Assembly: GCA_050952645.1 (NCBI GenBank) | Contig: JBMNLI010000007.1 | Coordinates: 102,433 to 166,432 of the forward strand | Source: Bdellovibrionota bacterium | Lineage (GTDB): Bacteria > Bdellovibrionota_C > UBA2361 > CAKMMH01 | Reading direction: 5' to 3' | DNA length: 64,000 bases | In this document: piece by piece, positions 1 to 64,000 of the stretch | Layout of the letters: the number at the start of each line of letters is the position of its first letter | How positions within the stretch are numbered: the stretch's first letter is position 1 | Translations under genes and position numbers: made by a program | Notes under the pieces: generated by a model | Databases searched by the model: none | What the model was told of the DNA's origin: nothing | What the model saw: only the letters and a program-made list of their open reading frames with translations

Positions 1-3
1 AAG

Positions 4-1377
4 GTGGTTATGACAGGTAATAATAATGATCCAGAAGATTGGAAGGATATCATAGGCAACAACCACCATAAGAGGGAACTTGCAGGAAAATTTAAAGATG
101 ATGATGACCCAATGAAGATTGCTATAGTAGTAGATATGTGGCTAACAGGTTTTGATGTGCCAAGTTTAGCTACTATGTATGTATTTAAACCTATGAGGGA
201 CCACAACTTAATGCAGGCTATAGCTAGGGTAAATAGAGTTTTCCAAGACAAGGAAGGTGGCCTAGTAGTAGACTATATAGGTATAGCCAAGGCTCTCAAG
301 GATGCCATGTCTGACTATACAAGAAGAGATAAGGAGAATTATTCCAACCCAGATATTAGAGAAAAGGCCTATCCTAAATTTCAGGAGAAACTGGAAGTAT
401 GTAGGAATGAATTTCTTTTTGGTCTTAAATATAGACCTATATTCGATGAAGACTTAAGTCCTAAAGATAGATCTGACCTTATAACAGAAGGTATAAATCA
501 TATATATAAATTCAATGAGGACAAGCAAAAATCCTTCAAAGAAGAATCCTATATATTAAGACAAGCCCATAGCCTTTGTTCATCCATAAGCACTAGAGAA
601 GAACAAAGAGAAGCAGCCTTTATTGAAGCTATCAGAATAGGAGTAAGTAGGATTGAAAAGGATGGACAGATATCCCTAAAAGAAATTAATAGGCAGATAG
701 AAGAGCTTTTAGAAAACTCTATAAGGTCTGAGGGGGTAATAAATCTCTTTTCAGATATAGATAGGGAGTGTTCCTTATTTGATGAAGAATTCCTTATGAG
801 TGTAGCTATGATGAAGCAGAGAAACCTAGCAGTAGAATTGATGAATAAACTTCTAAGGGAACAAATCAAGCTATATTCAAGGACAAATATAGTTAAATCA
901 GAAGAATTTTCTAAAAAGATGAAAAGAATAATGGACCACTATAGACAAATACAAATAGATAATGCGGAGAGTCTAGATGAATTTATTCGACAACACCATG
1001 ATAATGAAGTAAATAAGGTAATAGATGAGCTTCTAGATCTAGCTAGGGATATAGTCAAGGCAGATAAAATTGGAGAAGAAATAGGATTAACCAAGGAAGA
1101 AACCTCCTTCTACCACGCAATTACATCTCCAGAGGCAGTAAAAGATTTTTATGAAGATGATATTTTAATAGAAATGGCTAAGGAATTAACTAAAGAGCTA
1201 CAAGAGAATGAATCTATTGACTGGCAATATAAAGAGTCTGGTAGGGCTAAGATGAGATCCATCGTAAGAAGACTCCTAAGAAAGTACAAGTATCCTCCAG
1301 AAGGAGTAAGAGAGGCTCTAGAAATAGTATTAAAGCAGTGTGAGCATTGGACAGAGAGTAGAGAATATTTTTATTAG
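4..1377 (+). CDS. hsdR: Type I restriction enzyme R subunit, C-terminal part (5' end outside window)
   Basis: Helicase motifs [11 protein letters not shown] and [18 protein letters not shown], and a DUF3387-type tail ([11 protein letters not shown]). Confidence 0.93.
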
Positions 1378-1404
1378 AGAATTAGGGATAAAGGAGGTTA
1401 TTAA

Positions 1405-2316
1405 ATGATTCCAAAATATGATGAAATGATTTTACCTATTTTAAAAATTATTTCAGATGGACAAGAATATAATAATAGTAGGATAGAAGATGAGCTGAGC
1501 AAGGTTTTTAATTTCACCGATGAAGATAGAAAAATGAAACATAAATCAGGAGTAAGGATAGTATATGACAGAATCAGTTGGACTAAATCATATATGAAGC
1601 AAGCTAGATTAATAGAGGTGCCTAAGAGAGGAATTTTTAATATTAGTGCTAGAGGACTACAAGTTTTAGAAGATGATATTGATCTAGTTGATAGGAATTA
1701 TTTAATGAAATTTCAAGAATTCAGGGATTTTATAAACAGAGGAAAAAATGAGAATTCAGTGGAAGATATTCTAGAAGAAGTAGATAGTGAAGATACTCCC
1801 TTGGAGACTATAGAAAAATCTATGAAAAAATTAAATTCTTCTTTAATAGAGGATGTATTAGAAAAGCTTATAGCCATTGACTTTTATAAATTTGAAGATA
1901 TTGTATTGGATCTTTTAATTAAAATGGGTTATGGAGGATCTAAAGAAGAGGCTAAACAATCTACCAGTAAAACTCAAGATGGAGGAATAGATGGAATAAT
2001 TAATGAAGATAGATTGGGCTTAGATAGGATCTACATACAGGCAAAAAGATGGAAAGATACTGTTGTAGGCAGACCTGAAATTCAAAAATTTTCCGGTGCT
2101 CTAGATACTCCAGGAGCAATGAAGGGAGTTTTTATAACAACCTCAACTTTTTCAGATTCTGCAATTCAATATGCTAAAGACTTGGTAAATAAAAAGATAA
2201 TTTTAATTGATGGCATCCAATTGGCAAATTATATGATTGAATTTAATTTGGGTGTATCAACAGATATAGTTTATGAAATTAAAAGAATAGATAGTGATTA
2301 TTTTTTAGAAGAGTGA
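1405..2316 (+). CDS. mrr: Mrr family (type IV) restriction endonuclease
   Basis: Mrr_N winged-helix start (MIPKY...RISW) plus catalytic DGGIDG...IQAKRW...GVFITTS...LIDG; AAGGAGG RBS. Confidence 0.93.
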   Translation: MIPKYDEMILPILKIISDGQEYNNSRIEDELSKVFNFTDEDRKMKHKSGVRIVYDRISWTKSYMKQARLIEVPKRGIFNISARGLQVLEDDIDLVDRNYLMKFQEFRDFINRGKNENSVEDILEEVDSEDTPLETIEKSMKKLNSSLIEDVLEKLIAIDFYKFEDIVLDLLIKMGYGGSKEEAKQSTSKTQDGGIDGIINEDRLGLDRIYIQAKRWKDTVVGRPEIQKFSGALDTPGAMKGVFITTSTFSDSAIQYAKDLVNKKIILIDGIQLANYMIEFNLGVSTDIVYEIKRIDSDYFLEE

Positions 2317-2332
2317 AGATATTGAATGTAAA

Positions 2333-2377
2333 TCTCCCAGTTGAATTTTAAAAATCTAACTGGGAGACTTTTATTTT
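2333..2377 (+). terminator. Intrinsic terminator after mrr
   Basis: TCTCCCAGTT/AACTGGGAGA stem followed by a T-rich run. Confidence 0.75.
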
Positions 2378-2480
2378 AACTAGGGGCTTAGGGGGAACCC
2401 CTAAATCTTTCTGATAAGAACAAGTAGAAAATTGGCTAGAAGAAGCAAGTCTAAAAAAGGCTGGCTTCTTCTATTTTTTT

Positions 2481-2500
2481 GTAAGTGTGTCTACACTTAC
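2481..2500. other. oriT-like hairpin (MOBV/RSA-like)
   Basis: GTAAGTGT-GTCT-ACACTTAC inverted repeat containing AGTGTG, in a non-coding region with other hairpins and GTTACA repeats. Confidence 0.4.
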
Positions 2501-2897
2501 TGTGCTTGCTATTAAGGTTTTATGAATTTCATCCTAAATTTTCTTTATATTATTTTTCCATAATATTATCATAGAAAGATTTGTAACTGTAACCTAGGAT
2601 TTCCAAAGTCCTTAAATAAGGCAAGTATCATAATTTCATATTCCATAACCCTTGATATAAGAAGCTTTCATTTTTTTCCTGGTCTATTTCTAAGGGTTTT
2701 AAAAGTTTGGTTACAAGTTACAAGGTTACAAAGTTACAATTAATCTTATCTTTTTTTCTGTGTCTATTTTTTCTTTTCTGGATTTACTTTTTCAAAATAG
2801 CGAATCAAAAGGCTTATATTTTCACTCTTATATATAAGGGGGGAAAATATTTCTCCCTAAATAAAAAGAGTGAAAAAAAGTAAAGGAGAAGAAAAAG

Positions 2898-3044
2898 ATG
2901 AGAAATGAAGTTTTAGAATATAGTATCCAGCTAGCCATGCTTAGGCAATTATTACTTGAAAAGCTAATAGATAAAAGAGAATATTTTAAGATAAAAGAAG
3001 TACTTATGAAAGAATATAATATTTCTTCAGATTTGACCTGCTAA
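2898..3044 (+). CDS. Small SHOCT-like protein upstream of the serine recombinase (48 aa)
   Basis: Not in ORF track; AAGGAG RBS; MRNEVLEYSIQLAMLRQLLLEKLIDKREYFKIKEVLMKEYNISSDLTC resembles the small ORFs that precede Firmicutes large serine recombinases. Confidence 0.65.
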   Translation: MRNEVLEYSIQLAMLRQLLLEKLIDKREYFKIKEVLMKEYNISSDLTC

Positions 3045-3103
3045 ATGAAACTAGTCGCGGTAAAATGGGATTGTATAGAAAAACACAAAAGAGAGGTGGT
3101 CAA

Positions 3104-4945
3104 ATGAAGAAGGTAGAAGTAATAAAAGGTGAAGGGCTTTTAGCAGGTGTAAGAAATGGACTAGAGATTAATTTGAAAAGGGTAGCAGCCTATTGTAGGG
3201 TAAGTACTGACAGTGAAGATCAACTTCAAAGTTATCAACCCCAGGTCAAATATTATACAGATTTAATCAATGAAAATCCTGATTGGACTATGGCAGGAAT
3301 ATATGCAGATGAAGCTATCACAGGGACACAGATAGATAAAAGACTAGATTTTTAAAGGCTAATAAATGATTGTATGAATGGTGATATAGACATGATTATC
3401 ATCAAGTCTATATCCAGATTTGCTAGGAATACTTTAGATACTCTCAAATATGTAAGGCAATTAAAAGAAATAAATGTAGCAGTATTTTTTGAAGAGGAAA
3501 ATATTAATACCTTAACTATGGATGGAGAATTGCTTTTAGTTATCCTTAGTTCAGTTGCCCAGCAGGAGGTAGAAAATATTTCTGCTAATGTAAAAAAAGG
3601 CTTGAAGATGAAAATGCAAAGGGGGGAATTAGTAGGATTTCATGGCTGCCTAGGTTATGATTATGATAGGAATAGTAAAACCATATCCATAAATGAAGAT
3701 GAGGCTGAAATAGTAAAATATATCTTCAGGAGATACTTAGAAGGGGCAGGGGGAAGTGTAGTATGCAGGGAGTTAGAAAACCTTGGCTACAGATCTCTTA
3801 GAGGTTCTAGCAAATGGTCAGCAACTACTGTCTTAGGAATTATAAAAAATGAAAAATACAAGGGAGATCTTTTAATGGGAAAGACCTTTACGGTAGACCC
3901 TATAAGTAAAAGAAGGTTAGAAAACTTTGGGGAGGAAGATAAGTTTTATATAAAAAACCACCATGAGCCAATAATTAGTCAAGAAGATTTTGAAAAGGCT
4001 CAGGCCATTAGAGAAAAAAGAGCTTGGTCTAGGAATACAGTAAAATCAAAGGATGGAAAAAGAGAAAAATTTAGCCGAGAATATGCCTTTTCTTGTTTAC
4101 TAGAGTGTGGTTTCTGTGGTTCAAATTTATCCAGAAGGACCTGGCATAGTAACTCCCAATATAATAAGGTCATCTGGCAATGTGTAACAGGAACTAAGAA
4201 GGGAATAAGATTTTGTCCTAATTGTAAAGGGATAGAAGAAATAGCCATAGAAAAAGCTTTTCTAGAAAACTATAGACAGCTTACATCAAATAATAAAGAT
4301 ACAGTAAGTAAGTTTTTAGAAATAATAGAAAGCACCTTAAATGATAAGAGCCTAGAGAAAAATATAAAGAAGTTAGAAAGAGAAATCTTTAATATATCCA
4401 ATAAACAAAATTCCTTAATTGACTTAAGACTAGAGGAAAAGATTGATAGCCACCTATATGAAGAAAAATATTTGTCCCTACAGAAGGACTTCTTAGAAAA
4501 AACTAAGGAAAAAGAATCCTTAGAATTTAATCTGATAAACAACAATGAAATAAAAAGCAGGATGAAAACCTTCAAATCCATCTTAGAAAAAAAGAAAGTT
4601 CTAAAGGAATTTGACAGGTATGTATTTGAAAGCATAGTAGAGAAGGTAATAGTGGGAGAAATAGATGAAAAGGGTAATGCAGATTCATATAAGCTTACTT
4701 TTATCTATAAGACAGGCTTTAAGTATGATTTAAATGGAGAAGATTTTAAGCCTCCTAGAAAGAATGCTAAGAAGAATAAGGGAGATAAAAAAGACTTCGA
4801 TAAATTGTCTTCTCTTATTGAAAACAAGGAAGAAAAATTTCCTTCCCATATAACTAACTCCACACATAGAGGTTGTAGGGGTGCTTCAAGCGTTAAATTG
4901 ATGATATTTTTTTTTAAACTAAATTTTTTCTTGAATTGGAACTAA
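3104..4945 (+). pseudogene. Large serine recombinase with in-frame premature stop at 3353-3355
   Basis: YCRVST catalytic motif, KSISRFARN, recombinase domain, Zn ribbon CGFCG...CPNC and coiled coil; ORFs 3065-3355 and 3374-4945 share a frame and are split by one TAA. Confidence 0.88.
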
Positions 4946-5039
4946 AATATTTATTATTTAAAAGTTAAATTTAGCTTTTTTTTTGTAGACTATATAAAAA
5001 ATAGTAAAAGAGATATGTCTAACTATGGTTAGCAACGCT
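4863..5039 (+). repeat. 177-bp direct repeat, copy 1 (rlmD/rumA-like 3' tail plus downstream flank; attR-like junction)
   Basis: Matches 9116-9293 apart from one homopolymer base; starts with codons HIEVVGVLQALN*. Confidence 0.9.
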
Positions 5040-5148
5040 AGGTATATGAAGCTGTGGTAATGATATTCAAAATAAACATTCTTATGAATAGAAAAATACT
5101 GTAATAGTTGATATAATCAAGTAATATTATTGGTTAGGAGGTGTTTTT

Positions 5149-5263
5149 GTGGCGGAAACTAGCAAAGAAATAGTTATAATTAGTTAGGAAGCTATAGAAA
5201 ATATGATTTATACTACAAGGAATCAAAAGGCGATGTTTGATTTTGAGCTTACAGTAAAATCTA
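5149..5263 (+). pseudogene. ORF6N-domain protein fragment
   Basis: AGGAGG RBS; reads MAETSKEIVIIS*EAIENMIYTTRNQKAMFDFELT, resembling the ORF6N N-terminus, with an internal stop and truncation. Confidence 0.5.
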
Positions 5264-5277
5264 AGGGATAATTTTGT

Positions 5278-6292
5278 ATGTCAAGTAATAAGAAAATAAA
5301 ACTAGGGCAATTTTTTACGACGGGTTATGAATGGCTAAAGCCTCATGTTAAAGAGTTTATCGTTAAATCTAATTGCACTGTAGCATACGACCGCTGGAGC
5401 AGGACATTTATTAGAGGTCGCTTCTTTCTATGGAATTAAACATGTAGTTGGTTTAGATATTGATCGGAGTTTAGACTGGGAATTAAACGATTCGTTAAAA
5501 AAAATTCCAAGTATTGATAATGCGATTATTATTACTAATCCTCCATATTTAGCAAAGCAATCTGCAACTAGAAAAAAAATGGATTTATCAGAATATTTTA
5601 ATTCGAGTGTATATGATGATTTATATTTAATCGCTTTAGACAGAATGCTAGAAGCACAAAAATATGTAGTTGCCATTATCCCAGAGTCTTTTATCAACTC
5701 TTCTTATAGAAAAAAACATTTATTATCATCTATAACGATATTAGAAGAAAATCCTTTTACAGATACTGAGGTTCCAGTTTGTGTAGTATGTTTTGATGGT
5801 GTGGGAAAGGATTTTAAAGATATAAAAGTTTATAAGAATGGAGATTTTGAAAATGACTTAGAAACGATAGAGGCAATGAAACTTAGTCCAAGGGGGAATA
5901 TAGATATTTCGTTTAATAATTTAAATAGCTGGGTAGGGCTTCGAGCGGTTGATAGCACTGATGATAGAGTGTGTATCAAGTTTGATTTCAAAGAAAATAT
6001 TAAATATGATTGGGAAAATAATATAAAGGTTTCTTCAAGACATTATATGCTTATTGATATAAAGATTAAGGATTTTAAAAAGGGAGCATTTATTGAAGAA
6101 TGTAATAAAATCTTAAGTACTATAAGAAAAAAATCTGCCGACACTATGAACGAATTATACGAATTTATGAAACAGGTCGATGTGATTGTGCTTTTCTGCC
6201 TGATCTACGGTCTTGCCATCAACGGCATCGTGTGGACGGTAAGTCAAACAATATTGGCTTGCCCTGTCAGAGCCATTGATTATATTGAATAA
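5278..6292 (+). pseudogene. N6-adenine DNA methyltransferase, frameshifted and fused to an unrelated tail
   Basis: LGQFFT start, broken motif I (YD..AGAG, deletion near 5390), motif IV ITNPPY; sequence style changes after about 6145. Confidence 0.7.
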
Positions 6293-6311
6293 AATTTAAA
6301 TAGTTTGATTT

Positions 6312-6327
6312 TGTTGTAAATGCAACA
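6312..6327 (+). promoter_or_regulatory. Crp/Fnr-family (HcpR-like) binding site
   Basis: Palindrome TGTTGT-AAAT-GCAACA centred about 41.5 bp upstream of the start implied by TATAAT at 6349-6354, ahead of the hcp operon. Confidence 0.65.
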
Positions 6328-6429
6328 TACAAATCAATTTTATAAAGATATAATCGAAATAACAAACTTGATGGAATTATCTGGTTATGCTATCTAATAT
6401 CTAGGCACAAATTTATGGAGGTGTATAAA

Positions 6430-6744
6430 ATGATTGAGCAAATTTATGAAATGTCAACTGGAGATGAAAAAGCGGTTGAAAGAGTAATTCAGGATGAAAA
6501 TATTCATTATATTCATATGGTCTTTAATAAGGATGAAGGCCTCCCAGAACATTTCTCTAATTCCAACGTTTATATGACAGTGGTAAGAGGGACTTTATCT
6601 ATCGGGCTAAATGATCAAGAAGTTCACCAATATGATAAAGGAACTCTTTTGAAGATTCCTGTAAATACAAAGATGAATGTAAAAAATTTATCCAAAAGTG
6701 TGCTTGAGTTAATTGTTGTAAAAGCACCGGCACCTTTGAAATAG
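6430..6744 (+). CDS. Cupin domain protein
   Basis: GLPEHFS...VVRG cupin motif; GGAGG RBS before ATG 6430. Confidence 0.85.
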   Translation: MIEQIYEMSTGDEKAVERVIQDENIHYIHMVFNKDEGLPEHFSNSNVYMTVVRGTLSIGLNDQEVHQYDKGTLLKIPVNTKMNVKNLSKSVLELIVVKAPAPLK

Positions 6745-6783
6745 TGAAACAAAATTTATAATCATTGAAAGGAGGAGCAAATA

Positions 6784-6948
6784 ATGATAAAATATGTATG
6801 TATCCCATGTGGATATATCTATGACCCACAAATAGGTGATCCAGATAGTGGAATAGCCCCTGGCACTGCGTTTGAAGATATCCCTGATAATTGGGTTTGC
6901 CCAATTTGCTTTGTGGGTAAAGATGAGTTTGAACCAGTAAAGGAATAA
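6784..6948 (+). CDS. Rubredoxin (54 aa)
   Basis: Not in ORF track; [12 protein letters not shown]...[18 protein letters not shown]. Confidence 0.95.
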
Positions 6949-6966
6949 TACGAAGGAGGAACGATT

Positions 6967-8598
6967 ATGAGTATGTTTTGTTACCAATGCCAAGAAACCG
7001 CAAAAGGTACCGGTTGTGAGGTAAGAGGTGTGTGTGGCAAAAATGAGGAAGTTGCAAAATTGCAAGACTTGCTGATTTATGTTACAAAAGGGATTTCTGA
7101 AATCGTGGTAAAAGGAAAAGTGGATGTTAAATCCATAAGTGAAGTAAATCATGAAGTTTTAAAAAGCCTTTTTATCACTATTACAAATGCTAATTTTGAT
7201 GACGGTGCAATCGAAAATCAAATCCATAAAATGATTGGATTTAGAAACGAGCTAAAAAAACAGATTTCTGGTGTTAACCTTGGTGATGCGGCGGAGTTTG
7301 AAGTAAGCGATAGAGCGTCTATGTTAGACAAAGCATCTAAAGTAGGTGTTCTTTCAACCGAAAATGAAGATGTTCGTTCTCTTAGAGAAATGATTATCTA
7401 TGGTTTGAAAGGTATGGCGGCATATACCCATCACGCTCTTAATATCGGAAAAGAAGATATTGCTATCAGTGCATTTATTTATGAAGCACTTGCGTCAACC
7501 CTTGATGATTCGTTGTCTGCAGATGATCTTGTGGCATTAACATTAAAGACAGGCGAGTTTGGCGTGAAGGCCATGGCACTGTTAGATGAAGCCAATACCT
7601 CTAAATATGGAAATCCTGAAATAACCAGCGTTAATATTGGGGTAAGAAACAATCCTGGAATACTGATTTCAGGCCATGACCTTACTGATTTAGAGCAACT
7701 ACTGGAACAAACCAAGGGTACTGGTATTGATGTTTATACCCATAGCGAAATGCTTCCGGCACATTATTATCCATTTTTTAAGAAGTATGATAATTTTGCG
7801 GGAAATTACGGCGGTTCATGGTGGCAGCAAGTTACCGAATTCGAAACCTTTAATGGACCAATCTTGTTTACTACAAACTGCATCGTACCTCCAAGAAGCG
7901 AAGAAATCAGAAAAAGAATCTTTACTTCCGGTGCATCGGGCTATCCTGGATGTCCTCACATCACAGCTGATGAAAATGGCAAAAAAGATTTTTCTGAAAT
8001 TATTGCGATGGCAAAGCAGTGTAAGCCTCCTGTAGAAATTGAATCAGGCAATATTGTTGGCGGTTTTGCTCACAACCAAGTTTTTGCTCTTGCAGACAAA
8101 GTAGTTGATGCAGTAAAATCAGGTGCAATTAAGAAGTTTTTCGTCATGGCAGGCTGTGATGGCAGAATGAAATCTCGTGAGTATTACACTGAGTTTGCAG
8201 AAAAACTACCGAAGGATACGGTTATTCTTACTGCAGGATGTGCCAAGTACCGTTATAATAAACTTGAGTTAGGAGATATTGGTGGTATTCCAAGAGTTCT
8301 TGATGCTGGCCAATGTAATGATTCCTACTCTCTTGCAGTAATCGCATTGAAGCTGAAAGAAATATTTGAACTTGAGGACGTTAACGATCTGCCGATTGCA
8401 TTTAACATCGCATGGTATGAGCAAAAAGCGGTAATTGTCTTACTTGCATTACTTTATTTAGGTGTTAAGAATATTCACCTTGGTCCTACCTTGCCAGGAT
8501 TTTTATCTCCTAACGTTGCAAAGGTCCTTGTTGAAAAGTTTGGCATTGCAGGTATCGGACAAGTTGAAGATGATATCAAGTTATTCATGGGCGAATAA
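6967..8598 (+). CDS. hcp: Hybrid cluster protein (hydroxylamine/NO reductase)
   Basis: [15 protein letters not shown]...GVCGK, ISGHD, THSEM, GCDG, GQCNDSY, WYEQKA. Confidence 0.97.
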
Positions 8599-8619
8599 TT
8601 CGTACTGATGTTTTAAATG

Positions 8620-8662
8620 AAAGGCAAAGATTCTGGTTGGAAATCGGAATCTTTGCCTTTTT
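8620..8662 (+). terminator. Intrinsic terminator after hcp
   Basis: AAAGGCAAAGATTC/GAATCTTTGCCTTT stem plus T run. Confidence 0.85.
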
Positions 8663-9115
8663 ATATTTAGAAATATGTATGTAGATGATTACTATCCACC
8701 ACCGAAACGTCCCGGTTTTTTTGCTACATTATTTGGCGTGATTGCAGGTATCGATATTGCTACGGACGTTGGAATTATGGGCATGACCATGTTCACGGTT
8801 GCCAATTTGGTGGTAATAGAGGCAGTGGAGGTATGGACTAAGAGAAGGGATAGTCAAATGTTTCAAAGGTAAATTCCATTGTGAAAACGCATTGTTTAAT
8901 CCAGACATTATGATTTCTGAATTAGATAAGATATTTGATAAATAGAGAGAAAGTAAACTTTCAGTTTCATGGAGAGTCAAATTCCAATTTGTCTAATAGA
9001 TGAGAATTATAATTTCTTGGATATATTCCCGCAAACGGCTCAAATACGAAAAAGGCTGTGGATATATTCCCTTGCTCGTAAAAATAGCCAAGACATTCAG
9101 CCTGTCGTATTGAGC

Positions 9116-9293
9116 CACATAGAGGTTGTAGGGGTGCTTCAAGCGTTAAATTGATGATATTTTTTTTTAAACTAAATTTTTTCTTGAATTGGAACTAAAA
9201 TATTTATTATTTAAAAGTTAAATTTAGCTTTTTTTTTTGTAGACTATATAAAAAATAGTAAAAGAGATATGTCTAACTATGGTTAGCAACGCT
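9116..9293 (+). repeat. 177-bp direct repeat, copy 2 (right boundary of island, runs into host DNA)
   Basis: Near-identical to 4863-5039. Confidence 0.9.
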
Positions 9294-10192
9294 TGCTAAA
9301 GAAGCTGGAAATAAATTTGCTGGCTGGGGCAAGGCATTTTCTGAGCCTTTTGAGTCTGATGATAATAGTTTGGCTAAAAAAGTTAAAGATGGAATGTATA
9401 AAGTAGAAGAGATAAAAGACCTTTCTCTATTTTTAAATGGCTCATCGGTTTTTATACCCATTTCTCCAAGAAAAATCGCAGTAGGAACTAGTTCAAGCAA
9501 AATTAATATATTTAAATTATGTAAAGATTCTAAGAATAATTCTCAAGATAAGAAAAAACGCAGTTCGTATACACCTAAATTTAACCTAATCATATCTGTA
9601 AAAGCACATGAAAAACAAGGAGAAATAAAAAATTTAATATTTAATGGTAAACATTTAGCGGCTGTTATAGATGGAGAAGTTTTCGTATATAATAAAGAAG
9701 AAATACGAAGAAAAAGTTATCCATTCTAGATTAGTCGCAGCTAAAGATGGAAATTTTATCGCTATATCTACAGCTGGAAAAATTTACAAATTTACTATCA
9801 TAGAAGACGAAAGAGAAGGAAAGATATTAACAGAAGATAAGATGCTATTAGATGCAAAATGTAGTGTAAGCTACGTAAGCGATATTATGTATAATAAAGA
9901 TCGCCCAGATAGAGCTAAGTTTTTTATTATTGATGAAGAAAATAATCTTAAAAAATATAGTATAAATACAAAAGATAATACCATAGAAAGCGAAGATAGC
10001 GTATCGTTAGATAAGTATATTAGCAAAAATGAAAAGCCTATTTGTGTTTTAAAACATGGGCATCGTGATAATGTAGTATACGTCGTTTTAGCTAGCAGTG
10101 CTCATTTGCGTGCTTTAAAGTTGACAAAGTTAAACAAAAGAAAGAAACAAAAGAAAGAGACAAAAGAAAAAAACAAAAGAAAGAAGAATTAA
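9269..10192 (+). CDS. Hypothetical beta-rich protein, split by frameshift(s)
   Basis: Overlapping ORFs 9370-9729 and 9671-10192 with beta-strand-like repeats; the first frame is open upstream to about 9280. Confidence 0.45.
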
Positions 10193-10199
10193 CAAATAA

Positions 10200-10775
10200 T
10201 TAAATATATAGCTTATTTTTTATAACATAATCTAACACTTCTTTTTCGATTAAATCTGAATGCCTATGCTTTTTTAATTCTTCACGGATATTAGTAGAAG
10301 ATATTTTTTTAGGTTTTACTAAAGTAAAAATAATATTATTTAAATACTCATTAAACTCACTTTCTAAAAATTCTCTATTTATATCGTTTCTAGCAATAAC
10401 TAAAAGTTTGTAATTAGATAAGACGTATGTATACCTTTTCCAAGTTTTAAATTCAAATAAATTATCATAGCCTAAGATAAAATAAAGCTCACTGCCTTTA
10501 TACACTTCTGAGAAATGATCTAATGTTTGATAAGTATATTTTAAATCTCCGTAAAGTTCAAAATCATCTACTTCTAGCCTCTCATTTCCCTTACACATTA
10601 TCTTTAACATATTTAACCTATGAATATCATCTGCTAGACCTTTCTTGTCGTATTTATTACTAGCCGGAACGTAGATTACTTTATCGCAGTAGTTTTTTTC
10701 TAGTAAATCTAAAGCGATTTGCTTATGCATTATATGACAAGGGTTAAAACAACCACCGAAAATAGCTATCTTCAT
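10200..10775 (-). CDS. nadD: Nicotinate-nucleotide adenylyltransferase
   Basis: IAIFGGCFNPCHIMH, YTYQTL, FILGYD, ISSTNIR. Confidence 0.92.
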   Translation of the reverse strand: MKIAIFGGCFNPCHIMHKQIALDLLEKNYCDKVIYVPASNKYDKKGLADDIHRLNMLKIMCKGNERLEVDDFELYGDLKYTYQTLDHFSEVYKGSELYFILGYDNLFEFKTWKRYTYVLSNYKLLVIARNDINREFLESEFNEYLNNIIFTLVKPKKISSTNIREELKKHRHSDLIEKEVLDYVIKNKLYI

Positions 10776-12711
10776 AGTCCTTTACACTTTCTAAATCTTT
10801 AAGCCATACGCTACAAGAAGCATCGCTAGGCATTTTAAAATCACCTCTAGGAGATAGGGAAACGCTTCCAACTTTAACTCCATCAGGCATACAGCTACGC
10901 TTAAATTGCTGAGAGAAAAATCTTTTAAAAAATACGTTTAACCATTTTAATATTTCTTTATTACTATAATCATCTTTAAACGTATTTTTAGCTAGCTCGA
11001 AAATTTTTGAAGGCGTCGCCTTATTTCTTATAAAATGGTATAAGAAAAAATCATGCAAAACGTAAGGCCCTATCTTATCTTCCGTCTTTTGAATAATATC
11101 TCCTTTGCTATCTAGTGGTAATAACTCGGGAGATATTGGTGTATCAAGAATATCGTTTAACACATTAAAAATTTTTTTATCTATATCTGCATCTGCATTT
11201 ATATCATCTCTTGTATTATCCCTAATGTGCGCAATTAAGTATTTTACAAGAGTTTTAGGGATTGAGGAGTTCGCGGCATACATGCTCATATGGTCGCCAT
11301 TATAAGTAGACCAGCCAAGAGCAATTTCGCTCAAATCGCCCGTTCCAATAACTAATCCTCCCTCTTTATTAGCTATGTCCATTAATATTTGAGTCCTTTC
11401 TCTAGCTTGAACATTTTCATAAGTCGTATCGTAAATGTTTGCATCATGGTCTATATCTTTAAAATGTAGTAGTGAAGCCTCTTTTATATCGATTTCTTTT
11501 AAAGTAGTGCCATAAACTTTAGCTAGTTTAAGAGCATTTTGATAAGTCCTGTCGGTAGTTCCAAAGCCTCTCATAGTTATAGTTATAATATTTGAGTTAT
11601 CTATATTTAATTTTTTATTTGCTCTATCGATCACTAATAATGCTAAGGTAGAATCTAACCCTCCAGATAATCCTATCACCGTTTTGTTAATTTCCGTATG
11701 TTTCATTCTTTTAGCTAGACCACTGCTTTGAATGTTTAATATTTCTTCGCATCTTTCTTTTCTATTTTTTTCCTCAACTTGAATGAATGGAGTTTTTTCG
11801 TATCGTCTATTTAATGTTTGTTTAGCATTGCTAAGCACGAAAGGAACGTATCTAAAATTATCTTTTTTAGCATCGTTTATAAAATTTATTCTATCGTTAA
11901 TCAACTTAGAAACATCGATATCTCCAGTTATAAGTTCACCATCAAAATTAAATCTTTCTCCTTCGTTTATTAGTTTTCCAGCTTCATAAATAATATTAGC
12001 ACCACTAAAAACTAAATCTGTAGTGCTTTCATTTATATTATTAGAAACGTAAACGTAGCCTGTAAGCGTTTTGCTAGATTGAACTTTGATTAAATCGTGT
12101 CTTTTTTGATGTTTAGAAACTAGTTCATTACTAGCAGCTAAGTTGAATATTAAGTTAGCACCACCTAATGCAAGTTTGCTACTATTAGGATAGATGCTCC
12201 ATAAATCCTCACCAATTTCTACACCGAAAGCGTATTTATCATTCTTAAATATTAAATCTGTGCCACAGCTAACTTCTTCATCATCAAAGATAAAAGTTTT
12301 AACTTGAAGTTCGTTTTTAAACCATCTTTTTTCAGAGAATTCATTATAATTGACTAAATTAGTTTTAGGTATCACTCCTAGAATCTTGCCTTTATTTATT
12401 ACAACGGCGCAGTTATGCAATCCGCCGTCTATTAAAATAGGAGCACCTACTATAAAGGTAATATTTTTCTTAGTAGAATATTTTTTTAAATTTATTAGCG
12501 ATTTCTTACTAGCATTAATTAAGGTTTCTTGTAAAAATAGGTCGGCACACGAGTAGCTAGTAATGGAGAGCTCACCAAAAGATAAGATATCGACTTTTTG
12601 CTTTACAGCTTTATCGACCATTTTTATTATTTCATCAGTGTTGTAATCGGTATCTCCAACTTTTAATGAAGTATTAGCACCACTAACTCTAATAAAACCA
12701 AATTTTTTCAT
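10744..12711 (-). CDS. nadE: Two-domain (glutamine-type) NAD+ synthetase
   Basis: Nitrilase-fold N-domain plus GLSGGLDS, ENVQARERT, GTGDLSE, SQQFKRS; likely start MKKFGF at 12711. Confidence 0.95.
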   Translation of the reverse strand: MKKFGFIRVSGANTSLKVGDTDYNTDEIIKMVDKAVKQKVDILSFGELSITSYSCADLFLQETLINASKKSLINLKKYSTKKNITFIVGAPILIDGGLHNCAVVINKGKILGVIPKTNLVNYNEFSEKRWFKNELQVKTFIFDDEEVSCGTDLIFKNDKYAFGVEIGEDLWSIYPNSSKLALGGANLIFNLAASNELVSKHQKRHDLIKVQSSKTLTGYVYVSNNINESTTDLVFSGANIIYEAGKLINEGERFNFDGELITGDIDVSKLINDRINFINDAKKDNFRYVPFVLSNAKQTLNRRYEKTPFIQVEEKNRKERCEEILNIQSSGLAKRMKHTEINKTVIGLSGGLDSTLALLVIDRANKKLNIDNSNIITITMRGFGTTDRTYQNALKLAKVYGTTLKEIDIKEASLLHFKDIDHDANIYDTTYENVQARERTQILMDIANKEGGLVIGTGDLSEIALGWSTYNGDHMSMYAANSSIPKTLVKYLIAHIRDNTRDDINADADIDKKIFNVLNDILDTPISPELLPLDSKGDIIQKTEDKIGPYVLHDFFLYHFIRNKATPSKIFELAKNTFKDDYSNKEILKWLNVFFKRFFSQQFKRSCMPDGVKVGSVSLSPRGDFKMPSDASCSVWLKDLESVKDYEDSYFRWLF

Positions 12712-12977
12712 AGGCGCTACCTTTAAAAAAGTTATAAATTTTAGAATCTCCATTTCTTAGCTTATCTTCTTCTTTGTTTTTTCTTTTAACTTATTTTCTT
12801 AAAATATTTTTTTTAACAAAAAGCATTTAGTTTAATTTAACAATCTCTCGCACGATAAATATCCGTGATAAATATTTATGATAAATATTTATGATAAATA
12901 TAATGTGATAAAAAAAATGCTACAAGCTAAAAAAAAATTTTAACTTGTAGCTGTATAGTCGATTTCTTAAAACTGTT

Positions 12978-14093
12978 TTAAGCACACTGCATGCCAGCAG
13001 TGCCTAACAGTGTAAGCATATTCCCTACAATCTTTGCTAAGTTAGAAAGAAGCAGAGCCTTAGGAATATTTTTTATTTCCGGCGCAATGGCAATGATGTC
13101 CTTCGGCAATGTTCCACAGCTCGAAAGCGCAAGCAACGTTTTTAATGTTTGGTCTAGCGCAAATGGTTGCGAAGTAGCAATAAGGGCGATGAAGTCTTTA
13201 GGAGTTGCTTTAGATTCTTCATCAAGTCTTTTAAGTTCTTTAAAGAACTCGATAACGGTATCCTTAGTTGTCGGAGCGTTATCTTTTTGACTCTCACGGC
13301 AAGTTTTAACTGCGCATAGTTTCTTACTGAGGCTATCGTAAATTTCAAGACAATCTTTAATCGTTACGTTAGCCTCACGCATTAAATATTGCAAAGTAAG
13401 ATCGCTATTTCCTGTTTTCTTTTCACGTGGATCTATGCAATCTTGACCGAGCGTCAGTTCTACTAATTCTCGGTGCATAAAAATTGCTTTCATAGCGTCG
13501 AACTCATTGTCGTAAATCTGCAAATCAGGCGAAATTTTCGCTAATAACTCATTTTCTTCTTTTGTGAGTTTGCGGTCACTTCCTAGAAGCCCTACTACTT
13601 GAATGTTTGGTTCTATGCCTGATTTTTTTAGCACAGCAAGCTGTATCAAAAAATAGTAAAAACGTTTGCAAACGTTTGGGAGTGATGAGCCAAACACCAT
13701 AGCAATAACGTCAGAAGATTGCTTATCAGCAAACGCATCCTTATTAAAGCGATAGGCATTATATAATAATGCTTCAATGTCGTTCCTTTCTCCTTCACTA
13801 AACGACGTTAAATCAATGGGAGCATTTAAAAGCTTAGCAAACTCTTCGTTATTAGCGTTTAGCTTCATAAAATCTTCAAGAAGTGTAAAGATTTCTTTAA
13901 GAGTCATTTCTTTAAGGTTGTTCGGCTCTTTCCCAATAAGACATTCCTTAATTAACTTAATTAAGATGTCGTTAGGTTTAATAACAACGATGCCATCATT
14001 TTTTTCTTTAATTTCGATAAATGGTGCTAAAGGGTTGCTAGCCAATAATTGACGCAATAATAAACACAACTTATCTTGCTGCAATCTATCCAT
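12978..14093 (-). CDS. Hypothetical protein, possibly distant DUF218/HUP-fold
   Basis: 371-aa ORF; spaced motifs VFGS, LGSDRKL, NEFD, PTTKDT, TSQPF. Confidence 0.6.
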   Translation of the reverse strand: MDRLQQDKLCLLLRQLLASNPLAPFIEIKEKNDGIVVIKPNDILIKLIKECLIGKEPNNLKEMTLKEIFTLLEDFMKLNANNEEFAKLLNAPIDLTSFSEGERNDIEALLYNAYRFNKDAFADKQSSDVIAMVFGSSLPNVCKRFYYFLIQLAVLKKSGIEPNIQVVGLLGSDRKLTKEENELLAKISPDLQIYDNEFDAMKAIFMHRELVELTLGQDCIDPREKKTGNSDLTLQYLMREANVTIKDCLEIYDSLSKKLCAVKTCRESQKDNAPTTKDTVIEFFKELKRLDEESKATPKDFIALIATSQPFALDQTLKTLLALSSCGTLPKDIIAIAPEIKNIPKALLLSNLAKIVGNMLTLLGTAGMQCA

Positions 14094-14291
14094 TGCATTT
14101 CTCTCTTTCTAGCAAGAGTAAAAACTTGTTAGAAGTTCTTTTTTTTTAAGAACTCCGAAACCTAAAAGGGTTCGACTGATAAAAAAATTATCAGTGTTCC
14201 TCTAAAAACGATAGTATAGCATTTTTATTTTTTAGTCAAAATTAGCAGGTTTATTTTCATTTTAGAAATAGCCATGAAATAAGCTTTATTG

Positions 14292-15527
14292 TTAAATCAC
14301 AAATTTTCCTTTCTTGATAATATCTATCTTCTCTCCATTCCTAGTTTCGGCTGTTACATCGACCTCAGGAGATGAAATCATGATATCTTTATGAAAATTA
14401 CTAAAATTAAATCCTTCGTTTTTGAGTTCTTCCCTAGTCATCTTTTCGCTTCCTTTAATAATATGCTCGAACCCATGACCTAAAGCGATATGACAAGCCG
14501 CATTTTCATCAAAAAGAATCTCTTCAAAAATATGTCCACTTTGAAAAATAGGGGAGTCGGTGCCAACTAAAGCGACTTCACCAAGTCTTGAAGCCCCGTC
14601 TTCGGCTTCAATAAAACTAGCAAAATTTTCTTTTCCATCGGTAGCATCAAAATCCGTAACTACGCCATTAGTAAAAGTCATCCTTAAATCTCTTACTTGC
14701 TTTTCACTAATAAGAACTGGGCGAGTAGCTTGCACGGTTCCCCTTACCGTTCTCCAATCTGGAGTGGTATAAATTTCCTCAGAGGGAATATTTGGCTCAA
14801 ATGATATTCCATCGTCTGTTATCGTGGAACCACCAGCAAACGTAGCTTTAGGAGAAAGCCCAATGTATAAATCTGTATCTGGTCCTTTAAAATGGAATTC
14901 TTTTATATTTAAAGAAGATAATTTTTCTATGCGTGATTTTATTTCTTTATCTCTTTTTAGCCAAAGTTCTAAACAATCCTCTTTGTCAACTAGGCATATC
15001 TTAAAAATTTGCTCCCATAAAGCACTTTCAGCTTCTTTTTCCGTTAAAGAAGGAAAGATTTTTTTTGCCCATTTAGGAGTTGCCATAGCGGCAATGCACC
15101 AAGTAAATTTTTTCTGCCCGATGCCCTCTTCATAAAATTTTTTAGCGGCTCGTTTTACAGCAAGATCCCGAGCAGTAATTTTTTTAGGGTCTTCATTGCT
15201 TAAAATATCTGGGTCTTCTTGGCAATGAAGTCTTAAGGTTGAAATTCTTTTTTCTACAAATTCATCAAATTTTTTAACTTGATAATCGAGCATTAAACTT
15301 AAATCTTCAATATTTGTTTTGCTTATGCGAAGCTTTTCTATTCTACTATCGATTAAATCTAAATATACCGCTTTTGCCCCCATATCGTAGGCTTTTTCTG
15401 CTATAAGCACGGCAAAATCTCTGCCATAACATTCAACTTGAATATTTAAAATCCCGCCTTTTTGTATATTAACGCCATGAGTTAAAATTAAATCTGCATA
15501 CCTGTTAAGTAAAATATCCATATCCAT
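14292..15527 (-). CDS. M29 family aminopeptidase (AmpT/PepS-like)
   Basis: PNIPSEEIYTTP, LGEVALV, LFDENAACHIALG, HKDIM. Confidence 0.92.
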   Translation of the reverse strand: MDMDILLNRYADLILTHGVNIQKGGILNIQVECYGRDFAVLIAEKAYDMGAKAVYLDLIDSRIEKLRISKTNIEDLSLMLDYQVKKFDEFVEKRISTLRLHCQEDPDILSNEDPKKITARDLAVKRAAKKFYEEGIGQKKFTWCIAAMATPKWAKKIFPSLTEKEAESALWEQIFKICLVDKEDCLELWLKRDKEIKSRIEKLSSLNIKEFHFKGPDTDLYIGLSPKATFAGGSTITDDGISFEPNIPSEEIYTTPDWRTVRGTVQATRPVLISEKQVRDLRMTFTNGVVTDFDATDGKENFASFIEAEDGASRLGEVALVGTDSPIFQSGHIFEEILFDENAACHIALGHGFEHIIKGSEKMTREELKNEGFNFSNFHKDIMISSPEVDVTAETRNGEKIDIIKKGKFVI

Positions 15528-15828
15528 AAAGTAAATTTCCTAAAAAAACCATACTAGTATTATGCTAATCCGATTAGAGTTCTTTTTCAATCTAAAAGAT
15601 ATAGATATTATCGGAGTATTCTATTAAAAAATAAAGGAAGAAAATAAAATAAAAAATAAGGCTAAAATAATGACGAAAATAAATAAAAAAAATAAATAAA
15701 AAAATAAAGAATAAATAAAAAATAAAGAAAGAATAAAGAAAAAAGCTCCTCATATAAAATATAAAATAAAATATAAATATGAGAAGCTTTGTTAAATGTG
15801 TTTAGTTAAACGTATTTCCTTAAGTCGA

Positions 15829-16188
15829 TTATGAGTAGGCTATTATAATTCCTAAGATATATTCTTTAACTGCCGCCCTTGTCGCTTCTATCTCTCCATT
15901 AGAAACTTTTTTCATAACATCGCTAGGCGATATGCTATTAGCTATAAGAGGGACGCTTTGACAAATTTTGCTTTTTAGCGTCGATTTGATTAATTGCGGC
16001 ATGCTTTTATATATATGTAAGCATTTGTCTAATCCATTTTCATCAAGCAGTACTTTTCCTTTATTATAAAGAGTGATAAATAAGTTGCATAAATACGGAA
16101 ACGTTTTTTGTAGGTCTAAACCTTTTTCCATCCCTAGTGCTTCTATAAGCCTTAAAGCTTCTTGTTCGCTTCCTAGATTTTCTTTCAT
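15829..16188 (-). CDS. Hypothetical protein (paralog of 16474-16854)
   Basis: 119-aa ORF sharing an LxExGLxxCxxIY motif with its neighbour. Confidence 0.6.
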   Translation of the reverse strand: MKENLGSEQEALRLIEALGMEKGLDLQKTFPYLCNLFITLYNKGKVLLDENGLDKCLHIYKSMPQLIKSTLKSKICQSVPLIANSISPSDVMKKVSNGEIEATRAAVKEYILGIIIAYS

Positions 16189-16215
16189 TTCTTATTTTCT
16201 TTCTACTAAAAAAGA

Positions 16216-16371
16216 TGTTCTTTACGTTTTAAGGAATTTACATAAAACAAATTGCTTTATATATAGCTATAATTTTAAAAAAATCTTTATTTAGCCGAAC
16301 ACTAAAGCCAATTTTCTTTTAAGCTAACAAAAAAACAATTTTTTTTCGGCTCACTTAAAACGTGAAGAGCC
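16216..16371. mobile_element. ISL3-like MITE copy (diverged)
   Basis: Ends TGTTCTTTACGTTTTAAGG and CACTTAAAACGTGAAGAGCC; interior homologous to 42507-42730. Confidence 0.75.
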
Positions 16372-16473
16372 AAAAATAATGGTGGAAAATAAAAGTATTA
16401 TAAAGGAGCTTCTTAAGAGTTTGCTTGTAATTTAAACTATAAGAAGCCCCATAGAAACTCCCTTATGTGAAAG

Positions 16474-16854
16474 TTAATTTTTACTACTTTGTTCTTGACT
16501 TTGTCTGTTAATAAATGTTTCTATCGCTTTTTTATCTAGTTTTAACTCCCTCCTAGCGACATTTTCCAAGCAAAGCTTAGTAATAGGGTTGTTTTTGTCA
16601 TACCCTAAGGATCCACAAGCAGACAAAACGAACCTCTCCTTGTTTTGGTATATGCGTATACAACTTTTTAGTCCCTCTTCATTTAGCTTTGTTTTGTGGG
16701 ACAAATAACGTTCCAAAATTAGGTAAAACAAAAACTCATATGCATCTAATCCGTAAGATTTCCTATGTTTTTCGATAAATTCTTTTATATTATTTTTAAC
16801 ACGCTTAAGGGATTTTGCCTGAGCACCTCTATTCACTATTTTTACTTTTTTCAC
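16474..16854 (-). CDS. Hypothetical protein (paralog of 15829-16188)
   Basis: 126-aa ORF with the shared motif. Confidence 0.6.
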   Translation of the reverse strand: MKKVKIVNRGAQAKSLKRVKNNIKEFIEKHRKSYGLDAYEFLFYLILERYLSHKTKLNEEGLKSCIRIYQNKERFVLSACGSLGYDKNNPITKLCLENVARRELKLDKKAIETFINRQSQEQSSKN

Positions 16855-17174
16855 TTTTTATTTGCTTTCTATGACAAATGCAATGAAAATAAAAACCCTT
16901 TGTTAAGAAAAAATTCCTTAACAAAACCATAATTTTCCGTTAGTTTATCTTTTAGAAAATATTTAGTCAAGTAAAAGGCAATGTAATTTAAATAGTGTAA
17001 TTTAAATAATATAAATTAAATAATGCGAGTTTTATATTGATGTGCAATAATACTAATAATTTACTAATATAAGAAACAAATGTATTATTTTAAGCATCAA
17101 AGTTTTAAATATAAAAATTTCAAGCATAAAAAATAAGTGTGAAAAAACGAGCATTTAATAAAAAAGATTAGTTT

Positions 17175-17732
17175 ATGACTAGGAGATTTAAAAGAGAGAT
17201 AAAAGTTTCAAAAGATGGAGTTTTAGATACTTCAAATAGGCCTAATACATCGTCCGATAATTATTCTTATTACGTCCATTCTAAAGAGCGAGAATCATAC
17301 CAGCATAAAAAATCTGCTTGGGATCCTAGTCGCTCCTTTACTAATCAATACGAAGAAACGATAAGAAATAATATCGATAGCTTAACCTCATACACTAATA
17401 GCAATATAGATAGCAAAAGCGTATTCGGGGAAAATGTTTATGGGGGACAAGAGTTCGATATAGACAAAAGAATTTTAGGAAGCGATGACTTAGGGCGCAT
17501 GAATATCACTAAGGAAGAGTTAGATGATTTTCTAATTAAAAGAAGAAAACAAAATTCTTCACTATTAGCCCCCTTATTTAGTAGCAACTCTTATACACAT
17601 TTAAAAGTTAAAATTTTAATAATAATAGCAGGACTTTGCATTTTTGGAACTTTAATAGTTGGCGCTAAAACGACTAAGCATAGTAATTCCTTAACTTTTC
17701 AAAAAAGTTCACCTAAACAAATAATCAATTAA
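17175..17732 (+). CDS. Hypothetical protein with a C-terminal TM helix
   Basis: 185-aa ORF; ILIIIAGLCIFGTLIVG. Confidence 0.6.
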   Translation: MTRRFKREIKVSKDGVLDTSNRPNTSSDNYSYYVHSKERESYQHKKSAWDPSRSFTNQYEETIRNNIDSLTSYTNSNIDSKSVFGENVYGGQEFDIDKRILGSDDLGRMNITKEELDDFLIKRRKQNSSLLAPLFSSNSYTHLKVKILIIIAGLCIFGTLIVGAKTTKHSNSLTFQKSSPKQIIN

Positions 17733-17833
17733 AATAAATAAGAAATAATCGTTAAATTATGCATTTTTTTACTTGCATCTGTGTATTTACTATGCTATAC
17801 TTTTAGTGCAACCGTTAACCTAAAGGAGGTTTT

Positions 17834-19522
17834 ATGAATTACAATCGAACAGTTCCATTACCAGAGCAAAGAAATAAAATAATTATAAGAGAAAAAGGGG
17901 AAGCAAAATATGTGCTTTTTGAATACGATCGCACTTATAATAAAGAGAAACAGTATACTAATCCAAAGCGTAGCGTTATTGGAAAATTAGTTGATGGTAG
18001 AGATGATATTATGTACCCTAATGACAATTATAGTAATTATTTTCCAGATGCCCCTATGCCCGAGAAATTTTCAGACGCTTCACGCAGTTGTTGTCTTCGT
18101 ATAGGTCCCCACTTGGTGATTGAAAAAGTAGCAAATGAATTTAATTTGCCTTTTTTACTAAAAAAACATTTTGGTGAACGTAGTGAACTTATACTTGATT
18201 TAGCGAGTTATTTTATTGTAAATGAAGAGAATGTCAGTCAGTATTATCCAGACTACGCCTTTTCTCATCCACTCTTTACAAAAGGTATGCGCATCTATAG
18301 TGATTCTACCATAAGTCGTTTTCTTTCTTCTGTTAGCAAAGAGCAGATAATTAACTTTCTTGACGATTGGAACAAGGGAAAAGATCGCAATCAAATGGTT
18401 TACGTTTCATATGATTCGACTAATAAGAACTGTCAAGCAGGTGATGTTGAATTAGTAGAGTTTGGTAAAGCGAAAGACGAAAAAGGATTCCCAGTATTTA
18501 ATTTATCCATTGCCTTTGATCAAACGAATAGAGTTCCGTTATTTTACGAAGAGTATCCTGGTTCTATTACAGACGTTTCTCAATTTACTCATATGGCAGA
18601 TAAGGTTATAGAGTATGGATATAAAAAGATAGGATTTATTTTAGACCGTGGTTATTTTAGTAAATATAATATTCAATATATGGATAATAGTGGTTTTTCT
18701 TTTTTATTGATGGTAAAAGGGTGTAAGGCTTTAGTTTCTAAATTAGTAGAAGAAAACAGGAATACATTTGAGTCTAAAAGAGACTGTAGTATTCGCTTAT
18801 ACAAGGTATATGGCACTACAGTGAAATCAAAATTATATGATGATGATAGTAAGGAGCGTTATTTTCATGTTTATTTTAGTGCGGAAAAGCAAGCATTTGA
18901 GAGGGAGCAACTAGAAATTAAATTAGAGGAGTTTGAACAATTTTTAAAAAACCATATTGGCAAAGATACAAAGTTTGGACAAACGTATAAGCAATTTTTT
19001 GATTTAAGTTATGACAATCAAGGAAAGTTAAGAAAAGTAGAAGAGAGAGCAGATGAAATTCAAAAGGCTCTTAATTTATGTGGGTATTTTTGTCTTGTTA
19101 GTTCGGAAGAAATGAGTGCTAAAGAAGCTATAATACTTTACAAGGGTAGAGACGCAACTGAGAAACTTTTTGCTATTGATAAGACTTTTTTAGGCTCAAA
19201 AAGTATGAGAGTTCATTCATCTCAGGCAGTATCTGCTAAAATTTTTATAGAGTTTATAGCACTTATAATTCGCAATCGCATTTATATTCTACTTAATGAA
19301 GAACTTTCTAAGCTAACAAAAAAGCCAAACTATATGAATGTTCCTGCCGCATTAAAAGAACTTGAAAAAATTGAAATGGTAAGAGGGAGTAAGGATTTAT
19401 ATCAGCTGAGCTATGCAGTAAGCAAAAGACAAAAAACTATATTAAATGCGTTTGATATAGATGCTGATAAGGTAAGATTAAAAGCTGCTCAAATAAATAA
19501 AAAATTACAAAAAAAATTTTAG
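17834..19522 (+). mobile_element. IS1634-family DDE transposase
   Basis: 562 aa; YDSTN, ILDRGY, Y-x2-R-x3-E (YKGRDATEKLF); AAGGAGG RBS; element ends not resolved. Confidence 0.85.
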
Positions 19523-19791
19523 GTGAACTTTTTTGCAAAGTTAAGGTAATTATAAGCATGGCAATTATCAACGTGGCAATTATCAAGAAGAAAAGTACTA
19601 TTATAACGAGTATGATTTCTAAATCATAAAAATTAATTATCTTAAGATACGTGGGTTGAGTTTCAAGTAAAACTTTATTATTATTTTATCGTGGCTTTTA
19701 TAGCATCTTTTATGTTTTTTTTATATCATTTCTTATATCGTTTTATTTTTAAATAATTTATTTTTTTCATTTTAAAGGTAAAAAGTTTTTT

Positions 19792-21138
19792 ATGATAATA
19801 ATGAAGTTTGGGGGTTCTTCCGTTGCAAATGCTGAAAGAATTTTAGAAGTAAAAAAAATAGTAGAAAAATATTTAGATAAAAAACCAGTGTTGGTATTTT
19901 CAGCTTGTTTTCAAACGACAGATTGGCTTATAGAAGCTGGGAATAATGCGTTAAATGGCAATGTCGATGCTAGTAAAATAGTAGATTTTCATAATAATCT
20001 ATTAAAAGATTTAAAACTAGATGGTGCGAAAATAAAGCCACTCCTTGATGAAATTGAAGATTTGTTAAAGAGCATTTCTCTATTTAAAGAATTTACAAGT
20101 AGGATAAAAGATAAACTTATGTCTTATGGGGAACGATTATCCGTAAGGATAATTTCAGATTATTTTAACGCTAAAGGGATAAAAGCTAAGGCGTTTGATG
20201 CTTGGGATATCGGCTTTTTAACCGATGCTAATTATGGGAATGCGCAAATAGACGTAGCGACTTACGATAATATAAATAAGAAGCTAGGATACTTAAAAGA
20301 AAATTATGAATACACCCCAATAATTACAGGGTTTATAGCTAAAGATAAAACCGGCACTATAACTACGCTAGGAAGAAGCGGAAGCGATTTTTCAGCATCT
20401 ATCTTAGGAGCAGCACTTTTAGTCGATGAGATTCAAGTTTGGAAAGATGTCGATGGAATTTTAACTGCTGACCCAAGAATAGTTAAAGAGCCAAAAGTTA
20501 TATCTTCTCTTTCGTTTAATGAAGCCTCGGAGCTTGCCTACTTTGGAGCTAAAGTGCTACACCCTGCCTCCATAGTTCCAGCTATGCAGCGTAATATTCC
20601 AGTAAGAGTAAAAAATTCTTATAATATTGATGCTAAAGGGAGCGTCGTTCTTAGTGAAGAGTTGGTAAAAAAATCTGATAGCTCTAAAGGGACTATTAAG
20701 GCTATTACAGCTAAAAGAAAAATAATTTTAATAGATATAGTCTCTACTAGAATGCTAGGACAATCTGGCTTTCTATCAAAAGTTTTTAATATATTTGAAC
20801 AAGAAAACATTTCAGTTGATATGATATCAAGCAGTGAGATATCTATTTCACTAACGATAGATAATAGGTATGATGTGCAAAAACTTTCTGAGCTTCTTTC
20901 TGAATATGCTAACATAAATGTTAGCTATAACAAATCGATTATAACTTTAATTTCAGATGCAAAAGATACCTCTTTAATATTAGGTAAAGCGTTTTCTTTA
21001 CTAGCTAGTAAGTCTTATAATGTGCAAATGATTTCTCACGGTGCTTCTAAAGTAAATATTAGTTTTATTTTAGAAGATAGCGAGATAGAAGACGCAGTTA
21101 GGCTTCTTCATAAAGAGTTTTTTGAAAATGCGGTTTAA
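19792..21138 (+). CDS. lysC: Aspartate kinase
   Basis: MKFGGSSV, TTLGRSGSD, DVDGILTADPR, GAKVLHP, two ACT domains. Confidence 0.93.
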   Translation: MIIMKFGGSSVANAERILEVKKIVEKYLDKKPVLVFSACFQTTDWLIEAGNNALNGNVDASKIVDFHNNLLKDLKLDGAKIKPLLDEIEDLLKSISLFKEFTSRIKDKLMSYGERLSVRIISDYFNAKGIKAKAFDAWDIGFLTDANYGNAQIDVATYDNINKKLGYLKENYEYTPIITGFIAKDKTGTITTLGRSGSDFSASILGAALLVDEIQVWKDVDGILTADPRIVKEPKVISSLSFNEASELAYFGAKVLHPASIVPAMQRNIPVRVKNSYNIDAKGSVVLSEELVKKSDSSKGTIKAITAKRKIILIDIVSTRMLGQSGFLSKVFNIFEQENISVDMISSSEISISLTIDNRYDVQKLSELLSEYANINVSYNKSIITLISDAKDTSLILGKAFSLLASKSYNVQMISHGASKVNISFILEDSEIEDAVRLLHKEFFENAV

Positions 21139-21223
21139 TCAAATTGTAATAAAATAAATTGCAAAAAAAAAAGTAAAAAAATTAAATTATTACTAAAAAT
21201 ATAAATAGGAGGGAAATGAAAAT

Positions 21224-22315
21224 ATGGATAAATCAAAAGTATGGAAAATAAATCTTACTAAAGATGCTAGTGTAGATGAACTAAAAGAAAAAACTTCTAA
21301 GCTTTTACAAGCTTCTAATTTATTAAAAATAATTTCTAAAAATAAGCTAGTAGGAGTAAAGCAACATTTCGGAGAAAAAGGAAATAAGGGCTATATAAAG
21401 CCTGAAATTACTAAAGTCGTGTTAAATAAGGTAAAGGAAAGGCTTGGGAAACCTCTCTTGATAGAAACTAACACTTTATATAGAGAGGGTGAACGCTCAA
21501 ATACGTTCGACCATTTAAAAATAGCTTATGAGCATGGATTTAATTATGAAAACGTTGGTGCCTCTATAGTTATAATGGACGGCTTAAATGGGCAAGTGCA
21601 ACGAAGTGTTAAGATAGGTGGAAAGCATTTTAAGGAGGTTTACGTTGCATCAGACCTTCCTTTTTTCGATTCTATTATAGTTTTATCTCATGTTAAAGGA
21701 CACGCCTTAGCTGGATTTGGAGGGGCTATAAAAAATATGGCGATGGGGTTTGCTAGTCGCTCTGGCAAATTGCTTCAGCATGCAGATTTTAAACCAAGCG
21801 TAAGAAAGAAAAAATGCATCGCTTGTGGTTTATGTGAAAGCGCGTGTGCTTACGATGCTATTAAAATAAAAGATGGCGTTTGGTGTTTTGATAAAGAAAA
21901 ATGCGTTGGCTGTGCTTGCTGCTACACATCGTGCCCTAAAGAAGCGATATCTTTTAATTGGGGGGGAACTGACGATATATTTCAAGAAAAGCTAGCAGAA
22001 TACGCTTTTGGTGCTATTAAGGATCATCGCAAAAATGGAAAGGCTATTTTTATAAATTACATAAATCATATAACCGCTCAGTGTGATTGCGAATTAGGCG
22101 AGAATCCTGTCATATATCCAGATATTGCGATTTTAGCTAGTGATGATCCTGTGGCTATAGATAAAGCGAGCTTCGATTTAACTAAAGAAACTTTTGGAAA
22201 AGATATTTTTAAAGACCTTTGGTCTCAAACAAATTGCACAAGAAAACTAGAACATGCCAACGCCTTAGGACTTGGAAATTTAGAATACGAGATAGAAAAT
22301 ATAGAAGATATTTAG
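21224..22315 (+). CDS. DUF362 protein with 2x[4Fe-4S] ferredoxin domain
   Basis: KQHFGEKG, SHVKGH, GGAIKN; CIACGLCESAC and CVGCACCYTSCP. Confidence 0.88.
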   Translation: MDKSKVWKINLTKDASVDELKEKTSKLLQASNLLKIISKNKLVGVKQHFGEKGNKGYIKPEITKVVLNKVKERLGKPLLIETNTLYREGERSNTFDHLKIAYEHGFNYENVGASIVIMDGLNGQVQRSVKIGGKHFKEVYVASDLPFFDSIIVLSHVKGHALAGFGGAIKNMAMGFASRSGKLLQHADFKPSVRKKKCIACGLCESACAYDAIKIKDGVWCFDKEKCVGCACCYTSCPKEAISFNWGGTDDIFQEKLAEYAFGAIKDHRKNGKAIFINYINHITAQCDCELGENPVIYPDIAILASDDPVAIDKASFDLTKETFGKDIFKDLWSQTNCTRKLEHANALGLGNLEYEIENIEDI

Positions 22316-22515
22316 AAGATATATAATTAAAGATATATAATTAAAGATATATAATAAAGATGTGCTAAGAAAGAGAAAGAGAATTTAAGAAAGAGAATTA
22401 AAGAGGAATAAAGAGAAAGAGGATAAAGAAAAAGAGAGAGAATAAGATAATATTTAGCTATAGATACAATAAATAAATAATAATAACAATAAATAATCAA
22501 TAAATAATTAAAGAG

Positions 22516-22591
<76 letters not shown>

Positions 22592-22883
22592 ACTTTTTAT
22601 TTGTTATTTGTTTTTATTTACTTAAAACAATATTAAATCAAAATTAAATAAAATTATCAATATAATAGTTTACAATAATTTTACGTCTTTTGAAATAACT
22701 TTGATAGTTTTACGCTTTTAGAGATTTAAAGTCAAGAGAAGAGTTAGAGAATTTTAGAAAAAAGTTTTTTCTTTTAACGTTTTAAAAAACTTAAGAAAGA
22801 AAAAATATTTGAGAAATTCTTAAAAAGTAATTTTTTTAATATTTAAATTCTAAAAATTTCTCAAATAATAGTTTCGTTTTTTC

Positions 22884-23612
22884 TTATTTAAAAAGGCTAC
22901 AAACAGTGCCTAAAATATTTGAAAATGAAAAGCCTGAGTCAGAGTTTGAACTAAAAATATTCTTTATCCCACTCCAGATATTTGAAAATATACTTCCAGT
23001 GCCTTCAGTGCCTGCAGATTTAGAACCGCCAAATAAATTTCCAGCAATATTTTTTATTCCATCCCAAATGTTTGAAAAAAGGCTTCCACATTTGCTGCCA
23101 TCATTATTAGTAGGCAATAATGAGCTTGAAGAGCCAAAAATATTTCCTATAAGATTTTGAGCAGATGATAAAAGTCCCGTTAGCCAAGATGAAGAATTGC
23201 TACCGCTAAAGATGCTACTTATCATATTTTTTAAGCCCCCTAAGAACCCTAAGTTTTCGCCGCTATTTGCTATACCAGAAATATCAACATCTTGCCCTGT
23301 AGGTAGTGTTATCTCGCTACCACCAGGTTGGTATATGTTTTGCAATTGTAAGCCAACTATTGAAAACATATTTTGAACAAAGTTTGTAGCGATATTCAAC
23401 ATTTGATTAACAAAATTTTGAATAAAATTTGTTGATGAATTATCCGTTAGCGTTGGCATTGGGGTTATCGTAGCTGGCCCATATCCTATATTTGCAAGGC
23501 TAGTATAATAAGGTTTATGATAAACTGTTTGTCCTAGTTGGCTTGAATAACTACTTATAGGATTGTAGGTAGCTCCATTTTGAGTATTTAATATATTTGA
23601 AATTGAATTCAT
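22884..23612 (-). CDS. Hypothetical Gly/Ser/Asn-rich protein with amphipathic repeats
   Basis: AGGAG RBS; repeats GSLFSNIWDGIKNI, GSIFSNIWSGIKNI, GFSFSNI. Confidence 0.7.
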   Translation of the reverse strand: MNSISNILNTQNGATYNPISSYSSQLGQTVYHKPYYTSLANIGYGPATITPMPTLTDNSSTNFIQNFVNQMLNIATNFVQNMFSIVGLQLQNIYQPGGSEITLPTGQDVDISGIANSGENLGFLGGLKNMISSIFSGSNSSSWLTGLLSSAQNLIGNIFGSSSSLLPTNNDGSKCGSLFSNIWDGIKNIAGNLFGGSKSAGTEGTGSIFSNIWSGIKNIFSSNSDSGFSFSNILGTVCSLFK

Positions 23613-23897
23613 ATTAATATTCTCCTAAAAAAGTTTTAAATTAAAAATTAAAATTAGAGTTTCTTTTAAAAATAAATGCTTTATAGAATTTTATATAAAA
23701 CTTTTTTAATGATAAAAAATACCTTTTTAAAACTTTAAAAAATTAAAACTTTAAAGATATTTTAAAAGAAATTTCTAATTTTTTACTTCCATTAAAATTA
23801 GTCGAATTTTATTTTTTTTAGTTTCCATTTAGCTAATTTTTCTTTGAAGTGTTGACTTTTTGGAAGAATTATTTAACAATATCTTCTTGTTGAATGT

Positions 23898-23974
23898 GGC
23901 CCCATAGCTCAGTTGGTTAGAGCAACCGGCTCATAACCGGTGGGTCCAAGGTTCAAGTCCTTGTGGGGCCACCA
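23898..23974 (+). tRNA. tRNA-Ile2 (CAT anticodon, lysidine type)
   Basis: GGCCCCATAGCTCAG...CTCATAA...GGGGCCACCA; G1-C72 pair and acceptor stem like Ile2, not initiator Met. Confidence 0.85.
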
Positions 23975-23989
23975 ACATTTTTCTAACTT

Positions 23990-24258
23990 GGTTCTTCACG
24001 TTTTAGGTGGGTTGAGCCAAGAAAATGTTATTCTATTTAATGAAGTCTTTGTGAAAGTTATCCACAGCTTGACATTTAGCTTTTAATTGCTAGGTCTTGC
24101 TATTAGTTATGGATAGCTTTTCCTAACACACCTTAATGTTTATTTTTCCTAATGAATTTAACTGTTGTTCTTTTAATAAAACAGTAACGGTTTTGGAATA
24201 TAATTTTGTCAATTTACATTAGAAGATAGACTCTAATCCACTCAAAACGTGAAGAATC
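23990..24258. mobile_element. ISL3-like non-autonomous element with a different interior
   Basis: GGTTCTTCACGTTTTAGGTGGGTT ... AATCCACTCAAAACGTGAAGAATC, 15 bp downstream of the tRNA. Confidence 0.7.
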
Positions 24259-24699
24259 AAAAAACTTATAAAATATGTAAGTAAGATAAGGTTAATATTA
24301 AATTTCTAGGTATGTCTTAGAGCAACGTCCGTTTTTATTTTAGTCCCTATAAAAGCTAAATTTTAATCTTGTAAGTTTTAGGTCTGTGATTATATAATAT
24401 TTTTACTTAAGTTTTTTTATCACGATATATTTTTTTTGAGTGCATTGTCTTTATTAGAAAATTTTCATTTAAACCTAAATTTTTTAAGAGTGTGTAAGTA
24501 AAATTAAAAATTAGATTTTTATTATGTTAAAATTCCTTTTAACCTTAAACAGTCGATTAAAAAATTTCTTTCAAAATAAAAAATTGATGAAAATAAATAT
24601 ATTTAGAAATGATTGGTCAATATTTGAGCTCCTTTTTATACATCTGTATTTTTAGGAGCTCTTTTTTTTTTACATTGATTATTTTGTATTTGGAAAAAT

Positions 24700-24801
24700 A
24701 GTTCTTCACGTTTTAAGGTGGGTTTTAGACCTTAAAATTAGTATCACTCACGCACGAAGCAAAAAAACAATTTTTCTAACCCACCTAAAACGTGAAGAGC
24801 C
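24700..24801. mobile_element. ISL3-like MITE, short copy lacking the internal hairpin
   Basis: Both TIRs present; reads CACGAAGC directly into AAAAAAACAATTTTTCTAACC. Confidence 0.8.
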
Positions 24802-25016
24802 TAATTTTTTTAGTTTCTTTTTTGGCTTTGCAAGGTAAGTGGCCCTGACTTTTAAGAATTTTCCCTATCTTTAAACGCATAAAGAACTTTTTCCCCCTTA
24901 AATTATTTAAATTTAGCTTGAAAAATGCAAAATTTTTTTATATTTTGCTACACTTAAAATAAAAATCGTGTTAAACTATTCTTGGTGTTAAATGTATATA
25001 TGGGGAATAGTTAATA

Positions 25017-25769
25017 ATGCAATCGAATTTCATAGAAAATTTAATTAAGTTAGGAAAGATTGATGCGCTACTTACAAGAATATCAGCAGAGAAAAAACAA
25101 GCAACAAAAAAATATGTAGAGATAGACAATAAGCTTAATGAACGGGCTGTCGTGTTAAGTGATAAATCAAGTCTTTTAAAATCGAGAGAAGAAAAATATA
25201 AAAAAGAGCAGAAAGATATAAAAGAAGAAAGGCAGAAATTAGTAGAGAGAAGAAAGGCGATATATTCATTTAACGATCACAGAGTGCAGCAATCGGCACA
25301 AAAAGAGGTTGAGCTTGCATCAAAACAACTAGATACTAGAGAAGAACGCTTGCTTCCTGTATTAGAAGAAATAGAAATATTAAAAAAAGATTACGATAAT
25401 GTTTTAAATGATTGTAAAATTTTAAAGCAAGCGTTAGATAAGTTGCAAAAAAATAAGGATGAAGTTGAAGCCACATATAAGAAAAGGCAAGAAGAGGGGC
25501 TACAAAAAAGAGATGAGATATTAAAAAATATTTCAAAAGATGCCCTAACTGAATATAACAAAGCTAGAAGTAGGCATCCGATGGATCCAGTGGTGAACGT
25601 TAGACAAGATAATTTATGTGGCGGATGCGCAATGAAGCTAGGGGCTCAAACTTTGTTGCAAGTTTCAAGAGAAAAAAGTGCGATTCACTGTCCTGGTTGT
25701 AATAGGATTTTGTATATAAAGAAAAGTGATGGCAGCGATAACTCACAAGAAGAAAAAGAATCTAAGTAA
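25017..25769 (+). CDS. Coiled-coil protein with C4-type zinc ribbon
   Basis: Long coiled coil, CGGC...CPGCNRILY; lies upstream of rnpB as commonly seen. Confidence 0.85.
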   Translation: MQSNFIENLIKLGKIDALLTRISAEKKQATKKYVEIDNKLNERAVVLSDKSSLLKSREEKYKKEQKDIKEERQKLVERRKAIYSFNDHRVQQSAQKEVELASKQLDTREERLLPVLEEIEILKKDYDNVLNDCKILKQALDKLQKNKDEVEATYKKRQEEGLQKRDEILKNISKDALTEYNKARSRHPMDPVVNVRQDNLCGGCAMKLGAQTLLQVSREKSAIHCPGCNRILYIKKSDGSDNSQEEKESK

Positions 25770-26005
25770 AAATTAAGTTTGTTTTTGCTTTTTCATATTT
25801 TTGAAATTATTTTTTTTAATTTAATTTTGGTAGATGATGTAAAAAAAATATAATAAAAAATTTTTGTTCTTCACGTTTTAGGTGGGTTAGCTTAAAAGAA
25901 AATTGGCTTTTATAGAAAACTATCTATAGTTTAAAGAAAAATTACAACTATACTTAAAGTAATTTATTTCATGCCAATTTCTTTAAAGTCAATTTTCTTT
26001 TGGGC

Positions 26006-27899
26006 GTGTGCCGGGCACGACATAGTTCTAGCGGGTGAAAGTCCCGTCACGGGTAGTTGTCACCAAGTGTAGTGATGCCACAAGCTCGAAGCAGTAATGT
26101 TAGAGTGAAGGAAGTGGCGGATCAAAACCAAGGAGCCTACGAACAGAAACCAGATACAAGGCTAAATGGTGGGTGAGGTTGCGCTACAAACCGAAGCCCT
26201 AAAGACAAACGTAAAACCAAACGAGTAAATCTGGAGGTTGTCTGGTGAAAGAACTATGCCTTACCCCGGGAGGTCCAGATAGCGTGCTATGCACGTGCGA
26301 TATAAAGCTTATATCTGGAAGTCAGTTGATACCATAGTACTTGAGACACCACTCAAGGAAGGGTTGAACGTTAATATATTGTGAATCACTGTAAGCAAGG
26401 CTAGAAGAGTCCGAAATTGAAGATATGCCTAACAAACAGGAACGTAACCTGTGGGGGCAGAAGATAGAGGGGGTGTTTTCTAGTAGCTTTACAAACAGAG
26501 GGAGGAGCAACAGGTGGAATTGATTGAACTAATTATATCAGACAAAAATATAGATGAGGCTATAAAGGCTGTTAAGCGAAATAAAGGTGCATCTGGTGTA
26601 GATGATATGCCAGTAGATGAGCTTGAAGACTATTTTGCCGTTCACAGAGAAGAGATAAAATCTCAGATACGTGAAGGGAATTATAAGCCGAGTCCAGTTA
26701 AGAGAGTGTATATACCTAAAGCTAATGGTAAGATGAGACCTTTAGGAATACCTACAGTAGTAGATAGGGTAATTCAACAAGCGGTAGCGCAAATACTAGC
26801 ACGCGGATACGAAAAGTATTTTAGTAATAGTAGCTATGGCTTTAGACCTAGAAGGAATTGCCATCTAGCAGTATATAGAACTCTTGAGTACTTGAAAAGA
26901 GGCTATGATTGGGTTATAGACCTAGACATAGAGAAATATTTTGATACTGTTAATCACGACAAATTAATTTCGATAATCAGGGAACGCATCAAAGATGCGA
27001 AGACACTACGATTGATAAGACAGTTCTTAAGAGCTGGTATAATGGAAGATGGATTGTTTACTGTAAGTGAGAAAGGAGTTCCGCAAGGAGGTCCATTATC
27101 CCCAGTATTATCTAACATATACCTTGATAAGCTCGACAAGGAACTGGAAGCAAGAGGACTTAAGTTTGTTAGATATGCCGATGACTGTAATATATTTGTT
27201 AGAAGTGAAAAGGCTGCTAATAGAGTAATGAAGTCCGTTGCGAGTTGGTTGGAGCGTAAGCTACGACTTAAAATTAATTCAAGTAAGAGTAAAATCTCTA
27301 GGCCGACGGAAAGCACTTTCTTAGGCTTTACCTACTGGAAGAGTGGGTATAAAACTTGGAAATGTAAACCTGCTGAAGATCGCAAACGAAAACTCTATGA
27401 TAAAACTAGAGAAATTCTTTGTAGACGGAAGGCAATGGCACGAACGTTAGGTTCGACATTTCAACAGCTAAGCTGGTTAATTAAAGGTTGGATAAACTAT
27501 TATAAGATAGGAACTCTTAAGACTTTTATAGATAAATATGGTCAATGGCTTAGACACAAAGTGAGGGTTATAATACTTAAACAGTGGAAATTGCCGAGAC
27601 GAATCTATCTAAATCTTAAGAAATTGAACCGAATGCTTGGTTGCAATTTTAGAAATGAAGAAATCTATAAGGTTGCTAACAGCAGACTCGGCTGGTATAG
27701 ACGCAGTTCGTGGTACGTAGTGAATTATGCATTAAGCCCTAAAATATTGGGGCGTAAAACAAAGGAACGAATTGGTTTAATCGACCCTTTGACGTATTAC
27801 CTGAGTATTACTTGATATTATATTAATGGAGCGCCGTATACGAGACCCGTACGTACGGTGCGACGGGAGGGAGAGGGTATAGCCCTCGCTCTACCCTAT
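26006..27899 (+). mobile_element. Group IIC intron, copy 1 (intact)
   Basis: 5' GTGTG, compact domain I resembling the O. iheyensis intron, D5 with CGC triad (GCGCCGTATACG...CGTACGGTGC), 3' CCCTAT; boundaries fixed by comparison with empty MITE copies. Confidence 0.92.
26514..27815 (+). CDS. ltrA: Group II intron reverse transcriptase/maturase, no endonuclease domain
   Basis: RPLGIP, GVPQGGPLSP, VRYADD, FLGF, GWINYY, KQWK; 433 aa. Confidence 0.95.
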   Translation: MELIELIISDKNIDEAIKAVKRNKGASGVDDMPVDELEDYFAVHREEIKSQIREGNYKPSPVKRVYIPKANGKMRPLGIPTVVDRVIQQAVAQILARGYEKYFSNSSYGFRPRRNCHLAVYRTLEYLKRGYDWVIDLDIEKYFDTVNHDKLISIIRERIKDAKTLRLIRQFLRAGIMEDGLFTVSEKGVPQGGPLSPVLSNIYLDKLDKELEARGLKFVRYADDCNIFVRSEKAANRVMKSVASWLERKLRLKINSSKSKISRPTESTFLGFTYWKSGYKTWKCKPAEDRKRKLYDKTREILCRRKAMARTLGSTFQQLSWLIKGWINYYKIGTLKTFIDKYGQWLRHKVRVIILKQWKLPRRIYLNLKKLNRMLGCNFRNEEIYKVANSRLGWYRRSSWYVVNYALSPKILGRKTKERIGLIDPLTYYLSIT

Positions 27900-27989
27900 T
27901 CCGTGGGGTGAGTGATACTAATTTTAAGGTCTAAAACCTACCTTAAAACGTGAAGAGCCAAGATTTTCTATTTAAAGGAAAATGAAATA

Positions 27990-28485
27990 GAGTAAGGAGG
28001 ATAGTCGCTTAAGTGTTTTTTACTCTTAAGAGGAAAGTCGGGACTTTATAGGACAAGGCTAGCTGCTAACGGCAGCTTTGAGCGATCAAAGGAAAGTGCT
28101 ACAGAAAAGGAAACCACCAAAAATTATTTTTTTGGAACGGATGAAAAGGTAAGGTAAAAGCTTACCAGCAAAAAGGAGACTTTTTGGCTTAGTAAACCCT
28201 AGCTAAAGCAAGACCAAAATAGAAAGTTTAAAATTATTGTAAGCTTTATAGCTTATTTTAATTTTAAAATGTTGTCCGCATTTTTAGAGTTCTTTTTTTA
28301 ATAGATTTATTGTGGCGTGTTTTAGATTTTAGTTTAAAATACAAATTTATTTAAAAAGAACTCTAGACTTTTTAGGTAGTGTCGCTTGAGCTTATCGGCA
28401 ACGATAAGTCTAGATGAATGACTATCACAATAAGTTTACTAAATAAAGTTTACTTATTTACAGAATCCCGCTTATATCCTTGCTC
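27990..28485 (+). ncRNA. rnpB: RNase P RNA (type A-like, about 500 nt)
   Basis: GAGGAAAGTC, GGAAAGTGCTACAGAAA, GCAAGACC, CTAGATGAATGAC, ACAGAA..GCTTA; P1 GAGTAAGGA/TCCTTGCTC. Confidence 0.92.
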
Positions 28486-28572
28486 TATTTGATTTTCTTT
28501 ATTTGATTTTCTTTAAAGTCTCTCTGTTTTTTTATTTTTTTTTGTGGTAGTCTTATAAAATATTTTATAAAT

Positions 28573-28646
28573 ACGCCCATAGCTCAATTAGGTAGAGCAA
28601 CGGATTCCAAATCCGTAGGTTGGGGGTTCGATTCCTCCTGGGCGTG
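28573..28646 (+). tRNA. tRNA-Trp(CCA), 3' CCA not encoded
   Basis: ACGCCCA/TGGGCGT acceptor stem, loop TTCCAAA, GTTCGATTC. Confidence 0.92.
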
Positions 28647-29131
28647 CTGGTCTTTTTTTAATTATTTTCTTATTTATTTCTATTTTATTTTTTTATCTCT
28701 ATCTTTATCTCTATCTTTATCTCTATTTTTATCTTGTTTCTTTTCATTTTCTCTTTCTTTTAATTTTTCCCTTTTTATTTTTTCTCTTCTCTCTCTCTTT
28801 TCTCTTTATTTTTTTTTATGTATTTTTTATTTTCTTAATTTTAAGTTTAGTATTTTTCCCTGCTACCAAGAAAGATGCCTAAGGATGCCTAAAAATGTCT
28901 AAAGTGTGAAGTTTGGCCTTAAGCGTAGAAAGCGTAGAGCGTAAATGAAGAGAGAGGGAGACTTATCTAAGTTTGCTATTTTATTATATTTAAAATGTTA
29001 TTAAATGTTGCTCTAAATATTGCTATAAATATTACTATAAAGCAAACGATGTAAATTAAATTTTTTTTCTAAAATATCCGATATTTATTAAAGATTTTAA
29101 ATATAAAAATTTTTAAAGGTTATTTTAATTT

Positions 29132-30175
29132 ATGGATATATCAACACTACTAAGGTTTGCTTGCGAGCAAAACGCCTCAGACTTACATATAAGTGCAGGA
29201 GAAAAGCCGATTTTAAGAATAAATGGAGATATAAAACATGTAAGCGCTGATGTTTTAGATGCTCAATTAACTCGTAAAATGGTTTACGATATAATGAATG
29301 ATTACCAAAGGAAGATTTTTGAAGAATATAATGATGTCGATTTTTCAATAGAATTCGGCGAGATGGCAAGATTTAGAGTAAATGTCTATTGTCAACAAAG
29401 AGGAATCGGGGCAGTTTTTAGGCAGATTCCAACAAAGATTTTAACGATGGAAGAGTTAGGACTTCCTAGAGCTTTTTCAAGCATAATAAGAAAAGAAAGA
29501 GGCTTAATTTTAGTTACTGGTCCAACGGGGTCGGGAAAATCGACTACGCTAGCTGCGATGCTTAATCAAGTAAACGAAGAACGAGCGGGACATATTTTAA
29601 CTATTGAAGACCCGATAGAGTTTGTGCATCAATCAAAAAAATGTTTAGTAAACCAAAGAGAGGTAGGAGCGCATACTAAAAGTTTTTCAAATGCACTAAG
29701 AGCAGCCTTAAGAGAAGACCCAGATTATATTCTAATAGGTGAGCTTCGAGATTTAGAAACTATTCAGCTCGCTTTAACTGCAGCCGAAACTGGACACTTA
29801 GTTTTTGGAACTCTTCACACATCGAGTGCCCCTAAAACTATAGACCGTATAATAGACGTGTTCCCAGCTTCTCAGCAAGGGCAGGTTCGCTCAATGTTTT
29901 CAGAGAGTATTCAAGCGGTGATTACGCAAACTCTTTGTAAAAAAATTGGTGGAGGAAGAGTTGCTGCTTTTGAAGTTTTGTTAGGAACTACTGCCGTTAG
30001 AAACTTAATAAGAGAAGGTAAAATTCATCAAATACCAAGCACTATGCAAACCTCTCAAAATATTGGCATGCAAACTTTAGATATGCATTTAAGGCAACTT
30101 TGCGAAAGAGGGCTTATAGAAAGAGAGACGGCTTTAGAAAAAGCTGAAAATCCTCAAACTTTATTTGGAGTGTAG
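29132..30175 (+). CDS. pilT: Type IV pilus retraction ATPase
   Basis: ASDLH, GPTGSGKSTT, EDPIE, ALREDPD, AVRNLIRE. Confidence 0.96.
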   Translation: MDISTLLRFACEQNASDLHISAGEKPILRINGDIKHVSADVLDAQLTRKMVYDIMNDYQRKIFEEYNDVDFSIEFGEMARFRVNVYCQQRGIGAVFRQIPTKILTMEELGLPRAFSSIIRKERGLILVTGPTGSGKSTTLAAMLNQVNEERAGHILTIEDPIEFVHQSKKCLVNQREVGAHTKSFSNALRAALREDPDYILIGELRDLETIQLALTAAETGHLVFGTLHTSSAPKTIDRIIDVFPASQQGQVRSMFSESIQAVITQTLCKKIGGGRVAAFEVLLGTTAVRNLIREGKIHQIPSTMQTSQNIGMQTLDMHLRQLCERGLIERETALEKAENPQTLFGV

Positions 30176-30182
30176 GTAAAAA

Positions 30183-31289
30183 ATGGTAAATATAGAAAGC
30201 TTATTAAATTTAATGGTTCAAAATGAAGCTTCTGATTTATATATTACACAGGGAGCAGAGCCGACGCTTAGAGTAAATGGAGTTTTAATGCCTGCATTAG
30301 AGCAAAAATTATCGAAAAAAGATACTGAGACTCTAGCTAAAAGCGTTATGAATGATAAAGAACAAAAAGTTTTCGATGAAACTTGCGAGCAGAATTTAGC
30401 TTTAGCTTATGATACTCTAGGGCGTTTTAGAGTAAATATTTTTAAGCAAAAAAATGCTGTCGGTATGGTTATAAAGCATATAAAAACTATTATTCCGAGT
30501 ATTGAAGAGTTAAAACTTCCTAATCTATTAAAAGATGTCGTGATGCTTGAAAGGGGGCTAGTCCTTATAGTAGGAGCTACTGGTTCTGGAAAGTCGACTA
30601 CTCTTGCTAGTATGATAGACTATAGAAACTCTAATAAAACTGGGCATATTTTATCTATTGAAGATCCTATCGAGTTTGTGCATACGCATAAAAAATCTAT
30701 AATTACTCAGCGTGAGGTAGGTATGGATACTATCGATTATAAAGTAGCACTTAAAAATGCTTTAAGACAAGCTCCAGATGCCGTATTTATAGGGGAGATA
30801 CGTGATGAAGAAACTATGAGTGCTGCTATCCATTTTTCTGAAACTGGGCATCTATGTTTAGCTACGCTTCATAGTAATAATGCTAACCAAACTATTGAAA
30901 GGATAGTAAACTTTTTTCCACCTGAAAAGCAAAAACAAGTTTATATGGATTTAAGTTTAAATTTGCGTGCAGTTATAAGTCAAAGGTTAGTCCCTACGGT
31001 CGATGGGAAAAGGCGTGTTGCGTTAGAAATTCTGCTAGATAGCCCAAGGGCTAAAGATTTAATATTTAAAGGTGAGATAGAGCTATTAAAAGAGGCTATA
31101 GAAAAAGGTGCTACTATTGGCATGAAAACTTTCGATGATTCGCTATACGATTTATATAATGAAAAGATTATTACGCTCGAGACCGCTTTAGAAAATGCAG
31201 ATAGTGAAAATAATTTAAGATTAAAGATTAAGTTAAAAGAAGATGGAGGTAGCAAAGAAAGCGATGTAGGACTTAGGTTAGATTTATAG
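30183..31289 (+). CDS. pilU: Type IV pilus ATPase PilU
   Basis: GATGSGKSTT, ALRQAPD, HSNNANQ, ADSENNLRL; directly after pilT. Confidence 0.92.
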   Translation: MVNIESLLNLMVQNEASDLYITQGAEPTLRVNGVLMPALEQKLSKKDTETLAKSVMNDKEQKVFDETCEQNLALAYDTLGRFRVNIFKQKNAVGMVIKHIKTIIPSIEELKLPNLLKDVVMLERGLVLIVGATGSGKSTTLASMIDYRNSNKTGHILSIEDPIEFVHTHKKSIITQREVGMDTIDYKVALKNALRQAPDAVFIGEIRDEETMSAAIHFSETGHLCLATLHSNNANQTIERIVNFFPPEKQKQVYMDLSLNLRAVISQRLVPTVDGKRRVALEILLDSPRAKDLIFKGEIELLKEAIEKGATIGMKTFDDSLYDLYNEKIITLETALENADSENNLRLKIKLKEDGGSKESDVGLRLDL

Positions 31290-31301
31290 TCTTTAGCTTA
31301 A

Positions 31302-31382
31302 ATTTTTCTTTTAGGGCTTCGTTAGGGAGGAGGGGAAACGCTAATTTTAAGGCGTTAAACCATCTTAAAACATCAAAGAATT
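31302..31382. repeat. Degenerate MITE half
   Basis: TTTTCTTTTAGGGCTTCGT...CTAATTTTAAGG...CCATCTTAAAACATCAAAGAA matches the MITE segment that includes the empty intron target. Confidence 0.55.
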
Positions 31383-31720
31383 ATTTTATTTATTTATCCT
31401 TATATTTTTATATTTTTATATTCTTAGCATAAATATCGTATTTAGGAATTTTTTTAAAGAATTTTTAAAAGCGTGTAAAGTTTTAGAATAACTTAAGGGT
31501 TAATTATTTTACAAATAAATTACTAATATATTACAAATCTGATACAAATTTTATCTTTATTTGCTTCTAAATTTTTGTGCGGATAAATATTTTAAAGGGA
31601 GGTTTTATTTAAAAAATTTACGAGTCGTCTTTTTTTTTTTATTTCTTTTATTATATATTATATTAAGGAAAGAGAAAGGGAGGCTCTGCTAAATTATCTT
31701 TAAAAATTAGGTTATAAAAG

Positions 31721-32350
31721 ATGAATAAAGAAACTGCATTAAGTGATTTGCAACTAGTTAAACTTGTAGCTAAGGGTGATTTAAAAGCTTTAGAAGAGCT
31801 AGTAGAAAAGTATGAAACGAGAATTTTTAATTTGGCGTTTAAGTTTATGAATTCCGAGGAGGATGCCGAAGAGGTATCTCAAGATGTGTTTTTAACATTG
31901 TATCAAAAAGCAGCTAGTTTTAAGGGAAACTCTGCATTTTCAAGTTGGCTTTATAGGATAACCGTCAATGCTGCATTTATGAAATTAAGAAAGAGAAGGA
32001 GAGATTTATCTATTTCTATAAATGATCTTAGCACTCAAAACCAGCGAGATTGGATAGAAAGAGACACATCGTTTCATGCTTGTTCAGAATTTAAACTAGC
32101 GAATTTAGAGCTTGTAGATATTTTAAAAGCTGCGATTTTAAAATTACCAGATAGGTATCGCTCGGTTTTCGTTTTAAAAGATATAGATGGTTTATCTAAT
32201 CAAGAGGTGAGTTCTCTTTTAGAGCTTTCGATGCCAGCAGTAAAATCGAGACTACATAGAGCAAGAGTGATGCTTCAAAAAAGATTAAATGGGTGTTTTA
32301 GTGATTACGTAGGGACTATTAAGGAAAAAGAAACGGCACTTCACGTTTAA
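31721..32350 (+). CDS. ECF sigma-70 factor
   Basis: DAEEVSQDVF, FSSWLYRITVN, AVKSRLHRAR. Confidence 0.92.
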   Translation: MNKETALSDLQLVKLVAKGDLKALEELVEKYETRIFNLAFKFMNSEEDAEEVSQDVFLTLYQKAASFKGNSAFSSWLYRITVNAAFMKLRKRRRDLSISINDLSTQNQRDWIERDTSFHACSEFKLANLELVDILKAAILKLPDRYRSVFVLKDIDGLSNQEVSSLLELSMPAVKSRLHRARVMLQKRLNGCFSDYVGTIKEKETALHV

Positions 32351-32773
32351 ATTAAATTATCGAGTAAATAACCCTAAAGTAAATAACCCCCTAGGTATTA
32401 TTTAATTTAAGTTTTCGTGTTTTCTTTTAAGGCTTTTTTAAAAGGCTTAATTTTTTTAAAGGCTTAATTTTTAGGTTTAAATGCAGAGAGTAAAGAAAAA
32501 TATTAATATAAAGAAACGCAAAAATGTATTTTTTTTAATATAATAAAATCAATACGTTGCTAGTTTTGTTTTTTAAATTTAATAAAAAATGAAACTAAAA
32601 AATTTATTTTGCATTTAATGTATAAACGGTTAAGAGTTAGTAAGTAGTTTTTTAGGTTAAAGTTTTATTAGCATTTTACCCGATAAACTACAAAGTGATT
32701 AACTACAAAGTAGTGATAAGTTTTTGTTATTAGTTTAAATAAAAATGTTTTTTTATAGATAAAGGAGAGAAAT

Positions 32774-33819
32774 ATGAAAATAAATAAATGTTGGCACCGT
32801 TCTTGCACTAACCAATCAACCAACCAACCAACCAATTAACCAACCAATTAACTAATAAGAAATATATCTTAAGTTTCTTCCTAGTTTTTAGTTTCGTATT
32901 TAGTTTTATATTTTGTGTAAATCCTGCTATTAGTCAGTGGAATTATGGGGGGAATTATGGGGGGAATTATAGTAGCGGTAATAATAAAAATACTGCTAGA
33001 TATGATAATCCTACTTATAGTATGGGAACTGGTGGTATGGAAACAGGGTATTATAGCATTCCTACCCAAGCAGGCTCCCAAGCAGGATATAGTCAAGAAA
33101 GCCGAGCGAGTGCTTATTCTTTAGCTTATTCAGAATATTATAGTTATTCGAGTATGAGTGTAAATAGTAGTGTAGGTAATGATGGAAGCTGCACTACCGA
33201 TGATGATTGTATAACGGGCGGTATATGTAATAATGGATATTGCCAATGCCCTATCGGTGCAAGCAAGATTACTGGAGTTAAAAAATCAAAAAGTGGAGCA
33301 AATGATAATATTCAAGTTTGTGCACCTTGCCCAGATGATATGCAACTCAAAGGTGGAGAATGTGTATGCCCAGACGATAAAGTTTTTGATGTAGTAAAAA
33401 ATATTTGTCTTCCTTGCCCAGATATTATGAAAGGGTCTATATATAATATAGAGACTGAGAGTTGCGAGTGCCCTGAGAATAAATATATTCTTACAGATGC
33501 TTTTGGTAGTAAACATTGTAGTGAATGTGACGGAGAAAATGCTAATTTAAATAGATATCAACTAGAAGATGGTAAAATATGTAAATGTGCAACTGGCGTT
33601 TACAGTGCAAGCAAGGGGGAATGTGTAAATTGTAATAAGATTATAAGAAATTCGCGTCAAGATGATGAATCTGGAGAATGTGTTTGCAAAGATGGATATT
33701 ATGCCGTACAAGATACTATTGAAAGATGTGTTATCGGGAAGTGTGAAAAAATTGCTAAAAAAGACGAAGTAAAGAAAGAGTTTGAAAACCAATCGTGGTG
33801 GAAGTTTTTGTTTGGGTAA
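32774..33819 (+). CDS. Secreted Cys-rich (EGF/furin-like repeat) protein, frameshifted in a (CAAC)n tract
   Basis: AAGGAG RBS and ATG 32774; a signal-peptide-like segment (KKYILSFFLVF...PAIS) is in frame with ORF 33022-33819, which has many CxCP..C repeats. Confidence 0.7.
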
Positions 33820-33920
33820 TATTTTCTAACTTTAAACTAAAGTAAAACATATTTTAAAAAAACATCTTCCCAAAACAACAATTTATTACTAATATAATAT
33901 TTAAGTTTTACATAGGTTTT

Positions 33921-33967
33921 AAAAATGACTATTAGGAAGTCTAAAGCTTTTTAATAGTCATTTTTTT
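33921..33967 (+). terminator. Intrinsic terminator
   Basis: AAAAATGACTATTA/TAATAGTCATTTTT stem plus T run. Confidence 0.7.
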
Positions 33968-34181
33968 AGTTCTTCACTTTTAAAGGTAGGGAGGAAGCTC
34001 TTTAAAGATTAGCATTGCCTACCATAAAGCCTAAAAGAAAATTGACTTTAAGAAGTTTACATAAAATAAATTGCTTAAAATATGGCTATGATTTAAAAAA
34101 ATATAGCTAGTTTCAAGAGTCAACTTTTTTCAAGCTAACCTAAAAAACAATTTTTCTAACTCACTTAAAACGTGAAGAGCC
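33968..34181. mobile_element. ISL3-like MITE, full length, diverged, intron-free
   Basis: Both TIRs; flanks ATTTTTTT/ATTTTTTA. Confidence 0.8.
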
Positions 34182-34372
34182 ATTTTTTAATTGTTTTTTA
34201 ATTTATCTTAAAATAAAGTTTTTGCATAATAAATAAATATATGTAAAGTCTTGGAAATATACTATAAAAACTCCTAAAAGGCTCGACTTTGCTTTGCATT
34301 AAATAGTCAATACGTTAAAATAATCTTATTATTTTTTAAATACAAATGGTATTTATTATTCAAGAACTCTAT

Positions 34373-34450
34373 TATATTATATAAGTATATTATATAAGTA
34401 CATTTTATAAGTACATTTTATAAGTATGTTTTGTAAGTATGTTTCATAAA
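34373..34450. repeat. Six 13-bp tandem units with stepwise divergence
   Basis: TATATTATATAAG x2, TACATTTTATAAG x2, TATGTTTTGTAAG, TATGTTTCATAAA. Confidence 0.8.
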
Positions 34451-34493
34451 GTGAAAATTTTAGTAGTTTTATAGTAGTGAGTTTATATTCTAT

Positions 34494-35300
34494 ATGATAT
34501 TTGACGAGTTAAAAGAAATAGCCAAAAAAAACAATCATAAATTGCCAACTTGGCTAGATAAAAATAAAGAACCTGAAATAAAATTTACGAGTGCAAATAC
34601 TAAAGGAAAAAACATTTTACTTCTACACGGTCTTTTTGGTGCCGTTTCTAATTGGGATAGTGTTTTCGACTTATTAAAAGAATTTTCAAACCCTATCGCA
34701 CTTTCTTTTCCCATTTCCACTGGAAGCACTGCGGATATTACAGTCTCATCTTTAACATTGCTTACAGAGTTCTTTATAAGAAAACATAATTTAAAAAATT
34801 TAATTTTATGCGGTAATAGCCTCGGTGGTCATATCGCTCTAAAACTATTGCTAGTAGGCTCAAAAGAACGTGTCGATAAACTAATCTTAAGCGGCTCTTC
34901 AGGGCTTTACGAACATACCACAGAAAAACTTCCCTTAAGACCTAAAGCAAAATTCGTAGAAGAACAAATGGAAAAAGTATTTTATGATAAAAAACATATT
35001 ACTAAAGAGGGTGTAGATAGTATAGTCGAATGCTTAGCCGATAAAAGAACGTTCCTAAATTATATAATAGCTGCTAAAAGTGCTAAGCACGATAACTTAG
35101 AAAAAGTTTTAGAAAATATAAATAAGGAAACTTTGCTCCTTTGGGGAGAAGACGATGAGATAACTCCTCTTTGCGTTGCAAATACTTTTAATAAACTAAT
35201 AAAAAACTCACAATTAAAAACTATAAAAAACTGTGGTCATGCACCAATGATAGAACGCCCTAAATGGTTCGCAGAAGAAATAAGAAATTTTGTTTCTTAA
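34494..35300 (+). CDS. Alpha/beta hydrolase
   Basis: LLHG, GNSLGG nucleophile elbow, WGEDD, CGHAP. Confidence 0.92.
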   Translation: MIFDELKEIAKKNNHKLPTWLDKNKEPEIKFTSANTKGKNILLLHGLFGAVSNWDSVFDLLKEFSNPIALSFPISTGSTADITVSSLTLLTEFFIRKHNLKNLILCGNSLGGHIALKLLLVGSKERVDKLILSGSSGLYEHTTEKLPLRPKAKFVEEQMEKVFYDKKHITKEGVDSIVECLADKRTFLNYIIAAKSAKHDNLEKVLENINKETLLLWGEDDEITPLCVANTFNKLIKNSQLKTIKNCGHAPMIERPKWFAEEIRNFVS

Positions 35301-35482
35301 AAAAAAATATAAGGTTAAAGGAAGCTTTTCCTCAAGTTTTTTCATATTTTTAATATCAATTTTTTTATGCTACACGTGTGTAGCTTTAAGTTAAAAAAAT
35401 TTTAATGCGTTTTAATTATATTAGTGTAAATTTATACTAATTATGCTAAATATAAAAAGCATAAGCTAAAGGAAAATTTTTT

Positions 35483-37459
35483 ATGGATAAAGAAAATATA
35501 AAACTACTAGCAAACACTGTGCGTGTGCTTTCAGCAGAAATGATAGAAAAAGCAAAATCGGGACACCCAGGAATGCCACTAGGAGCTGCAGATTTAGCAT
35601 CGGTTCTTTGGGCGTATTTTTTAAATTTTAATCCAAATGACCTTAACTTTGAAGGGCGTGATAGGTTTGTGCTTTCCTCAGGACACGCCTCGGCGATGCT
35701 ATATTCTTTTCTTTACTTATTTTCTTGTGGTTTAACTAAGGAAGACTTGAAAAATTTTAGACAATTAGGCTCAAAAACGCCAGGACATCCAGAGTTTGGT
35801 ATTACAGATGGTGTAGAGGTCAGCACGGGGCCTCTCGGCATGGGATTTGCTAACGGTGTAGGTTTAGCACTTTCAAGTAAGATAAAAAAAGCAAGGTTTA
35901 GTGAAAAGCTTTTCGATTATAATGTTTATGGCATTGTTGGTGATGGCGATTTAATGGAGGGGATATCTAGCGAGGCTGCATCTCTTGCAGGTCATTACGA
36001 GCTTGGCAATCTAATTTATATTTATGATAGCAACGGCATTACTATCGAAGGGAGCACGGAGCTTTCTTTTACGGAAAACGTAAGACAAAGATTTGAAAGT
36101 TATAATTGGCAAGTTTTAGAATGCGACGGGCAAAACGTAGAAGCGGTTTTTAATAGTTTAAATGCAGCTTTAGAAGAAAAATCTAAGCCTACGCTTATTA
36201 TAGCAAAAACTATTATAGGTTTTGGAAGCATAAATAAGTCTAATACTAGTAAAGTTCACGGAAGCCCTTTAGGAGAAGATGAAATAAAGCTAATGCGTGA
36301 AAATTTTAAAATGAGTGATGAAAGTTTTTCAGTTTCTAATAGCGTAAAAGAGTTTTGTCAAAAATTATTAGTTAATAAAATTAAATATTACGATGATTGG
36401 CAAAAAGAGTTTAACGAGTTTAAGAAAACTAAAAAATACGATGAGTACGTTTTTCAAAAAGAAAAAAATCTTCCTAAAAATTTAAAGCAAGAACTAATAA
36501 ATGAAATTTCTAATATTGAAAATGCCGCTACTAGAGAACTTTCGGGAAAAGCTTTGCAAGTATTATCAAAGAATTTGCCAAATTTAATAGGAGGTTCGGC
36601 GGATTTAGCATCATCAAATAATACTTATTTAGTAGATTCTAAGGATATTACAAAAAATGATTTTGAAGGTAAAAACATTCGTTTTGGTGTTAGAGAAAAT
36701 GCTATGGGAGCGATAATGAACGCTTTTTCTTATGAAAAGATGTGGTTTCCTTTTTGTGCTACTTTTTTAGTGTTTTCGGATTATTTAAGACCAACGATTA
36801 GAATTGCAGCTCTTTCAAAGCTTCAGACTTTATTTATTTTTACTCACGATAGCGTAGCAGTAGGGGAAGATGGACCTACGCATCAACCAGTAGAAACGAT
36901 ATCATCTCTAAGGTTAATCCCTAACTTGTATGTTTTTAGACCAGCGGATGGTTTAGAAGTGGCAATAAGTTATTTTAACGCTCTAAATTTAAAAGATAGT
37001 CCTAGTGCTTTTATCCTAACTAGACAAAAACTTCCAATAATAAAAAGAGAAAATGATTTTAATGTAGATGATATTTTAAAAGGTGCATACGTAGTTAAAA
37101 ATTCTAATGTTAAAGAAATCGTTATAGTGGCAACGGGTTCTGAGGTATCATTAGCTTTAGAAGCTTGCAAATTATTAGAAGAAAAAAATATATTTTGCAG
37201 AGTAGTTTCAATGGTTTGTATGGAAACTTTTTTAGAGCAAAGCGATGCGTATAAGGAAAGCATTATCCCAAGCGAGGCAAAAGTTATTTCTCTTGAGATG
37301 GGAAGCACTGCCATCTGGGGGCAGTTCGTTGGAAGAAAGGGTTTAGGTATCGGTATCGATGTTTTTGGAGAATCTGCACCTGCATCAAAGCTTTTAGACA
37401 AGTATGGATTTGCGCCTAGTAAGGTAGCTAAGAGAATAGAAACTTTTTTAGCTCTTTAA
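35483..37459 (+). CDS. tkt: Transketolase
   Basis: SGHPG, TPGHPE, GDGDLMEG, THDSVAVGEDGPTHQP. Confidence 0.97.
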   Translation: MDKENIKLLANTVRVLSAEMIEKAKSGHPGMPLGAADLASVLWAYFLNFNPNDLNFEGRDRFVLSSGHASAMLYSFLYLFSCGLTKEDLKNFRQLGSKTPGHPEFGITDGVEVSTGPLGMGFANGVGLALSSKIKKARFSEKLFDYNVYGIVGDGDLMEGISSEAASLAGHYELGNLIYIYDSNGITIEGSTELSFTENVRQRFESYNWQVLECDGQNVEAVFNSLNAALEEKSKPTLIIAKTIIGFGSINKSNTSKVHGSPLGEDEIKLMRENFKMSDESFSVSNSVKEFCQKLLVNKIKYYDDWQKEFNEFKKTKKYDEYVFQKEKNLPKNLKQELINEISNIENAATRELSGKALQVLSKNLPNLIGGSADLASSNNTYLVDSKDITKNDFEGKNIRFGVRENAMGAIMNAFSYEKMWFPFCATFLVFSDYLRPTIRIAALSKLQTLFIFTHDSVAVGEDGPTHQPVETISSLRLIPNLYVFRPADGLEVAISYFNALNLKDSPSAFILTRQKLPIIKRENDFNVDDILKGAYVVKNSNVKEIVIVATGSEVSLALEACKLLEEKNIFCRVVSMVCMETFLEQSDAYKESIIPSEAKVISLEMGSTAIWGQFVGRKGLGIGIDVFGESAPASKLLDKYGFAPSKVAKRIETFLAL

Positions 37460-37480
37460 GTCTAGAGTTTTTTATTTTTT

Positions 37481-37512
37481 GGTTCTTAAACCACCTTAAA
37501 GCGTGAAGAATT
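37481..37512. repeat. Minimal 32-bp MITE remnant
   Basis: GGTTCTT...CCACCTTAAAGCGTGAAGAATT flanked by a perfect TATTTTTT duplication. Confidence 0.65.
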
Positions 37513-37549
37513 TATTTTTTAAATAGTGTAAAATTCTCATTATTAGTTT

Positions 37550-37930
37550 TTATAATAAGTTTTGAGTTAAAAGTATCGTCCAAGGAGCTATTGCGAAAGT
37601 CATATATATTGCTATTACGCATTTAAGAGCAGCTTTTATCCAGTTAACGTGGTTTGATAAGTAAACTAATCCGATTATAGTAGCTACAGCTAAACTTTTT
37701 GAAGCTACTAGAGCCGCAACGGTTCCATAATTTTCCATAACGTTTCTTAAAAGAGCGTTGCCTTCCATGCTAGTTCCGAAAACATTCATTCCGATATTTG
37801 TTAAGATTGCATCAGCTATTTGTAAAGTTATAAGGATAACTCCAAGTGTTATAACTTCTTTTGAAGGTAAGCTACACGCTCTTGATATAGTTAGTTGCTC
37901 GTTTGATACGTTGCTAATGCTATTTGACAT
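37550..37930 (-). CDS. Small membrane protein (DUF5658-like)
   Basis: LQIADAILT...EGNALL...K pattern, 3 TM segments. Confidence 0.7.
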   Translation of the reverse strand: MSNSISNVSNEQLTISRACSLPSKEVITLGVILITLQIADAILTNIGMNVFGTSMEGNALLRNVMENYGTVAALVASKSLAVATIIGLVYLSNHVNWIKAALKCVIAIYMTFAIAPWTILLTQNLL

Positions 37931-38255
37931 AATCTTTTTTCCCCCTAAAAGTATATTATAGTCATAACCTTTGCAATTTATGCTTCAGAAATAAACTATT
38001 TTTTTTATTTTAAAATATTGATTTTTGCAAAAAAGCTAGAATTTTCAATGTGTTATATTTAGTGCTTATGTAAATTATTTAACACTGTATATTTGCAATA
38101 CACCCTTAGTATAGAGTTTTTTAAAAGTTTAAGCAAAAATTTTTTTGTATTAAGAATTAAAATTTATACGCTTTAAAGTATAGAAATTTGAAATAAGTAT
38201 TTTTAAAAGTTTGTTTTTTTTGTATTTGTATTTGTCCTTGTCTTTGTCCTTGTAT

Positions 38256-41162
38256 TTATTCTTGTCTTTGTGGTTTTTGTTCCCATATTAGCATTTCGAT
38301 ATTTCCTTTAGGTATAATTCTTTTAAACATTTTATTAAGAATGTGAAAAATCTCTTTTTTATATCTATTTAAAACATATCTTGAAATTTTAGTTTCTTTT
38401 CTAATTTCTCTGTCTGATTTAATTTTATTACCAAATAATCCTAGGTAATAAATAATTAATTTTTGTTTAGTATTATTTAAAATGGGGAATACCTCTTTGC
38501 TCTTAGTCTTTAAAGTATCATTAGATATAAAATCATTTGAACACATAATTAAAAACTTATTTAAAGGATTTCGTGGAAATGTTTCGTATAATTTAAAAAC
38601 TAACTCTAGCGTATCGTAAATTAGTTTTTTATTTTGTAAGGAATTTTTATTATTTTCATCATAGTTTTCATTTTTTTCATTTCTAATTTTTCCTAATCTA
38701 AAGCTTCTATAAAAATTTTCTTTTTGAGCAGGAGAAAAGTCCTCTATGGCTTTTAATAACTCTTGCTTTAGCTCATAGTATGCATCTAAAGAGAGTGCTA
38801 TCTTACGTTCTTTTATCTCTCTATAACAAAGTTCATTTAAATAGTTTATATTTAATAAGTTTTCTAGTTTTTTAACGGAATATCTTCTTATCTTACCAAC
38901 TGTAGATTTATTAGGTAAAGATAACATATAGGCTAGCTTAGTTGAGCTTCTGATTTTTTTGTTAAAAAGTCCGAAAGCGTAAATAGTAATAATTAGATGT
39001 TCCTTACTAGGTAGCACGAAAACGGAATTTTCTAACACTTCTTTATATGTTAAATTTTCTTTTTCTAAAAAATCTTTTCTATATAAATAAAATAATTTAC
39101 TTTTCTCTTTTTTAGTAAAAACATTGTTTGCAAAAAGCTTTCGTTCGACTAATAAGTATTTTTCTAATGGCATATTTAATTTTTTAGCTATTTGCTTTGG
39201 AGTTAAATGTTTAATAAATTTTAATTTAAATATTTTTTTGTCCCTAGGTTTTTTTATTTTTGCTTCTAGAGCCTTTAAGAATTTTAAATCTAGGTGTGTT
39301 AGAGCAACCTTAAGTTCTCTTAAGGTAGAAACCGCTTTTTTGTATTCTTTGTCGTACGTTTGAGCGTCGATAGATAGCTTTTTAATAATATCTTCTTTCG
39401 ATAATTTTTCTGAAGTAGTAATTCCGTGTCTTAAATTTATAATTTCAAATTGTAGCGAAGATAACATAAAAAGAGCATTTGTTAAAAGGGCTTTTCTTAT
39501 AGTTCTGTCTTTAATGTTTGCCTTAAATATTTCGCAAAGTTTAAGGAATATTTCTGGCTCGTATTTTTCTAATTTTTCGATAACTCGTCTTTCAATCTCG
39601 ATAAGTTTTTTTATATCTATTTGCAGGTTGTTTGCGATATCGTGTAAATTTCTAACGATGCGATTTTTAAAATCATATCTACATTTTGCAAATGATATTT
39701 CTTCCTTTGTTAAAATAGAGTATAAATTATGTAGTGTAGGGTATCTATTTTTTTCTCTATAATTATCTTCAATAGTTAATGAAAGTTTTAATGCTTTATT
39801 AAACATTTTAGGGTCTTTTTTAAAGATTATTTCGAGTGATTTTAAAATACAACTATCTATAGACTCAATTTTTAGGCCGTAAGTATCGCATAGTTCAAAT
39901 CTAGATTGCTCTTTATCTCCATCTAAATCTCCATCTTTATTTCCATCTAAATCTCCATCTAATCCAAAATGTTTTGAGATAAGTTCAGGGATAAGTTTTG
40001 ATTCAATTTTAGCGACACGTTTTTCTACGCGTAATAACCCATTTTTAATTTCATTTTTTATATCCTTGATTTCATCTTGCGTAATAAAATAGTCTATAGC
40101 TACAGATATAAGTTGTAATTTCCCTAAAACTTTTCGTCTATGAAAATGTGCACTAGGTTCAAAATCTGCTACAAGATATTGATATTTATCTTCTCTATAA
40201 ATTTCGCAAGAACTTTCTATAATATATCTTTCTTTTCCGTAAGTATAATTTAAAAATTTATAGGCAAGCTTTGCCGTATTATCGGCTGTAGGGTCATGTT
40301 CATCATTAATTCTATTATAATAATTTATATTAGGATTGCCTAGTTGCGAAAAAGGAGTAGGAGAAAGTACGCTTCCTTTATCATTATCTAAATTTCGTAT
40401 TCCTTGATTTTTATTCCTATATATATCTATAATGACGAAAGGTATTCTATTATAAAGATAAGTTGAAAAAGATGAGTTTTTTTCATGGTCATAACTATTA
40501 ATTAATTCTACAACTTCTAAAAAAACACTAGGGTAAAGGTCTTCGAGGCTTTTGTTTAAATTATGTTTTTTGATATGTCTTAAGATTATATTTTTAATAA
40601 TCCGTTCGTATGGTTTTATTATATCGTTTCTTTTTTGTGCTACAAAATTGTAGCTATTAAGAATGTTAGATAGTGCTTCTAATTTTTCTTTTTCCGTATT
40701 AGTTTTATTTAAATTTTCAAAAGTTTTTTTTATTCTACCCATAATATTTGAATAAAAAAATTCATTTGCGTGATGCCTTAGTATTTTTATATCACTACTT
40801 TCTAAGAGAGGTGGCGTCTTAAAAGATGGATCAGAAATTCTTTCTAGTGCTTCTTGTAGTTCTTTAAGATCTTGTCCGCTAAGATTAGTAAAATTATCTG
40901 AAATATCGTGATTTTTAAAAGATGTATACTCCCTAATTAGAGAGATGATATAAGGGGTAGCTTCTTTACTATTAAAAAACTGTTTTTTAAAGTTTTCCAT
41001 TTCTTGCTTATAGGAACTTATAGCTTTTATAGTTCCCTTATTATCAGGGATTAGATTATCGCCACTAAAAGATGCGCCTCTAGAAGATGTAGGAGAGGGG
41101 GGGAGGGAATGCTTCCTAAAATCATCGTGTTGTCTTATTGTATTTTCTCTATTATGTATCAT
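38256..41162 (-). CDS. Giant sigma70-like protein: one region 2 plus 6-7 tandem region-4 HTH units
   Basis: EDLY...INSYDHEKNSSFSTYLYNRI region-2-like motif; repeated L(T/S/P)xxExxII..(F/Y/H)G...S/T..I...L units. Confidence 0.7.
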   Translation of the reverse strand: MIHNRENTIRQHDDFRKHSLPPSPTSSRGASFSGDNLIPDNKGTIKAISSYKQEMENFKKQFFNSKEATPYIISLIREYTSFKNHDISDNFTNLSGQDLKELQEALERISDPSFKTPPLLESSDIKILRHHANEFFYSNIMGRIKKTFENLNKTNTEKEKLEALSNILNSYNFVAQKRNDIIKPYERIIKNIILRHIKKHNLNKSLEDLYPSVFLEVVELINSYDHEKNSSFSTYLYNRIPFVIIDIYRNKNQGIRNLDNDKGSVLSPTPFSQLGNPNINYYNRINDEHDPTADNTAKLAYKFLNYTYGKERYIIESSCEIYREDKYQYLVADFEPSAHFHRRKVLGKLQLISVAIDYFITQDEIKDIKNEIKNGLLRVEKRVAKIESKLIPELISKHFGLDGDLDGNKDGDLDGDKEQSRFELCDTYGLKIESIDSCILKSLEIIFKKDPKMFNKALKLSLTIEDNYREKNRYPTLHNLYSILTKEEISFAKCRYDFKNRIVRNLHDIANNLQIDIKKLIEIERRVIEKLEKYEPEIFLKLCEIFKANIKDRTIRKALLTNALFMLSSLQFEIINLRHGITTSEKLSKEDIIKKLSIDAQTYDKEYKKAVSTLRELKVALTHLDLKFLKALEAKIKKPRDKKIFKLKFIKHLTPKQIAKKLNMPLEKYLLVERKLFANNVFTKKEKSKLFYLYRKDFLEKENLTYKEVLENSVFVLPSKEHLIITIYAFGLFNKKIRSSTKLAYMLSLPNKSTVGKIRRYSVKKLENLLNINYLNELCYREIKERKIALSLDAYYELKQELLKAIEDFSPAQKENFYRSFRLGKIRNEKNENYDENNKNSLQNKKLIYDTLELVFKLYETFPRNPLNKFLIMCSNDFISNDTLKTKSKEVFPILNNTKQKLIIYYLGLFGNKIKSDREIRKETKISRYVLNRYKKEIFHILNKMFKRIIPKGNIEMLIWEQKPQRQE

Positions 41163-41219
41163 TTTTTTTATTTTTTTAGTTTAATCATTTTTTTTTATGA
41201 AAGTGGTTAAGTTAATTTG

Positions 41220-42386
41220 CTAACTCTCATTTGTATTTAGTCTAAATTCTCTTAAGATAGAAACCGCATTTTTATATTCTTTGTAGTACGTTTGAGCGTC
41301 GATAGATAGCTTTTTAATAATATCTTCTTTTGATAATTTTTCTGAAGTAGTAATCCCACGTCTTAAATTTATAATTTCAAATTGTAGCGAAGATAACATA
41401 AAAAGAGCATTTTTTACAAAAGATCTTTTAATATTTTGGCTTTCAACATTAGCCTTAAATATTGCGCAAATCTTAGGGAATGTTTCTAGTTTATATTGTT
41501 TTAATTTTTCTATAACTCCTCTTTCAATTTCAATAAGTTCTGTTATATCTGTTTTTAAATCATTTGCGACTTGGTTTAAGTCTTTAAAGATTCTATTTTT
41601 CCAATCGTATCTACATTTTAAAAACCTAGATTCTTCTTCTGTTAAAATAGAGTATAAATTATGTGGCAAAGGGTAGCTATTTTCTTTTCTAAATTCATCT
41701 TCAATAGTTAGTGAAAATTTTAACGCTTTATAAAACATTTTAGGGTCTTTAGAAAAAGTTCCTTTAAGTGCATTAAAAATATAAGTATCTATCGTTTCAA
41801 TTTTAAGACCAAAATCTTCATATAACTCAGCTCTTGAATATTCTTCATTTCCATCTAAATCAAGGTGTTTCGATATGATTTTGCGATAATTCTTTGGTAT
41901 CGTTGGTAGTTTTTCTTTGATTTCATTTTTTATATCATTGATTTCATCTTGCGTAGGAGAATGGTTTATGGCTTCTGATATAAATTTTAATTTTTCGATG
42001 GTTATTTGATATATTTGGTGTGCACGTTGATTCGACATAATACCAAGCGACATATAATATTTATATTCGTTTTTTGCGTAAAATCCGCACGAAATTTGCA
42101 TAATATATTTTTCTTTAAACTTTAGTGCATGTTTCTGATAAGTCTCCACAATTTTTAAAGCTTCTTCGTCTGGTGGAAATTCGCTAGCGTAATTTCTCTT
42201 AGGAGTAGTAGGAAATTCAGTATCAGAAAGAACTAGCGGATTTTCAGAAAGAGAACCGTGTCTTAAAGTTGCATGAAAGGTAGGGAATAAATGCTTGCTA
42301 AGATCATCATAAGTCGCTACATTTCCCCCTTGCTTAATGTTTTTCTGTTCTGCTTGTCGTCCTCTCGGTTGTTCTACTACTTGCAT
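41220..42386 (-). CDS. Region-4-repeat protein, partial paralog of 38256-41162
   Basis: C-terminal ~240 aa align with the middle of the 968-aa protein; 41258-41410 is near-identical to 39328-39480. Confidence 0.75.
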   Translation of the reverse strand: MQVVEQPRGRQAEQKNIKQGGNVATYDDLSKHLFPTFHATLRHGSLSENPLVLSDTEFPTTPKRNYASEFPPDEEALKIVETYQKHALKFKEKYIMQISCGFYAKNEYKYYMSLGIMSNQRAHQIYQITIEKLKFISEAINHSPTQDEINDIKNEIKEKLPTIPKNYRKIISKHLDLDGNEEYSRAELYEDFGLKIETIDTYIFNALKGTFSKDPKMFYKALKFSLTIEDEFRKENSYPLPHNLYSILTEEESRFLKCRYDWKNRIFKDLNQVANDLKTDITELIEIERGVIEKLKQYKLETFPKICAIFKANVESQNIKRSFVKNALFMLSSLQFEIINLRRGITTSEKLSKEDIIKKLSIDAQTYYKEYKNAVSILREFRLNTNES

Positions 42387-43126
42387 TTATTTATCTTTTA
42401 AATCAAACGTTAGTTTTAATTACATTTAAACGTAATATTATACTCGTTAAATGCTTTTTATCAAAATTTTAAATTTTTTTTGCCTTAAATATATGCTTTA
42501 ATTTTAGGCTCTTCATGTTTTAAGATGGGTTTTAGACCTTAAGAATTAGTATCATCAACCTCACGAAGCCCAAAAGAAAATTGACTTTAAAGAAATTTGC
42601 ATAAAATAAATTACTTTAAATATAGTTGTAATTTTTCTTTAAACTATAGATAGTTTTCTATAAAAGCCAATTTTCTTTTAAGCTAACCCCTAAAAACAAT
42701 TTTTTCTAATCCACCTAAAACGTGAAAGAATTAAAAAACTTTATGCTCGCTCTTTCTTTTTCTTATTATCATCGTCCCTCTAAATTATTCTTTCACGTTT
42801 TTAAGATGGGTTTTAGACCTTAAGAATTAGTATCATCAACCTCACGAAGCCCAAAAGAAAATTGACTTTAAAGAAATTTGCATAAAATAATTACTTTAAA
42901 TATAGTTGTAATTTTTCTTTAAACTATAGATAGTTTTCTATAAAAGCCAATTTTCTTTTAAGCTAACGCCCTAAAAACAATTTTTCTAATCCACCTAAAA
43001 CGTGAAAGAATTAAAAAACTTTATGCTCGCTCTTTCTTTTTCTTATTATCATCGTCCTCTAAATTATTCTTTCACGTTTTAAGGTAGGTTTTAGACCTTA
43101 AGAATTAGTATCATCAACCTCACGAA

Positions 43127-45025
43127 ATAGGGTAGAGCGAGGGCTATACCCTCTCCCTCCCGTCGCACCGTACGTACGGGTCTCGTATACGGCGCTCCAT
43201 TAATATAATATCAAGTAATACTCAGGTAATACGTCAAAGGGTCGATTAAACCAATTCGTTCCTTTGTTTTACGCCCCAATATTTTAGGGCTTAATGCATA
43301 ATTCACTACGTACCCACGAACTGCGTCTATACCAGCCGAGTCTGCTGTTAGCAACCTTATAGATTTCTTCAATTTCTAAAATTGCAACCAAGCATTCGGT
43401 TCAATTTCTTAAGATTTAGATAGATTCGTCTCGGCAATTTCCACTGTTTAAGTATTATAACCCTCACTTTGTGTCTAAGCCATTGACCATATTTATCTAT
43501 AAAAGTCTTAAGAGTTCCTATCTTATAATAGTTTATCCAACCTTTAATTAACCAGCTTAGCTGTTGAAATTGTCGAACCTAACGTTCGTGCCATTGCCTT
43601 CCGTCTACAAAGAATTTCTCTAGTTTTATCATAGAGTTTTCGTTTGCGATCTTCAGCAGGTTTACATTTCCAAGTTTTATACCCACTCTTCCAGTAGGTA
43701 AAGCCTAAGAAAGTGCTTTCCGTCGGCCTAGAGATTTTACTCTTACTTGAATTAATTTTAAGTCGTAGCTTACGCTCCAACCAACTCGCAACGGACTTCA
43801 TTACTCTATTAGCAGCCTTTTCACTTCTAACAAATATATTACAGTCATCGGCATATCTAACAAACTTAAGTCCTCTTGCTTCCAGTTCCTTGTCGAGCTT
43901 ATCAAGGTATATGTTAGATAATACTGGGGATAATGGACCTCCTTGCGGAACTCCTTTCTCACTTACAGTAAACAATCCATCTTCCATTATACCAGCTCTT
44001 AAGAACTGTCTTATCAATCGTAGTGTCTTCGCATCTTTGATGCGTTCCCTGATTATCGAAATTAATTTGTCGTGATTAACAGTATCAAAATATTTCTCTA
44101 TGTCTAGGTCTATAACCCAATCATAGCCTCTTTTCAAGTACTCAAGAGTTCTATATACTGCTAGATGGCAATTCCTTCTAGGTCTAAAGCCATAGCTACT
44201 ATTACTAAAAATACTTTTCGTATCCGCGTGCTAGTATTTGCGCTACCGCTTGTTGAATTACCCTATCTACTACTGTAGGTATTCCTAAAGGTCTCATCTT
44301 ACCATTAGCTTTAGGTATATACACTCTCTTAACTGGACTCGGCTTATAATTCCCTTCACGTATCTGAGATTTTATCTCTTCTCTGTGAACGGCAAAATAG
44401 TCTTCAAGCTCATCTACTGGCATATCATCTACACCAGATGCACCTTTATTTCGCTTAACAGCCTTTATAGCCTCATCTATATTTTTGTCTGATATAATTA
44501 GTTCAATCAATTCCACCTGTTGCTCCTCCCTCTGTTTGTAAAGCTACTAGAAAACACCCCCTCTATCTTCTGCCCCCACAGGTTACGTTCCTGTTTGTTA
44601 GGCATATCTTCAATTTCGGACTCTTCTAGCCTTGCTTACAGTGATTCACAATATATTAACGTTCAACCCTTCCTTGAGTGGTGTCTCAAGTACTATGGTA
44701 TCAACTGACTTCCAGATATAAGCTTTATATCGCACGTGCATAGCACGCTATCTGGACCTCCCGGGGTAAGGCATAGTTCTTTCACCAGACAACCTCCAGA
44801 TTTACTCGTTTGGTTTTACGTTTGTCTTTAGGGCTTCGGTTTGTAGCGCAACCTCACCCACCATTTAGCCTTGTATCTGGTTTCTGTTCGTAGGCTCCTT
44901 GGTTTTGATCCGCCACTTCCTTCACTCTAAACATTACTGCTTCGAGCTTGTGGCATCACTACACTTGGTGACAACTACCCGTGACGGGACTTTCACCCGC
45001 TAGAACTATGTCGTGCCCGGCACAC
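43127..45025 (-). mobile_element. Group IIC intron, copy 2
   Basis: Reverse complement of 26006-27899 with five single-base insertions. Confidence 0.92.
43211..44516 (-). pseudogene. ltrA: Intron RT/maturase with four +1 frameshifts (possibly sequencing error)
   Basis: Fragments match copy 1; extra bases near 44207, 43571, 43371 and 43313 each lengthen an existing base or run. Confidence 0.8.
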
Positions 45026-45314
45026 GCCCAAAAGAAAATTGACTTTAAAGAAATTTGCATAAAATAAATTACTTTAAATATAGTTGTAATTTTTCTTTAA
45101 ACTATAGATAGTTTTCTATAAAAGCCAATTTTCTTTTAAGCTAACCCCTAAAAACAATTTTTCTAACCCACCTAAAACGTGAAGAACCTAATTTTATTAG
45201 TATTTTTGATTAGTATCTTGCGATGATTTGTAAAGTATTTTAACATTTTCAATGTTTAAAGGTTTATTCGAGGATAAATTCAAAGACGAGTTTAAAGATT
45301 TTTAAGGAGCGTAT

Positions 45315-46960
45315 ATGAGTATAAAAATAGTGTCTACTAAGCCATATTCAGAACAAAAACCTGGAACCGCAGGTTTAAGAAAAAAAACAAAAGTTTTTAT
45401 GCAGGAAAATTATATTGAAAATTTTACGCAGTCGGTTTTAGATGTATTAAAAAATAGAGGTCTAAATTTAAATAATGCTAGCTTTGTTATAGGTGGAGAC
45501 GGGCGCTTCTACTATAAACAAGCCCTAGAAATTATTGCAAAAATCATAGTAGCAAATGGAGCTAAAAAATTATTTATCGCTAAAGACGGGCTTTGCTCTA
45601 GCCCCGCAATATCTACGATTATAAGAAAATATAAATTATCTGGTGGTTTTATCCTTACAGCAAGCCATAACCCTGGGGGCATAGATGATGATTTCGGTGT
45701 TAAATACGAAGTGGAAAACGGGGAGGTGGGGCGCCATCTGAAATTACTGATGCAATATATGAAAATACGAAAATTATAAAAGAATATAAAACTATAGTTT
45801 GCGATAATATAGATATTAGTAAACTTCATAGTCAAAAAATATCTAATACTGAAATAGAAATTATAGATGGCTACATAGATCACGTGAAGCTTTTAGAAAC
45901 TATCTTCGATTTTGAAGCGATAAGACAATTCTTTAAAGATGGATTTACTCTTCGCTTTGATGCAATGAATGCAGTTACGGGCCCTGAGGCTAAATACCTT
46001 TTTGAAGAAGTTTTAGGAGCTAAAAAGGGGTCTGTCGTTAGAGGCGTTCCGATGGAGGATTTCGGGGGAGTTCACCCAGACCCTAATTTATCGTATAATA
46101 AAGAGTTGGTAGACTTTATGTATTCGAGCGAAGCTACGGATTTAGGAGCTGCCTGCGATGGTGATGGCGATAGAAATATGATAGTAGGTAGAAACTTTTT
46201 CGTTAGCCCTGGAGATAGTTTAGCGCTTATCGTAGAAAGAGCCAAAGAATGTATCGAAGGCTTTTCAAGCGGTCTTTTAGGTGTTGCTCGGTCGATGCCG
46301 ACCTCTAGACAAGTAAATAAGGTTGCCGATGCACTAGGAATAAAAACTTACGAGGTTCCAACTGGTTGGAAGTTCTTTGCGAACTTAATGGACGCAAATA
46401 AATGCTCAATTTGCGGAGAAGAAAGCTTCGGGACTAGCTCAGACCATATTCGTGAAAAAGATGGTCTCTGGGCAATCCTTTGCTGGATAAATATTATGGC
46501 AAAAACGGGGCTATCGGTAGAAGAGCTAATGACTTCACTTTGGAAGCGATACGGTAGATATTATTACCAAAGACAGGATTTCGAAAATCTAGATAAAGAT
46601 GTGGCTAATAGAATGTTTGAAAGTGTTAGAGAAAATATGAAAAGTTATATAGGACAAAATTTCGCAGAAAGCACTATAACGGATATCGACGATTTTTGTT
46701 ATAAAGATCCTATCGATGGTAGTATAACTTCTAATCAAGGAATTAGGATAAGTTTAGCAGATGATAGTAGAGTGGTATCTTAGATTATCTGTGCACTGGT
46801 TCATCAGGAGCTACGCTAAGAGTATATTTAGAAAAATATGATGCAAAAGATGTTTTTATCAGACCCTAATAAGAAATTAAAATCTTTAGGACAAGAAGTG
46901 CTAAAAATTTTTAAATATAAAAGAAAGATTTAATTTAACAGAGCCTACCGTAACTACTTA
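45315..46960 (+). pseudogene. pgm: Phosphoglucomutase with several frameshifts (possibly sequencing error)
   Basis: QKPGTAGLRKK, TASHNPGG, DGDGDR, GEESFG, HIREKDG, tail EPTVTT*; frame breaks near 45725 and 46780-46925. Confidence 0.88.
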
Positions 46961-47105
46961 AAACACGCGACTTTCCCTTGCTTTACGTCCGCTATTTTAA
47001 TAATTTATGTAAGTGTTTATTAACTTTTTTAAAAAATTATTTTGAGTAGGCTATAAAGTTAAAATTAAATTTTATACGTAAAACAAGGGAAAGTTCGGTT
47101 TTTAA
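46958..47105. repeat. About 150-bp element with ~30-bp imperfect terminal inverted repeats
   Basis: ACTTTCCCTTGCTTTACGT versus ACGTAAAACAAGGGAAAGT. Confidence 0.55.
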
Positions 47106-47199
47106 GGTTTAATAAGTAAGCCAGCGTCCTAATATTTTTGAACCTACGTATTGAATTAATCCTGCTTTTTTCATTTTTCTTAAATGGTAGCGAGTTCCA

Positions 47200-47632
47200 T
47201 CAATTGTAATATCTAATTTTATCTGCCACTCTTATTGTATAAGAAATCATGATGGTATCTTCAAAATATTTACTAACTTTTTTTTGCTTGTATCCATATA
47301 GGGCCATCAAATCGCTTCGCTTCCATTTTGTTAGTCCCATCAATTTCTCTAATAACTTCAACGTGTGCATTGGGAATAAATTTATTAGGGGTTTCGGCAA
47401 ACATAAGCACTGCAAAATTTTTAGCTCTATAGCTTCCATACGCACTTTCGCTTATAAGTCCCATAGCCTTTGCCATATCAAGCTTCGACATTTCTCTAAT
47501 GTCTTTTTTAGCACCAGTTTTAACTAAATATTCTTTCATATATTCATAGCTTAAATCATCTATTGTAGCAGTATTATTGATGCTAGAACTAAAAGAAAAA
47601 TTAGCAATTTTCTTTATTTCTAAAAGTTGCAT
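47200..47632 (-). pseudogene. Internal fragment of an AlbA_2/RecG-C-type ATP-binding regulator
   Basis: ATIDDLS...KNFAVLMFAETPNKFIPNAHVEV...FDGP; truncated and frameshifted. Confidence 0.6.
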
Positions 47633-47670
47633 AATTTATCTCCATTTTTTTTTACTCTTATTGCACATTT

Positions 47671-47722
47671 TATATTGTCTAGTTATATTGTCTAGTTATA
47701 TTGTCTAGTCATATTGTCTAGA
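47671..47722. repeat. Four 13-bp tandem units
   Basis: TATATTGTCTAGT x3 plus CATATTGTCTAGA. Confidence 0.85.
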
Positions 47723-48030
47723 GCATTTTTTTTACTACAAATTTTATTTATATAAGAAATTTTCTTTAATATAATTCTCGATTGTTTTTTGTGTAAAAAT
47801 TTCAATATGTTAGCTAGTTTGAGCGGTAGTTTATATGGTAGTTTTTAGGGTAGTTTTTTAATTTCCTTTTTTACATTAAACTTACCTTTAAATGCGAAAA
47901 GCAAAAAAACTTTTTTTAAAAACTTCTCTTAAAAAAAATAATTTTCCTAACCGACTTTAAACGAGTAAAGAACTAAAAAAAATCTTTAAAACTAATTTAA
48001 GAATATAAAATCCAAGCGCGCAATGATAAC

Positions 48031-51000
48031 TTATAAAAGCTTATGCGCAATATTTTCTGAAATATTATTATAAGTATTAGTTATACCATCAATCTTAATA
48101 TCGCTAATCTCTATATCGCTTTCACATAGTTCAAAAGTTCTTTTTAAATATGCCCATCTCATTAAAGGAACTATATTTGAGTTATAGCTTAATTTAGATG
48201 CTAAGCTATAACACTTTAAAGCCTTATCCATATTATTTTTACTCTCTTCAAGAACTCCTATAACAAAATATGGATACCACTCGCTTGGATGCTTTTTATT
48301 AAGTCTATATATAGACTCTATCGCCTTAGGTTTCATATAAGGAATTAGTCCTTGACATTTTATTACATCTGAAACTAAATATAAGTCCGCATTATTCAAC
48401 ACGACTTGTAAAAGAGTATCGTTGTAAGCATTATTGATATAAGTTTCCGCTATGCCATCATCTATCACACGATATCTAAAAAGCTTCTCTCTTACTCTCG
48501 TAACTTTTATGCCATAGCGTGACATATTAACCCAAAATTCCCAATCTTCCGAAAATCCTAAGGCAACTTTTTGCCCCTTTGTAAGCGTATAAAAAATACT
48601 CTTAAATATAGCGCTAGATGGAATGGAGTTTTCATACCTTATTCCTTGAGGAGAATAATCGCTAGGAATCCACTCTGATGTTTTATTTCCAAAAAGTTCA
48701 AGATCGCTAAAACAAACGTCTGCATTATCTTTTTCAAGTTGTCTAATACATTTGCTTATATACGAAGCTTGTAAAATATCATCGGCATCAAAGTTCATAA
48801 AATAATCGCCTTTAGCTCTAAAAAATCCGTAATTTCTAGTGTGTGCAACTCCAAGATTATCTTTAGAATATAGCCTTATATTTTTATGCGGATATTTTTT
48901 TATCTCACTTTCTAAAACACTTAAAGAATTATCTGTGCTACCATCATTTACTATGATTAGCTCAACGTTCGGGTAATCTTGCAGCATTACACTTTCTATA
49001 GATTCTTTTAAGTATTTTGCCTTATTGTAAGCTGGCATAATAACTGAAACTAATGGAGCGTCTATCACTTTTATTTCAGTAGTAAATTTAGAGTTCGAGC
49101 TAATACTATTTAATTTCTCTGCTTTCTTTTCTTCGATTAAATAATATAGGTCGCTATAATATTTTTTCTTTTCATTATATAGCAATCCTGTTTTCTCTTT
49201 TGCATTTTGCCCAAGCTCAAATGCTAGTTTTCTATCGTTAAAAAGTTTTAAACAATATTTAGCAAAATCATACTCATCTTTTGCTATAAAACCTTCCTTT
49301 CCACTAGTAATTGGCGCACTTTCCTGTAAGCAATCAAACATCACCACCGGAACTCCATACGCCATGCTTTCTACTACTTTTATTTGTTGCCCAGTCCCCG
49401 ACAAAAGAGGGCTTATTGCAAATGGTGCATTTTTATAAATATCATCTAAATTTTCGACAAAGCCCATAAGCTCAATGCCATCAAACTTTTGATAGTTGAG
49501 TGAAGCTTTACCGAAAACTTTTAATTTAAAATTAGGCTCTTCTTTTAAAATTAAAGGTAGCACTTTTAAAGCAAAAAATAAGTAAGCTTGCGTATTTAAT
49601 GCAGATGGTCCTACTATAAAAATAGGATAGTCTGCATAAGATGAGGTAATATCTTTAGGTTTAAAAATTTGAGGCAAGAAGAAAGCATTTTTATTTTTAC
49701 TCCCCTCGGTTACCATATCTTCTTCCTTTTTAGAAATAGCAAGAGTGATATCGAAAGTATCGTAAACATCGAGTTCTTCTTGATCCATGGTCTTTTTTTG
49801 ATGGTGTATAAAATCTATATCAAGAAAATCATTAAATTTAGATTCTTTAATAATGTTTAGTATATTAGGTTTCCCAAAGCTATTTTTTAAAGCTTCCACC
49901 GCCACATTAGTGTAATCCATTATAGAGTTGCTTATAGTTAATGCATCATTCATATCTATGATATTTACCGAGTTTTTACATAGATTTAAATCTATAACAT
50001 CGGCATCATAAGCATAATTAACGACTACCACATCGGGCTTTATCTCATTGTAAACATCCTTAAAATACGCTTTTAAACTTGGAGCGTAAGTTCGTTTCCA
50101 GCCGATGCCACGCTTGTAGCAATCATCGCTTTTATCTGCTTTATGTATAAAACTTTTTATTCCATAATTTACTAAAAGTTTATTAGGTAAAGTCTCATCA
50201 TTATTTCTCTCATCATATAAGTTCGAGCTTACGTAGTTTACTTCAAATCCAATTTTTTGAAACGCCTGTATTATATCGAAAACTCTTGCTTGGACTCCAG
50301 AACTTATGGGAAGCAATGAAAAGCTAAAATACATTAGTAATTTTTTATTGGCATTAAAGTTTTTTTGAAATATAGGGTCTAGCAATACATTTCTATCTTG
50401 CGTAGGAAGAGCTTGCTCCTTATATTCTAAATGTTTGCTTAGCTCATCTTTCCATTTATTAACAAACCTTTCCTTATTGCGTTTCATATTTTCCGCAAGA
50501 AAGTTATTAGGCATTGAAGCTGAGGTAACATTTCCAAAGTGTTTTAAAATAGAGGTAGGAACGTAATAGACTTTATAGCCTTGTTTTCTTACTTGGAAGC
50601 ATAAATCCGAATCTTCGTAATAAGCAGGGGAGAAAGTCTCTTCGTCAAGCCCTCCCATTTTATCCCAGAGATCTTTTCTAACGCATAAACTTGCGCCAGA
50701 ACAGTAATCGACTTCGCAAACTTGATTTATTTTATAACTATTCGGGTCTTCATATTCTCCAAAGTTTAAAGCCGTTCCATCTCTAAACATAATGCCACCT
50801 GCCTCTTGCGTTCCTCCATCGCCATGCACTAGCTTAGAGCCACACGCTCCAGCATCTGGGGTGGCTTCCATGAAATCGATTAAATTTTCAAGCCATAAAG
50901 GAGGCACGTGCGTATCATTGTTTAAAAGAACGACGTATTTTCCTATTGCTGCTTTAGCTCCTATATTACAAGCTTTTGAAAATCCAAGGTTCTCCTTGTT

Positions 51001-51213
51001 TCTTATATATTTAAATGAGCCCCCGATAGATCGCAAAAAATCCTCTGTTCCATCTGTAGAAGCATTGTCTACTACGATAAGTTCATAATCTGCGTTCTTG
51101 TTATTAAAGTAAATTGGACTAACGTTTCTTACTAGCGTTTCTATACATTCTTTAGTGTATTCTACTTTGTTGTATACTGGTATTACAATTGAAGCTAAGA
51201 TGTTTTTACTCAT
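48031..51213 (-). CDS. Multidomain glycosyltransferase (GT2-GT4-GT2, TPR-like tail)
   Basis: SIVIPVYN..VVDNASTDG..LLNND; GT4-like KVVESMAYGVPVV; second SVIMPAYN..NDGSTD..DADD. Confidence 0.9.
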   Translation of the reverse strand: MSKNILASIVIPVYNKVEYTKECIETLVRNVSPIYFNNKNADYELIVVDNASTDGTEDFLRSIGGSFKYIRNKENLGFSKACNIGAKAAIGKYVVLLNNDTHVPPLWLENLIDFMEATPDAGACGSKLVHGDGGTQEAGGIMFRDGTALNFGEYEDPNSYKINQVCEVDYCSGASLCVRKDLWDKMGGLDEETFSPAYYEDSDLCFQVRKQGYKVYYVPTSILKHFGNVTSASMPNNFLAENMKRNKERFVNKWKDELSKHLEYKEQALPTQDRNVLLDPIFQKNFNANKKLLMYFSFSLLPISSGVQARVFDIIQAFQKIGFEVNYVSSNLYDERNNDETLPNKLLVNYGIKSFIHKADKSDDCYKRGIGWKRTYAPSLKAYFKDVYNEIKPDVVVVNYAYDADVIDLNLCKNSVNIIDMNDALTISNSIMDYTNVAVEALKNSFGKPNILNIIKESKFNDFLDIDFIHHQKKTMDQEELDVYDTFDITLAISKKEEDMVTEGSKNKNAFFLPQIFKPKDITSSYADYPIFIVGPSALNTQAYLFFALKVLPLILKEEPNFKLKVFGKASLNYQKFDGIELMGFVENLDDIYKNAPFAISPLLSGTGQQIKVVESMAYGVPVVMFDCLQESAPITSGKEGFIAKDEYDFAKYCLKLFNDRKLAFELGQNAKEKTGLLYNEKKKYYSDLYYLIEEKKAEKLNSISSNSKFTTEIKVIDAPLVSVIMPAYNKAKYLKESIESVMLQDYPNVELIIVNDGSTDNSLSVLESEIKKYPHKNIRLYSKDNLGVAHTRNYGFFRAKGDYFMNFDADDILQASYISKCIRQLEKDNADVCFSDLELFGNKTSEWIPSDYSPQGIRYENSIPSSAIFKSIFYTLTKGQKVALGFSEDWEFWVNMSRYGIKVTRVREKLFRYRVIDDGIAETYINNAYNDTLLQVVLNNADLYLVSDVIKCQGLIPYMKPKAIESIYRLNKKHPSEWYPYFVIGVLEESKNNMDKALKCYSLASKLSYNSNIVPLMRWAYLKRTFELCESDIEISDIKIDGITNTYNNISENIAHKLL

Positions 51214-51255
51214 AATCTTTTATTCCTAATTTTATTCCTAATATTATAAATATTT

Positions 51256-51342
51256 AATTCTTCACGCGTTTTAAGATGGCTCTTGTGGTGGTGATTCTAA
51301 ATTTAAGAGATTAAAGCTCAATTCTTAAACGCATGAAGAACC
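51256..51342. mobile_element. Short ISL3-like MITE
   Basis: AATTCTTCACGCGTTTTAAGA ... TCTTAAACGCATGAAGAACC with perfect TSD AAATATTT. Confidence 0.8.
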
Positions 51343-51592
51343 AAATATTTTAAATTTACATAGTTTTTGATGGTACATAGGCTAGGTTCGTTGCTTTATT
51401 TCTTTTTTTTAAATACTTTTTTTATACTTTTTATTTTTTTATTTTAAAAAACTTTTTAAGTAATATTGCATCAAATATTTATAGTATAGTTTTAATAGTT
51501 TTTTATAAAAAAACTTTAATAAATTACAGCAAATTGCAAATAGCAAAATTAAAAAGGAAGTTTAAAAAGGAAGTTTAAAAGGAAGATAATCG

Positions 51593-53410
51593 ATGGCAAA
51601 CGAGACACTCTCTTACGAGTTAAAAGCTTACGAGTTAAAAACTTGCGAGTTAAAAAATTCTGGGTTGGAAAATTATAAATACGATGAAAATTATAATTAT
51701 TATGTAAATAGTAAAAATTTTTCATTGCCGTATAGTGATGGAGATGAGACTGAAAAATACGTTTATGAGATCGTTAAAAATGCTAATGATAAATTTGAGT
51801 TTTCAAAAGAACTAAGAAGCGCAATAAAAGATTGGGCATCGTTTTACTATTTTTCTCCGATAAGAAATAATATTTTTAGACCTATAACTAAATATTTAAA
51901 AGGCATCGGGCTTGAAGCTGGCTGTGGCATGGGAGCATTGACTAATTTTTTAGCGAGTAATGCTAAAATGCTATATGCACTAGAAGGGAGCAAAGCTCGT
52001 GCAAAAGTTACGGCAGAGCGTGCAAAAGGTTTGCAAAATGTAAAAGTGCTAGTCGATGATATAATGAATGTAGCGTTAAGAGATTTAGATTTTATAACTC
52101 TTATCGGAGTGCTAGAGTATGCTGGGTGTTTTGCTAAAAATGCTAATCCGTATTTAACTATGCTTAAAACTTTAAAAGCCTCATTAAAAGATGATGGTTT
52201 TTTAATTATAGCTATTGAAAATAAACTTGGACTTAAATATATAGCAGGCGCAAAAGAAGATCACCTAGGAACCGTTTATACGGGTATAGAAGATTGCTAC
52301 AAAGAAGGAACTGCAAAAACTTTTACTAAGCAAGCTTTAATAGCGATGCTAAAAGAAGCAGGATTTGAGGGGTTAGAGTTTTATTATCCGTTCCCAGATT
52401 ACAAACAACCTAAGGTTGTAGTGCATGAAAGAGCACTTGTAAGAGATGATTTTAATGTTTCGCAATTTATTATGCAGGGCATCAAAGAAAGTTTTCCGCA
52501 AGATTTTTCAAATATAAGAAATTTTTCTGAAGAAGCGGTATGGCGTGTGCTTTCAGAAAATAAAAATGTAGGTGATTTTGCTAATTCTTTCTTAATCGTA
52601 GCAACTAAGGAAGCTAAAAATTTTCAAAAATATGTAGATGATGATTTAGCTTTTTCATATTCTGCAGGGCGAGATAAAGAATTTGCAAGTGAGGTTAAGA
52701 TTGTTGCTAACAAAGGAAAACTTATAGTTAAGAGAAGAAATCTTTATCCTAAAGATAGCAAAAATCAGAATTTAATAGTAACTCAAACTTTGCAAACTGA
52801 AGATTATATAGAGGGAAAAAGTTATTTTGAAACTATACTCCCTATTTTAAATACCCCAAATTTTACATTAGACGATATCGCCACTTGGGCTATGCCTTGG
52901 ATAAGTTATTTATCTAATGAGGTAGTAAAAAACAGCGATACGGGAGAACTTCTAGTGTCACAAAAATTTTTAGATTGCACTCCTACAAATTTAATTATTA
53001 GAAAAGATAATAAGATTTATCCTTTTGATTTTGAGTGGCAATGCCAAAATGAATATATTCCTCTTTTATGGGTTATTTTTAGAGGGTTTCAAAACGTTTT
53101 CACAAGTATTACCTCGGTAGCTTTTTCTAAGGAAATTATAGATAAGTCGATTGGAGAAATTATTTGGAATATTATAACTATGCTTGGATTTAATATTAAT
53201 GAAAGTGATGTATCGCTAGTTTATATGCTTGAAAGCCAGCTTCAAACAGACACCATGGGTTTTCTTCAAGATATAAGAGGATACCTTAACAATCCTTTAC
53301 TAGTTAGAAAAAATAAAGAATGGTATGAAACAAAGATAAGCGAGCTTTGCGCAATCATTTACCAATACGATGAAAAGCTTAAAAAATTAGAGCAAGGTCT
53401 GAATGCTTAA
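51593..53410 (+). CDS. Class I SAM methyltransferase with kinase-like region and coiled-coil tail (glycan-associated)
   Basis: LEAGCGMG, LIGVLEY, IAIENKLG, YYPFPDYK, D..PTN...FDFEW. Confidence 0.82.
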   Translation: MANETLSYELKAYELKTCELKNSGLENYKYDENYNYYVNSKNFSLPYSDGDETEKYVYEIVKNANDKFEFSKELRSAIKDWASFYYFSPIRNNIFRPITKYLKGIGLEAGCGMGALTNFLASNAKMLYALEGSKARAKVTAERAKGLQNVKVLVDDIMNVALRDLDFITLIGVLEYAGCFAKNANPYLTMLKTLKASLKDDGFLIIAIENKLGLKYIAGAKEDHLGTVYTGIEDCYKEGTAKTFTKQALIAMLKEAGFEGLEFYYPFPDYKQPKVVVHERALVRDDFNVSQFIMQGIKESFPQDFSNIRNFSEEAVWRVLSENKNVGDFANSFLIVATKEAKNFQKYVDDDLAFSYSAGRDKEFASEVKIVANKGKLIVKRRNLYPKDSKNQNLIVTQTLQTEDYIEGKSYFETILPILNTPNFTLDDIATWAMPWISYLSNEVVKNSDTGELLVSQKFLDCTPTNLIIRKDNKIYPFDFEWQCQNEYIPLLWVIFRGFQNVFTSITSVAFSKEIIDKSIGEIIWNIITMLGFNINESDVSLVYMLESQLQTDTMGFLQDIRGYLNNPLLVRKNKEWYETKISELCAIIYQYDEKLKKLEQGLNA

Positions 53411-53638
53411 AGTTTAGTTATTTTTAGTTGGTATCTTTTAAATGAAACAATTTGTTTAATAATTCCTATAAAATTTTCTATAATAAAAAATAAATAAAGT
53501 GAAACAAACGTAATATACTAGCATCAAAATATTAGTAGTATTGTTTTATGTTTTTTCCTTAAGTTTTAAGTTTTTTTAATTTAAAAAAATTTTAGCTTTA
53601 AGAGAATATGTACAATTTTTTTATATATTTTTTAATTT

Positions 53639-56600
53639 ATGAATTTTCTTAAAAAGAAATATCAAAAACGAGAAATACGCTATAAATGTATATATATATT
53701 TAAAAAACCCTTTAAAATTATAAAAAAATTTCAAAAGTTTTTTTCTAATCTTTTTCTTAATTTCTTCTTATTTTTCTTTTTTACAATATTCTTAAGTTTA
53801 TCTTTTAGTTTTTTTAGCAAGCCTTGTTTCGCATTCGACCCGATATTAGATAGTGTAAAATCCGTTTCTTCAATTAATGGAAGCACGGTTTGTGCGATTT
53901 CTGCAAACGGTGAGCTATACTGCTGGGGACTAAATGATACTACTCAAATTCCTTCGGGAGATTACTACGTAAAAACTCCTAAAAAAATTCTTGGGCTTAC
54001 AAATGTAAGCGATGTTAGCGTGGGAACTAATCACGCTTGTGCTATTGCTAACAGTAAGCTTTATTGTTGGGGTGGAAACTGGTATGGACAAGTAGGAAAT
54101 GGAGGTAGTGATACTATAAACTCGCCCCAAATGGTATTGTCCGAGTTTAATATAAGCCAAGTAGCAACTAGCGGGCTTAATACTTGCGCTATAACGACTA
54201 CTGGCAGGCTTTATTGCTGGGGTTATAATGATTTTGGAAATGTTGGTGCTAATAGCCTTGCTAGTTCAATACTCGTTCCAACTCAAATTTTAACCGATGT
54301 AAGTTATGTATCGATAGTGAGTCAAGGGGCTACGTGCGCTATAAAAACGAGTGGCGAGCTTTGGTGTTGGGGTGGAAATGCTTATGGACAAGTAGGGATT
54401 GGAAGTTTAACTCCTTCGATAATTAGAGCTCCTAGAAAAGTGCTTGAAACTGTAGCTAGCGTTAGTTTAGATAATTATAATACGTGTGCTATAAAGATAA
54501 ATGGTGAGCTTTATTGCTGGGGAGAAAATCACGTATCGTATAAAAAAATTTCAAATATAAGCGATACTAGAGTCCTTACACCTCTTAAAATTTTAGATGA
54601 TGTAAGTAAAGTAGCTTTAGGAAGATTTCATATATGCGCTATAACACACGATAATAAACTATATTGTAGAGGCGCAAATAATAGAGGACAAATAGGAAAA
54701 GGTGCAGACAATTCTAGCCATTACTTTTATAAAGTTCTAGATAATATTTCTCAAATGTCGCTTTCTAATTATTCTACTTGTGCTATTGCTAGCAATAACG
54801 ATCTTTACTGTTTTGGTCAAAATTATTTTGGACAAATCGGAAATAACTCGACTGTTAATCAAAGAACGCCTGCCCTTATTAGTAGTAATATAAAACGCAT
54901 TATAAATACTTCGGATAATGTATATGCGATAAATTCTTCAGGGAAACTTTATGCTTGGGGTAGTAATTACTATGGGCAAATAGGAGATGATAGACCTATA
55001 GTGCAAGCAACTAAAACACAAATTTTAACTGGGGCAAAAAATATTTCTCAAATAGGAACGAGCGCATGTGCTAGCAAACTAGATGGGAGCGTTTATTGTT
55101 GGGGAATAAACGATGAGGCACAGCTAGGAAGAAGCAACGAAGCGGTAAGCAACGTTGCAAGTTCAGCGCCCGTTTTAGTAGATGTTTACAGTAGCAAAGG
55201 AGGAGTCGTAAACGTTCGCTCTTTTTCTGAAAACAGTGCTACTTATTGTGCTATAAAAGAAAATAACGATCTTTTTTGTTGGGGATCTGATTATTATGGA
55301 ACTAGAGGAGATGGAGCGCAACCTGTAATGCAAGGGGTAGCTAGCGTTAAAGGTGGGGTTGAACATAATTGTGCCTTAAAAGATGAGCGGCTTTATTGTT
55401 GGGGTCGTGGATATGATGGCCGAGTTGGAGTAGGTGGCTCGAGCGCTGCTTATACTATACCTCAGTTGATATCAACTCTAGGCTTGGTAAGCGATTATAG
55501 CCTTGGGAGTAATATGACTTGTGCTATAAAAAAAGAAGATAAAACGCTTTGGTGTTGGGGAAATAATGGATATGGAAGACTAGGAATTGGAGACACGGAA
55601 AATAAATTATCCCCAGTTCAAGTTCAAGGAATATCGAATGTTTTAAAAGTAGTAGCAGGCGAAACTCATGTTTGCGCTATAACGGAAGATAATAAGCTAT
55701 ATTGTTGGGGGCAAAATAGTTCGGGAGAGTTAGGAATAGGAACTAATGTGGATAGTTATAGCCCAGCATTTGTAAAGAGCAATATAAAGAGTGTCGTAGT
55801 AGGAGGCGTTTATACTTGCGCTATAGATTTATCTAATGAGCTTTATTGTTGGGGAGGTGGGAGCTACGGCAAACTTGGTATTGGAAGAATATCTACCGAA
55901 ACTACTCCTCAAAAAGTATCGACTTTAACGGATGTTAGCAAAGTTCGCCTAGCTCCAGATTATGCTTGCGCTCAAACTGGCGCACTCGATGGAAATAAGC
56001 TTTATTGTTGGGGTAGAAATGATTATTACCAATTAGGGCTAGCAGATAATGGGAATAAAACTACTCCTCAATTAGTGTTAAGTGGAATAAAAGATTTTAA
56101 TGTAGGGAATAATGCAGTTTGCGCTATAGATGGCAGTGATAATCTTTTGTGCTGGGGATTAGATCATTATGGACAAGTAGGAGATGGTGTAGAAATAAGA
56201 AAAGAAAGCCCGACTCAAATTTTTTCTGGTGGCACGTCTCCTATATATTGCTCTGATTGTTGTGATCATTGGAATTATGCAAATTTAGGAGAAGCGTGTA
56301 ATAATGGCTTAACTAATAATTGTTTAGGAGAGGGGACATTCGTTTGTTTTGAGGGAGATGATGCTAATCCTACTATAGTTTGTAATGCTACTACGCCTGC
56401 TTGCTGTGAAGATAGTTTATATTCTTCTATAAGTTTAAGTTGCACGGCAGGCTATGGTGTATGTTTAGAAAATGGAAATTATTATTGCCAAGGCTTGCTA
56501 TCTAATAGCACCGTTTCTTGTAGCGCTACGGCGAATACTGGAGCGCAAACCGAAGAAATTTGCGATGGGCTAGATAATGATTGCGACGGCGAGATAGATG

Positions 56601-57610
56601 AGGATTTTTTTATCGGGGAGGAGTGCACCGAAAAAACGGGAGAGATTGTAGTAGATGGCACCTCGCACGATGTGATAGGAAAAGGCGTTTATAGATGCAA
56701 AGATACTACTCAAAACTATTGTGATATATACGATACGGATGGAGATGGCGTTATAGATGATGAGGATTTATGCCCTAATTTAGATGATAATGCTACGTTT
56801 ACTTATTATGGCGTGCAAGCACAGTATTATGGAAGAACTTATAAAAATACTGATGATATGGACGGAGACGGCATAATAAATTGTTTAGATGAGTGCGTAG
56901 ACGATGAGCCTATCGACGATCCTTTCTCAGATTTTAGCTTGGATTTAGGAGCATTAGAAAACGGCTGTGATGAAACACCTAGGGGCTATTCGTGGACGCC
57001 AACACCAACGCCAACGCAAACTCCTACGCTAACTCCTACTGCCACAGAAAGCGGAAGAGTTTACACGCCAACCTTTACGCTAACCTTTACACCGACTAAC
57101 ACTCCTACCATAACAACAACTTTTACACCGACTATAACTCCTATTATAACACCGACTATAACTAGCGTGCCGACTAATACGCCTACTTTTACACCGACTT
57201 TTACGCCTACAAAAACTGCTACTCCTACTCCAACGCTTGGTAATTCTTACTCAATAGCCTTAGCATACCCAAGAATGGAAGTCCCGAAGCCTAAAGTTTC
57301 TAAGTTAAAAAATGTAGATGGAGTGCTTATAAAACTTCCAAAGGTATTAAAGGCTACCATTAATAAAAATAAAAAAAGAAATAATGCAAAATATAAATAT
57401 CAGATACATATTAGAAAATTAAAAAGACTTGGCGTTAAAGATAATTTTTATAAACTAGGAAAAAAGATTTTAACTTATCACACTAGTATTAGATATAGAA
57501 GCAAAAGAATGGATAAGGGGATTTACTCTATTAGATATCGTGTAGTAATTACAAAGAATAAGAAAACTCGTTATAGTAAATGGAGTAAAAAAACGCTTAT
57601 AGAAATTTAA
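53639..57610 (+). CDS. Large secreted RCC1-repeat protein with Cys-rich/Ca-binding region, Pro/Thr linker and basic C-terminal domain
   Basis: Many CAI...LYCWG.N..GQ.G repeats; [34 protein letters not shown] repeats. Confidence 0.88.
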
Positions 57611-57636
57611 CTAATAGAGATTTAACTAGTAGAAAT

Positions 57637-58446
57637 TTAAAAAGAAACTAGTGAGTTTTGCAAGTCTTTTATCTTCTCATCTAAACCTTCTTGTGAGCTT
57701 TTTAATTTTTTTGCTTTTTTATAATTTTCTAATGCAGCCGGGATGTCGGATTGAAGCTCATAAGCCGTAGCTAAGGTTATGAATCCTTCTTTTGTTTCTT
57801 TTATCGATAGCGATTCTTTAGCAATCTTTATAGCGTCTTTTATATTGTGATTTGCTAAAAGCACGTTAGCATAATTATTTAGTAGTGCTACATTTTTAGG
57901 CGTGTTTTTATACGCTTGCTCATACATAAACTCTGCATTATTTAAATTTTTTTGTAAAAGATAAATGTTTCCAAGTTTTACAAATAAATCTTTTTCATTA
58001 GGATTTAAAACTAAAACTTTCTTATAACTTTCTAGTGCCTTATCGATTTGTTTTTCAGCAAAGTAAATATCGCCTAGCAAATAATGGATATCTGCAATTT
58101 TTGGATAAGTTTTAGAATATGCTTGAAGAATACTTAAAACCTCGCTTCCTTTTTTTTGCCCAATTTTAAGAGTAGCATAATTTAATAGTGCTGAAATATT
58201 TTTATTATCGATATTTAGTGCTTTTCTAAAAAGCTCCTCGGCTGCCTTAGGGTCTTTATTTACTAGAGCGACGCCTTTTTCATTATATTCAATAGACTTG
58301 GCATCTGGCTTGTAGGCATTATTATTTTTTCTACTTTCATCTGCAAAAGATACATTAGTTAAAAATATAATAAACAGCGAAATAAATAATGTAATAAATA
58401 ATGTATGTGATAAATTAAGTGTAATTTTGTTTAGTAATCTTTTCAT
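57637..58446 (-). CDS. Exported TPR protein
   Basis: N-terminal hydrophobic signal and several TPR motifs. Confidence 0.85.
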   Translation of the reverse strand: MKRLLNKITLNLSHTLFITLFISLFIIFLTNVSFADESRKNNNAYKPDAKSIEYNEKGVALVNKDPKAAEELFRKALNIDNKNISALLNYATLKIGQKKGSEVLSILQAYSKTYPKIADIHYLLGDIYFAEKQIDKALESYKKVLVLNPNEKDLFVKLGNIYLLQKNLNNAEFMYEQAYKNTPKNVALLNNYANVLLANHNIKDAIKIAKESLSIKETKEGFITLATAYELQSDIPAALENYKKAKKLKSSQEGLDEKIKDLQNSLVSF

Positions 58447-58738
58447 AACTTAAAATTATATCAATTTCTCTTAATTCTGAAAAGAGTAGTAGGTAAGAAA
58501 CTTTCGTTATGATTTGGCTCATAATAGATGTCACTTAAAATATATAAGCAATGTTTTTATTATATAGATGGTGTCTATGGAAAAGTATGAAAGAGGATTA
58601 TATTTAAATTCGATTAAAACTTGTAAAAATAAGCTTGATAATTTTTTTATAATATAACATAACTTTGTGAATCAATTAAAAATAATTTTATCCATTTCCG
58701 TCTAAGGCAGGACACAATGCCAATAGCTAAAATTTCAT

Positions 58739-59504
58739 CTAGCTTCTAGGTGCCGAAGAATAATTGCTAGACTTACTAGACAATGAAGAGCCACTAAATA
58801 AAGAACCGCTAGAAATACTAGATACAGATGATATAACACTACTTAAACTACCAAAAGAAAATTGACTTTAAAGAAATTTGCATAAAATAAATTACTTTAA
58901 ATATAGTTGTAATTTTTCTTTAAACTATAGATAGTTTTCTATAAAAGCCAATTTTCTTTTAAGCTAACCCCCAAAAACAATTTTTCTAACCCACCTAAAA
59001 CGTGAAGAAGCAATTAAAATACCATACTTAGCTATACACGGCTCCTCTCTTAACTCAAAATATTTAAAGCCTAGTTGCTTAGGCGTCGCTACCTTTTTCG
59101 ATAATGCTAAATTATAAGCCGTAATCCAAAATTTACATATAGTAGGACAATCTTTAGATAGAGCTTGCACCTCATGCACTTCGCACACTTCATCTATTTC
59201 ACTTCAAGTCTTCCCCCTTATAGACTCACAATTAGGAACATCTTCCTTTCTTAAACCGTCTAGGCGATACTCTCTTAAAGCTACCATAAAATAAGGTGAA
59301 ACATCGACTACAAATTGCACTGGCCTATTTTCTACAGCTATTAACAAGTCTAAATTTCTCTCATTTAAACATACCATATGAAAAACAAATACGAAAACAT
59401 GCGTCACTACCCATGTAAGTGCAAAATAATAAAAACAAACTATAGCCTGTTTCTGTTAAAACGCTACCACGACTCGAATGGGACTTTTTATATTTATTTT
59501 TCAT
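58739..59504 (-). pseudogene. TadE-like pseudopilin gene, frameshifted and interrupted by a MITE
   Basis: Basic leader then RG|SVLTE plus hydrophobic helix; continues in ORFs 59204-59407 and 58964-59188; Ser-rich open frame beyond the MITE (link inferred). Confidence 0.4.
58851..59011. mobile_element. Truncated MITE (internal hairpin plus one TIR)
   Basis: Near-identical to 45028-45188. Confidence 0.88.
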
Positions 59505-59758
59505 CAAATTTTTATTTTGAAAGAAATTTTTAAAGAAATTTTTTAATCGACTGTTTGAGGTTAAAAGGAATTTTAACATAATAAAAAAACTTAAGTAAAA
59601 GTATTATATAATCACTAACCTAAAACTTACAAGACTAAAAATCTTTAGTCACTATAAAGTTTTTACACTCTCAATTGTTATCAACTTCGGAGTTTTTAGT
59701 TTCATTTATTTTTATACTTTTCAGCGACATCTTATTATGAGAGAGTAGGGCTATAATA

Positions 59759-60641
59759 TTACAGTAGCATAAGCGTTAAATATAGAATAAGTGCTGGAAA
59801 AATAATAAGTAAAATATTAAAAGTTTTTCTATATTTAATGCACGATACGTTTGATAGTTTTTTTAATATGGCTAAATAAAAAATAACTATTAAAGGAAAT
59901 AAAATTAAATTTCTGCTTTTAAAAAAAGTGATAGCTAATACTCCTAACGTGGTGGGGTAAAGCGAAGAAAGTAAGAAAATTATAGTAAAAATAGAAATAG
60001 TGCTAGAACTATTTATAGGATTATCGTTTGTAGACTTATCTTTTATAGACTTAGTTTGGCTTTTCTTAAATTTGCTATTTGATTTACAGCTTAATTTAGG
60101 GCTTAGGCTTTTTGTGATATTTCTTGAAAGCTTATTTGATATACATAAGCTTAATAACTTTAAAGAAACTAAAAAACTAGCAAAAGTAAAATAAATTACC
60201 ATAAGAGCTGTCTTGCTAGGTTTTAAAGGTATAAAAGGTATCAAGGCAACTAAAAAATATTCTAAGTTTAGCAAGATGATAAAAAAAACTATTCTTTGTT
60301 TTTCTAAAGCTAGTGATGAAAAAAACGACACTATAATATAACATATTGATATTATTAGAGATGTTGTCCCAAAATTTTCTTTTATAAAAGAAAGTTCAAA
60401 AAATAAGATGCTTAAAAGAACTAGCACTGAAAAAATAGGAAATAAGTCTTTAGTCGAAATCTTTGATGGAAGTGTAAGATTTTTTTGAGATATCTATTTT
60501 AAATATAAAAATTTTAAGAAAGTGTACTAAAATTATAAATAACAGCAAAAATAAAAATTTATGAAACTGCTCATTTAACTGAAATACGTTATCAAGAGGA
60601 TAAAAAATTAATGAAAGTAGTAATAAATAAACTTTATTCAT
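59759..60641 (-). CDS. Hypothetical polytopic membrane protein, probably split by a frameshift
   Basis: Hydrophobic ORFs 60450-60641 and 59759-60427. Confidence 0.45.
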
Positions 60642-60774
60642 AATTTATATGCTTTAATTATATTCTTTTTAATTATATTTTGTTTTAATAATACCCATTT
60701 TATAGATGGGGACTTACTTTATCGTAAAATTAAATGTCGAAAATTAAACTATTTTATTATATAATATAAGAATA

Positions 60775-62020
60775 ATGTGTGCTATATGTGAATATTTTAA
60801 TACGGATATTAAAGCGAGTGTAGATAAGATGGAATGTGATTACAAAAAAATATTAGCTGATATAGAAAAAAAAGATATAAAACTAGGGCAAGAAATAGAA
60901 GAATACAAATATAGACTAAGCTTCATAGATGTTAATCTAGCAAATATCGCTAGAAACTACCTTTTTGTAAAACAAAAAGTAGGAAACAGAAAAATTATGG
61001 CTATTACAAAGGCTAATGCCTATGGACACGGGCTTTTTATACACTTCGCTTTTTTTGCAAGCATTAGGGGTAGATTTTTTTGGAACTGCATTTTTAGAAG
61101 AGGCGATAGCGTTAAGACATAACGGAATAACTAAGCCGATTTTAATGTTAGGTGGCTTTGCACTATCACAAATTAGCAAATTTATAGAATACGATATAGA
61201 TATTACTGCTTCATCGGTTGAAAAGCTTGAAAAAATAGATGAGTGCGCAAAATCACTAGGTAAAAAAGCTAGAGTTCATATAAAGATAGATACAGGTATG
61301 GAAAGAATAGGACCACACTATTACTCGGCAGAAAAAATTTTAAATAAATCTCTAGAAACTAAAAACTGCGAAGTGGTGGGGATTTTTTCTCACTTTGCAA
61401 AATCGGAAACTGATGTCGTATTTACTAAGCTACAATTAGAAAGATTTTTAGAAGTGGTATCATTTTATGAAAAGCACTCTCTTACTTGTCCTATTAGACA
61501 TATCGCAAACTCTGGGGGGATTTTAAACTTTAAAGACTCCTATTTAGATATGGTTCGCCCTGGAGCGATACTATACGGCATCGACCCTAATGAAGAAAAG
61601 ACGAAAGACTTAAAAATTTTTCCTGCATTATCGCTAAAATCAGAGATAGTATATTTTAAAGTAGTAAAAGAAAACGCTGGAATTAGCTACGGTCATACAT
61701 TCGTTACGAAAGAACAAACGAGAGTAGTTACTATTCCTATTGGATATGGGGACGGTTTTTCAAGATTACTATCTAATAGGGCTAGCGTTATAATTAGAGG
61801 AAAGAAATATCCACTAGTAGGTAATATCTGCATGGATCAATGCATGGCAAATATAGGACCTAACGGCGAAGCGTATAATGGAGATGAGGTGGTTTTTATC
61901 GGAAAGCAAGGACGCGAAGAAATAACCGTTAGTGATTTAGCTAATTTAATAGGGACAGACCCTAGGGATATTCTAGTTTCGTTAAATTCTAGAATTCCAA
62001 GAAGATATTATGTAGAGTAG
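60775..62020 (+). CDS. alr: Alanine racemase (one frameshift in the T-run near 61031-61035)
   Basis: AITKANAYGHG in the first ORF; HIKIDTGMERIG, HIANSG, MVRPG, IGYGDG, ICMDQ in the second. Confidence 0.92.
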
Positions 62021-62062
62021 AATAATAAATTGAAAGTTATTTTTTAGGGTTAATATATAATT

Positions 62063-62947
62063 ATGAAGAGATACGTTTTTTTCTATAATATTTTTAATTT
62101 CTTTATTATTAAATTTTAGTTTGAGTGCTTATGCAGATAGTGAAAAATAAAATAAATAATAAGATAAATAAAGATACTGTAAAAGATACTACAAAAGATA
62201 CTAAAAAAAATGTAGTAGAAGATGCGATTAAAAGCCATAAAGAGTTTGTCAAAATGCCAGATAAATTAAATGCTTCTTTGCTTAAAAGTATTTATGAAGG
62301 GACGCCGTTTTTTATACATCAAGATAGAGATGGCATCTATTCTACAAGAGAGATAATAAAAGAAAGGGAAGAATTAAAAGCACTTTGGCTTGGGGGCATC
62401 GATAAGGGATAAAAACTCACTTGCAAATAGCCTTACTTTGTTTTTTACTCCTAAGGAATTAAGGAAAGTAGGAGATATTTATTTAGAAGATTTTAATATA
62501 AATTTTTCATTAATAGGCAATGAGTTTTTCGTTCATCATAGTAGTTTAAGACCTCAAAAAGTGCCTTATCTTGAAAGAAATACGATAAATTGGTTAAGAA
62601 CTAATAAAAAACAGGATATAGTTCTTTTAGTCCCTAAGCAAAGAGCTGATTTTGGTAGTTTAGGGTTTATGATATGCACAAGGGCGCATAATGAAAGAAA
62701 GCTAAAAACTGAAATAGAGTTAATAGATACTAAATATGAAATAAATAAAGTAAAAATGGAATTTAGTGGAAATACGAGAGTGTCGTTTACTACTGGCGCT
62801 AAGTACAAAGGGAAGATAGATCTAAATCTTATTGTGTCCGATGTAGTAGCTAAGCCTGAGATAACGTATGATGGAAGCTTAAGTAAAGACCCTAATGCAG
62901 ATTTAAATTATATACCAGTAGAGAAAGAAAAAAGTTTTTCATATTAG
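62063..62947 (+). CDS. Hypothetical exported protein split by frameshifts
   Basis: Signal-peptide-like start at 62063; consecutive ORFs 62125-62412 and 62390-62947. Confidence 0.45.
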
Positions 62948-62990
62948 AAATGATGAAAATATTATAGGTGGTTTAAAGTTCTTATACGAT

Positions 62991-63203
62991 ATGCAGTATG
63001 AAAGCGGAAAAAGGCGAATAAGCGATTTTACTAATTACGTATGGGTAAGAAGAAATAATATCGATTGGCCAATTAAATTAAAAAGATACGTAAATAATAA
63101 GGCTATAGTAGCTAATATCGATGAGGGAGATTGTTATAATATTATTTTAAATGTTAGAACTCTTAACCATACTTATTTAGATGAAAATTTAGCTAAAAAT
63201 TAA
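62991..63203 (+). CDS. Hypothetical protein or continuation fragment
   Basis: 70-aa ORF only. Confidence 0.3.
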   Translation: MQYESGKRRISDFTNYVWVRRNNIDWPIKLKRYVNNKAIVANIDEGDCYNIILNVRTLNHTYLDENLAKN

Positions 63204-63235
63204 ATTTTTAATAAACAAATAAAAGAGGATAAAGT

Positions 63236-63539
63236 ATGATTTTATTAGGTAATTTTATTAACGGTATCGCATTAGTACTGCAAGTTATTTTAGGACTTAT
63301 AGAGATAGTCTTAGTTTTAACTGCAATTTTTTCTTGGTTCCCTCAAGCTAGATATAATCAAACCGTAATATTTCTAAATATGATAACAAATATAATATTA
63401 AAAACCTATAAGAAAATTTGTGCCGTCAAAATCGGGTGTTGATTTTGCTTTTATAATAGCGCTTTTAATAGTCATATTTTTACAAGCCTTTTTAGTGACG
63501 TCTCTTTTTGATTATGCAAAAGTTATTAAAAATATTTAA
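63236..63539 (+). CDS. yggT: YggT family membrane protein (frameshift near 63400)
   Basis: AIFSWFP...N...FL..IT..IL, then KPIRKFVP...VDFA in the shifted frame. Confidence 0.75.
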
Positions 63540-63582
63540 AGCTATAAATTATAATTATTTATAAATTATTTATAAATTCCTT

Positions 63583-64000
63583 ATGCAAAAATTAGAAAAG
63601 ATTATAGTAGAAAATGTATTTAAAGAAAAAGAACCAAAGACGCAATTCTTAAAAGGAAATATAAAAAGTGCGTACCTATCAAAGTATGCTAAAATTATAA
63701 GAGACTTATCGGATAGCTATGTTGAAAATAAAAAAGATGGTATCGCTTTAAAAATGAAAGAAAGAGATTTTATAGAAGCGTACGCTTTATATTATTTGCC
63801 AATAAATTTTTATAAAATATCATTTTTACTATCAAAAATTCCTAGCATTATTTTTAAAGATAAACAAAGTGTAAATTTTTTAGACTATGGTAGTGGCCCT
63901 GCAACTGGGGCAATCGCAGTAAGCGAGTTTTGTGAAAAATTAAATATAAATTTACGCATTACCTTATACGATAAATCAAAGGAGATGTTAAATTTAGGAA
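63583..64000 (+). CDS. Rsm22-like SAM methyltransferase (runs off window)
   Basis: AYALYYLPIN, FLDYGSGPATG, YDKSKEM. Confidence 0.7.
   Translation, partial: MQKLEKIIVENVFKEKEPKTQFLKGNIKSAYLSKYAKIIRDLSDSYVENKKDGIALKMKERDFIEAYALYYLPINFYKISFLLSKIPSIIFKDKQSVNFLDYGSGPATGAIAVSEFCEKLNINLRITLYDKSKEMLNLG

Follow-up and report, generated by a model that had tools for sequence, protein, structure and literature searches.

Two intron copies interrupt the same MITE family

The window, that is, the whole stretch of 64,000 nucleotides of DNA that was analysed, contains two copies of a group IIC intron, one on each strand, each of which interrupts a member of the same repeat family at TTTTGGGC^T(T/C)CGTG, corresponding to GGGC^T in a MITE (Table 1). 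An earlier note on this DNA had placed both introns in one repeat family and had seen no substitutions between them. Indeed, the two align with 0 substitutions and are told apart by 5 one-base insertions, all in copy 2; the insertions, which break its open reading frame (ORF), look like homopolymer errors of long-read sequencing. The near identity of the copies suggests that the intron may be active in splicing and retrohoming.

The assignment to class C, also made in the earlier note, is borne out by the features of domains V and VI, by the class of the encoded reverse transcriptase (RT) and by the RT tree described below. The Rfam models D1-D4-3 and DV/DVI match both window introns, the short domain I matches RF02001, and the RNA carries the 5′ GUGYG and 3′ AY ends as well as an AGGAA motif near 26109. 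A CGC triad, a shortened domain V and AGGAA are marks of class C in the available sections of Toor 2006 (PMC1702495). Taken together, the termini, DV/DVI, the CGC triad, an EBS1-IBS1 pairing of 3-4 bp, the RT and a predicted stem upstream of the insertion site are all those of a class C intron. The top PDB matches of the RT/maturase are the E. rectale IIC maturase (7uim) and the GsI-IIC RT (6ar1).

Table 1. Features of the two intron-bearing loci and of neighboring MITE copies, in window coordinates
Feature	Position	Strand	Remarks
Left 8-bp target-site duplication, host MITE 1	25857..25864	+	1 mismatch vs right copy
Left terminal inverted repeat (TIR), host MITE 1	25865..25886	+	ISL3-type, 22 bp
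Empty mirror target site AAGC^T in host MITE 1	25889..25893	-	Equivalent site filled in 3 other genome copies
Predicted branched DNA hairpin, 108 nt	25894..26001	.	17-bp basal stem, arms 25894-25910 / 25985-26001
IBS1 (GGGC)	26002..26005	+	3/4 predicted pairs with EBS1, including a G-U wobble
Group IIC intron copy 1	26006..27899	+	1894 nt, ends GTGTG...CCTAT
EBS1 (GCUA), in loop of hairpin 26177-26192	26183..26186	+	Covariation with 5′ exon, 38 related sites
Intron-encoded RT/maturase	26514..27815	+	433 aa, YADD; TIGR04416, 410 bits
Domain V and domain VI	27831..27899	+	CGC triad 27832-27834, short distal stem; bulged A in domain VI
Right part of host MITE 1	27900..27959	+	Right TIR 27938-27959
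Right 8-bp target-site duplication, host MITE 1	27960..27967	+	
Degenerate MITE right-end fragment	31300..31382	+	Start approximate; empty junction 31317/31318; hairpin left arm missing
8-bp target-site duplication closing three-unit MITE array	42499..42506	-	Exact
Empty MITE unit 3	42507..42732	-	Empty site 42568/42567
Empty MITE unit 2	42790..43012	-	Empty site 42849/42848; approximate lower end
Right part of host MITE 2 (unit 1)	43065..43126	-	
Group IIC intron copy 2	43127..45025	-	1899 nt; single-base insertions shift the reading frame of the ORF
Left part of host MITE 2	45026..45188	-	Hairpin, IBS1 GGGC 45029-45026, left TIR 45188-45167
8-bp target-site duplication opening the array	45189..45196	-	Exact

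The insertion site lies at the 3′ base of a hairpin, previously put at ~115 nt, whose predicted length in host MITE 1 is 108 nt; its DNA fold has a free energy of -19.8 kcal/mol (z -4.4), and 0/200 shuffled sequences fold as well. T27900 is probably the IBS3 of copy 1. The two hosts had been described as differing at several positions, and they are separated by 9 substitutions and 26 gap columns. Among the empty targets proposed before, the one at 42848 is exact, the one given as 42557 is off by 10 nt, and the degenerate one at 31317 lies in a fragment that has lost the left arm of the hairpin.

Host MITE 2 is one of three MITE units at 42499-45196, which are separated by ~52-bp spacers, have degenerate inner ends and are enclosed together by one exact 8-bp duplication; arrays resembling this one occur on C9, C10, C12 and C17. 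Further family members or ends are present in the window at 16216-16371, 23990-24258, 24700-24801, 33968-34181, 37491-37512 and ~58851-59011, and the 269-bp one among these begins 18 nt past a tRNA gene. A class A RNase P RNA (27989-28490), with an apparent long AT-rich insertion at ~28245-28350, starts 30 nt past host MITE 1. Downstream of the array, ORFs of 968 aa and 388 aa (38256-41162 and 41220-42386 (-)) have weak sigma-70-like matches at several places and possibly encode multi-domain sigma-like regulators.

Nine of ten genomic copies reside in the MITE family

The genome contains a total of 10 near-identical intron copies, 9 of which are in the MITE family. Five occupy the forward site GGGC^T, and three occupy a mirror site, AAGC^T, on the opposite strand of the same MITE inverted repeat. 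Another copy, at AGGC^T, occupies a single unit of a tandemly repeated MITE variant with a short hairpin, and the last lies outside the family at TAGC^A, after an 8-bp terminator-like hairpin between convergent ORFs. Every one of the 10 sites is intergenic and reads RGC^(T/A), with a predicted stem that ends 0-2 nt before IBS1. The mirror site and the 8 further copies go beyond what the earlier note described, and its view of the MITE as a landing site holds for the genome as a whole: the family is de facto the main landing site, and just 1/10 copies follows an ordinary terminator-like hairpin.

Eight of the ten copies are on the G-rich strand (P 0.055), the exceptions being window copy 2 and the C12 copy; such a tendency has been reported for class C introns (Miura 2022, PMC8919778, in the part available). 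Likewise, site choice tracks skew in 7/9 MITE hosts (P 0.09). A synonymous A/G variant at window position 26531 (intron position 526) distinguishes the two groups of sites, with G in 3/3 mirror-site copies and 0/7 others.

An IS1634-family element (NF033559; window 17688-19548, ORF 17834-19522 (+)) has 8 near-identical copies in the genome, one of which lies inside the intron copy at G000:C10:108630-112386 and is flanked by what appears to be a duplication of 5 bp. The result is a three-level nesting at C10, with an IS in an intron in a MITE, and the same insertion point is seen in sequencing runs X2 and X4, which are introduced below.

The MITE family is related to an ISL3 element

The 22-bp TIRs of the MITE family are identical or nearly so to the ends of an ISL3 element at C10:339480-341339 (L019:801-2660; 1860 bp), the only full-length ISL3 found in the genome. 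This element matches PF01610 and NF033550 above cut-off and is flanked by an exact 8-bp duplication, and its transposase gene has one frameshift near the start in the assembly. Exact 8-bp duplications surround 18/81 TIR pairs, compared with a mean of 0.76 and a maximum of 4 in shuffled data, whereas duplications of 6, 7, 9 or 10 bp are exact in only 0-4 pairs; these exact duplications suggest that the family moved in the past. The family is modular: its forms measure roughly 104 bp, without a hairpin, 160 bp and 222 bp, with hairpins of 44 nt and 108 nt, respectively, and 270 bp, the last derived from the ISL3 right end. Its 40 long copies and shorter forms, all without transposase, make up 1.1% of the genome. 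The shared ISL3 ends, the 8-bp duplications and the short multi-copy form agree with the earlier description of the repeat as a non-autonomous transposon.

Outside this genome, MITE DNA gave weak matches of 26-61 nt in only 2/40 related genomes, and no ISL3 transposase was found in 3 genomes of the taxonomic family of the host. A simple terminator scan of 42300-43200 returned 0 hits, so that the MITE does not register there as a classical terminator. Promoter-like hexamers are weakly elevated in the MITE (6 vs 2.9 +/- 1.6 in shuffles) and sit on both strands. MITE variants carrying 'GGGCGTGTGG' were considered as intron scars and rejected, as their sequence continues as normal MITE. A dispersed repeat of ~800 bp carries the same MITE insertion at C6 and C12 (G000:C6:22941-25632, C12:89013-89810), and partly at C7 and C14, with the intron in C6 only; in silico removal of the C6 MITE restored no single continuous ORF.

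Exon recognition follows the habit of related introns

Related introns were collected at 160 loci, of which the 51 closest were analysed. A 5′ end could be called in 41, and 38 were kept after dropping L114 (3-nt flank), L118 (54-nt flank, with a hairpin) and L132 (doubtful start, no hairpin). These 38 sites are not independent, since 15 come from two genomes. Across them, the 4 bases that follow the loop sequence UGC covary with the end of the 5′ exon, and this covariation identifies EBS1 of the present intron as GCUA, in agreement with the earlier note.

The earlier note had also reasoned that a pairing of 3 out of 4 positions means that structure probably dominates targeting. This argument is not supported, because such a pairing is normal for the clade: at least one mismatch occurs in 15/38 related sites, and a mismatch at -4 in 13/38. 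Toor 2006 (PMC1702495), in the sections available, likewise gives 3-4 bp as the normal EBS1-IBS1 pairing of class C. Sequence and structure both appear to count, since all 10 sites keep RGC at -3..-1. Moreover, EBS1 is the perfect complement of the non-MITE site TAGC, whereas all 9 MITE sites pair at 3/4 positions with the mismatch at -4; EBS1 thus gives no sign of tuning to the MITE.

All 38 retained sites have a hairpin that ends 0-5 nt before IBS1. These hairpins are 24-40 nt wide (5th-95th percentile), compared with 108-111 nt in the long MITE. The 9 sites from Lactimicrobium massiliense and 6 from Allobaculum all differ in sequence, and the close relatives at the 38 sites do not reside in one repeat family; the hairpins are short and unrelated. 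Targeting of a MITE therefore does not appear to be a property of the lineage, as had been supposed. In Allobaculum stercoricanis, six copies of one IIC intron (L031-L034, L040, L043) carry three EBS1 sequences that match their exons, whereas EBS1 is identical in all 10 copies of the present genome.

Site supply probably accounts for most of the pattern

The distribution of copies is probably explained by an ordinary terminator-type IIC intron that has repeatedly retrohomed into an ISL3-type MITE, because this family supplies most of the sites that match the predicted rule of the intron: a DNA stem of at least ~10 bp that is followed by RGC and next by T or A. After removal of the intron copies, the genome was scanned for RGC^(T/A) accompanied by a T-rich run and by a stem whose end lay no more than 5 nt away. 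This yielded 12,492 candidates, to which five thresholds were applied; the two strictest capture only 8 of the 10 real sites, and the rule was fitted partly on the same 10 sites that it is used to judge. Depending on the threshold, the share of the MITE family is 30-72% when every passing site is counted and 56-80% (109/195 to 79/99) when the count is restricted to intergenic sites. The probability that 9 or more of 10 copies fall in the MITE is then 0.027-0.37 for intergenic sites and 1.5e-4 to 0.18 for all sites, so that the preference for a MITE pad proposed in the earlier note finds no clear excess over supply among intergenic sites. Outside the family, short strong-hairpin sites amount to 9/37, and 1/9 of these is filled, vs 9/104 family sites. 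Site supply probably explains most of the MITE pattern, with room for a modest true preference. The stem itself seems to matter: MITE junctions with an intact hairpin are filled in 5/35 cases, vs 0/26 without (P 0.055), or in 6/36 vs 0/26 when a C10 unit missed by the pattern is counted (P 0.032), which favours a requirement for the hairpin stem at the target.

An evolved preference for the long branched hairpin of the MITE, over and above supply, appears unlikely to us, even though several observations point in its direction. Nine of ten copies have entered 1.1% of the genome; under loose thresholds that include genic sites, 9/10 is well above supply (P 1.5e-4 to 0.01); 8/40 long-hairpin elements are filled vs 1 short-hairpin unit; the U at position 3 of EBS1 is able to pair at both MITE sites; and the same junction recurs in three other studies. 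These observations are offset by the little or no enrichment among intergenic sites, by an EBS1 that fits the non-MITE site perfectly and is mismatched at -4 in all 9 MITE sites, and by the short hairpins used by relatives, including the sister intron L036.

Certain observations also run against the supply explanation. The long hairpin takes 8/9 MITE insertions although its 108-111 nt are outside the 24-40 nt range of the relatives, and the predicted forward-strand fold would bury IBS1 in G-T pairs. The strand bias is weak (P 0.055), with two copies contrary to it. Finally, independent homing leaves unexplained why 526G is found in 3/3 mirror copies and 0/7 others.

The following mechanism can be envisaged. 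The intron RNP would reverse-splice into single-stranded DNA, mostly the lagging-strand template, as published IIC work leads us to expect. EBS1 GCU would pair with RGC, and EBS3, which we take to be A26224 from the spacing familiar in other IIC introns, would pair with the +1 T. Because the U of EBS1 pairs with A or G, both MITE strands would be usable, and because the inverted repeat is two-sided, a MITE inserted in either orientation would present one of its sites on the lagging-strand template. The maturase would grip the AT-rich basal stem of the MITE by shape. In the available text on the E. rectale maturase, the thumb and the DNA-binding domain hold a stem of ~12 bp, and the single strand beside it is paired by EBS1 and EBS3 (Chung 2022, PMC10190682); the basal stem of the MITE, with RGC^T next to it on both strands, fits this arrangement. 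The MITE would serve as a passive target, with the intron arriving after it has landed.

Intron insertion probably followed MITE insertion

Among the 40 long MITEs, the 8 filled ones require 8 independent gains on a MITE history with a rough bootstrap, and 200/200 label shuffles give a number as low. The filled hosts differ by 6-30 substitutions, and their introns are 0-2 substitutions from the reference. In addition, the C6 host MITE corresponds to an intron-free paralogue in C12 that shares its flanks (799 bp, 97.4%). The unclustered gains and the empty C12 twin indicate that the MITEs had probably landed before the intron homed into them. They bear out the independent recent insertions envisaged in the earlier note and speak against its suggestion that the intron was carried along by a moving MITE. 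Among filled MITEs, no sister MITE-plus-intron haplotypes were found at different loci. Tandem arrays with one filled unit (C7, C10, C17) fit a late arrival of the intron but do not prove it, because unequal crossover could copy only the empty part.

Four sequencing runs, from four other studies (X2, X3, X4 and X8), were examined for the MITE-intron junction. Contigs from X2, X4 and X8 cross the forward 5′ junction by 82, 114 and 21 letters, respectively, the last being below the 31-letter bar for bridging. The X3 intron contig starts at GGC and continues into the MITE at its 3′ end. There are 15 letter differences in the X8 intron, the runs contain empty junctions as well, and X3 and X8 both carry 526G together with forward-type 5′ exons. 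The runs probably represent close strains, because the IS insertion occupies the same intron position in X2 and X4.

Dispersal in two tiers seems quite unlikely. Here, the ISL3 MITE and the intron would act together: a transposase would seed long two-sided hairpins that are favoured by the intron above terminators, the MITE would transcribe the intron, and the 2.1-kb composite would sometimes move. Transcription from the MITE would be expected because it is a non-terminator with promoter-like hexamers on both strands. If this arrangement were real, then a usually silent IIC landing site would become a launch pad.

We consider it very improbable that part of the spread of the intron took a DNA route, either because an ISL3 transposase moved MITE and intron as a 2.1-kb unit or because recombination between MITEs copied the intron. 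Although seven filled elements keep both TIRs within ~2.1 kb and the genome has an ISL3 of 1860 bp whose ends match theirs, sister pairs are missing among the filled MITEs, the only ISL3 found is frameshifted near its start, and the C6/C12 pair points to an intron that arrived after the MITE. The 526G common to the 3 mirror-site copies would also fit this route, but their hosts differ by 8-28 substitutions, one belonging to another subfamily, and X3 and X8 combine 526G with forward-type exons. An assembly artefact, in which one segment was duplicated or misjoined, can be set aside as extremely improbable: the introns are near-identical, one-base indels betray sequencing error and polishing may have homogenised copies, but the ten loci have different, unique flanks, lie on two strands and have distinct host haplotypes, and recurrence of the junction in three other studies, once with the variant intron of 15 letter differences, makes misassembly unlikely.

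Comparison with known systems

The intron resembles terminator-type IIC introns (B.h.I1, the E. rectale intron and GsI-IIC) in its GUGYG start, AGGAA motif, CGC triad, short domain V, 3-4 bp EBS1-IBS1 pairing, DNA stem immediately before IBS1, predominance of T at +1, RT of En-minus size and lagging-template tendency. It differs from them in that 9/10 targets are in a MITE, with one site per strand per element, and in that the main target is a predicted three-way hairpin of 108-111 nt with an AT-rich basal stem of 12-18 bp (predicted) rather than a ~12-bp stem with a terminal loop. If this predicted branched structure of 108 nt is the real substrate, then IIC maturases would need the basal stem only, with no nearby terminal loop, which would extend the 12-bp stem-loop model derived from the E. 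rectale structure.

IIC-attC introns constitute a specialised RT clade. Unlike them, the present intron has an RT placed among terminator-type relatives, as judged against 2 integron-associated references in a quick tree. Like them, it uses a target hairpin that is part of a different mobile system (Zimmerly and Semper 2015, PMC4424553, as far as its available part describes them). The MITE, in turn, is like an ISL3-derived MITE of Microcystis aeruginosa, whose ends begin with GGCTCTTC and are common to an ISL3 transposase element, and which has 8-nt target duplications and an internal stem-loop; unlike that MITE, for which the available text describes no intron (PMC11448079), the present one is intron-bearing, modular and found in tandem arrays. 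Non-C group II introns in IS elements are also nested in mobile DNA and avoid host genes, although they home by longer sequence pairing, and the same source, in its available part, notes no more than a slight preference of class C for mobile elements (Waldern 2020, PMC7306698).

Toor 2006 (PMC1702495, available sections) places IIC introns after terminators 'or other inverted repeats', and the targets of IIC introns given in reviews, in the portions available, are terminators and attC sites (PMC4424553, PMC12584367, PMC7306698). The available portions of PMC8643678, PMC2828477, PMC6542083 and PMC11602168 contain nothing on MITE targets for IIC introns, and a literature search, with most subscription papers and supplements outside its scope, found no published class C intron inside a MITE. 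The case illustrates that the places to which a class C intron spreads, and perhaps the extent of its spread, can be determined by a non-autonomous transposon, here in a low-GC genome with few suitable terminators and with the known rule of the intron unaltered. The genome amounts to a natural target library of ~100 sites on both strands, with long and short hairpins and with hairpin-less controls that were never hit.

Origin of the intron

A quick RT tree of 40 rows, with SH-aLRT support only and with 2/41 loci dropped because they had no long YADD/FADD frame, provides the phylogenetic check suggested in the earlier note. The RT falls inside a Bacillota clade with a support of 100. The clade also contains 12 RTs that were checked to be of terminator type and that come from Erysipelotrichaceae, Clostridia and metagenome contigs; the sister of the present RT is L036 from Erysipelotrichaceae (77% aa, 78% nt identity). 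The two integron-associated RTs group together and apart from it, which places the intron outside the IIC-attC introns.

The intron is 41% GC in a genome of ~31% GC. Its DNA gave one weak match of 106 nt in 40 related genomes, and its 5′ end gave 0 matches in viral contigs. A search for the RT in 90 further genomes of the order gave class C-like RTs in 9 of them, with identities of 36-50% and no close match; these metagenome-assembled genomes (MAGs) are incomplete, so the RT is better described as not found in the order than as absent. The GC contrast and the lack of a substantial match in the 40 related genomes suggest that the intron arrived recently by horizontal transfer, likely from a Bacillota host. 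A 19-nt piece that matches the 3′ end of L036 occurs among the loose ends of run X4, a weak hint that introns of the donor type share a habitat with this genome.

Follow-up and report, generated by a model that had tools for sequence, protein, structure and literature searches.

Sigma-70 factors carry one region 4 in standard descriptions, and the number of these regions per protein is what sets the locus described here apart from them. Region 4 is a helix-turn-helix (HTH) domain that binds the -35 element and also contacts the beta flap, as stated in excerpts of PMC4598750. The extracytoplasmic function (ECF) factors are defined, in the accessible portion of PMC7826278, as proteins that contain sigma-2 and sigma-4 only, at most 50 aa apart and with no cryptic sigma-3. 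Duplication of sigma domains has a described precedent in cyanobacteria, for which sigma classes with duplicated essential domains have been defined and for which Table S4 of the partly available source may hold double-region-4 forms (PMC11119718). Tandem region-4 arrays in sigma factors were found in no paper of the full-text literature, as represented by listings and abstract openings, a body in which subscription journals largely fall outside.

The locus analyzed here lies on the minus strand of a 64,000-nucleotide stretch of Bdellovibrionota DNA (the window) and consists of two adjacent genes. Both open reading frames of the sequence-only reading were confirmed at their original coordinates: a 968-aa sigma-70-family protein (38256..41162), composed of a region 1.2-like helix, a helical insert, a region 2, a short linker and eight region-4-like modules, and an upstream 388-aa paralogue without region 2 (41220..42386). 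The reading frame of 968 codons is uninterrupted despite a GC content of 25-27%. Run X2, which comes from a separate study, is identical to window positions 37000-39372 with 0 differences, and an assembly artefact is an unlikely source of the locus, although no single listed piece covers the whole stretch. No RNA run is listed as containing the locus, a negative with no bearing on its expression. The best promoter-like match (11/12) is located upstream of both genes at 42437..42464 (minus strand), in a region where such matches are not enriched (26 observed vs 24.6 expected by chance). The locus is flanked by housekeeping genes and is not within a defence island. A separate, ordinary FliA-like gene is encoded elsewhere in the genome.

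The 968-aa protein is a member of the sigma-70 family. The earlier description, a sigma70-like protein in which tandem region-4 HTH units have multiplied by duplication, is borne out by profile matches, by the fold, by the predicted contact with beta-prime and by an orthologue whose region 4 is canonical. Its single region-2-like segment, previously placed at about aa 180-250, is matched by Pfam Sigma70_r2 (PF04542) at aa 182-251 (40410..40619; E 8.5e-8, 32.3 bits vs a curated cut-off of 24), and the protein also exceeds the superfamily model TIGR02937 (52.9 vs cut-off 42.9). Region 2 is preceded by a region 1.2-like helix and a helical insert of about 100 aa (aa 34-170, 40653..41063) at the position of the RpoD non-conserved region; this layout is read from the predicted fold, the insert having no match at the sequence level. 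The model of aa 34-251 superposes on the RpoS region 1.2-2 fragment 5h6x (Z 11.5, rmsd 2.5, 96/96 aligned), and that of aa 32-252 on RpoD residues 105-451 of 7xya (204 aligned, rmsd 6.5). Region 2 is followed by a linker resembling region 3.2 (aa 252-295, 40278..40409) that is too short for a sigma-3 domain and that, together with module 1, aligns with FliA at E 0.006. The span from region 2 to the first region 4 measures 181 aa, compared with 220 in the orthologue of genome G002, 233 in RpoD and 221-256 in 27 of 28 reference sigmas. Sigma-3 length has thus been lost in the 968-aa protein, and a sigma-3 domain on its own is not demonstrable in the homologues P0004 or P0009.

In structural modeling, the 968-aa protein is predicted to dock on the beta-prime clamp of the polymerase through region 2. 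The complex model of the region-2 half with the beta-prime clamp of the same genome scored 0.72 vs 0.00 for the best control, passing a mark that 116 of 157 solved complexes and 2 of 215 mismatched pairs attain; the model covered only this half with polymerase, sigma and beta-prime are a textbook pair, and the score may stem from resemblance to solved sigma-polymerase structures. Multivalent binding of polymerase, as proposed earlier, is a candidate property beyond the region-2 half that was modeled. The runs share at least 67% of contacts, with a partner pLDDT of at least 76. The modeled interface places region 2.1-2.2 against beta-prime 278-298, with aa 207-218 and aa 171-183 predicted to touch the clamp helices.

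The rear of the protein is a tandem array, as had been proposed, although the count of six to seven HTH units has to be raised, since profile-profile scans give eight separate region-4 peaks and none in aa 1-270. The region-4 identity of the modules is supported by these peaks, by fold matches and by the orthologue, whose region 4 scores 40.5 bits vs a cut-off of 24.1, so that a region 2 is combined with eight modules instead of the absent region 2 and the one or two HTH units at most that would speak against a sigma array. At E<=0.0025, 17 of 36 real windows matched vs 0 of 625 column-shuffled and 0 reversed ones, while the module-1 windows reached only 0.006-0.008 vs 0.011 for the best null. 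With an HMM of region 4 derived from 50 other sigma factors, five units of at least 5 bits were found and none in 20 shuffles, with one peak of 6.8 bits in the reversed protein, and NCBIfam sigma C-terminal models matched 4/8 slices of the long protein and 3/4 of the short one vs 0/7 control slices. In Pfam searches with the whole protein and with sliding windows a single unit was seen, below cut-off (module 5, aa 639-667); no module of the 968-aa protein reaches the Pfam region-4 cut-off, and the canonical recognition-helix motif is absent from all eight. Self-BLAST finds no internal repeat, and the units are therefore not recent sequence repeats.

Module 1 (aa 296-353, 40104..40277; profile-profile peaks) is the original region 4, canonical in the G002 orthologue and degenerate here, where it has lost part of its HTH. 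Module 2 (aa 384-447, 39822..40013; hhalign E 2e-6 and 1e-9) carries a 36-nt low-complexity insertion (repeat D5), and module 3 (aa 478-535, 39558..39731) is recognized by the region-4 HMM, profile-profile comparison and NCBIfam slices. Module 4 (aa 561-620, 39303..39482; fold, NCBIfam slices) includes a block shared almost unchanged with the upstream gene and superposes on SigF region 4 (8jzt; Z 8.1, rmsd 1.3, 57/57). Module 5 (aa 629-680, 39123..39278) matches Sigma70_r4_2 at E 1.6e-4, below cut-off, and TIGR02937 at E 1.6e-5, and module 6 (aa 710-771, 38850..39035; hhalign E 5e-4) has a fold match to RpoS region 4 (6fi7; Z 7.0, rmsd 2.8, 76 aligned). Module 7 (aa 803-862, 38577..38756; hhalign E 1.6e-3), the most degenerate, is recognized mainly through the corresponding unit of homologue P0004 (15.3 bits), and module 8 (aa 888-948, 38319..38501) through an NCBIfam SigK C-terminal slice (E 4e-5) and hhalign (E 5e-6). 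The weakest modules are 1 and 7, and in most modules the loop is as short as in RpoD-type region 4. The VIA fold-comparison rows scarcely covered modules 5, 7 and 8. The arrangement of the modules is not readable from the four-sequence AlphaFold2 model of the 968-aa protein (pLDDT 61, pTM 0.32), and the single-sequence model (pLDDT 37) is unusable. In PDB and BFVD, Foldseek had no match at E<=0.001; the PDB rows that it listed read as sigma subunits in structures of polymerase or of anti-sigma complexes.

The reading we favor, tentatively and with a little less than even confidence, is that of an accessory, fast-evolving sigma-70-family factor whose region 2 would dock on core RNA polymerase and whose basic tail (calculated pI of aa 290-968, 9.5) would form an extended upstream DNA-binding arm. 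In such a factor the region-4-derived modules would bind DNA upstream of the promoter, the arm would replace the normal reading of the -35 element, and initiation would be promoter-specific. Counting against this reading are the lack of the canonical recognition-helix motif in the modules, a dN/dS of about 1, the pseudogene or absence in relatives, and the homologues P0003 and P0008, which are not basic (pI 6.6 and 5.4). A bolder version, possible but on the unlikely side, is a sigma with a built-in activator that docks on the polymerase and either recognizes an extended DNA signature upstream or senses phage proteins that attack region 4, its module number being retuned by duplication, conversion and transfer. 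On a single scaffold, the family naturally provides forms with 3, 4, 5, 8 or 10 modules, with or without sigma-3 length and with or without region 2, which makes the effect of extra region-4 copies testable; long-site, orthogonal promoter readers might be derived from it.

The history of the locus bears on another explanation, which we judge unlikely: that the protein is a sigma paralogue that is dispensable and evolves under relaxed selection, in genomes that are small and AT-rich, with a slippage-made array of little or no function. The locus duplicates, shortens and decays. The syntenic orthologue in G002 (P0009) is intact, with 709 aa and five modules, exceeds both Pfam cut-offs and retains the canonical recognition helix in module 1. 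In keeping with dispensability, the same-genus genome G001 has a frameshifted remnant (pseudogene) at the locus, the site in G003 is empty, so that one of two further members of the family lacks the gene, G016 shows an insertion-sequence disruption and truncation, and the upstream gene has lost its region 2. The dN/dS of the long gene vs the G016 copy, near or above 1, points the same way (0.77-1.7, not different from 1, p 0.17-0.43), as do terminal branches of up to 1.7 vs 0.01-0.3 for FliA. However, the eight modules and linkers of the 968-aa protein (P0001) and P0004 are collinear and in frame at about 31% identity, the upstream gene is under purifying selection (dN/dS 0.51, p 0.017), the polymerase-binding surface is still predicted, and the modules of proteins 20-32% identical group by position (7 changes, the minimum, vs a shuffled mean of 17.9). 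Because modules cluster by position, the array must be old, with an unstable count of 3-10 modules; the expansion by domain duplication that had been proposed stands, although as an old and position-conserved event rather than a recent one. A 91%-identical copy is present in another family, where it was likely acquired by transfer. The idea of a cassette foreign to its own genome was rejected once syntenic orthologues had been found.

A further possibility, very unlikely in our estimation, is that the tail is a protein-interaction array, in which copies of region 4 serve as decoys, or as sensors, for proteins of phages or competitors that attack region 4 of host sigma factors, and control the fused sigma when the tail is engaged. 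Fast divergence, 3-10 copies, duplication, conversion-like homogenization, loss and likely cross-family transfer are traits of conflict genes, anti-sigma factors are known to target region 4 (in excerpts of PMC4598750), and the orthologue matches MzaA, a defence-system sigma, with 67 bits vs a cut-off of 800. Region 2 contains 14 nonsynonymous vs 1 synonymous change in 56 codons, an excess that leans toward such conflict and is not significant as positive selection (p 0.2). Against this possibility stand the position of the locus between housekeeping genes, the MzaA match, which is below the generic RpoD match (87.7 bits), and the viral contigs, among which no relatives were found. Only four proteins reach E 0.001 among 1.84 billion representatives, no relatives were found among JGI metagenome contigs or among proteins of 30-128 aa, and 37 phage records match the sigma core only, none covering 80%.

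The upstream gene had been read correctly as three units without region 2, to which the rear part of module 1 is now added. The 388-aa protein shares the N-terminal tip of its neighbor, followed by an unrelated in-frame segment, the rear of module 1 and modules 2-4; it has no region 2 in Pfam searches and matches aa 265-619 of the 968-aa protein at 52% identity. The nearly identical block of about 150 bp noticed earlier is part of a longer stretch (39311-39610 vs 41243-41542; 86% over 300 nt, 113/120 nt in the best part) that fits gene conversion between both paralogues. In G016 the counterpart of the short gene is a complete protein of 622 aa that has a region 2 of its own; the short gene therefore came about when its front half was replaced, which argues against a region-4-only antagonist by origin, although it may act as one secondarily. 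The replacing in-frame segment of 191 nt (42117..42307) stands in place of about 875 nt (region 1.2, insert and region 2) of the G016 counterpart, has no second copy in its own genome or in the three G016 loci, and is found with 0 differences in run X2, where the short gene is still in frame. The 388-aa gene is thus probably a damaged duplicate and not a purpose-built inhibitor. Equally improbable as the decoy array is a protein that binds core polymerase without initiating and so competes with or represses other sigmas, the 388-aa protein titrating the flap or DNA sites: the lost sigma-3 length, the partly lost HTH of module 1, the predicted beta-prime contact and the short gene that is in frame and unchanged in run X2 would suit it, but the counterpart of the short gene has region 2, the selection signal of the short gene may predate the loss of this region, the G002 orthologue retains the full canonical core, and natural ECF sigmas initiate without sigma-3 (in the accessible portion of PMC7826278).

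As an accessory sigma factor, the favored reading, the protein has to be placed among the known sigma groups, and the signals of origin conflict, with trees leaning toward FliA and profiles toward RpoD-like factors in a family with long branches and biased composition. FliA is the best region-2 match among three groups from the same order (hhalign E 4.7e-8), and the family adjoins FliA in the ECF-rooted tree (92/96, not starred); yet it falls outside the FliA clade, and TIGR02479 gives 27.6 bits vs a cut-off of 189.6. Pro-SigK is the top PDB sequence match of the window protein (E 1e-9) and among its top fold matches (Z 11.6, equal to SigB and RpoS), the profile matches to SigK/SigE being below cut-off and the trees containing no Bacillota sequence. 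In contrast to group 3 as a whole (FliA/WhiG, SigK/SigE, SigB/F/G), the family has an insert of about 100 aa before region 2, and the window protein lacks sigma-3 length, has seven extra region-4 modules and misses every subfamily cut-off. With group 1 and 2 factors (RpoD, RpoS) it has in common the predicted layout of region 1.2, insert and region 2, and the best profile of the G002 orthologue is RpoD_Cterm (87.7 bits, far below the cut-off of 354). This orthologue also scores best against the profile of the order's long orphan RpoD-like sigmas, of which 17 were examined, each with one strong region 4. However, the family falls outside the RpoD-like clade (99/97), and the window protein has neither the length for a sigma-3 domain nor a canonical -35 recognition helix. 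With ECF (group 4) factors it shares a separation of about 44 aa between region 2 and the first region 4 and a long C-terminal extension, but the short spacing is derived, because the core of the orthologue has 220 aa, i.e., sigma-3 length, and the two ECFs in the tree form a separate clade (100/100) with which the family is not grouped. Finally, compared with ECF factors that carry C-terminal extensions, the extension of the window protein consists of copies of region 4.

P0001, the 968-aa ORF on the minus strand of the window (38256-41162), is a real variant of the sigma-70 family. Both ORFs of the sequence-only reading, P0001 and the 388-aa short gene (41220-42386, -), which lacks region 2, were confirmed as described. 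In the Pfam check the proposed region 2 stood above the cut-off (aa 182-251; the protein also passes TIGR02937), whereas region 4 was returned as a single unit below it. For this reason a region 4 alignment was built from 50 other sigma factors of the window's genome and its relatives. The resulting HMM detects five units of at least 5 bits in P0001, none in shuffled versions (n=20) and one peak, of 6.8 bits, in the reversed protein. The six to seven tandem units first proposed became eight in profile-profile scans with the family alignment, which give separated peaks at about aa 296-353 (module 1, the original region 4), 384-447 (module 2), 478-535 (module 3), 561-620 (module 4), 629-680 (module 5), 710-771 (module 6), 803-862 (module 7) and 888-948 (module 8); residues 1-270 show no peak. 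In a null test using the P0001 columns only, E<=0.0025 is reached in 17/36 real windows, 0/625 shuffled windows and no reversed ones, with module 1 at E 0.006-0.008; NCBIfam searches on slices match 4/8 modules of P0001, 3/4 slices of the short protein and 0/7 controls.

In an AlphaFold2 model of P0001 (4-sequence alignment, pLDDT 61, pTM 0.32), aa 34-251 resemble regions 1.2 and 2 of RpoS (Z 11.5, rmsd 2.5, 96/96) and pro-SigK (Z 11.6, rmsd 2.3, 98 aligned). Module 4 resembles region 4 of SigF (Z 8.1, rmsd 1.3), as module 6 does that of RpoS (Z 7.0, rmsd 2.8); because fold Z values of such size are frequent among helical models, they are weighed only jointly with the sequence evidence. An insert of ~100 aa in the model lies at the position of the RpoD non-conserved region. 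Modelled with beta-prime 1-343 of its own genome, P0001 aa 35-255 score 0.72 (best control 0.00), above a mark attained by 116/157 solved and 2/215 mismatched pairs, with contact agreement between runs of at least 67% and partner pLDDT of at least 76. The predicted interface places P0001 aa 207-218 and 171-183 against beta-prime 278-298. Since similar complexes have already been solved, this score measures likeness and not binding: the region 2 half would resemble a polymerase-docking sigma factor, and docking itself is predicted.

The P0001 family is very small. A phmmer search of 1.84 billion representatives returned four proteins, two of them from the window, and word-indexed searches three each. 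Its members include P0004 (1168 aa, ten modules, the extra two C-terminal), P0008 (558 aa, region 2, three modules) and P0003 (622 aa, its own region 2, four modules), the last from G016, a Bdellovibrionota genome of the same order and a different family. The array alone matches in 2/91 genomes of the order. At 1e-12 the family profile matches in 11/124 genomes of the phylum; four carry family sequence (the window's genome G000, its congener G001, the family relative G002, and G016), and the other seven hold 252-265-aa frames of ordinary sigma size. The top Atlas feature match, an unnamed 799-aa cluster (score 0.94; 137 members, most of those with a recorded taxonomy being Bacillota), is a lead only. 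Genomes of the order are rich in long orphan sigma factors (400-1270 aa; L024, L054-L057, L059-L072) that carry a single region 4. In one of them, L059 (951 aa), a helicase-like domain appears to be joined to the sigma core, and another, L072 (1272 aa), has a FliA-like core at its end. A stand-alone 89-codon frame in the window's genome (G000:C12:331988-332254, -) encodes nothing but a single near-canonical region 4 whose recognition helix is altered. The window also holds an ordinary ECF sigma factor (31721-32350, +), followed by a cysteine-rich protein (33022-33819, +) with a eukaryote-type EB module (PF01683, 26.3 bits, cut-off 24.3).

The DUF5658 and phosphoglucomutase-like genes that flank the locus are also neighbours in 3/3 relatives of the taxonomic family. 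Between them, G002 carries a collinear 709-aa orthologue, P0009, with five modules. This protein clears both Pfam cut-offs, its core is full-length at 220 aa, and its module 1 has a canonical recognition helix. At the same place G001 keeps a frameshifted remnant (an N-terminal piece, region 2 and one last module), and G003 just 278 bp. It follows that the gene is native to the taxonomic family and unstable there. In two trees the P0001 family forms a single, long-branched clade (support 96/89 and 98/93). Modules cluster by position across proteins, module 1 with real region 4 domains and modules 2-4 and 6-8 in a weakly supported derived group, and thus the array predates the split of the proteins. 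Beside the locus, a Group II intron (43126-45025, -; RF02001 and RF00029) whose reverse-transcriptase frame is broken into two lies within a copy of a dispersed repeat (42518-43125 and 45026-45190; ~200-280 nt, internal 22-nt inverted repeat, tandem here). Across the genome the repeat gives 129 BLAST matches, 43 of them 150 nt or longer. The intron has ten copies at least 99% identical, one interrupted, and the other copies are likewise repeat-flanked, which suggests that the intron targets stem-loops and takes a small mobile repeat as its landing site. The phosphoglucomutase-like gene (45315-46783, +) is in two frames, by real frameshift or assembly error, and is a single 545-546-aa ORF in G001-G003. 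Our transketolase, phosphoglucomutase, PilT/PilU, flagellar-gene and insertion-sequence-type labels are presumptive, being recognised from sequence.

Window 40454-42116 is 90.7% identical to G016 DNA over 1668 nt. The counterpart of the short gene there is the upstream gene, P0003. In the window 191 nt stand, in frame, in place of the ~875 nt of P0003 that code for region 1.2, the insert and region 2; no other copy of this 191-nt segment was found, and it is unchanged in run X2, a sequencing run from another study, alongside G016-like variants. An insertion sequence divides the second G016 gene, which is truncated past module 3; upstream there is a single final module belonging to a third copy. 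A long identical stretch is common to both G016 genes, and P0005, another homologue, begins as one of them and finishes as the other; this would fit conversion or recombination between tandem paralogues, and P0005 could also be an assembly chimera. The G016 copy was likely acquired by transfer, given its GC (0.28-0.31; left flank 0.36-0.43), while the DUF5658 and phosphoglucomutase proteins of G016 share just 47% and 57% identity with those of the window. A ~100-nt G016-specific repeat stands at both ends (L021:11616-11725, 17297-17451), and both outer genes are cut off at it.

Our tentative preference is for P0001 as an accessory sigma factor whose tail is a putative extended DNA-binding arm, because the polymerase-binding half is predicted to be retained, the native -35 reader in module 1 is degenerate, and the tail is basic and conserved in position. 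By rough Nei-Gojobori counts, dN/dS is 0.77-1.7 in the long gene, not significant, and 0.51 (p 0.017) in the C-terminal part of the short gene, where the selection signal may predate the loss of region 2. A relic under relaxed selection is an unlikely reading of P0001. The repeated modules could also form a decoy or sensor array, which we regard as improbable, and a competitor that would bind polymerase and be unable to initiate seems just as improbable. A full-text search of mainly open-access literature found no paper on tandem region 4 arrays in sigma factors. The criteria for ECF sigma factors used in comparisons are those of PMC7826278. PMC4598750 presents region 4 as one domain of four helices binding the -35 element and the beta flap; for cyanobacteria, duplicated essential domains of sigma factors are provided for in PMC11119718.
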